From positions 1-32,864 of the IMG/VR virus record IMGVR_UViG_3300035041_000096: a stretch of DNA of 32,864 bases. One strand, 5' to 3'. The notes beneath the pieces are model-generated. The model was not told where the DNA came from, made no database searches, and saw only the letters and a program-made list of their open reading frames with translations. Source of the DNA: a virus (taxonomy: Duplodnaviria; Caudoviricetes). How positions within the stretch are numbered: the stretch's first letter is position 1; every line of letters starts with the position of its first letter. The position numbers were made by a program, and so were the translations under genes. This document shows positions 1-32,864 of the stretch, in pieces.

Positions 1-345
1 GGATAAAACCGTCTTGAGCGCCTTGGCAATGCCTAACCGCTTCCAGAGCCCGTCTAACAGCCATGTGCCGCCAAGAGCGAGAGAATCAACAAACACGGCT
101 TGGGAGGCCTGAGCATCTGCAAACAGCCGGGGAACGGCCTCACCGGTCTCCTTTGCAATAAATCCTGCAAGGTTGGTGATCAGCTGCTCAATAGTCTTTA
201 TGTCCAGGCTATCTTTACGGCCGAAGTTATAGACAACTTCGGTCTTGGATCGCTTTGTGGCCTTGTCGTAGTAGTTGTGACAAAGCTGGAGGTATTCGAC
301 TGGGCCATCGGCCTTTGTGTTTGCTTTGGTAGTTCGTAAGTACAT
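1..345 (-). CDS. IS1634-family transposase, N-terminal 115 aa (runs off the left edge)
   Basis: Manual translation from ATG at 345 gives MYLRTTKANTKADGPVEYLQLCHNYYDKATKRSKTEVVYNFGRKDSLD...LGGTWLLDGLWKRLGI. The YLQLxHN, NFGR and WLLDxLWxRLGI motifs are typical of IS1634-type transposase N-termini. The frame is open to the window edge. Confidence 0.85.
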   Translation of the reverse strand, partial: MYLRTTKANTKADGPVEYLQLCHNYYDKATKRSKTEVVYNFGRKDSLDIKTIEQLITNLAGFIAKETGEAVPRLFADAQASQAVFVDSLALGGTWLLDGLWKRLGIAKALKTVLS

Positions 346-546
346 TGTAACTAGTACTATACCAGACTTTAGAGCACTTAGCAAGACTTATTTGATTGTA
401 TTAGGAATAATAACCTAGTCCATTGTAACTATGTGTTTTTAGCTTTGTATCTACCTGAAAATAGAAATATCTGCATTACAGGTGCCTGAAAGGCAGATCA
501 AGCATTTTTCAAACCGGATCTTGTCGGTGCAACTGTCGAACGCCAG
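1..546 (-). mobile_element. IS1634-family insertion sequence, left part; putative terminal IR at 531-546
   Basis: Transposase start plus a candidate end CTGGCGTTCGACAGTT (minus strand, 546-531) about 200 bp upstream. The partner IR lies outside the window, so the end is unconfirmed. Confidence 0.6.
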
Positions 547-568
547 TATGATGTGCAAAGTGGGCTTC

Positions 569-591
569 TGTGTACACTTTTGTGTACACTT
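569..591. repeat. Tandem direct repeat TGTGTACACTT x2 (palindromic core GTGTACAC); candidate integrase arm-type sites
   Basis: TGTGTACACTT at 569-579 and 581-591 is read directly from the sequence. The function is inferred from its closeness to a tRNA-like 3' fragment. Confidence 0.5.
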
Positions 592-601
592 CGGGTCGGA
601 T

Positions 602-633
602 AAAAAAATAACTTCCCGTTATAAAGGAAGTTA
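602..633 (-). terminator. Rho-independent terminator-like hairpin
   Basis: Stem TAACTTCC (609-616) / GGAAGTTA (626-633) with A7 at 602-608, which is a U-tract on the minus strand. Confidence 0.6.
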
Positions 634-647
634 CGTTACAGAAATGT

Positions 648-660
648 TGCCCGAAAGAGG
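648..660 (-). other. Putative att core: tRNA(-Leu-like) 3'-end fragment CCTCTTTCGGGCA
   Basis: The minus strand reads CCTCTTTCGGGCA, resembling the T-stem/acceptor 3' end of GCCCGAA-starting tRNA-Leu genes. The rest of the tRNA is absent. A terminator and direct repeats follow it. Confidence 0.4.
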
Positions 661-889
661 CCAAAAAAACTTTAAAATATTTTCTTCTCTCAAAAAATCG
701 CCATCTAAATGCCTTCAAATGCAGTATGATTGCTCGCTACACCATCACATCCTTTGCCCCTTGGGAACTTTTTAGGAACAGGTTTTTCTGACCTTTATTA
801 ATGCTATTATAATACTCATTGCATCTGTCTTCACTAGCCAACAAAATTATTTCAAATAATCCATACCCTGCATTTAGTGATGGTATACT

Positions 890-918
890 TTGCTATCTCC
901 AAGTGACTATGATAAACT
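890..918 (+). promoter_or_regulatory. Sigma70-type promoter for the TPR/FRG genes
   Basis: TTGCTA (890-895), 17 bp spacer, TAAACT (913-918) with an extended -10 TG at 910-911. Confidence 0.45.
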
Positions 919-984
919 GATTTCTCAGGCAGATTCAGAAAAATACTGAAAAGGTTAAAGCGATATTGAGTTTGGATGTAACAA

Positions 985-3243
985 ATGAACTATATCACTG
1001 AGTCAATTCTTGAATTCCTTAGGGGTACGGTCTATATACAGCCCGTCCTAATCGCCATGTCCATTGTAGCTGTTCTTGTTTTTCTCTTCCGCCAGCAAAA
1101 AGGCTTTCCATCGTATTTTAAAAACTTTACAATTCTTGCTGGAATTGGCTTCATAATATTAGATTTCAATCTATTTCTCTACAAAAACCTTTTCCTTTCA
1201 ATATTAGCGGTAATATGTATTAGTGTTCCTGCTAGTTTTAGTATTTTCCGATTCTTTTCTATTCAGCACAAGTTAAAAAAGATCAAACGCCTCGCCCAAC
1301 CAAGATCCATCGATTATAACATCATTGCGTCTTGGAAATTATTGCAAACACTTTCTCAAAACAAAATGTTTCCCCAGCAAAAGAAGATGTACAATCGAAA
1401 TAAAGTGTTCTTGCTGATTAAACTAGGCAGCATTCGCGCTGTTGATGTTACTTTAAAAAAGTTTGAAGAAGATCAAGTGTACTATCATTTTATTCAGTAC
1501 ATCAAATACTTCACAATGGGGGAGACAATCACTGCTGTAAAAGAAATTAAGGCAGCAGAAGAAGCTTGCACACATGATACTGATCCGATCCAATATTTAC
1601 AAATTCTCATTAATCGTGGTGTCAGCCATGTTTTAATGAAGAATTATATGCCTGCTGATGACTATTTTCACAAGGCAATTGAATATTATGAAAACCACAA
1701 AATGAATAACAAGCAATTGCTTGGAACACTGTATTATAATTATGTATTCAATAAGGCACGTCTTGGTGGTTCTTTATGGAAGGAAACTCTCGAAGAGTAT
1801 AAATCCATTCTAGATATGAACGATAGCTATGATTGTATTACGTTCTTTAATACAAAACTGGAGCTACTCAGGCAAACCGAAGCAAACAGAGTTGTTATTG
1901 ATAAAGCTGTTCATGAAACTTTTTCTCACCTTATGAATAGCAAATTACCAAAAGAAAATAAATTATTTTTTGCGATAAGCCTAACCAGAATCGTATGGGC
2001 AACACGAATAAGCCCAGAAAATTGTCTTGATGTAATTGCGTCCGATATTGAAACAATTTTTAAGTTGCCAATGCCAAATAGGTATTATGCATTCAAGGAT
2101 CTTAACTTATTGTTCATGGATTTGCATGGAGACATCGCTGAATCACACCACAAGATTAGGGAAGCAGCAAATTCTTACATGAGTAATCAAGCAGAGAGCG
2201 ATTTGGAATCTTATCGCAAAGAATTGCCTAAAGACGCGATTTTTGAAAAAGGCTTTTGCTATAGGGAATCAGCAGGACTTCAAAAAAAGTCACTTGATCA
2301 TTACGACTTAAAGAAAATTCTATCTTATATCAAGTCTGCCTCAGCGTTGTACCATGAGAACTCGCTACTAATTGAGGAAAATATTTGTCGCTTGGATATT
2401 ATGGACGAATTATGCGATGCAAAAAACTTAAATGAAAATCATAAAATCATCTATCGCGATGAAATGTTAAGCCAACTCGTTGAAATTGAAACGTATCTAT
2501 CTACATTAGCAGAACAGACCAATTTGGCAGAATTTTATTTACGACTATGCTTTTATTGCATGCATTTAGATGATTATGAGAAATGCATCATATACTACAA
2601 AAAGTTTGTGATGTCTTCAGTCTCGCTGGAACACTTTGCACCCTGGTTACATCGTTACCATATGTATAACTCATTTGTTGTAAGAACTTTTTATTTCCTT
2701 AAAGCTATTCAGACAATTAAAGGATCTAAAGGAATCATCCAGTATCCATCAATGGTGCAACAATGGTTTGAATCTTTTCCAAGCCATGATGGGTTTGTCG
2801 ACTCGATTCTTTTAGGGAAATTCATGGGTTTCTCCAGTATTATACCTCTAAAGCAGAAAACTTGGATTGATCCTCTTTTTAAAGATGGATCTACACCAAG
2901 GATCCACACATGGTTTTGGATGGTTCCGTTGGAGCTCAATTTGGATATTACATATTCGCAGTTTGAAGACGACAATTACTCAAATTGTATTTTGTTCGAT
3001 AATGATAGACACCCCCTCGAATCAAATACATCCAATAAAATCTGTGCTGATATGAACAATACAGGATTAAACTTCATTGGTGCAAAACAAACAAATCTTT
3101 TAAAAGACGGTTTGCCCCCAGAACAAATAATATTTATCGATAATCTTTATTCAATAATAATCGCACATGTCAATCCAGAATGCCCAACAATTGAAAAGAT
3201 CAAAGCGCTATTTAAGGACACAAGTTTTCCCGTAGAGGTCTAA
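985..3243 (+). CDS. Membrane-anchored TPR/helical-repeat protein (752 aa), function unknown
   Basis: Long AT-rich ORF with about 3 N-terminal hydrophobic segments and TPR-like helix pairs (e.g. QILINRGVSHVLMKNYMPADDYFHKAIEY, AEFYLRLCFYCMHLDDYEKCIIYYKK). Confidence 0.75.
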   Translation: MNYITESILEFLRGTVYIQPVLIAMSIVAVLVFLFRQQKGFPSYFKNFTILAGIGFIILDFNLFLYKNLFLSILAVICISVPASFSIFRFFSIQHKLKKIKRLAQPRSIDYNIIASWKLLQTLSQNKMFPQQKKMYNRNKVFLLIKLGSIRAVDVTLKKFEEDQVYYHFIQYIKYFTMGETITAVKEIKAAEEACTHDTDPIQYLQILINRGVSHVLMKNYMPADDYFHKAIEYYENHKMNNKQLLGTLYYNYVFNKARLGGSLWKETLEEYKSILDMNDSYDCITFFNTKLELLRQTEANRVVIDKAVHETFSHLMNSKLPKENKLFFAISLTRIVWATRISPENCLDVIASDIETIFKLPMPNRYYAFKDLNLLFMDLHGDIAESHHKIREAANSYMSNQAESDLESYRKELPKDAIFEKGFCYRESAGLQKKSLDHYDLKKILSYIKSASALYHENSLLIEENICRLDIMDELCDAKNLNENHKIIYRDEMLSQLVEIETYLSTLAEQTNLAEFYLRLCFYCMHLDDYEKCIIYYKKFVMSSVSLEHFAPWLHRYHMYNSFVVRTFYFLKAIQTIKGSKGIIQYPSMVQQWFESFPSHDGFVDSILLGKFMGFSSIIPLKQKTWIDPLFKDGSTPRIHTWFWMVPLELNLDITYSQFEDDNYSNCILFDNDRHPLESNTSNKICADMNNTGLNFIGAKQTNLLKDGLPPEQIIFIDNLYSIIIAHVNPECPTIEKIKALFKDTSFPVEV

Positions 3244-3305
3244 CATGCAATATTGAAACGTGCCCCCTCAAGTCTGAGACACGATAACTTATGGAGTAAG
3301 GTGAT

Positions 3306-4334
3306 ATGGAGATTGTATATGAAGATGTTTTTGAAGCAATAAGGTCCATCAACCCAAGAGATGGAATACTTAAAGTTAAAGAAGAATATGTCAAGCATGG
3401 GGCTCGTGGCTACATTACAAGATCAAATATTTATCAGACTCTCAATATGGGAGATGGTACATTCTGTGCATTTACGTCTTTACCTTGGGATGAATACTAT
3501 AGAGGTGAAAATCGGTTCTTTAATGATCTTACTCCGAGCATTCTTAGAAAAAGTAAATCCACAAAACAAAAACTTGAATTCATAAGGGACCAGATCAAAT
3601 TACTCGACTTTTATGATATAACGGCTCAGTTTCTTCAGGTACAACTAGCCATTGCCGACCATATGAGAGTTGACCTACAAGCTCTTGCACAGCACTATGG
3701 CTTAAAGACACATTTTGTGGACATCTCCAGCGAATTAGTAATTGCAGCCTTTTTTGCCACCCATGAGTTCCGGGCAGGTGATTTTTATCCCATCACTCAA
3801 GGCTATGGCTATATAAAGATTATCTCATTTATGCCGTTTCTGGGTGATAGTTTAGATAAAAATTTTCAAATGATAGGATTACAACCATTTTTGAGGCCAG
3901 GATTACAGTGTGCATTTGCGCTGAAACCTAATCTAGACGGCACGAACCACTATCATATCAGAACTATTAAATTCAAGCAGACCTACTTTTGTAAAGTTTT
4001 GGGTTGGATTTTTCGTAGTCAACAAAAAATTGAAGATCAGAACAAAAAGTCTTACACGGACCATAACATCCTATTTCCAAAAGAAGAAATCTGCGTACCC
4101 GCCGAATTAATCCGAAATAGTAATTCCGTGACGAAAACTAACCTCATAAAATATTGTGAAGAAAATATGCTAAATATTGATCAATTGCAACATGAGTTTT
4201 GTACAAGCGGTATTAAGATAACAGAGGAACCATTATATTCCCTGTCACCTCGGCGTCAGGATGAACTTTTTAGGGAGTATGAAGGAAGACCCTATGGTGA
4301 TGCTATGCTAAGCCCACCAAGACTGATTGGTTAA
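3306..4334 (+). CDS. FRG domain-containing protein
   Basis: FRG-family motifs YYRGE..., LTPSILR and ALAQHYGLKTHFVDISSELVIAAFFA, plus RPGLQCAF. SD GGAG/AAGG lies upstream. Confidence 0.85.
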   Translation: MEIVYEDVFEAIRSINPRDGILKVKEEYVKHGARGYITRSNIYQTLNMGDGTFCAFTSLPWDEYYRGENRFFNDLTPSILRKSKSTKQKLEFIRDQIKLLDFYDITAQFLQVQLAIADHMRVDLQALAQHYGLKTHFVDISSELVIAAFFATHEFRAGDFYPITQGYGYIKIISFMPFLGDSLDKNFQMIGLQPFLRPGLQCAFALKPNLDGTNHYHIRTIKFKQTYFCKVLGWIFRSQQKIEDQNKKSYTDHNILFPKEEICVPAELIRNSNSVTKTNLIKYCEENMLNIDQLQHEFCTSGIKITEEPLYSLSPRRQDELFREYEGRPYGDAMLSPPRLIG

Positions 4335-4438
4335 AAACCGAGAAGTTAAAAATGTATGCTGACAGTTGTATAGGGACACATGACACCCTAAGAATCAATG
4401 AATTTAGGATCTATAATTGGCAACCAATGTCGAAAACC

Positions 4439-4467
4439 TTGACATCGTTATATAACCTTAGTAGTAT
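4439..4467 (+). promoter_or_regulatory. Strong sigma70-type promoter
   Basis: Perfect -35 TTGACA (4439-4444), 17 bp spacer, -10 TAGTAT (4462-4467). Predicted TSS is about 4474. Confidence 0.75.
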
Positions 4468-4473
4468 TAAATC

Positions 4474-4644
4474 AGAAAGACAACTTGTGTGTTTTTCTAA
4501 ACGATGAAGCAAAGACTGTTCCAAGGTGCAGCCTTTGTGGAGTTTTATAAGGGTTCGGCGTTTACCACAACTTGGATAGATTAAAAGTCGAAAGAAAATG
4601 CCTTTTTTAAAAAGCTCTGCTTTTTATAGCAGGGCTTTTTTTTT
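4474..4644 (+). ncRNA. Putative structured ncRNA/leader (candidate RNA antitoxin) upstream of the PBECR4-like nuclease
   Basis: Lies between promoter and terminator with no ORF. Hairpin 4474-4482/4490-4498 and hairpin 4510-4518/4529-4537, whose loop TCCAAG (4520-4525) is complementary to CTTGGA (4571-4576), giving pseudoknot potential. Confidence 0.55.
4609..4644 (+). terminator. Rho-independent terminator upstream of the PBECR4 gene
   Basis: Stem AAAAAGCTCTGCT (4609-4621) / AGCAGGGCTTTTT (4628-4640) with one G-U pair, ending in a T9 run (4636-4644). Confidence 0.8.
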
Positions 4645-4684
4645 GAATAACAAGGTTTAAGCCATTATAAGTGAACATACATCA

Positions 4685-5281
4685 ATGTCTGATATACTTT
4701 ATGATAGTGCTTCCAATTTTCGCAAACTGCTGAATACACACTACGTATTAACTTTTGGCCGTAAAAACAAAATAACCAATCTGACGATCACCTTTGATGC
4801 AAGCAATTTCTGTCATTTAGCCGGGCTTCACAAGCTTAAAGACATGCCGCATCTCAAAAGAAAATCTTCAGTAATTTACAATCTAATATTAGAAAAGAGA
4901 TTAACCCTGCAAAATATTTCTGTCAGCCCCTTTTTTGACCAAATCGAGGACCGGTTGCGCGTCCTACAAAAATTGGAAGTAATTCTTGATATGGAAAACT
5001 TGAATTGGAAGTACTGCCAAGAAAGAAATCCGTTTCACTCAAAAATCAGAGCTGAATATCTTATAGAACATCAAGATGAAGAATCCACCTCATTTGTTTT
5101 CATTGAAAGAAACACCTTAGACCCACATCATTCCTGCAATTCTTGTTTTGAGTTTAAGCACAGAGATTATACGAGAAATCAAACACGACTGACGCTATTG
5201 GAAAAGAAGAAATTTGATCCAATTAAATCCTCATACGATCTACTCTATCGACGTGGTGGATATATGCCCTCTGATTGTTGA
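4685..5281 (+). CDS. PBECR4-like (BECR-fold) putative ribonuclease toxin
   Basis: 198 aa, basic. The motif ITFDASNFCHLAGLHKLKD and the later SKIRAEYLI match my recollection of the PBECR4 family signature (F...NF.HL.GLHKL.D). Confidence 0.7.
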   Translation: MSDILYDSASNFRKLLNTHYVLTFGRKNKITNLTITFDASNFCHLAGLHKLKDMPHLKRKSSVIYNLILEKRLTLQNISVSPFFDQIEDRLRVLQKLEVILDMENLNWKYCQERNPFHSKIRAEYLIEHQDEESTSFVFIERNTLDPHHSCNSCFEFKHRDYTRNQTRLTLLEKKKFDPIKSSYDLLYRRGGYMPSDC

Positions 5282-5299
5282 CAATGAAACCCATCCTCG

Positions 5300-5761
5300 T
5301 CAATGATTCTTCGTCACACCCTGCTTCTTCTCGTAGGTTCTCATGCCAGCAAGTCCCAACATCCCAGTCATTATCGGGATCATGAGTGAGAGATCAATAA
5401 CAGGGAACTCAAATACTTTTCCCGAAGCTGAAAATACTGCAATTGCCCAGGGTCTGAGGATGTAGTTGTTTGCCAGAGAGAGTCCACACACCCAGCCTAT
5501 GAAGGGTCTCCATCCGGCTACAAATGTTGACTGATGCTGAGCTTCAGCGAGATTGATCTCAAGCTGTGTATGCTTCTGCAGATTCTCTGCTTCAAGGGCT
5601 ATGCGTTCAAGCTCAGCCCGTTTCTCAGGTGGTAGTTCTCCGGTAATTGCAGATCTAATTCCAGTTGCTAAGTTCGTAATCCCTGAGCTCACCGAAGTGA
5701 CGACACTACCTGCCGCATCAGCAGTTTCTTTTGCCCCAAATATTTTTCCTAACCAACCCAT
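5300..5761 (-). CDS. Holin, 3TM (GTA_holin_3TM-like) family
   Basis: Signature INLAEAQHQSTFVAGWRPFIGWVCG...MLGLAGMRTYEKKQG; last gene of the late operon. Confidence 0.85.
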   Translation of the reverse strand: MGWLGKIFGAKETADAAGSVVTSVSSGITNLATGIRSAITGELPPEKRAELERIALEAENLQKHTQLEINLAEAQHQSTFVAGWRPFIGWVCGLSLANNYILRPWAIAVFSASGKVFEFPVIDLSLMIPIMTGMLGLAGMRTYEKKQGVTKNH

Positions 5762-5769
5762 AGTCTCTC

Positions 5770-6165
5770 CTACACAAATACTTTCTCAACAATGATAATC
5801 ATCGTTGACACCGTTCCGATTGACCCGAATACCAGCTTAATCACCGTTGCTCTCCAATCTCTAGTTTGGATCTCTTTTGTATGTTGATTCCTGGTTCTCC
5901 TAGCTACAGGACAGGTATCCTCTCGATTAAACTTGAAATCCTGGAATTCCGATCGGAAGGCTTTGAGTTCCCGAGCATTGTCTTTCACAGCTTTTCCAAA
6001 ACCATTGCCCACAATCATCTGATCAAGTCGATCAATTTGCTTGGCCATCTTATGTATCACGGGCTCTATCTCATCAAGTCGATGCTGGTTTGATTTTACG
6101 TTCTCATACATTGCCTGTGCCACTTGCCTGATATTCTCATTCGTTATGACTACTTCCATATCCAC
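5770..6165 (-). CDS. Hypothetical coiled-coil protein with a C-terminal TM helix (possible lysis accessory)
   Basis: 131 aa with a hydrophobic C-terminus VIKLVFGSIGTVSTMIIIV. Adjacent to the holin, with SD AGGAG upstream. Confidence 0.6.
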   Translation of the reverse strand: MDMEVVITNENIRQVAQAMYENVKSNQHRLDEIEPVIHKMAKQIDRLDQMIVGNGFGKAVKDNARELKAFRSEFQDFKFNREDTCPVARRTRNQHTKEIQTRDWRATVIKLVFGSIGTVSTMIIIVEKVFV

Positions 6166-6179
6166 TGAGTGCTCCTACC

Positions 6180-6644
6180 CTAGTAGGTTGCAATCTCTTC
6201 AAGTGAGGGATCAACCAGGATGTCTTCAACTTCCGAATAGATGGAATCAGTTTTGATGCACTCGTACATATGCTCATACACAGATGGTGTATCTGATATA
6301 TCGAGATCTGCTGGAAGTCTGAAATTGTAGGTTCTATTAAATAGCGGTTGTGGATCGTTATATGGAGCATCCAGTGGTGTTGAGTTCTCAGCAATGAGAG
6401 CCCTGGCATCCTCTTTCGAGATGAAATCCCGCATGGCAGCATCCATTGTCTGATCGAGGATAGTTTTGTAATAATCCTCCTGCAGCTTCATCTTCAACCC
6501 GCTTTCATAGGTGGCATACCCCATGACTGAGACTTTGGCGATCCCCCATTTAATGAAGTAATCTGCTCGGTCGATGCGGATGTATAATCTTGTATTCGCT
6601 CGTGTGTTATTGTGATCCTTATCAACTACTGCTCGTATTCCCAT
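6180..6644 (-). CDS. Hypothetical phage protein (tail-associated region)
   Basis: ORF within the operon. The start MGIRAVV at 6644 is chosen because of the purine-rich SD AAAGGGG upstream. Confidence 0.65.
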   Translation of the reverse strand: MGIRAVVDKDHNNTRANTRLYIRIDRADYFIKWGIAKVSVMGYATYESGLKMKLQEDYYKTILDQTMDAAMRDFISKEDARALIAENSTPLDAPYNDPQPLFNRTYNFRLPADLDISDTPSVYEHMYECIKTDSIYSEVEDILVDPSLEEIATY

Positions 6645-6658
6645 TGTTTTTTCCCCTT

Positions 6659-7198
6659 TTATATTCCCCAATTACTGAGGGTGCTTCTGGCCATTAAAAA
6701 ATCACTTGTATGAATGTGTGTATGAAGGCTTGTCGGCCAAGAATCTGACCAGGCCTTCGATCGGTCAGGCTTGATGACATATTTATCCGTAGCAGATAGT
6801 CCCCAGGTCCTCTGTAGGTAGGCAGCATCATATAATCGGTACCACAGGACGTCTATATGCTGGGTTCCATCACCGTCACCTGTGAGAACTCTCATTCGCC
6901 ACCTGGAGCACCATGCATGGGCTGTATTTGCATAAATCCCACCAGCAGCTCCATCTCCGTATGATTTACTCGCAGAGGTGGTCCAGCCGTTCAGGTAGTG
7001 GTAATAGTAGATGTAGAGATCGCCTGAATCGGTATTCCACCAGTGGTTTCTGAAATTTACATACCAGTACGGACGATGCCCCTGCCCGTACCACGAGGGA
7101 CTTCCTGAATAGCTGCCGTAGTTCCCGTCCCCATCAGCTTCAATGGTTCTTGTACTGTAATGAGTGCTAAACTCACCGAAGAGCTCTTCGCCAGCCAT
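6659..7198 (-). CDS. Hypothetical tail-associated protein, W/Y/G-rich
   Basis: Translationally coupled (TAATG overlap) to the tail fibre gene; aromatic-rich, beta-like composition. Confidence 0.65.
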   Translation of the reverse strand: MAGEELFGEFSTHYSTRTIEADGDGNYGSYSGSPSWYGQGHRPYWYVNFRNHWWNTDSGDLYIYYYHYLNGWTTSASKSYGDGAAGGIYANTAHAWCSRWRMRVLTGDGDGTQHIDVLWYRLYDAAYLQRTWGLSATDKYVIKPDRSKAWSDSWPTSLHTHIHTSDFLMARSTLSNWGI

Positions 7199-9237
7199 TA
7201 GCAGACAACCTTCACGATGTGACGATTATCCACTGCCGCATCGTTCCATACCTCGCCTTCGGGTTTCATGTAATATGTAGCTATGACTGGCCTTTTCATC
7301 CACCATCGTTTTTTAGTGAGAATGCCATCAGCTCTGAAGGTGAGTTTGGTGTTTACCGGGTATGGTCTGTCCACATACACAAGCACAAACCCCACTACGG
7401 CTCGAGGCATCTTATTATTCCCCTCTTTTCCGGCAAAGAAGCTGGCAGTATCAGAGGGGATTCCGTAATAGATCCCATCAACCAGGTGGGCATACCCATA
7501 CCTCCAGCCTAGTGGTGTTTCGATGAAATCGGCAAAGTCATTACCTACAGCACCTCGAACATAATTGCCCCAGATCTGGGTGAACGGCCAACCTGATGTG
7601 CCTATATTACTATCACCACCGCTTGAGTAGGGTATAATGCCGTTTTTCGGAGTTCTCAAATAGTTTGTATCCGTTCCATCAGCATGTACAAATCCTGGAT
7701 ACCCATTCAGGGTTTTCTCTGCAAGCACCCCATTACCATATAACAGGAACTGCCCGTTGATAGCTTTCAGGTATTCAACCCCGGCAGAGTTCTTGATGGA
7801 TAACCCGAAGAGATTTCCCTGGGAGAAACTCCAGGTCTCCCCCACCGTGTGCCCGGTAGGACTGCCGAATGAGATACTCAATCCCCCGTACCCAAGGGCA
7901 TAGGACTGACCTGATACAATCTCCTGCTGGCTAGTCCACGTACCACCGTTGACTCTCCACTTGAACGCATCCTGATAAAAGGTGTAGGTATCGTATGGGA
8001 TCTCTTTGACATATCGAACCGGTCTGGTATAGGTCCCATCAGCTTCTGCACTCCAGTGACCGGCAGAATCCCTTGATGAACCCGTATCCACATACTCGCT
8101 GTAGTGATCGAAGGTATAGGCTTCAATGGTCGTAGCATCCGGCATTCCTGACTCGGCATAGAGACTCGATGAAAAGTAGACTATGCGCCACATTCCTGTG
8201 GCATAATAATGAGCGGGACCCCACACACCGATATTCTGCTTCCAGAGCCGATTCCACATGAGATCGAGTTCATTCCCAGTTGGGATCACCCAGTCCGTTT
8301 TTCCTCCCGCAGACAGCGAATCTACCGCCTGGATGGCAGCAGTTGAGCCGAGAAAAGCTTTGAGGGCAGCAAAGTTCGTTTCGGCATCCCCGATCTCCCG
8401 AGAGTAGGTAGGGGTTGTGGGGGGACTTGAGAAATTTGATAGCGGCAGCTTCATGTCAGGAGGGTTGGTACCGTACCAGTTATCTGGCGCAGTCTCTATA
8501 TATCTCCACCCGTCAGTCCAGTTTCCCTTATCATAGAAGATGTATCCTCCTCCGGGTCCAATATCTCCGATCTGGTAAACGTGCTCGACCTGATAGGTAT
8601 GCTGTATGTTTGTTTGTGTGATCTGCACTTCAATCAAATCAACCGAAACGTCCCCTTCAGTTGGGGTGAGCAGGTCATTCTGCGTACCTCCCGAATGCAA
8701 GATCTCCCCCACTCCTACACTTTCCCTGGCAGCAAATCGGGCTCCGGTGTCAGCTCCCTCTCCAGAACGAAAGGTCCCGGTAAACTCCCCGTCTTTTGCT
8801 TTGATAATCCCGTTACCCAGGTAAAACCCCTTGCCGTCAGCTGGTGCTTCTCCATTGGGGCTGTAGCCGGAATACACTGCACCATCAGAGGTGACCTGGA
8901 TCTTTGTTGCAATGAGATGAGCATAAAAGGGAGTCCACTCGTACTGGGTAGGACTGGTGATATCAGGAGTAGAAGTCGTCTTGTTGTAAGCATGCCCGAT
9001 ATGGGTATGCAGCCCTTCAGTGTACGTGGTGCTGATATGTGAGCCGTAGATATTACTTGCGAACGCTACCCAGGTAAACAGACTCTGCCCATCTTCTCCG
9101 CGTGAACCAGATGGTCCCTGCGGACCTTCAGGGCCCACTTGCCCCTGATCCCCTTGAGGACCCTGTGGACCGGTTGGACCGGGTTCTCCGTCGAGTACTT
9201 CAAAGATGGTGATCTGGTTACGGGTGATAATGCTCAT
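7198..9237 (-). CDS. Tail fibre/receptor-binding protein: collagen-like repeat, DUF1566/C-type-lectin-like module, peptidase G2-like C-terminus
   Basis: GxY repeats near the N-terminus. YQIGDIGPGGGYIFYDKG..GWRYIETAP...DWVIPTGNEL...RPVR resembles DUF1566/CLec. GNDFADFIE...GIPSD...VVGFVLV resembles the G2 autocleavage domain. Confidence 0.75.
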   Translation of the reverse strand: MSIITRNQITIFEVLDGEPGPTGPQGPQGDQGQVGPEGPQGPSGSRGEDGQSLFTWVAFASNIYGSHISTTYTEGLHTHIGHAYNKTTSTPDITSPTQYEWTPFYAHLIATKIQVTSDGAVYSGYSPNGEAPADGKGFYLGNGIIKAKDGEFTGTFRSGEGADTGARFAARESVGVGEILHSGGTQNDLLTPTEGDVSVDLIEVQITQTNIQHTYQVEHVYQIGDIGPGGGYIFYDKGNWTDGWRYIETAPDNWYGTNPPDMKLPLSNFSSPPTTPTYSREIGDAETNFAALKAFLGSTAAIQAVDSLSAGGKTDWVIPTGNELDLMWNRLWKQNIGVWGPAHYYATGMWRIVYFSSSLYAESGMPDATTIEAYTFDHYSEYVDTGSSRDSAGHWSAEADGTYTRPVRYVKEIPYDTYTFYQDAFKWRVNGGTWTSQQEIVSGQSYALGYGGLSISFGSPTGHTVGETWSFSQGNLFGLSIKNSAGVEYLKAINGQFLLYGNGVLAEKTLNGYPGFVHADGTDTNYLRTPKNGIIPYSSGGDSNIGTSGWPFTQIWGNYVRGAVGNDFADFIETPLGWRYGYAHLVDGIYYGIPSDTASFFAGKEGNNKMPRAVVGFVLVYVDRPYPVNTKLTFRADGILTKKRWWMKRPVIATYYMKPEGEVWNDAAVDNRHIVKVVC
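9088..9189 (-). repeat. Collagen-like (Gly-X-Y)11 coding repeat
   Basis: Encodes GEPGPTGPQGPQGDQGQVGPEGPQGPSGSRGEDG. Confidence 0.9.
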
Positions 9238-9244
9238 TGTCTCT

Positions 9245-10291
9245 TTAGCTCACACTGCAGGTGATCGTTGATTTCACATCCACATCCGAGGTCCCCACTG
9301 AGATCGTCTTTCCGGTCTTCGAAGATGAGGCATCGGCAAAGTTCCTGGAGGTTCCATTCTTATCGGTAATCGTCCAGGTATACGTGTAGCCTGTCCCGGC
9401 AGCATCAATCTCCTCCCCGTTTCGAAAGAGTTTTGCTGATAGGTCTGTGGTTCCCACCCCATTCTTGAATACCGTTCCGGCAGTAGATTCAATGACCACC
9501 TGGATCGGATCTGTCATGTCGGTGAAGGCAATCACGTCGTAGAACGAATCACCATTGGTGGGAGAAGCAGCATCATTGTCTGTGATCTTCACCTTAAATT
9601 GCTGTAATCCCGTTACCATTGATGGGGTGACCGTCAAGGAACTGCTTGTCTCTCCAGTTATGAGATCCCAGTCAGCCCCTGCCCCTTCATCAGCATTGCC
9701 TGGAGCATACCCAAACCACTGGTAGCTTAGCAGCGTGGTATCCAGTGTTGCTCCTCGGTAGAGCTCTGCTTTAGCTGTGAGACTGTTCGGGGCCGAGTTC
9801 TTAAACACATTCCCGTTTGGTGCGTGAACTGCGGCAACGGCAATATTATTCCCGTCAATGACTTTGGAGAGGTTGATGCTCATCTTGTAGGTGAGATCCA
9901 GTCCCGTGGCACTGTCGTGATAGATAACGGTACACAGGTATTCGATCGCTGAAATACTTCCGGTAAGCTTATTACTACTCACAGAAAGGATATGGTTTTT
10001 GGTTCCAGATACCGCTTCTCCAGTACTCAAGGCTGCAAATGTACTTTGGTCTGATGGTTTGCGCTGCCAGGTCACCGACAGGACTGCAGAGTCCGTGATC
10101 TTATCACTCCCGCTTCCCAGGATAAACAGGCTTGGCGTAAGCACCAGGGAGGTTGCACCCCAATCTGGGGTATAGGTCCCGGTGTCAGCTGAATAGCGCT
10201 GGGTCTTGGGGAGATTCGATGTGATGAAGCCCGTCAGTGTGAGGGCATCGTTGTAATCCATGATGGTAATTTGGCCAACTGATACTGCCAT
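9245..10291 (-). CDS. Minor tail protein with Ig-like beta-sandwich repeats
   Basis: S/T/G-rich, with the repeated module xxGxVFKN...LxAxLxRxG...Y.W (two copies). Located in the tail-tip region. Confidence 0.7.
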   Translation of the reverse strand: MAVSVGQITIMDYNDALTLTGFITSNLPKTQRYSADTGTYTPDWGATSLVLTPSLFILGSGSDKITDSAVLSVTWQRKPSDQSTFAALSTGEAVSGTKNHILSVSSNKLTGSISAIEYLCTVIYHDSATGLDLTYKMSINLSKVIDGNNIAVAAVHAPNGNVFKNSAPNSLTAKAELYRGATLDTTLLSYQWFGYAPGNADEGAGADWDLITGETSSSLTVTPSMVTGLQQFKVKITDNDAASPTNGDSFYDVIAFTDMTDPIQVVIESTAGTVFKNGVGTTDLSAKLFRNGEEIDAAGTGYTYTWTITDKNGTSRNFADASSSKTGKTISVGTSDVDVKSTITCSVS

Positions 10292-10306
10292 AAGCGTTCT
10301 CTCCTT

Positions 10307-12025
10307 TTATATGAGCTCACAAAAGAATGTGGCTCTGTGTTCTACATCTTCATCTGTTATCTGAATGCTTGTACTTCCGGCCGAGTAATGAGCTGAGTTC
10401 CACACATCATCTGCATTACTATCTTGTGATTTTCGAGTCCACCGAAAGCGCGATGGATCATATCTGTCAGTTATCTCTTGGGCTCCCTGGTAGACTCTGG
10501 CTTCCAATGTGGTGTCTGTCAGTGCAGGTCGAAAGATATTCCCATTCGTTGAGACTACTACCAGGATGATCGCATCATCTCCCTTTTCACCTTTCTGGGT
10601 GTTTCTGGAGGTGTAATATGATGAGGTAATCGCCTGGATATCCCCAAACTCTGATATCCCAACTGCCTGATACCCGATTCCTGGGATCTCATCGGTCCAT
10701 CGCTTCTGTGTGATCTGCACATCGGTATCTATGGGAGGATCGACTTGGGAGAGATGAACAATATCTCCTGGTTCATAGAGATCATCAAAGAGTTCAAACT
10801 GATAGGAGATCGTCCCAAAGCTGTTCTTTTCATGCAGTCGTGTTGCGTGCAGCCTGGCATCATCCTGAGTAAAAAGATGATAAGCCTCCACTGACTCTGG
10901 ATTGGATGCTGTTGAGGGGAGAAACGTCTCCTGTATGCTGTGCCGATACAAAGCTCTGCCCCAAATTTCAAAAACATAGAGCTTGAGCGACTCGGTTGTG
11001 GGGTTGTGAAAGACCACCTTGGCTTTCTGGGCTTCATAGGTGGCAGTAGCAGTGATTCCGCTATCGGATCTCCAGATGAGCTCGTGATGATCACTTGATA
11101 CAAGCGAGATATCTTCATTCTTGAGCCTAGAGGTTTTCTCCTGGTATGGCCGGTCAAGCCAGGTTGAGCGGTAGGTTTGATACACCTCAGTGATATCGGC
11201 ATCCTCTGGATAATATCCACCAGGCTCAATGAGCTTGCCAGAGGGAATCCCGTCACTTCCAATAGGGAGGCCATCCTGGTAGAGGCACACCGAATCAAGG
11301 ACCCCAGCCTTCGGCCAGGAGAGGATAATTCCATCATGGTCAGTGTCCTGCTTTGTCACGGTAAACGGGCTGACCGTTGATATGTTTTCTGAAACTGTGC
11401 CTTTGGGGGTGAGAATATCTGGATCCCACTTGAAGAGTGTCAACGCTCCATCAGGCTTCGTAGTAAGCACATACCCGTATTCTCTCAAAACCTCATCGAG
11501 CACATTACGATACGTTTGTTTGTTGGCTCTGATACTCACCATACGGATGCTCTGTGTGGCCATTGTAATTACATCCCGATCAATTTCTGATTGCTCATAG
11601 CCTGCCCTCACGAGCAGCGATTCAAACAATGATCCAATTGTTACTCCTGGATCATCGATTGATGAAGGATACTGAAGGTCCTCTGGTATCTTGGTATCGA
11701 GTCTCCAGCTGGTATCTCGGAGTTCAAGAGTTATGTCCTCCTGGAACTCATCACGTTTGTGCTCAAATCCTGTTGCAACATATCCATAAAAATGAGGATC
11801 TCCATTTCTAAAAACTTTGGCATACACTTTTCGACCAGGTTCCAGGGACAAAAATTTAGCCACCAAGAGCTGATCGTAGACGAGCTTACAGGAGGCTGTA
11901 TCAATAACCGATGCTAGCTCGTCATTTATGATCTGCTCTTGTTGAGTGTATGTCTCCGCTCGAATGTGATGGGTAACCTCAATCCAGGTGCTCTCCCCTG
12001 GGAATAGGAGGAAAAGATCTATCAT
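10307..12025 (-). CDS. Tail tip/hub (Tal-like) minor structural protein
   Basis: 572 aa directly after the tape measure (ATGA overlap), with a C-terminal STNGNIF...LEARVYQG..F.W.R Ig-like module. Confidence 0.65.
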   Translation of the reverse strand: MIDLFLLFPGESTWIEVTHHIRAETYTQQEQIINDELASVIDTASCKLVYDQLLVAKFLSLEPGRKVYAKVFRNGDPHFYGYVATGFEHKRDEFQEDITLELRDTSWRLDTKIPEDLQYPSSIDDPGVTIGSLFESLLVRAGYEQSEIDRDVITMATQSIRMVSIRANKQTYRNVLDEVLREYGYVLTTKPDGALTLFKWDPDILTPKGTVSENISTVSPFTVTKQDTDHDGIILSWPKAGVLDSVCLYQDGLPIGSDGIPSGKLIEPGGYYPEDADITEVYQTYRSTWLDRPYQEKTSRLKNEDISLVSSDHHELIWRSDSGITATATYEAQKAKVVFHNPTTESLKLYVFEIWGRALYRHSIQETFLPSTASNPESVEAYHLFTQDDARLHATRLHEKNSFGTISYQFELFDDLYEPGDIVHLSQVDPPIDTDVQITQKRWTDEIPGIGYQAVGISEFGDIQAITSSYYTSRNTQKGEKGDDAIILVVVSTNGNIFRPALTDTTLEARVYQGAQEITDRYDPSRFRWTRKSQDSNADDVWNSAHYSAGSTSIQITDEDVEHRATFFCELI

Positions 12026-15018
12026 GCTGATACCCTCCCGAGCTTTTTCAGGCGTTTGCCTGCAGCATCCAATCTGGCATACAGATCATCTACACCATAC
12101 ACGTCGCCTGTGATTGTGATGTTGATATCACCACCAGAGGGACCATGCAGATTGGGACTGGTTATTGGAGATACTTGTACGCGCTCCTTGCCCCCGGCAT
12201 TATCCCCAACTAAGAGCAGCTGAGGTCCAGTGGTGATAAAATCAGCACCTGTTGCAGCAGCGGGAACCTCGATGTTGTACCTTGAGGCAAGTTCTTGGAT
12301 CTCATCATCGGTGAGCCCGTCAGGATCTGATGAGATATCACCCAGCAGCTGCTTATAGGTTGCTATACGCTCTTCTAGATCTTCATCCTTACCCGTCCAG
12401 AACTTTGTCCATCCACTTAAATCCTCAAGCTCTCCTGTAAGCTCTGTGATGACATCCCCGATGCCTGAGATGAGGGTATCCTGGTTTTCAAGTGCTCTTT
12501 GGTCTGCTTGATAGTCCTGGTTAATCCCGGAAGCCTGATCAAAATACTCATTTCCAGTAATCTGGCCCCTCTGCCACTGGTCACGAAGGATCTCAAGTCG
12601 CAGATCACGGTTCTGCTCTAAGAGATCCATCTCATCTTCAATAGCTTCCAGCCTCTGCTTGGATAATTCTTCTTCCATATCCAGCACATCAAGAAACATC
12701 TTTTCAATGCTCTCATTCGCATCACTGAGCGCCCTATCCACCTGCTTTGCCTGCTCTATGGTTTCAAAGATCGAGGAGCTTATCCCTTCAAATATGCCTC
12801 CGGCCAAGTGGACCAACGGGGCAAAGGGTCCTGCAGCTGCTGCAAACATACTTGTTGCACTCGAGATGATGGACGATGAGATCTCTTTCCCCTGCAGCTC
12901 TCCTGTGCCTATTCCTTTACCAATTTCACCAAAGACGGTGTTGAGTGTTTCAATCAGGTGCTCTGAGAGCTCTGTCTCCAGGTTCTCTGAGAACTTCGAC
13001 CAGTCAAACTCAGAGAATTCTTGTTGTAGCGCCTCAAACCCGGTAACTGCGTCTTCATTCGTATTGATCCACTCCCCGTAGAGCTCAAGAAACCCGGCGA
13101 GCTCTTCGCGGCTGACTTCAGTGGAGGAGGCAAGCTGATCAAAAGCCCGAGTGACCAAGAGAGATTTTTCCGCTGAGGCGTCATAGATATCAGATAACTT
13201 CTCCCCTTCACGCGTGAGGGTGCTGTAGGCATCTGCAGCACGGTCGACACCCGATAACTGCTCATCCAGATTCTCAGTGATAGCTGAAAAAATATCCTGT
13301 CCATCGAATGATGCAAGGAGTGCCTTCACCTCTTCTAAGGTAAGTAATCCTTTCTCCTGGTATGCATTGAGCTCTTTTTGTAACGCCAGGCGTTCTTGTT
13401 CCCTCTGCTGAGTCTCACTGAGAAGTGAACTCTTGAGCTCTTCAATGCGTTTCTCTGTTTCCTTGGCCTGAGCGATGTCTTCAATATCACCTTTTACTTC
13501 CTCATATCGTGCAACTAAAAGTCCAAGATCATCTTGCCAGACATCAAGGGATGCATAGTCCCCATGCCCCTCCCAGACTGCATGAATAGCTTTTTCGAGC
13601 TCCCCAAGCTCTGCTTGCAGTGTTTCAGCCTCTGAGTAGATAGGAGGTAGTGTTATCGGATTATCAGCAAAGCTAGAGGGACTCTCATCCCCGAAGATAG
13701 CCTTCTTTGTTTTTTCCCACTTTTCACCTAAAGAAACAGCAGCTTCTTCTGCTGACTCTGCGGTCCCATCAAGGGCTGCCTGCAGCCGTTCGTTATCTTT
13801 GATCAACGCATCAATTCGCTCACCTACTGCTGTGTTACCCAGCGCTTTATTCATCCAGGTCTCTAGAGCCTGCAGCTGGGCTTGGAGATCCTGCTCTGAG
13901 TCCAGCGATATCTTGATAGGGTTGCCGGTAAAATCCTCATAGAAATCTTCTAAGAGTCTCCTGGCCTCATCGAGCTTGGTCTCAAGGGTGTAGCCCTCCC
14001 ACCAATTCTCTGCTTGCTCCACCGGCTTCTGTGCTATCTCCTGGAGCTCCTTATATCCCGTCTTAAGCACCGCAATATTCTCATTGGCCTCTTGTTTCAG
14101 TTCTGCAATCCTGCGGTTATTGCGCTCCATCTGGGCAATCCGAGGATCCTCGGCCGGTATCTCTCCGAGCCCCTGGTTCTCCCGGGCAAGCTCATTCATG
14201 TGATCGATGACATCTGCAAGTCCGCTTTTCAAGGGTGTGAGCACCCGGTTTACAAAGCCACCAGCATGCTCGGTCATCTCTTTGTAGGACTCAGACAAAC
14301 GCCTGGTTACATTGGCACTGCTATCAGCGGTGCGCGAATAATCACCAATAGCGTTCTTTGACTGCTCCATGGCAAGCTCTAGGGAGGCCTGGGCTGTTGC
14401 AAGCAGCTTCGCCTGGCCGGTAAGATCTTCTTGTCCCTTTTCGAGTAATCGTTGCTGGACATCGGCCTCTCTGATGACGATCCCAAGGGATTTGACCATC
14501 TCCCGTTCACCAAGCATCATCTTGGTAAGCGCCTGCACGGCCCCTGCAGCACCTCCTGCGTAGTTGGAAAAGGAGGCCAAATCTGATCCAAAGGTTGCCA
14601 CTGCCTCAGATAGTTCAAGTGCTTGCACCTGGGTTGCTCCCATACCGGTGAGGAGGTCCCCCACATTTCCCAGAAGCTCTTTGGAGGTAGATGCAGCTAC
14701 GTTGAAGGATGATGCATATCGCCTGGCAACCTCCTCGGCCGTAGATGCAATATCACCAAAGACCACAGAGAACTTGGAGGCAGTCTCTTCTGCCTCTGAT
14801 GCGCTTTTTGCAAATTTATTGAGCTGGGTTGAGATGTAGGCAACGGACATGCCAAGACCTGCGGTTGCCAGAGCCCGCTTGGCAAACTGGGCAGCCCTCG
14901 CGAAAGCTTCTGTGGAAGTCTCTGCTTGTTTGGTGGTTTTGTTGTACTGGTTAAGATCCCGAACGGCCTTATCGACCTCGGCCTTAATCACCAGCTTCAG
15001 CTCATCTCGATATTCCAT
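12022..15018 (-). CDS. Tail tape measure protein
   Basis: 998 aa, Ala/Glu-rich and helical. N-terminal ELKLVIKAEVDKA, C-terminal AAATGADFITTGPQLLLVGD..GKERVQVSP. Follows the chaperone genes. Confidence 0.9.
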   Translation of the reverse strand: MEYRDELKLVIKAEVDKAVRDLNQYNKTTKQAETSTEAFARAAQFAKRALATAGLGMSVAYISTQLNKFAKSASEAEETASKFSVVFGDIASTAEEVARRYASSFNVAASTSKELLGNVGDLLTGMGATQVQALELSEAVATFGSDLASFSNYAGGAAGAVQALTKMMLGEREMVKSLGIVIREADVQQRLLEKGQEDLTGQAKLLATAQASLELAMEQSKNAIGDYSRTADSSANVTRRLSESYKEMTEHAGGFVNRVLTPLKSGLADVIDHMNELARENQGLGEIPAEDPRIAQMERNNRRIAELKQEANENIAVLKTGYKELQEIAQKPVEQAENWWEGYTLETKLDEARRLLEDFYEDFTGNPIKISLDSEQDLQAQLQALETWMNKALGNTAVGERIDALIKDNERLQAALDGTAESAEEAAVSLGEKWEKTKKAIFGDESPSSFADNPITLPPIYSEAETLQAELGELEKAIHAVWEGHGDYASLDVWQDDLGLLVARYEEVKGDIEDIAQAKETEKRIEELKSSLLSETQQREQERLALQKELNAYQEKGLLTLEEVKALLASFDGQDIFSAITENLDEQLSGVDRAADAYSTLTREGEKLSDIYDASAEKSLLVTRAFDQLASSTEVSREELAGFLELYGEWINTNEDAVTGFEALQQEFSEFDWSKFSENLETELSEHLIETLNTVFGEIGKGIGTGELQGKEISSSIISSATSMFAAAAGPFAPLVHLAGGIFEGISSSIFETIEQAKQVDRALSDANESIEKMFLDVLDMEEELSKQRLEAIEDEMDLLEQNRDLRLEILRDQWQRGQITGNEYFDQASGINQDYQADQRALENQDTLISGIGDVITELTGELEDLSGWTKFWTGKDEDLEERIATYKQLLGDISSDPDGLTDDEIQELASRYNIEVPAAATGADFITTGPQLLLVGDNAGGKERVQVSPITSPNLHGPSGGDINITITGDVYGVDDLYARLDAAGKRLKKLGRVSA

Positions 15019-15022
15019 GTTT

Positions 15023-15352
15023 TTAGTGGCTGTTTTTCTCCCGCTGTGCCTTCAAGAATACTGCGTGCTCCTGCTCGAGGATCTCCATACACGCTACCCA
15101 CAGCTCTCGCTCTCTCATGTACCCATCTGATCCATGGGGAAGCCCAAAGCGCTTCCATCTACACCACTGGTTCCAGCAAGAAAGATGGAATTCATCTCGA
15201 AGTAATCGGGGGATCTCCTTTCGTTTGATAAGCACATAGCCAGCTGTACTTGCCCCCGAAAGTACTCTCTCTTTCTCCTCTGGATACTCATCCCAATCAT
15301 CACGCTCCCCGGCCCCAGAGAAGTAGAGCTGGAGAGCTAGTCGGAGTTTTTT
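15023..15352 (-). CDS. Tail assembly chaperone T segment (expressed as a G-T fusion by -1 frameshift)
   Basis: The -1 frame is open from the slippery site at 15352 to the stop at 15023: KLRLALQLYFSGAGERDDWDEYPEEKERVLSGASTAGYVLIKRKEIPR...KNSH. Confidence 0.75.
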   Translation of the reverse strand, partial: KKLRLALQLYFSGAGERDDWDEYPEEKERVLSGASTAGYVLIKRKEIPRLLRDEFHLSCWNQWCRWKRFGLPHGSDGYMRERELWVACMEILEQEHAVFLKAQREKNSH

Positions 15353-15714
15353 TCATCCTCCTCCTCGAGAATGGTCTGACGCCGTATCTCGACTACCAGC
15401 TCTTCAATAAGCGGCTCAAGCCGGGGATCACGGGATGCAAGGAGGGCTTTACCATCTGGGATCGCCCCATCAATGTCAGTCTCAAGATTGGTGATCGTTC
15501 CTACACACGAGCGGATAACCTGGGCATGGTTAGTCTTTACTTTTATCTCGGTGTGTGCGTTTGTCTGCACGTAGCTGATCTCGCTTTTTAAGATCTCCCG
15601 CATCTCGTGAGTCGGATAGTTGATCTTCACCGCTATCTGCTCGCTTTTTGGCAGGTTCTGGTTGTCCTTGAATGTCGGAATGTATGAGCCCTTCAGGCTC
15701 CCGGTTAATTTCAC
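15337..15714 (-). CDS. Tail assembly chaperone (lambda gpG-like)
   Basis: Positioned between tail tube and tape measure, ends in ...EKN with the slippery sequence, and has a GTG start with GGAG SD. Confidence 0.75.
   Translation of the reverse strand: MKLTGSLKGSYIPTFKDNQNLPKSEQIAVKINYPTHEMREILKSEISYVQTNAHTEIKVKTNHAQVIRSCVGTITNLETDIDGAIPDGKALLASRDPRLEPLIEELVVEIRRQTILEEEDEKNSD
15346..15352 (-). other. Programmed -1 ribosomal frameshift site A AAA AAC
   Basis: GAA AAA AAC TCC GAC TAG at the end of the 125-aa ORF gives a correctly phased X XXY YYZ heptamer between the tail tube and tape measure genes. Confidence 0.8.
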
Positions 15715-15862
15715 AGTCTCTTATCTCCACTTTCAGGGTTAAGGACCCCTGTTTGTTGTATGCTTGTACCACCCTGCAGTTCTCTATTCGCTCATTTCCT
15801 GCATAGAGTGTTATTGTCCTGGCATCAGCCGGGTTACCTCCCGGCTTGTAGGTTATCTTCAT
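15530..15862 (-). CDS. Hypothetical phage protein (3' half overlaps the chaperone gene)
   Basis: ATG 9 bp after the tail tube stop with a G-rich SD; it fills the gap 15715-15862. The overlapping C-terminal portion looks non-conserved. Confidence 0.45.
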   Translation of the reverse strand: MKITYKPGGNPADARTITLYAGNERIENCRVVQAYNKQGSLTLKVEIRDCEINREPEGLIHSDIQGQPEPAKKRADSGEDQLSDSRDAGDLKKRDQLRADKRTHRDKSKD

Positions 15863-15871
15863 TCCCTACCC

Positions 15872-16537
15872 CTATGCCGTGATGGTCCTGCGGTAGGTTG
15901 TCGGTTTCTCTGATCCCACCACGGTGTAATTGAAGGTAAACACCTGATTTCCCTCCAGAGGCTTATCAAGGGTGATACTCTCAGTGATAACTGGCAGGTA
16001 ATCAGTGACCTCCTGCTTGCCAACCTCCTCACTCTCGTATCGGGAGAGAAAGAAATGCAGCGGCTTGCCATCACTTTTGAGAACGGTAATCCCCCCTGCC
16101 CCGTCATCGGTTGTCACCGGCTTGAAGCGGGATAAGAGCTCATCCTGCAGCCCTGATTCGTCTGCATCGAGAAAGTACCCTTCAACCGATCCTGTGAGCT
16201 CTGCTCTCTTGCCCTCAGCAAAGCTCTTGACCGTATCCTGCTGGGTCGTATTCTCATGCTTACTCTTTGTTGCTGAATGCGGCACATTGGTCACAAACGC
16301 TATTTTCTCGTGGGTAATAGGGATTACCGCATCGCCCGTCTGGAGGGTCACCGCAGGTTTGTTGTAGAATACATCCCGTACCCCTAGTCCTACCGGCAGC
16401 CCAGAGGCAGCTCCTTTACTGACAATCTTGAAAAACCCTTCACCGGCAAGCTCTGACCCGAGTTCTGCCCCTTCAATCTGATCTTCCAGCCTCCCGTAGT
16501 ACAAATATCCTTGTTCACCCAGTAATCTCTCACTCAT
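15872..16537 (-). CDS. Major tail (tube) protein
   Basis: 221 aa after the tail terminator, with a beta-rich tube-like C-terminus (ITESITLDKPLEGNQVFTFNYTVVG) and SD GGAAGG. Confidence 0.7.
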   Translation of the reverse strand: MSERLLGEQGYLYYGRLEDQIEGAELGSELAGEGFFKIVSKGAASGLPVGLGVRDVFYNKPAVTLQTGDAVIPITHEKIAFVTNVPHSATKSKHENTTQQDTVKSFAEGKRAELTGSVEGYFLDADESGLQDELLSRFKPVTTDDGAGGITVLKSDGKPLHFFLSRYESEEVGKQEVTDYLPVITESITLDKPLEGNQVFTFNYTVVGSEKPTTYRRTITA

Positions 16538-16542
16538 CTTGT

Positions 16543-16941
16543 TTATCCTTCCTCCTGTATCCAGCTCACCCGTATATCACAGGAAAACCGGTAGCACTCA
16601 TCACCATCCAACGCTCTCGGTCCTGATACCTCTACCTCTTCAATCACCAATCCACCGGATCTCACCTGGTGGATTAACAAAGACCGTATGGCATCTTCTA
16701 TGTCCTCTCGTCCCTGGTAGCGATCAGGGGAGTACACATCGATTTGATACCTTGTGGCCCCAGCATCGCGAAGCACCTGGGTTCTGGGATTTCTCACCCC
16801 AGAGACCAATCCAATGAGCATATAGGGAAGCTTTGTTCCAGCTGGCACCTCATAGATAAAGACCCGATTGCCATATCGTGTGCCCAAAACTCCTGATCGA
16901 AGGTATTCGAGCACCCACTGATCAACTGTGCTTCTTGGCAT
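16543..16941 (-). CDS. Tail terminator/completion protein (DUF3168/gp17-like)
   Basis: Motifs RVF..VP....LPY and YQIDVYS, in the expected gene order. Confidence 0.75.
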   Translation of the reverse strand: MPRSTVDQWVLEYLRSGVLGTRYGNRVFIYEVPAGTKLPYMLIGLVSGVRNPRTQVLRDAGATRYQIDVYSPDRYQGREDIEDAIRSLLIHQVRSGGLVIEEVEVSGPRALDGDECYRFSCDIRVSWIQEEG

Positions 16942-17368
16942 GCTGAATAAACCCTTGTAGAGCCTTCGAGAACAGGTGTTTTACCCGCTTCTGGTTCTCA
17001 TCAAAGGCGCTGCGAAAATGGGGATAGGCTTTCACCTTTCCTCCCCCTGGTACCTTGTGCCCATACTCTAAGTGGGGAGCGTAATGGACCGCCGTTCCCA
17101 CATGCACTTCATGTTCAGCTGCCGGGGCTGACTGTTCATCCTCAGGGTTTACCTGGCCCTTACTGTCAGGAGTAATCTCACTTCCTCCATGCTTAACTTT
17201 CCAGGTGATAGAGCCCTTGTGACGACCGGTATCAACATTCTCATTCGCCCGTGCTATCACTTCCCCTTCAAGCAAAATCCCCACCGTGGTAAGGCTTCTA
17301 TCAATCGCCTGCTTCAAGAGTGTTGGATCAAGTTCTCTAAAACCTCCTCCAGTCGCTTTCACACTCAT
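16922..17368 (-). CDS. HK97 gp10-like neck/tail-completion protein
   Basis: VDTGRHKGSI, VGTAVHYAPHLEYGH and PHFRSAF motifs. Confidence 0.85.
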   Translation of the reverse strand: MSVKATGGGFRELDPTLLKQAIDRSLTTVGILLEGEVIARANENVDTGRHKGSITWKVKHGGSEITPDSKGQVNPEDEQSAPAAEHEVHVGTAVHYAPHLEYGHKVPGGGKVKAYPHFRSAFDENQKRVKHLFSKALQGFIQHAKKHS

Positions 17369-17682
17369 GCTTTGAGCTCCAGATCCACTTCCAGATGATG
17401 TCCCATCCCTGCAGCATCAAAAGCTGAGAGTACTTTGTATCTGTGCCCCTCAGCCTCAATGGCGTCTAACGCCCTCACATCCACATCCACCGGACACAAG
17501 AGATGGTGGGTGGTCACCGCCACCTCTTTTCCATCTTTAAAGACCGGTCTTCCGCTTCCAGGCTGAATCCAGCCCTTGGAGAGACTCACCGCATTTGATT
17601 GGCCCTCACTCCCCCACGAACCATCAGCTGGACTCTCTCGAAGCACCGTGAAGGGGGTAGTAAAATAGTACTCCAGGCTCAT
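17365..17682 (-). CDS. Head closure/head-tail adaptor protein
   Basis: 105 aa, beta-rich (DVRALDAIEAEGHRYKVL...HHLEVDL), in the expected gene order. Confidence 0.7.
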   Translation of the reverse strand: MSLEYYFTTPFTVLRESPADGSWGSEGQSNAVSLSKGWIQPGSGRPVFKDGKEVAVTTHHLLCPVDVDVRALDAIEAEGHRYKVLSAFDAAGMGHHLEVDLELKA

Positions 17683-18035
17683 ACTCTCCCCCTCACATAT
17701 GTTTCTATCCGGCCGATGATCGCCTTCGGATAGCCTGATGCACCATCAATCTCCTGCAGGCTGTAGGAATACTTCCCGATCGTCTCACTTTTCTTCCCAC
17801 CAGTAAGGGCTTTTCTGCTTTCAGGAGACAGGAGCCAGTCAAGCATCAGCTTTGCCGTGAGTACCGCTCCCGATGGATAGATTATGTTCCCCTCATCGTC
17901 TTCTTCAAATGGTGCTCCCCGAATGGTCAAGAAATCCTCCTCAATTATCGGCACTAACAGATCAATCATCGAGTCCAGGGAGGTGTCAGTCGTATTCGAG
18001 AGTTGCTTGTATTCCTCCCTGGTGATGATCGCCAT
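17679..18035 (-). CDS. Head-tail connector protein (SPP1 gp15/HK97 gp6-like)
   Basis: IITREEYK..., D..IDLL and KKSETIGKYSYS motifs; first conserved gene after the capsid. Confidence 0.8.
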   Translation of the reverse strand: MAIITREEYKQLSNTTDTSLDSMIDLLVPIIEEDFLTIRGAPFEEDDEGNIIYPSGAVLTAKLMLDWLLSPESRKALTGGKKSETIGKYSYSLQEIDGASGYPKAIIGRIETYVRGRV

Positions 18036-18041
18036 ATTCGT

Positions 18042-18197
18042 TTAGTCCTCTTTTTGGTCCCCGGATTTTCCGCTCTTCTTCACAGGCTTCAGCCATCCGA
18101 CCGGCTCTCCTGGGATCTCCACAATCCCGTCGACAACTGAATAGCGCTTCCCTTTCTCGTAGATCGTATGCACGTCCTTTGGTACCTGATATTTCAT
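18042..18197 (-). CDS. Small hypothetical phage protein (51 aa)
   Basis: MKYQVPKDVHTIYEKGKRY... preceded by strong SD GGAGGAG; the typical small gene after a major capsid gene. Confidence 0.6.
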   Translation of the reverse strand: MKYQVPKDVHTIYEKGKRYSVVDGIVEIPGEPVGWLKPVKKSGKSGDQKED

Positions 18198-18210
18198 GTA
18201 CTTCTCCTCC

Positions 18211-19311
18211 CTATGCGACGGTAAATCTGCCCATGAACGCTGAGTTATGGACCTTCGAGGTGTATTCTCCGATGATTCTCGCCTTCTTGTTATCATCATC
18301 GTCCTGTGCCCGCTTCACAAAGAACTGACGTCCTGAGAGCGGATGCACACTGATCATCGATGGGTCGATGAGGAAGTGACTTCCGGCCGGGCACTGCGGA
18401 TCAATCATGATCGGTACTTCCTGTCCCTTGGTGGTATACAGCAGTGTGGGGATCGGCCTACCTGCAAAGGTCACTTTCGCATCAACCTGGATGTAGGCAG
18501 CATCAAGCTGACGGTACACATCCACATCATGGGGGTTAATCCATATCTGCGGGTTGATAAGCCCTGCCTCATACAAGTCATACAGAAATGCTGAGATGTT
18601 CGCATGGGTGAAACTGGAGGTTGTTTTCTGGCCGAATTGGTCGAGAAACCAGCCAAGCCCACCCATGATTCCCTCTGCATTGTTATCATCGGGAACGACC
18701 CTGGGGTTTCTCCACAAAGCCCGTCCCATGAGCAGGTACAGCCGCTCGAGTTTCTTCTTCACCGAGTTCTCCAACGTGAGATTCAGTCCCCCAGATCCAT
18801 ACTGGTCCACCGCTTCCTGGGTCCCGGTGATAATCACCGAGTCATCAAAGATCTGGGTTCGATTAAACCGCTCTACCGGAGTGTTGATATCTGAGTCCTG
18901 GCGGCTAGAACCCTGGGCTCGGGCATTCCCGATAAATATCACCTCATCCCCGGTTGTATGTCCGGTATCCCCTGCAAGCACAGCAACGGTGACTACCTTG
19001 GTGGCAGGATCTACTGCAGTTGCCTTGAACACGGTCGGACCTACTGAGAATGTTGATCCAACTCTCACACCCTCAACACTTGCCAGTGTGAGGCTTCCCG
19101 AAGCTGCGAGGTAGTCCGCTGTAAGGCTCGTGCCAATGGCAAGCCGTCTGTCATCGAACCACTTGGGGTCAACTGCCTTCACTGAATCCCCGAGTGATAC
19201 GGTATTCAAGAGCTTTGCAGCCGGAAGTGATATATCATAAAACAGATTTGAGACGTCCACCGCATTCTGCGGCACGTCAAAGGTAACAACACCTTCTGAT
19301 GGTATTAACAT
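18211..19311 (-). CDS. Major capsid protein (DUF5309/SU10-like HK97 fold)
   Basis: 366 aa after the scaffold, with W.DD, NRTQIFDDSVIITGTQEAV, MGGL and IIGEYT motifs. Confidence 0.85.
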   Translation of the reverse strand: MLIPSEGVVTFDVPQNAVDVSNLFYDISLPAAKLLNTVSLGDSVKAVDPKWFDDRRLAIGTSLTADYLAASGSLTLASVEGVRVGSTFSVGPTVFKATAVDPATKVVTVAVLAGDTGHTTGDEVIFIGNARAQGSSRQDSDINTPVERFNRTQIFDDSVIITGTQEAVDQYGSGGLNLTLENSVKKKLERLYLLMGRALWRNPRVVPDDNNAEGIMGGLGWFLDQFGQKTTSSFTHANISAFLYDLYEAGLINPQIWINPHDVDVYRQLDAAYIQVDAKVTFAGRPIPTLLYTTKGQEVPIMIDPQCPAGSHFLIDPSMISVHPLSGRQFFVKRAQDDDDNKKARIIGEYTSKVHNSAFMGRFTVA

Positions 19312-19330
19312 CTAATTGCTCTCCTACTTC

Positions 19331-19912
19331 TTAACCTGTAAACAGGTCACTTAACCTCTTATTCGTCCCAGCAGCTGGATCTTCTCCACGCTTTGGAACA
19401 CTGCCTTTCATGCCTTCTTTCTTAGCCTTTTCATACCCTTCACTAAATCGTGCCTCTAAAAGCGATTTCAAAAGTTTTCCATTCTCCCGGATCTCTTCCT
19501 GTGAGCTACCTGCAACCAGTGGTGCCTCACTCTCGCTCAAACCCGCACGCTCAGCGGCAATGACTCTGCAATCAGATAAGAACTGATCCCGCTCCTGCTG
19601 GAGCTGCTCTTCCCGTTCCTGCTCTTCTGCAGCCTTACGCTCTGCATCAGACATCTGAGCCTTTTTCATCTCATCAATCTGCTTGGTGAGCTTGGTCACC
19701 GCTTTGTCCTTACTCGAGGACTGTTTTTTCAGCTCTTCAAGTTGACTCTGCAGCTCTTCGACCGATTGAGTATCTTCAGCTGAACCCTGGAGCTTAGTAT
19801 CATCCTCAGTGTCCCCTGTATCCTCACTCGCATCATCTGAACTTGCATTGCCTCCGAGTCCATCATCGGGTGATAAAAGCAGCATGGGTATGAAACTAAA
19901 AAATCTGAACAT
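19331..19912 (-). CDS. Capsid scaffolding protein (DUF4355-like)
   Basis: Acidic N-terminus, coiled coil (MSDAERKAAEEQEREEQL) and C-terminal G.VPK. Start MFRFFSF at 19912 with SD AAGGAG. Confidence 0.8.
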   Translation of the reverse strand: MFRFFSFIPMLLLSPDDGLGGNASSDDASEDTGDTEDDTKLQGSAEDTQSVEELQSQLEELKKQSSSKDKAVTKLTKQIDEMKKAQMSDAERKAAEEQEREEQLQQERDQFLSDCRVIAAERAGLSESEAPLVAGSSQEEIRENGKLLKSLLEARFSEGYEKAKKEGMKGSVPKRGEDPAAGTNKRLSDLFTG

Positions 19913-20131
19913 GTATTCTTCTCTCCTTAGAATAAGTCCGTCCTCAAAAGTACGGCCTTTGGTTCTAATGAGAGTGTCGGGGGGATGTGTGGAAGGTTTC
20001 AAAACATAACCTACAAATTAAAATAAGTCAGAAGTCGCTTTTATTTCATCATTCATATGACATTTGATAGTACTGCTAGAGCATTTTTATATGTTTGATG
20101 GTGCGAATGGTGAGTGAGATATAATTATTTC

Positions 20132-20160
20132 TTGTACATTTCAATTACACATAATAAAAT
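20132..20160 (+). promoter_or_regulatory. Sigma70-type promoter of the moron cassette
   Basis: TTGTAC (20132-20137), 17 bp spacer, TAAAAT (20155-20160) in an AT-rich intergenic region. Confidence 0.5.
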
Positions 20161-20213
20161 GGAGACTGGCGATTATAAATTATTATATAAAAAATTTTTT
20201 GAGGCCAATTACT

Positions 20214-21263
20214 ATGAAAAAGTTTATTCTATTATTTATCGTTCTGATTATTTCGAATGTCTGCTTATGGTCAGCTAAGTCACAGTACCTTTCCCTTGGA
20301 ATGGGACTTACTGCACCACAAGGTGTTGAAGGCCAGCTTTCTTTTGATGCTGGTTATGCAATGAAAAACGATAATATTCTTACGGAAATACAGTTTACTT
20401 TAAGTAACTGGGGGATAGGCCCTTCTCTGGAGATAGGATATGCCTTCCCATTAGGTTACTCAAGCTTCCTAAGTCTTGGTGGAATTTATGAAATACGATA
20501 TTTGGGATATCCTTACGGTAGCTCTACACCTATAATACTACATGATTTTGGGCCCAGCGTATCATACTATAATACAATCTCAGAAAAATTTGGCTTTAAT
20601 GTTTCGACCTCTTACGTGTTCAATTTCGGGGGCCTTCCTACTGACGATGTATTTGGTTTGTTTCTATTATCAGCAGGTGTGAATTTAAAAGTAGGGGGAA
20701 ATACTGAATCGCCTGATAGAAGTAACAACACAAATTATAACCATTCACAATCGAAAGCAGTGACTACAAATGATACGCCTACTGCTGAAGCATTTTCAAA
20801 CTCAATAACATTTGTTCCGAAACAGGGCTTATTTTCTAATCCATATTATGTATTCAATGGGGTTAAATATCCATTTAGATTCGGATATGTAGATCTTGTT
20901 GATGCAATTGAAGAAAGCCAATCTGCAAATCTAGATAAAAGCCTTAAAGAAGATATTGCAAAATACAGAAAAGAGGTATCATCGAAAAAGACTTGGTATT
21001 GGCTTGGGTTTGGAACAGAAATTGTAGGTGGAATTTGGGCGATATTTGAAGAAATGAAAGTTCTGAATGGTGATTATAATTATGATTCCTACGGAAACTA
21101 TTTAGGTAATTATAGTAATGATACGAGCTTCTTAATGAAGAAAATGGCTCCGGGTTTATTGACAATGACAGCCGGAGCCGTTGTTGGTATTGTCAATGCC
21201 ATAGGTTTACAGGAAAAACCAATTGAAATAGTAGGTACGTATAATTCTAATTTCGGAGATTAG
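20214..21263 (+). CDS. Secreted/outer-membrane protein: beta-barrel-like N-domain, linker and C-terminal two-helix membrane domain (moron)
   Basis: Signal peptide MKKFILLFIVLIISNVCLWS, alternating amphipathic strands ending in aromatics (LSFDAGY, SLEIGYAF, FNVSTSYVF), and two hydrophobic helices near the C-terminus. AT-rich and antisense to the phage genes. Confidence 0.7.
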   Translation: MKKFILLFIVLIISNVCLWSAKSQYLSLGMGLTAPQGVEGQLSFDAGYAMKNDNILTEIQFTLSNWGIGPSLEIGYAFPLGYSSFLSLGGIYEIRYLGYPYGSSTPIILHDFGPSVSYYNTISEKFGFNVSTSYVFNFGGLPTDDVFGLFLLSAGVNLKVGGNTESPDRSNNTNYNHSQSKAVTTNDTPTAEAFSNSITFVPKQGLFSNPYYVFNGVKYPFRFGYVDLVDAIEESQSANLDKSLKEDIAKYRKEVSSKKTWYWLGFGTEIVGGIWAIFEEMKVLNGDYNYDSYGNYLGNYSNDTSFLMKKMAPGLLTMTAGAVVGIVNAIGLQEKPIEIVGTYNSNFGD

Positions 21264-21280
21264 AGAAAGGAGGTACCCAG

Positions 21281-21769
21281 TTGAGAGCAAAATCACTTAG
21301 TATTTTTTCAGTTTTATTATTGGGACTCGTTTTAGCAAGTTGTGATTTGTTTTCTGAAAGCGAGAATCCGTTTATCTATCAAAATGTTGATAAAACAGTA
21401 ACCATAGTCTCGGCAAATCCAGTACCATCAGATATTTCTGAAGATGGGTTTACTTTCAATGTCTCAATTAATCTCCCTAATGATAAGGAAGGGTATTATG
21501 TGTGGGTTAAACCCTCTGACTACATATCACCTGAAGCGAATTGGAATGAATATTTAACTTGTTGGTATAACCCCAGTGAAATGCTTTCCCCTACGAGCGA
21601 TGATATAGTTCGCGGGGGTTGGTTACTTAAATATTCGAATAACAATTATTCTAAACTTACAAAAGGTACAGTTTTTTCTTGGAATGTTAAAGTTGCATAC
21701 AAAAAAGCTGATGATTCATGGGAAACTGTGTTTGAGCATGACTTTAATTATACAGTAAAGGTAGAGTAA
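21281..21769 (+). CDS. Lipoprotein (moron)
   Basis: Signal peptide with lipobox LVLAS-C(DLF); TTG start with a perfect SD AAAGGAGGT. Confidence 0.8.
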   Translation: MRAKSLSIFSVLLLGLVLASCDLFSESENPFIYQNVDKTVTIVSANPVPSDISEDGFTFNVSINLPNDKEGYYVWVKPSDYISPEANWNEYLTCWYNPSEMLSPTSDDIVRGGWLLKYSNNNYSKLTKGTVFSWNVKVAYKKADDSWETVFEHDFNYTVKVE

Positions 21770-21781
21770 TTTATTTCATCT

Positions 21782-22054
21782 CTACTTTTTTTCATCTATT
21801 ATCTCTCTATCCCAGGTATACCAGTACTTTCCTCGATTATCCTCATATAAGTTCGGATCATATCGCAGCCCCTTATCCCCCTCAATAGGCTCATCATGCC
21901 GCTTTTGTCCTTCCACAATTTGGGAATCTATGCCCTCTGGAAACGCTTTACACGTCCAGCCCTTGCAATCAAGACCTCCCATCTCAGTGAGGTTCTTACA
22001 GTACTGACATGGGGATACCCACATAATCGCATACCTCCCCGTATCATAGTGCAT
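21782..22054 (-). CDS. Small Cys/His-rich protein downstream of the MuF toxin (candidate immunity/partner)
   Basis: CxxC...C.AFPEGI..I..G...H..P..GD.G motif. The start is uncertain (22081, 22054 or 22024, the last having SD GGAGGT). Confidence 0.7.
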   Translation of the reverse strand: MHYDTGRYAIMWVSPCQYCKNLTEMGGLDCKGWTCKAFPEGIDSQIVEGQKRHDEPIEGDKGLRYDPNLYEDNRGKYWYTWDREIIDEKK

Positions 22055-22056
22055 AT

Positions 22057-24462
22057 CTACCTTCCTCTGCTTTCTTTCCATATCCTCATGATCTCCTCAT
22101 ATTCCATGTTCTTTGGCGGCTCCTGCTTATCCGGGATATCATCAGTCTCCTCCAGCAAGATTGTTCTCTTCCTTCCATCAGGGCTCTCAGCATACCCTGT
22201 TACCCTGAATTTTGCATCCATACCGAAGAGGTACTCATCTTCTGATGCAAAGTTGCTCCTTCCATTAATGTAGCCTGCCCGGTTTTTCCCCTTGGTCTTG
22301 ATGACCGCCAGGTATCCACCATCGGTCCCAAAGTTTCGCCCGGGAGTAATGGAGGTTGATGAGTAGGCTTTCCACTCAACGTAGGCCCAATCACCGCTTT
22401 TCCACTTCTTCCACTGCTTTTCAATCTCAGGGATATTGGCAACTCCTCGTCCAACAACCCCATCATAGTAGGGTAGTTTATCAAGTGCCTGGTCGAGCTC
22501 CTGGTAGGCTATTCCCTCCAAGGCATCACGGTTAATCCCACGATACCCAGAACCGGTGTAATTTGCTATGGCTTGACGCTCTGAAAAGGTGAAAGAATTC
22601 CAGGACTCGTGGGTAAGCTTGGTTACCTCCTGAGAAGTACGTCCGATCAGAGGTCCCTGTGGGTTCACAGGTTTATGCTTAGGAGCAGGTTTTGCCTTGA
22701 AATCTTTTTCCCACCCATAGAGGTAATCCAGGCGCTCGGTGAGGATCTTGTAATAGTTTTTTTGCTCCATGGACGACAGGCCGCTGGTCTTCAGGATCTC
22801 GGTGATATCACCCTTCTTGATGCGGATCTTCAGTATCCTGATCTGCTTAGCGATATCAGCGTCTGTTACGTGCTTAAAGAGTCCGGCGGAGGCATGATTC
22901 ATGGAAGGATCCCGCAAAGTCTTGAGCTCGGTTACCTTTGCCCCAAACGCTGAACCCTTCTTCGCCCCTTGAGCCCGGTAGAAAAGCGTGCCGCCCTGAT
23001 CAATGCGGGTAATCGTTGAGACTTTACCGCCTGATATCATCAGGTTATCAATGCTTGATCCTGCAACATCCCAGTTGGCAAGCCACGCATCGGTGACAAA
23101 CCCAGATTTCACCCTGCTTGCATTTGAGGCCATCTCCAGGCCTCCAGACCCAACCTGTTTGAAATCACTTCCCAGGTGTTTGGTAGCGACCGCTAGATCA
23201 TCCCCGATGTAGGCAAGACGAGAGGAGGCAACCTGGACACCCACTTTGTCATAGATCTGGTTTGCAACAAACTCATTGCGTACCCGCTCACTCGAGCCGT
23301 GATATGTCTTTACAATCCACTCACTGCCCTCATCATCGACAAAAAGCTGTGCCCCCGTGGATCCTCCAAGATGAGAGCCCTTCTTCTGGGTTAATCTCGC
23401 CCCGAAGGCCTTCGCTCCGGCTTCCCCTGCGGGTAGAGACGAGACTGGTGGCGGCAGGTTGAGACTCTTGGCCGAGCCTTTGGTCTTTACCACTCCTCTC
23501 CAGCTCTCATAATCAGTCCATGGCTGTTGGCCCTCGCCCTTTATCCCACGCACCTTGGGTGGATAGCCTTTGATCTGGCCACGGATGCGACAGCGACAGT
23601 GGATATCAAAACTTGCTACCCCTGACTGCAAGGGAGCTGCTACCCACCCGATTGACGGGACTTTCCAACCCTTTTCCTTCTTTTCCTTCCCATCGAGTGC
23701 TCCATGCTCGGGCCGTGTCCTCGCATCCAAGGCAGCATCCCAGATCTCTTTGAGCTCCACCCCCTGCTCACTAGCCTTCTCATATGCTTTCCTTTGGCCT
23801 TCAACTGCCGCTCGTTGCCCTTCGGTCCTGGCTATACGCAGGGCTTTATAGAGCTGTCCTTTGTTCGATGGAACATACTTCCCGCTATGAAGCTTCGCAA
23901 TCCCCATAGCATCGCGTATGCTCCTGGCCATTTTGGGATAATCATCGCCTTTGACAATCCCGATCGTGATGAGCTTACGGATGGCATAGACTGCCTGATC
24001 TCGGTCACCTTGGAGGTATCTCGACTCAGAGAGCTTTCCAAGCGGAGATAATGCAAGGGCCTCTACATCCTCATCCCGCAGCAGTCCCCACTTAAGCGCA
24101 CACCCACCATTCTGGTCGATGGCGTAGCCGTGCTGATAGAAGGATTCTTCGAAGAGTTTTTTCGTGGTATCGATAAGCAGATTGTCTTTTCGCTTGAGGA
24201 TGGGTTTGAGGTGTGAGGAGACCTGGGCTTCAAGGTTTTTCAGGCGGTTGTACTTACTCATCTCTGAGAAGCTGAGTTTCCCATCCTTCGCATATGAGGC
24301 ATACACTCCAGCAAGATCTGCTTTGATCTGCTCGTAGGCCTGGACATACAGGGAGAGGATCTTCTCCTCACTTGTGAGCTGCTGATTGTAGAGGGAAGCT
24401 TGAATACCGCCATAGAGCTTGTCAAAGAGCGCACCCCCTCCAGTGGCTTTACTTATAGCCAA
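22057..24462 (-). CDS. MuF/SPP1 gp7-like minor head protein with C-terminal HipA/PI3K-like kinase and ADP-ribosyltransferase domains
   Basis: MuF motifs RIARTE, WDAALDARTRPEH..LDG and HCRC. Kinase-like GGSTG, WIVK, NEFVA, DAWLANWD..NL and RIDQG. ART motifs YT..GY..IN, GRG, YSSTS and EDE. Confidence 0.85.
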   Translation of the reverse strand: MAISKATGGGALFDKLYGGIQASLYNQQLTSEEKILSLYVQAYEQIKADLAGVYASYAKDGKLSFSEMSKYNRLKNLEAQVSSHLKPILKRKDNLLIDTTKKLFEESFYQHGYAIDQNGGCALKWGLLRDEDVEALALSPLGKLSESRYLQGDRDQAVYAIRKLITIGIVKGDDYPKMARSIRDAMGIAKLHSGKYVPSNKGQLYKALRIARTEGQRAAVEGQRKAYEKASEQGVELKEIWDAALDARTRPEHGALDGKEKKEKGWKVPSIGWVAAPLQSGVASFDIHCRCRIRGQIKGYPPKVRGIKGEGQQPWTDYESWRGVVKTKGSAKSLNLPPPVSSLPAGEAGAKAFGARLTQKKGSHLGGSTGAQLFVDDEGSEWIVKTYHGSSERVRNEFVANQIYDKVGVQVASSRLAYIGDDLAVATKHLGSDFKQVGSGGLEMASNASRVKSGFVTDAWLANWDVAGSSIDNLMISGGKVSTITRIDQGGTLFYRAQGAKKGSAFGAKVTELKTLRDPSMNHASAGLFKHVTDADIAKQIRILKIRIKKGDITEILKTSGLSSMEQKNYYKILTERLDYLYGWEKDFKAKPAPKHKPVNPQGPLIGRTSQEVTKLTHESWNSFTFSERQAIANYTGSGYRGINRDALEGIAYQELDQALDKLPYYDGVVGRGVANIPEIEKQWKKWKSGDWAYVEWKAYSSTSITPGRNFGTDGGYLAVIKTKGKNRAGYINGRSNFASEDEYLFGMDAKFRVTGYAESPDGRKRTILLEETDDIPDKQEPPKNMEYEEIMRIWKESRGR

Positions 24463-24471
24463 GGAACGCCC

Positions 24472-25857
24472 CTATGCCCGTTTTTGGCCGGCAGGAGTGC
24501 TCTTCTTGCCCCCGTCCTGATAGACTTTGAGCACCTCATCTGATGAGAGGGGACGCTCTTCTATATTGGCAGCATCCTCTTTTCTCTTCTGCTCCACCTC
24601 CGCATCAGGGTTCTCAATAAAGGGGAGCTGCTCGAGCAGGGATCGCTCACTGACCATTCCCCAGAGCTTTGATACCATCTCCGTGATAGCTGTGAGGTTT
24701 TTCGGGATATTGCGTGTGAAGATGATCTTGATATCACTGGGATCCCCAACCTGTTTTCCCTTGGGATAGCTCAATGTAGCGGTGATCAGTTCTATCCGCT
24801 TACGCAACCCTTGAGCGAAGTAGCTCTGCTTCTCCCCTGCAAGCATCTCGAAGAGGGCAAAGAGGTAGGTGAACGCCTCCCCTGACTTCTGACCGAGTGC
24901 ACTGGGATCTGTCATATCGGGAATGAGTGACTGCCGATGGATCTCCTGACGAATGATTTCAAGGAGCTCTTTTCGCCCTGATACTGAGAGGTCTTTGGTG
25001 AGGTACTCGAGCTTATCGTTTTCCTTGAGCCCATCGATCACCCTAAGCTTCTGCAGCTTGCTCAAGGCCTCTTCATCGAGGTATTTCCCGTACAGCAGCA
25101 GAATAGCCTCTGCAAACTTCTCCTCATCATCGAGGAAGGTGGAGATTAGAACGTCATAGGCATCAATGAGTTTCTGGATGTGCTCAAGATCTCCCTGGAT
25201 ATCCTCGTTGTTTCGGTAGATCACCACAGGGACCTGGCCGTAGGGGTGGGCATCGGCTGAACCCAGAGTAAGTGAGGATCCCACCATCTCATAGCGCTCT
25301 ACCCGGTCGGTGTAGTAGATCTCAACGAAGACTTTTTTGCTTTGTCCCTCGTGCTCAGTATAGAATCTGATTCCTGCGATGAGCTTTGGCTTGATGTCGT
25401 AGTTGTAGACGGGAATAAACTCATACACCGGCACCTTGGCAAACTGATCTTCTCCCTCCTCGTTATCGACATAGTGGAGCTCATAAGCCTCCCCGAAGAT
25501 CGTCTGGTCTTTTCCCAGCTCAGTGTTGAGCTCGGCCTCCCGATTTGCTTTGAACACATCCTCTATCAGGGAGTAGTAGGTAGTCTCTCCGGTATCCTCA
25601 TCGAGCCCATAGGAGATCAGTCCTGATTTGTACATAAACCCCACGACAATGCGCACCAGGAGCCTTCCATAGGGTACGGGGATCCTGTTTCGATGTTCTG
25701 TCACATTTTTTGCCAGGATCGCAGGATTCTTGCCACGGTAGTAGTTATGCAGCGAGAGCAGATCAGGGATCTCTTGCTCTCTCGCTTTGATGAGTTTCAC
25801 GATCTGGTTGTCATTCAGTCTGCCATCTTCTTGTAATACGGCCTTGTAGCGTCTCAT
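24472..25857 (-). CDS. Portal protein, SPP1 gp6-like
   Basis: YYRG, FGEAYEL, HPYGQVPVV.Y.NN, LIDAYD, SGEA and FTRNIP.N motifs. Confidence 0.93.
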   Translation of the reverse strand: MRRYKAVLQEDGRLNDNQIVKLIKAREQEIPDLLSLHNYYRGKNPAILAKNVTEHRNRIPVPYGRLLVRIVVGFMYKSGLISYGLDEDTGETTYYSLIEDVFKANREAELNTELGKDQTIFGEAYELHYVDNEEGEDQFAKVPVYEFIPVYNYDIKPKLIAGIRFYTEHEGQSKKVFVEIYYTDRVERYEMVGSSLTLGSADAHPYGQVPVVIYRNNEDIQGDLEHIQKLIDAYDVLISTFLDDEEKFAEAILLLYGKYLDEEALSKLQKLRVIDGLKENDKLEYLTKDLSVSGRKELLEIIRQEIHRQSLIPDMTDPSALGQKSGEAFTYLFALFEMLAGEKQSYFAQGLRKRIELITATLSYPKGKQVGDPSDIKIIFTRNIPKNLTAITEMVSKLWGMVSERSLLEQLPFIENPDAEVEQKRKEDAANIEERPLSSDEVLKVYQDGGKKSTPAGQKRA

Positions 25858-27248
25858 ATGCGTAAACTCCTAAAGTGTGCTCTCTCGATATCGGGAACAT
25901 GGATCGGTGTAGGCGCACCGTCTGTAAGTAACAAGAATGCCCCAGCTGCAGCATCAGCCTGGTCATCATGTCCTGGCTGTGATCCGTCAGTGACTCCCTC
26001 AAGCTCCCGGAGGAAGGATTCATTCCACTCCCCTCGGGCAAGTTTCACATTGCCGGCCTTCGCCTGGACGGCCAGGGGCTTCCAGTAGCTGAGTTTGTTC
26101 TTCGTCTGGGGGTAATACTGCACATCAAATCCCATAAGATGGTGTACGTAATCTTTGACCTCGTACTTCCCTGCACTACCCGGGTCCTGCCACAGGCCGA
26201 TTGTGGTCATCCGTCCATCCTGGGATGCCATGTTCTTGATCGCTCGCTGAACATCGTAGGGCTCGCCCCTGAAGTGGGAGGCATGCATGATGTAGAATCT
26301 GCCATCTACCCCCTTCCTGAGCTTGATACCTGCGCTCCAGTCAGGATCAGGGTTGAGTTCACTGGGATTGGTTGCAGCACGGTCCCAGAAACGCACCTCA
26401 ACCTGGGCTGGAGGGATCTCTACCGGGTCCAGGATCTCAAAGTACTGCCGCTTGAAGATCTCACCTGCAGTGGGACGAGCAAACCAATTGCCTCCCATGA
26501 GCCGTTTCTGCTCGTAATCGAGCAACGCATTGAGATTCGCCAGGTACCCTGGGTCCTGATCGAGCAAGATCTTGTTATCGAACACCGATGAGGGAATGAA
26601 GGTGAAGCTCTTCGGGTGGCAGCCTGGATACTTTCTTTGTAGATCTTCCTTGGAGTTTGCCCAGATGATCTCCCCTGACTGCCTGATAAACCAACGGATC
26701 ACCCCACTGCGCTCTTTGATCGGGAAGCCTGTGTCTTGATCTACCCACCAGGAGATGAATGGAAGGATCCAGCTGTCAGGATCAGGGTTTGTGCTGGCTC
26801 TCATGTAGGGCTTGATGCCGCAGGTAGAGCGGTTACGCGATAACATGTACCAGAACATCGACTCTGAGAAGTGGGTGAGCTCGTCAAACTCGATTAAGGG
26901 GATCTGAGCCCCCTGGAACTTGTGTTTCTTCTTTTCCTGGTCAAAGTTACGAAAGGAGATCACCGACCCAGTGGGGAACCGGTACTGGTGAATGGGAGTT
27001 GCCACCGGTATTGCATCAAAGTGTGGGTAGAGATCTTGTGAGACCTCCCACAGCCCTCCCTCCATCGTGATCTCATCTGCAAACCGGCGGAATATGACAG
27101 CTGAGAACTTAGGAGTGTGCACATGGCGAAGCGGCTCAAGCAGCAGTCCGTATGACTTCCCTCCTCCTGCAGCCCCACCATAGATACAGATGTCTGCTGG
27201 TGTTGATAAAAAGGCCTCCTGCGGCCCCTCTTGCGGTCGTATGAGCAC
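25854..27248 (-). CDS. terL: Terminase large subunit
   Basis: PQEGPQEAFL, Walker A YGGAAGGGKS, Walker B FDELTHF, STNP, nuclease WDRAA...DWSAG and HDDQADA. Confidence 0.95.
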   Translation of the reverse strand: MLIRPQEGPQEAFLSTPADICIYGGAAGGGKSYGLLLEPLRHVHTPKFSAVIFRRFADEITMEGGLWEVSQDLYPHFDAIPVATPIHQYRFPTGSVISFRNFDQEKKKHKFQGAQIPLIEFDELTHFSESMFWYMLSRNRSTCGIKPYMRASTNPDPDSWILPFISWWVDQDTGFPIKERSGVIRWFIRQSGEIIWANSKEDLQRKYPGCHPKSFTFIPSSVFDNKILLDQDPGYLANLNALLDYEQKRLMGGNWFARPTAGEIFKRQYFEILDPVEIPPAQVEVRFWDRAATNPSELNPDPDWSAGIKLRKGVDGRFYIMHASHFRGEPYDVQRAIKNMASQDGRMTTIGLWQDPGSAGKYEVKDYVHHLMGFDVQYYPQTKNKLSYWKPLAVQAKAGNVKLARGEWNESFLRELEGVTDGSQPGHDDQADAAAGAFLLLTDGAPTPIHVPDIERAHFRSLRI

Positions 27249-27257
27249 TGGTGTTAC

Positions 27258-27566
27258 TTAGGTTGCAAGCTGATGTCGAGTTACAATCTCATGGATCCAG
27301 CGTTTACTGATCCCGTAGCGCTCTTCTAGGATCGTGAGCACCCGCATCTTGGGGATATTGGGCCTGGAGCACAGACTCTGATAGTCATTCCAGATCTTCT
27401 CATGCTCGATTGCCTTGGATATCTTCTGCGGGAAATAGAGATTGATCCCAGCAAAGTTCTTCAGGATCTCCATCATCTTCTCATCGTCATCAATCATCCT
27501 GGCAAGATCCTCTAACTCCTCTGTAAGCTCAACGTGAATATCTGCATCCTCTGTATGCAATACCAT
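27258..27566 (-). CDS. Mor/C-like transcriptional regulator (putative)
   Basis: F.G..LYFP.K motif followed by a C-terminal HTH (LEERYGISKRWIHEIV), like Mor-family activators. Confidence 0.6.
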   Translation of the reverse strand: MVLHTEDADIHVELTEELEDLARMIDDDEKMMEILKNFAGINLYFPQKISKAIEHEKIWNDYQSLCSRPNIPKMRVLTILEERYGISKRWIHEIVTRHQLAT

Positions 27567-27569
27567 CTT

Positions 27570-27932
27570 CTACTCCTCCCTTCTGTTATCTGGTAGATAG
27601 ATCTCTATCTTGTTGCTTCCATCAATGTGTCCTGAGTGGCTGACATCCTGCTTGTCGCTCCATCCAATCTGCTTGAGTGAGAAGATGGCCATACTTGCGT
27701 TTAATTTGCCTGAAAGGGCTCCTTTCTCGAGCACAGACTCCTTTTTGGTGATCAATTTTTTGATAGCGTCATTCAATTCCGGGAATTCATACAGCTGCTG
27801 ACGGTGCATCCCAAGCTCATAGGCGCACTCTGCAAGGACCGGAAGCGGCGTGGTATCAGTGTAGGCGTTGATCTTCTCTTCAATTTCTTTGAGCAGCTTC
27901 TTCGTGTACTTTCTCGGCCGTCCCGCTGGCAT
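27570..27932 (-). CDS. terS: Terminase small subunit
   Basis: MPAGRPRKY N-terminus, HTH and AIFSLKQIGWSDKQ motif; upstream of terL. Confidence 0.8.
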   Translation of the reverse strand: MPAGRPRKYTKKLLKEIEEKINAYTDTTPLPVLAECAYELGMHRQQLYEFPELNDAIKKLITKKESVLEKGALSGKLNASMAIFSLKQIGWSDKQDVSHSGHIDGSNKIEIYLPDNRREE

Positions 27933-29338
27933 TATTCATCCTCCCGGTTAGTAGTATCATCCATGGTCCAGGGCTCTCCGTTTCGTAGCACCACAGGATC
28001 TATCCCATTCTCCTTGCACCACCTGATGTAGCGCTGGACTCCCACATCCACGTACTGCGGATCAATCTCCATGGCATAGGCCTGACGGTGTGATTTCTCG
28101 CAGGCTATGATCGTGGAGGCTGATCCTGAGAAGAGGTCCAGGACCTTGTTCTGCTTAATGGTGGTGTTGTTTCTGATTGCCTTCATGCACAGGTCCACTG
28201 GCTTCTGTGTGGGGTGTACGTAGGTCTGAGCTGAGTCTTTTCGAATCTCCCAGACTGTTGATTCATCTCGGAAGTAAGAAAGCATCTCAATGAGCTCAGC
28301 CTTCTTGAACTTCTCGAAGTCGATCTCAACTTGCCGGAGGATGGTCCGCTGTTTTCTATCGCCAAACCAGCTATTGTTATTGCCCTTCTTCCTGGCATAA
28401 AAGCACGGCTCATGGGACCAGTGATAGTCTGAGTGGCCCATCACCATGCCCTTGTTCCAGATGATCTGCTCTTTGACTTCAAATCCTGCATCGTTCAGTG
28501 CAGTCTCAAAGATCATCTGGGTGCTCGAGGCATGCCACACGTAAACCGCTGGGTTTTCTTTGGAGAAGGCGTACAGCTGCTGGAACGATCCGTAGAGCAA
28601 ATGGTAAAGCGCATCCCCTCGAAGCGTATCGCCCTCAATGATCTCCCATTCTCTCCCGTTGGGGTTGTTTGTGCCCTTGTAGCTCACCCCATAGGGAGGA
28701 TCTGTGAAGATCATGTCAGAAAGCTCCCCGTCCATGAGCTTTGCTACATCCTCGCTGCTGGTTGCATCGCCACACATGAGTCGGTGTTCACCTAGCTGCC
28801 AGATATCCCCTGGTTGGCTGATTGTAGGGACGTCGAGTTCCACCACATCATCATCCTCGGTCTCATCGGGCTCTTCATCGAAGGCAAGTTTGAGCTCATC
28901 ATCAACAAAGCGGAAGGTATCCCGGATCTCTTCATCCAGGTCTTTGAGCCAGGACTGTAGCTCTTCTACATCGAACTCACCATACTGGCTGGTGATGCTC
29001 AGGAGTTTTCTCTTGGCATCCTCGATGCTTTCAGCGTGGATATAATCAACTGGAATAAGGGGAATATCGTAGCCGTCTTTTCGAAGTGAGAGCAGCGCCT
29101 GCAGTCTCTGATGGCCATCGAGGATGAAGTTATCTCCCTCGTGCTCCCATATAAAGATGGGGGCGATAAAGCCATCGGTGAGGATCCGTGTTTTCAGCTT
29201 CTCAAGGCTTGATTTGGTGAGCTTCTTCAAGCCTCCCTGGAACTCGATGATTGCATCGATGGGAAGTGTGTCAGCCCCGGTGCATTTGATCTGGATATCG
29301 GTTGTTTTGGCTCTCTCTAGTACATAAAACTCGCTCAT
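27932..29338 (-). CDS. ParB-like N-terminal domain plus N4/N6 DNA methyltransferase
   Basis: ParB/Srx ILDGHQRL; MTase GDIWQLGEHRLMCGD, TDPPY, HPTQKPV, LDLFSGS and MEIDPQY. Confidence 0.92.
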   Translation of the reverse strand: MSEFYVLERAKTTDIQIKCTGADTLPIDAIIEFQGGLKKLTKSSLEKLKTRILTDGFIAPIFIWEHEGDNFILDGHQRLQALLSLRKDGYDIPLIPVDYIHAESIEDAKRKLLSITSQYGEFDVEELQSWLKDLDEEIRDTFRFVDDELKLAFDEEPDETEDDDVVELDVPTISQPGDIWQLGEHRLMCGDATSSEDVAKLMDGELSDMIFTDPPYGVSYKGTNNPNGREWEIIEGDTLRGDALYHLLYGSFQQLYAFSKENPAVYVWHASSTQMIFETALNDAGFEVKEQIIWNKGMVMGHSDYHWSHEPCFYARKKGNNNSWFGDRKQRTILRQVEIDFEKFKKAELIEMLSYFRDESTVWEIRKDSAQTYVHPTQKPVDLCMKAIRNNTTIKQNKVLDLFSGSASTIIACEKSHRQAYAMEIDPQYVDVGVQRYIRWCKENGIDPVVLRNGEPWTMDDTTNREDE

Positions 29339-29503
29339 AGGGATAGTCTATGAGCGGTGTGTGGTTAGTGGGAAGGGGGTGTAATATCTTTTTTAAATGC
29401 TGCTATGAGATCTCCATGTTTCTACCTGGATAGCAAGAAGTTACCACAAAGTTGTCATTGCTTGTAATTGTAGATTGTTGAGTCATAGATGCTATGTACT
29501 ATG

Positions 29504-32500
29504 CTATTGCTCATCCAGCACTTCACGCACTTTGGCAGCCAACTGTGTCGTAGTAAAAGGCTTCTGAATGAAACAGACTTCGTTATTGAACACTCCTTGG
29601 CGAGTAACTATATCAGCTGTATAGCCGGACATAAACAGGCTTTTTATGCTGGTATCTATGGAGTGTACTTGGTTAGCCAGATCACTGCCATTCATTTCAG
29701 GCATGACCACGTCAGTTATGAGCAAATCGATGGAGTCTTGATGCTCATGGACTAGGTTTTTGGCCTCATCTGGTGTTTTGGCCGTAATCACCGTATAGCC
29801 CAATTGTTCGAGCATTATCGTAGTTATGCGTAGAATACTCGCCTCATCTTCCACCAATAGGATAGTCTCGCCCCTACTGACCGTAGGCTGTGTCGTCGCC
29901 GCATCATTATGCTTCAATGTTTTTTCTTGGTATCGAGGGAGATAAACCTTGAAGGTCGTCCCCTGTCCTAATTCACTGTCTACGTTGATAAAGCCCTTAT
30001 TCTGCTTTACAGCTCCATACACCGAGGCCAGTCCCAAGCCGGTACCCTTACCCTGATCTTTTGTGGTGAAAAACGGTTCAAACAGATGGCTGATGGTAAG
30101 TGAGTCCATACCACATCCGTTGTCGCTGATTGCCAACTCAACGTAATTGCCAGGGACAAATCCTGCATGAACAGCGCAATAGTCCTCATCAAATGAAACA
30201 TTGTGCGTCTCGATGGTAATTACTCCCACATCTTTGATAGCATCACGAGCATTGATACATAGATTAGCTATAATCTGGTCAATCTGCGTTGGGTCTGCTT
30301 GAATTTGTACGTGCTGTTTGTTGGGCAGCCAGGCTAGATAGATGTTTTCTCCTATGAGCCTGCGCAGCATATTTAACATTCCCTCTACGGTCTCGTTGAG
30401 ATCAATAATCCTAGGTTTGATGACCTGTCTACGAGCAAAAGTTAAAAGCTGTCGGGTCAAATTCGCAGACCGCTCGGCAGCCTTTCGGATCTCCTGCAAA
30501 TTGTCATAAAACGGCTCCCCAGGATCTAACTGATCCAAAACCAGATCCGTATGACCGAGAATTACGCTCAACATATTATTAAAATCATGTGCTACCCCAC
30601 CAGCCAGCTGGCCGATAGACTCCATCTTTTGTACCTGCATCAATTGTGATTGGAGTTTTTCTTTTTCTGTTTCGGCTTGTTTCTGATTGGTAATATCTTG
30701 GCTAAAGATTGCAATCTGTTCACCCATTGAAACAACGACAAAACGGAGCCAAGTCGGCTTTTTGAGGATCTCACCAACATATACTTCATCCAAAACCTGG
30801 GATTCTCCAGTATTTGCCACCCGCACATATGTATGAAAAACTGATGACCCGCTATGCTCTGGAAAAAGCTCTAATAGCCGTTTCCCTATTACTTGTTGAG
30901 GGTCTGTTCCGTTTATGCGTGCAATTGCTGTATTTTCGTATATCCAAGTAAAATCAACAATTTCATTTTTTTCATTCCGTACAGGATGCAGAATGGTGAA
31001 TCCGTCAGGAGACGCCTCCTGAGCAATCCGAAATCGTTCTTCACTCTCACGCAACGCCTTTTCCACCTTGACGCGTTCAGTGATATCATGTGATACACCC
31101 TGAATAGCTATTGGCTTCGATTGTTTATCGCGTATAAACTTTGCACTTATTTCATCCCAGCCTATGCTTCCATCAGCGTAATACCGTTCTACTACCAACT
31201 CAATAACTCGATTCTTATTAGATTTGAGATCACTCTCTTTTTCTAGTTGCTCAGTTAATGCTTTCTTGAATTTTTCAAGTGATGCAGGTGGATAAGTTCG
31301 CTCTATGGGGAGTTGAAGATACTCTTCAGGTTTGATCCCAAAAACCCGTTCAACCGATGGGCTAATGTAGGTCGGATTCATATCAAGATCGGCAACCCAC
31401 ACTACATCGGTTACATTATCTGCTATGCGACGATATTTTTCCTCGCTTTTATGTATTGCCTGCTCGGCTTGCTTGCGCTCAGAGATATCCCAGACTGTTG
31501 ATATCATCTCCTTCCTATCCTGCAATGGAATATTGCGAGCACAAATGTAAAACGGACCTTTGCCTTTGCGGGTAATCGGTATATCCTCCCAGTTCATTCG
31601 ATTTGGATCACCGCTGGCTGTATCTTCAAGCACTCGCTTTCTGATTTTTTCTCTAAAGACAGGATCCTCATAGACAACATCCCAGAACGCATCCGGTTCC
31701 GAAAGAGCCTCTTTTGTGGTCTGGTATATCTTTGCAAAGTTCTCATTCATGTAGCTAAACTCTACATCCGGTTTTACTGAGTTTACGGCTATACCTATGG
31801 GAAGGTGATCCATGACCGTCCTGATAAAGGTTTCATCCTCGCGCAGCGCCTCTTCGGTCTGCTTCGTCTCAATCATCGAACCAATGATTCGTGCTGTAGA
31901 ATTGAGGCGTTTTCTGGCCATTTCAATGATAAATGGTGAACGGGACTCGTATGCATTCGCCTCACGAACCAAGCCATCATAATCAAGTTGGTAGGTTTTA
32001 GAAAGCTTTTCCAGTGTTTTAGAATCTGTCGGAGGATCACCATACCCAAAGTTGATAGCACCTACGACATTCCCATGAGCTATAATCGGGATTGCATATA
32101 ATCTAAGTCCCCCCTTACACGCAATTTCCACGGGTGCACGCTTAGCAATTGCTCGCTTTGAACAATTCCAACAGGATTCATGGCACAACCATCTGCCGGA
32201 GGCCAATGCTTGAGCATTATCTTCTGTATCGCAAAACTCTCGGGAGGCAGAGTCCATCATTCGACACCATCCCGAGCTAAATATCCCATACGCATAGTCG
32301 CCGTTAATCTCGTGGATCGCGGAGGAGGTCCCAAGCAGTTCCAGGTATTCGTTGGTAAAACTTTCAAGAAGCTCTGGCCCGATAGATCTCAAGATCAATC
32401 CATCATGATTCAATTCGGTTAAATCACCATAGTCCTGACTACCGCCATAATTTGGTGTGCTTAAGATTTTCGAATCACTTTTTCGTTTGTGCACCATCAA
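29504..32500 (-). CDS. Hybrid sensor histidine kinase/response regulator with PocR and 3 PAS domains
   Basis: PocR-like Cys pattern (GWC...LC...C...ACKGGL..YAIPI), three PAS/PAC repeats, H-box AHDFNN, N-box NARDA, FFTTK, GTGLGL, and a receiver domain (LLVEDE, TDVVMP, KPF). Confidence 0.92.
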   Translation of the reverse strand: MMVHKRKSDSKILSTPNYGGSQDYGDLTELNHDGLILRSIGPELLESFTNEYLELLGTSSAIHEINGDYAYGIFSSGWCRMMDSASREFCDTEDNAQALASGRWLCHESCWNCSKRAIAKRAPVEIACKGGLRLYAIPIIAHGNVVGAINFGYGDPPTDSKTLEKLSKTYQLDYDGLVREANAYESRSPFIIEMARKRLNSTARIIGSMIETKQTEEALREDETFIRTVMDHLPIGIAVNSVKPDVEFSYMNENFAKIYQTTKEALSEPDAFWDVVYEDPVFREKIRKRVLEDTASGDPNRMNWEDIPITRKGKGPFYICARNIPLQDRKEMISTVWDISERKQAEQAIHKSEEKYRRIADNVTDVVWVADLDMNPTYISPSVERVFGIKPEEYLQLPIERTYPPASLEKFKKALTEQLEKESDLKSNKNRVIELVVERYYADGSIGWDEISAKFIRDKQSKPIAIQGVSHDITERVKVEKALRESEERFRIAQEASPDGFTILHPVRNEKNEIVDFTWIYENTAIARINGTDPQQVIGKRLLELFPEHSGSSVFHTYVRVANTGESQVLDEVYVGEILKKPTWLRFVVVSMGEQIAIFSQDITNQKQAETEKEKLQSQLMQVQKMESIGQLAGGVAHDFNNMLSVILGHTDLVLDQLDPGEPFYDNLQEIRKAAERSANLTRQLLTFARRQVIKPRIIDLNETVEGMLNMLRRLIGENIYLAWLPNKQHVQIQADPTQIDQIIANLCINARDAIKDVGVITIETHNVSFDEDYCAVHAGFVPGNYVELAISDNGCGMDSLTISHLFEPFFTTKDQGKGTGLGLASVYGAVKQNKGFINVDSELGQGTTFKVYLPRYQEKTLKHNDAATTQPTVSRGETILLVEDEASILRITTIMLEQLGYTVITAKTPDEAKNLVHEHQDSIDLLITDVVMPEMNGSDLANQVHSIDTSIKSLFMSGYTADIVTRQGVFNNEVCFIQKPFTTTQLAAKVREVLDEQ

Positions 32501-32617
32501 ATACTTTCCTTTTTCGCTCGCTAAAGAGCAATGAAAAAACTACTCATCATCAATCCTCGTGCTGTTAATTGTTATGGACTTAAATATGTATCTTCTCATT
32601 ACATTCCCTAAACAGAT

Positions 32618-32646
32618 ACTTTATAACACTCGTATGGTTTTATCAA
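32618..32646 (-). promoter_or_regulatory. Possible sigma70 promoter for the histidine kinase
   Basis: Minus strand TTGATA (32646-32641), 17 bp spacer, TAAAGT (32623-32618). Confidence 0.3.
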
Positions 32647-32864
32647 ATTTTTTTTTCTTCCTTTCCTTTCTTAATAAACACCACCACCTCCCCACACTGA
32701 GGACATTTAAACTGCTTTCCATTGGTGTTCATCGGGCTTCTACAAACTGGACAGATTCTCCCCGATAGCCAGTAGCCAAAATAATCATCACGTACCCGTC
32801 CATCTGGATTCTCGGCGTAGAAATGCCTGAGATTACTCGTTCCTGCATATATCGCTGTCTCTGG
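32643..32864 (-). CDS. C-terminal part of a zinc-ribbon protein (runs off the right edge)
   Basis: Manual translation gives ...GYWLSGRICPVCRSPMNTNGKQFKCPQCGEVVVFIKKGKEEKKI*, with two CxxC pairs. Confidence 0.65.
   Translation of the reverse strand, partial: PETAIYAGTSNLRHFYAENPDGRVRDDYFGYWLSGRICPVCRSPMNTNGKQFKCPQCGEVVVFIKKGKEEKKI

Follow-up and report, generated by a model that had tools for sequence, protein, structure and literature searches.

Closest described systems

In the type III toxin–antitoxin systems ToxIN, AbiQ, CptIN and TenpIN, a single promoter precedes a pseudoknotted RNA, a terminator and the gene of a predicted endoribonuclease, and tandem RNA units ahead of the terminator and RNase gene are the defining pattern (PMC5086642). 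The same order of elements is found in the DNA analysed here (the window, 32,864 nt), a linear IMG/VR virus record with an estimated completeness of 51 %, and relatives of the window cassette likewise lie on plasmids and in prophages. In the classical type III systems a MazF/Kid-like toxin cuts an antitoxin made of tandem repeats, whereas the window combines a PBECR4 protein with an RNA that has no repeat (PMC5086642). AbiF-RCd22 of a Clostridioides difficile prophage (bioRxiv 10.1101/2025.04.15.648962) shares the gene order of promoter, Rfam orphan RNA, terminator and RNase toxin; it too adjoins a holin gene, and its RNA antitoxin is unrelated to ToxI. AbiF and AbiV are HEPN RNases and RCd22 has two hairpin motifs, in contrast to the PBECR4 protein and single pseudoknotted drum RNA of the window.

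The drum RNA (RF02958) was described by Weinberg et al. (2017, PMC5737381) as a motif that is highly conserved and has a terminator on its 3′ side, and to which no function was assigned. Its association with nearby proteins was called ‘compelling’, with details given in the supplement; partner genes occur on either side and on either strand, and drum was listed among the widespread orphan RNAs flagged as likely to be sophisticated in function. The window shares with published drum a full-length match, the 3′ terminator, a kink-turn and a nearby protein gene, and differs in that the main text of that paper names neither a function nor a nuclease partner. A related orphan RNA, skipping-rope, is a tRNA mimic according to a preprint. 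The PBECR domains of phage polyvalent proteins (Iyer et al. 2017, PMC5512222) share with the window protein the PF18813 family, the placement of the His and Ser/Thr residues and the occurrence of solo forms in phages and mobile elements; the sections on these domains present them as predicted effectors and mention no RNA partner. Additionally, the pseudo-ToxI of phage phiTE (PMC3475682) is a phage-borne antitoxin-like RNA without a toxin, comparable to the lone phage drums described below, for which a role of this kind is a hypothesis.

Both parts of the window locus, the drum RNA and the PBECR4 protein, are thus already catalogued. In literature that was mostly open-access and included the main text of the 2017 paper (PMC5737381), neither a link between drum and PBECR4 nor a type III reading of it was found; the supplement of that paper may cover this protein family already, with a different label. 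Literature searches likewise returned no function assigned to drum since 2017, no solved or assayed PBECR domain, and the name PBECR4 in a single paper only, as a plasmid gene label. By sequence prediction, the order of one promoter, RNA first, terminator and then toxin gene is present in the window; an abiF-type RNA motif with a HEPN toxin is absent, and the RNA matches drum only. By its predicted layout the cassette is type III-like, and it falls outside ToxIN, CptIN, TenpIN and AbiF by toxin family or repeat structure. Promoter-like site, drum, terminator and PBECR4 gene together form a conserved mobile cassette which, with a probability of roughly 0.65, is a type III-like toxin–antitoxin module; PBECR4, with its predicted BECR fold, would then bring to type III a toxin fold that has so far not been reported there.

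Organization of the cassette and its surroundings

Terminase, portal, head, tail and holin genes are all encoded on the minus strand of the window. GC content is 35–39 % over bases 601–5400 compared with 44–53 % over bases 5401–12000, and the low-GC block (601–5400) holds the genes for the TPR and FRG proteins together with the drum/PBECR4 cassette, which is convergent with the holin gene. The features are as follows.

985–4334, plus strand: TPR-repeat gene (752 aa) and FRG-domain gene (342 aa; PADLOC PDC-S15, E 2e-12), same low-GC cargo block, context
4439–4467, plus strand: sigma-70/sigma-A type promoter-like site, TTGACA-17-TAGTAT (10/12), position kept in relatives
4474–4498, plus strand: 5′ leader hairpin, kept in relatives, not part of the Rfam drum model
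4499–4606, plus strand: drum RNA core (Rfam RF02958), 87.4 bits against a gathering threshold of 43, full model 1–112
4499–4502/4542–4545, plus strand: P1, from the Rfam model and alignment
4503–4509 and 4538–4541, plus strand: kink-turn, with bulge 4503–4505 and pairs G4506·A4541, A4507·G4540, A4508·G4539 and G4509·U4538
4510–4537, plus strand: P2 hairpin (P1, kink-turn and P2 together 4499–4545)
4520–4576, plus strand: pseudoknot 1, P2 loop 4520–4525 (TCCAAG) paired with 4571–4576 (CTTGGA)
4552–4602, plus strand: second crossing helix pair, GGU/ACC 4552–4554/4564–4566 and 4557–4563/4596–4602
4579–4589, plus strand: small hairpin
4590–4598, plus strand: conserved A-rich strand
4609–4644, plus strand: intrinsic terminator, 13-pair stem (4609–4640) and U-tract
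near 4669–4674, plus strand: weak ribosome-binding site, read from sequence
4685–5281, plus strand: PBECR4 gene (PF18813), 198 aa, predicted BECR-fold endoribonuclease
5300–5761, minus strand: holin gene, convergent with the cassette and placed where the prophage late genes end, context outside the module

A 51-codon ORF (4352–4507) spans the cassette promoter. The TPR and FRG genes are possible further defence cargo. Elsewhere in the window, a MuF-like minor head protein of 801 aa (22057–24462, minus strand) has a long C-terminal extension outside the matched phage families, which may carry effector domains.

Identity and structure of the RNA

The initial annotation had offered the RNA as a candidate new antitoxin. 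That the RNA is structured is borne out, but it is not new: an Rfam search, as suggested there, returned drum, which is the sole Rfam match in the window. The segment 4473–4645 folds at −48.6 kcal/mol (z −3.07), with 0/200 shuffles as low. The kink-turn conforms to the drum k-turn signature of C:G, A:G and G:U at positions −1, 3 and 4 (PMC8191799, Table 1). The annotation's hairpins and pseudoknot 1 are retained in the present model, but the kink-turn and the second crossing helix pair had been overlooked.

Covariation of the TCCAAG/CTTGGA pairing was assessed in 28 drum copies aligned by sequence only; the copies are related, and the counts are not independent events. Two-sided changes occur at 6/6 pairs and 94.6 % of cells are paired; the initial annotation had singled out this pairing for such a check. 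The whole 17-pair test structure is 87.6 % paired in the same alignment, compared with 28–43 % when slid by 1–3 columns. Cognate loop and strand form a mean of 5.3 Watson–Crick pairs versus 2.9 for non-cognate ones (0/100000 permutations), and 11/16 distinct combinations pair at 6/6, two low ones being alignment offsets. The covariation and the permutation test rule out an incidental pairing. For the helix 4557–4563/4596–4602, cognate duplexes reach −6.1 compared with −2.7 kcal/mol (27 combinations; 0/100000 permutations), and this helix crosses the near-invariant GGU/ACC helix, which is fully paired in 25/28 copies. A further GTGG/CCAC helix (4537–4540/4565–4568), also proposed initially, is pairable in the window but fully paired in only 4/21 distinct combinations; it was rejected as unconserved, and GTGG at 4537–4540 is the non-canonical strand of the drum kink-turn (PMC8191799).

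Rfam counts 29 pairs for drum (PMC12510878) and the covariance-model match at the window holds 23 nested pairs; thus the 6-bp pseudoknot is probably part of the published consensus already. No direct-repeat families are present in 4430–4690, so that the window drum is a single, non-repeated unit, as first described.

Transcription signals and leader

Within the window alone, promoter-like sites (9 compared with 8.1 in shuffles) and terminators (2 compared with 2.1) are at chance level, and support for both therefore comes from relatives. Among 39 related loci with RNA and ORF, a promoter of at least 10/12 lies within 110 nt in 24, against 1.4 expected from mononucleotide shuffles; a terminator separates RNA and ORF in 35; and the 5′ hairpin recurs at z < −2 in 21. 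Promoter, first hairpin and terminator had each been called from the letters of the window and are present there, with a predicted start site near 4474 and the terminator U-tract ending 40 nt ahead of the ATG at 4685.

Since the RNA sits in a 5′ leader before a terminator, drum could act purely in cis, as a riboswitch or as an attenuator responsive to protein: it would set the read-through into the nuclease gene and would not bind the protein in trans at all. Complementarity between the terminator loop and the 5′ end of the transcript occurs in two subgroups of loci, over 7 nt with a compensatory change in one and over 5 nt in the other.

L007, L021, L052, L053 and L059: first 5′-end/terminator-loop subgroup
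L003, L005, L009, L023, L024, L070 and L077: second 5′-end/terminator-loop subgroup

This pairing is absent in the window, however, and the conserved helices there end at 4602 while the terminator stem starts at 4609, which leaves no visible antiterminator overlap. It is also common for drum to stand alone with no gene downstream, and drum is tied to one protein clade and not to a pathway. A purely cis-acting role is accordingly judged improbable.

The PBECR4 protein

The 198 aa product matches PF18813 over residues 4–178 at 101.8 bits (cut-off 27; E 8e-29), in agreement with its first description as PBECR4-like. PF18813 is the only Pfam family found at E ≤ 0.1, PADLOC and NCBIfam returned nothing, and none of the three gave a match to ToxN/MazF/PemK-type or HEPN/Abi families. 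All Atlas neighbours of the protein are PF18813, and a profile of close homologues matches 1342 clusters at 50 % identity. PBECR RNases carry an N-terminal helix with a His, together with a C-terminal Ser/Thr (Iyer et al. 2017, PMC5512222). Across an alignment of 129 homologues, most of them at ~30 % identity, His44 is conserved in 129/129, Arg90 in 128/129 (Lys in one) and Ser/Thr153 in 128/129; in the predicted model H44 sits in helix 39–46 and S153 in strand 149–156. Judged from its sequence, the window PBECR4 keeps the His/Ser pair of BECR RNases intact.

In structural comparison, Foldseek with a model of pLDDT 97 gave no match at E ≤ 0.001, and a fold from a shallow alignment (pLDDT 74) gave weak rows only. 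VIA-align placed the colicin D tRNase at Z 3.8 (rmsd 3.0, 77 residues), BrnT at Z 3.8 and RelE at 2.7–2.8, all level with unrelated chains. Sequence profile searches found no solved relative. Chains of MazF/Kid or HEPN type did not stand out in these fold searches, an absence that is no evidence of differing folds. The BECR-fold nuclease proposed at the outset is thus supported by the PF18813 HMM and the retained catalytic-type residues but matched weakly in structure (best Z 3.8). Because these searches leave the fold unconfirmed, RNase activity is a prediction from the family, and the weak colicin D match makes tRNA as a target a lead only.

At several loci an intact RNA is followed by an interrupted nuclease gene (L007, L053, L059, L066, L081, L123, L133, L140, L156 and L186). 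Such broken copies, together with the weak fold-search matches and the lack of a solved relative by sequence, would fit an RNA-binding protein inactive as a nuclease that hitchhikes with drum in a selfish or neutral cassette. The near-invariance of His44, Arg90 and Ser/Thr153 at ~30 % identity argues against this, and we regard an inactive protein as very improbable.

Conservation of drum upstream of PBECR4

Upstream regions of PBECR4 homologues were inspected as the initial annotation had proposed, and the order of promoter, RNA, terminator and nuclease gene proved to be conserved. In the clade of the window protein, drum lies directly upstream on the same strand in 43/48 protein clusters (80 % identity; 99 loci pooled) and was undetected in 5/48. 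Six of the 99 loci were first found through the RNA; the count omits a locus in which the contig start truncates the RNA, a locus lacking upstream DNA, duplicates, and 15 viral copies that are near-identical. By source, 11 genome loci found through the protein had drum directly upstream above the cut-off in 8, below it in 2 and not at all in 1. Of 38 metagenome loci, 19 were scanned with Rfam and 15 of these contained drum, while 17 more were found with a model made here; viral and plasmid loci had drum in 14/15 scanned. In a protein-first sample of one class, 38/401 genomes carried PF18813 and 49 matches yielded 28 new loci: drum was upstream in 15/15 genes of the window clade and in 0/13 other PF18813 genes. 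Among control genomes, Lactococcus lactis has a PF18813 match and no drum match.

Where a host is named, related loci belong to Spirochaetota or Bacillota, among them plasmids of Enterococcus and Streptococcus. The nearest named relative (L001, 62 %) is from a Spirochaetales MAG and is likewise beside a holin. Neighbours of the cassettes include holins, integrases, relaxases, restriction–modification genes and housekeeping genes; the cassette occurs on plasmids, in prophages and inside restriction–modification operons, with unrelated flanking genes, and no protein antitoxin gene lies between RNA and nuclease. A recognisable defence neighbour is present at about 7/41 loci, a count that has no control. 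At L197, the drum–PBECR4 cassette lies between the type I restriction genes hsdS and hsdR. In viral contigs, a scan with an alignment of close homologues gave no relatives and one with a broad alignment gave 31; tblastn of 50,697 annotated phage records returned no match.

The sister clade and its RNAs

A quick tree of 59/60 rows separates 45 rows (40 with drum, 5 other) from 14 rows with 99 % SH-aLRT. PBECR4 genes without drum are still preceded by a promoter, a non-coding stretch of 70–200 nt and a hairpin: promoters scoring at least 9/12 are present in 13/15 leaders (3.2 expected) and a strict terminator in 10/15 (0.1 expected), the strict finder missing hairpins that are visible by eye. 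Twelve sister-clade upstream regions scanned against Rfam gave no match. Two long tandem RNA copies are found in 7/10 tested sister-clade loci, and two RNA types, labelled B and C by eye, can be distinguished.

L204, 1288–1399, plus strand: uncatalogued RNA type B, upstream of PBECR4 genes, also in L205, L206 and L208
L062, 1180–1460, plus strand: uncatalogued RNA type C, ~180–200 nt, also in L067, L211, L213–L216, L219 and L222

Type B copies are 45–54 nt long at a spacing of 53–54; each unit (53–54 nt) comprises an inner hairpin and a short 3′ hairpin, the loop of which could pair with an upstream CUCC/UCCC. Type C copies are 35–48 nt long at a spacing of 70–84, and the type C RNA, which contains an internally repeated hairpin unit and lies between promoter and terminator, precedes another PBECR4 subclade. 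These two-copy RNAs match the type III pattern of tandem units before a terminator and RNase gene, and are thus the strongest indirect support for RNA antitoxins holding PBECR4 genes in check.

Structured leaders with terminators that are unlike drum, B and C precede PBECR4 at L011, L065, L218, L048, L188, L217 and L221. Those of L048 and L188 retain drum-like 3′ ends, and that of L221 resembles sequence downstream of the L112 drum. At L217 (1361–1423), a DUF3800-VIII RNA lies just downstream of the PBECR4 gene on the opposite strand. At L215 (1277–2244, minus strand), two large genes that lack a Pfam match and resemble BREX pglX and pglZ enclose a type C PBECR4 cassette and, after it, a lone drum.

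Neighbours of drum and lone drums

Searching from the RNA, 10 drum hits were obtained in 151 genomes of one class, with PBECR4 next in 7 (6/9 without the centre genome). The remaining three had a PemK/MazF-family gene next, a contig edge, and no readable downstream sequence, respectively. The first of these (L075, 807–1609, minus strand) is a drum of 43.6 bits that precedes, with promoter and terminator, a PemK/MazF-family RNase toxin gene. In the phylum of L001, 151 genomes gave two drum hits, both with PBECR4. At L080 (1610–2564, minus strand) a 146 aa ORF without a Pfam match is flanked by two drum RNAs.

In viral contigs, two patterns yielded 78 loci, 41 of them at 30 bits or more and 32 distinct. 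PBECR4 is downstream in 8 of the distinct drums, interrupted in 4 of those, and is absent within 1.2 kb in 24/32. Nine of the 24 are near tRNA genes.

L084, L101, L104, L114, L116, L117, L119, L147 and L151: lone drums near phage tRNA genes, without PBECR4 within 1.2 kb

Some lone drums are 83–94 % identical to PBECR4-linked drums, and L141 and L158 keep the same upstream gene as L140, as would be expected had the nuclease gene been lost. Drums in tRNA clusters have 62–79 % identity to the nearest linked drum (8/9 measured).

The position of these nine among phage tRNA genes, and the tRNA mimicry of skipping-rope, raise the possibility that drum itself is the working part and that PBECR4 matures or stabilises it, or is activated or guided by it, in a joint ribonucleoprotein, such as one that acts on translation as a decoy or tRNA-like mimic. 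With a kink-turn and two pseudoknots, drum is also far more elaborate than ToxI or CptI. However, the terminator between RNA and gene in most loci keeps the protein scarce, as for a toxin; other PBECR4 clades are served by unrelated RNA folds; and one drum precedes a MazF-family toxin. We therefore consider such an RNA-centred ribonucleoprotein unlikely.

Proposed mechanism and significance

The type III-like toxin–antitoxin reading is supported by the conserved order, the covarying pseudoknot, the retained predicted catalytic residues and the repeated RNAs of the sister clade. The recurring interrupted nuclease genes behind intact RNAs, the frequent presence of PBECR4 next to drum in genome searches from the RNA, and the carriage of the cassette among unrelated neighbours also speak for it. 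Counting against it are the unconfirmed fold (the BECR structure match being weak), the many lone drums, the 5/48 clusters without drum, a modest defence-island signal, the partner genes on either side and strand reported in 2017, the tRNA-mimic precedent of skipping-rope, and the single unrepeated RNA. By analogy with ToxIN and AbiF-RCd22, most transcripts would stop at the terminator and give a ~170 nt RNA in excess, and rare read-through would supply little protein. The folded RNA would bind and block the predicted RNA-cutting toxin, occupying its active site, possibly via the invariant A-rich 3′ strand. Were transcription of the cassette to stop, through phage takeover or loss of the element, the RNA would decay and free the nuclease, which could then cut cellular or phage RNA and arrest growth, resulting in abortive infection or in addiction that stabilises the element.

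More tentatively, and with the balance somewhat against it, solo PBECR4 proteins may be a large undescribed branch of type III with a BECR-fold toxin and an RNA of its own for each clade (drum in one, at least two uncatalogued two-copy RNAs in the sister clade), the lone drums of phage tRNA clusters being captured antitoxins that disarm such defences.

Drum would gain a first function that can be tested from this pairing, in which its partner is a predicted BECR nuclease and the type III layout is fixed. If the type III-like reading is true, PBECR4 would join the MazF-like and HEPN folds as a third kind of type III toxin fold, one with many members, and the loci described here would add several antitoxin RNAs of new fold as well as a candidate for RNA-based counter-defence by phages.
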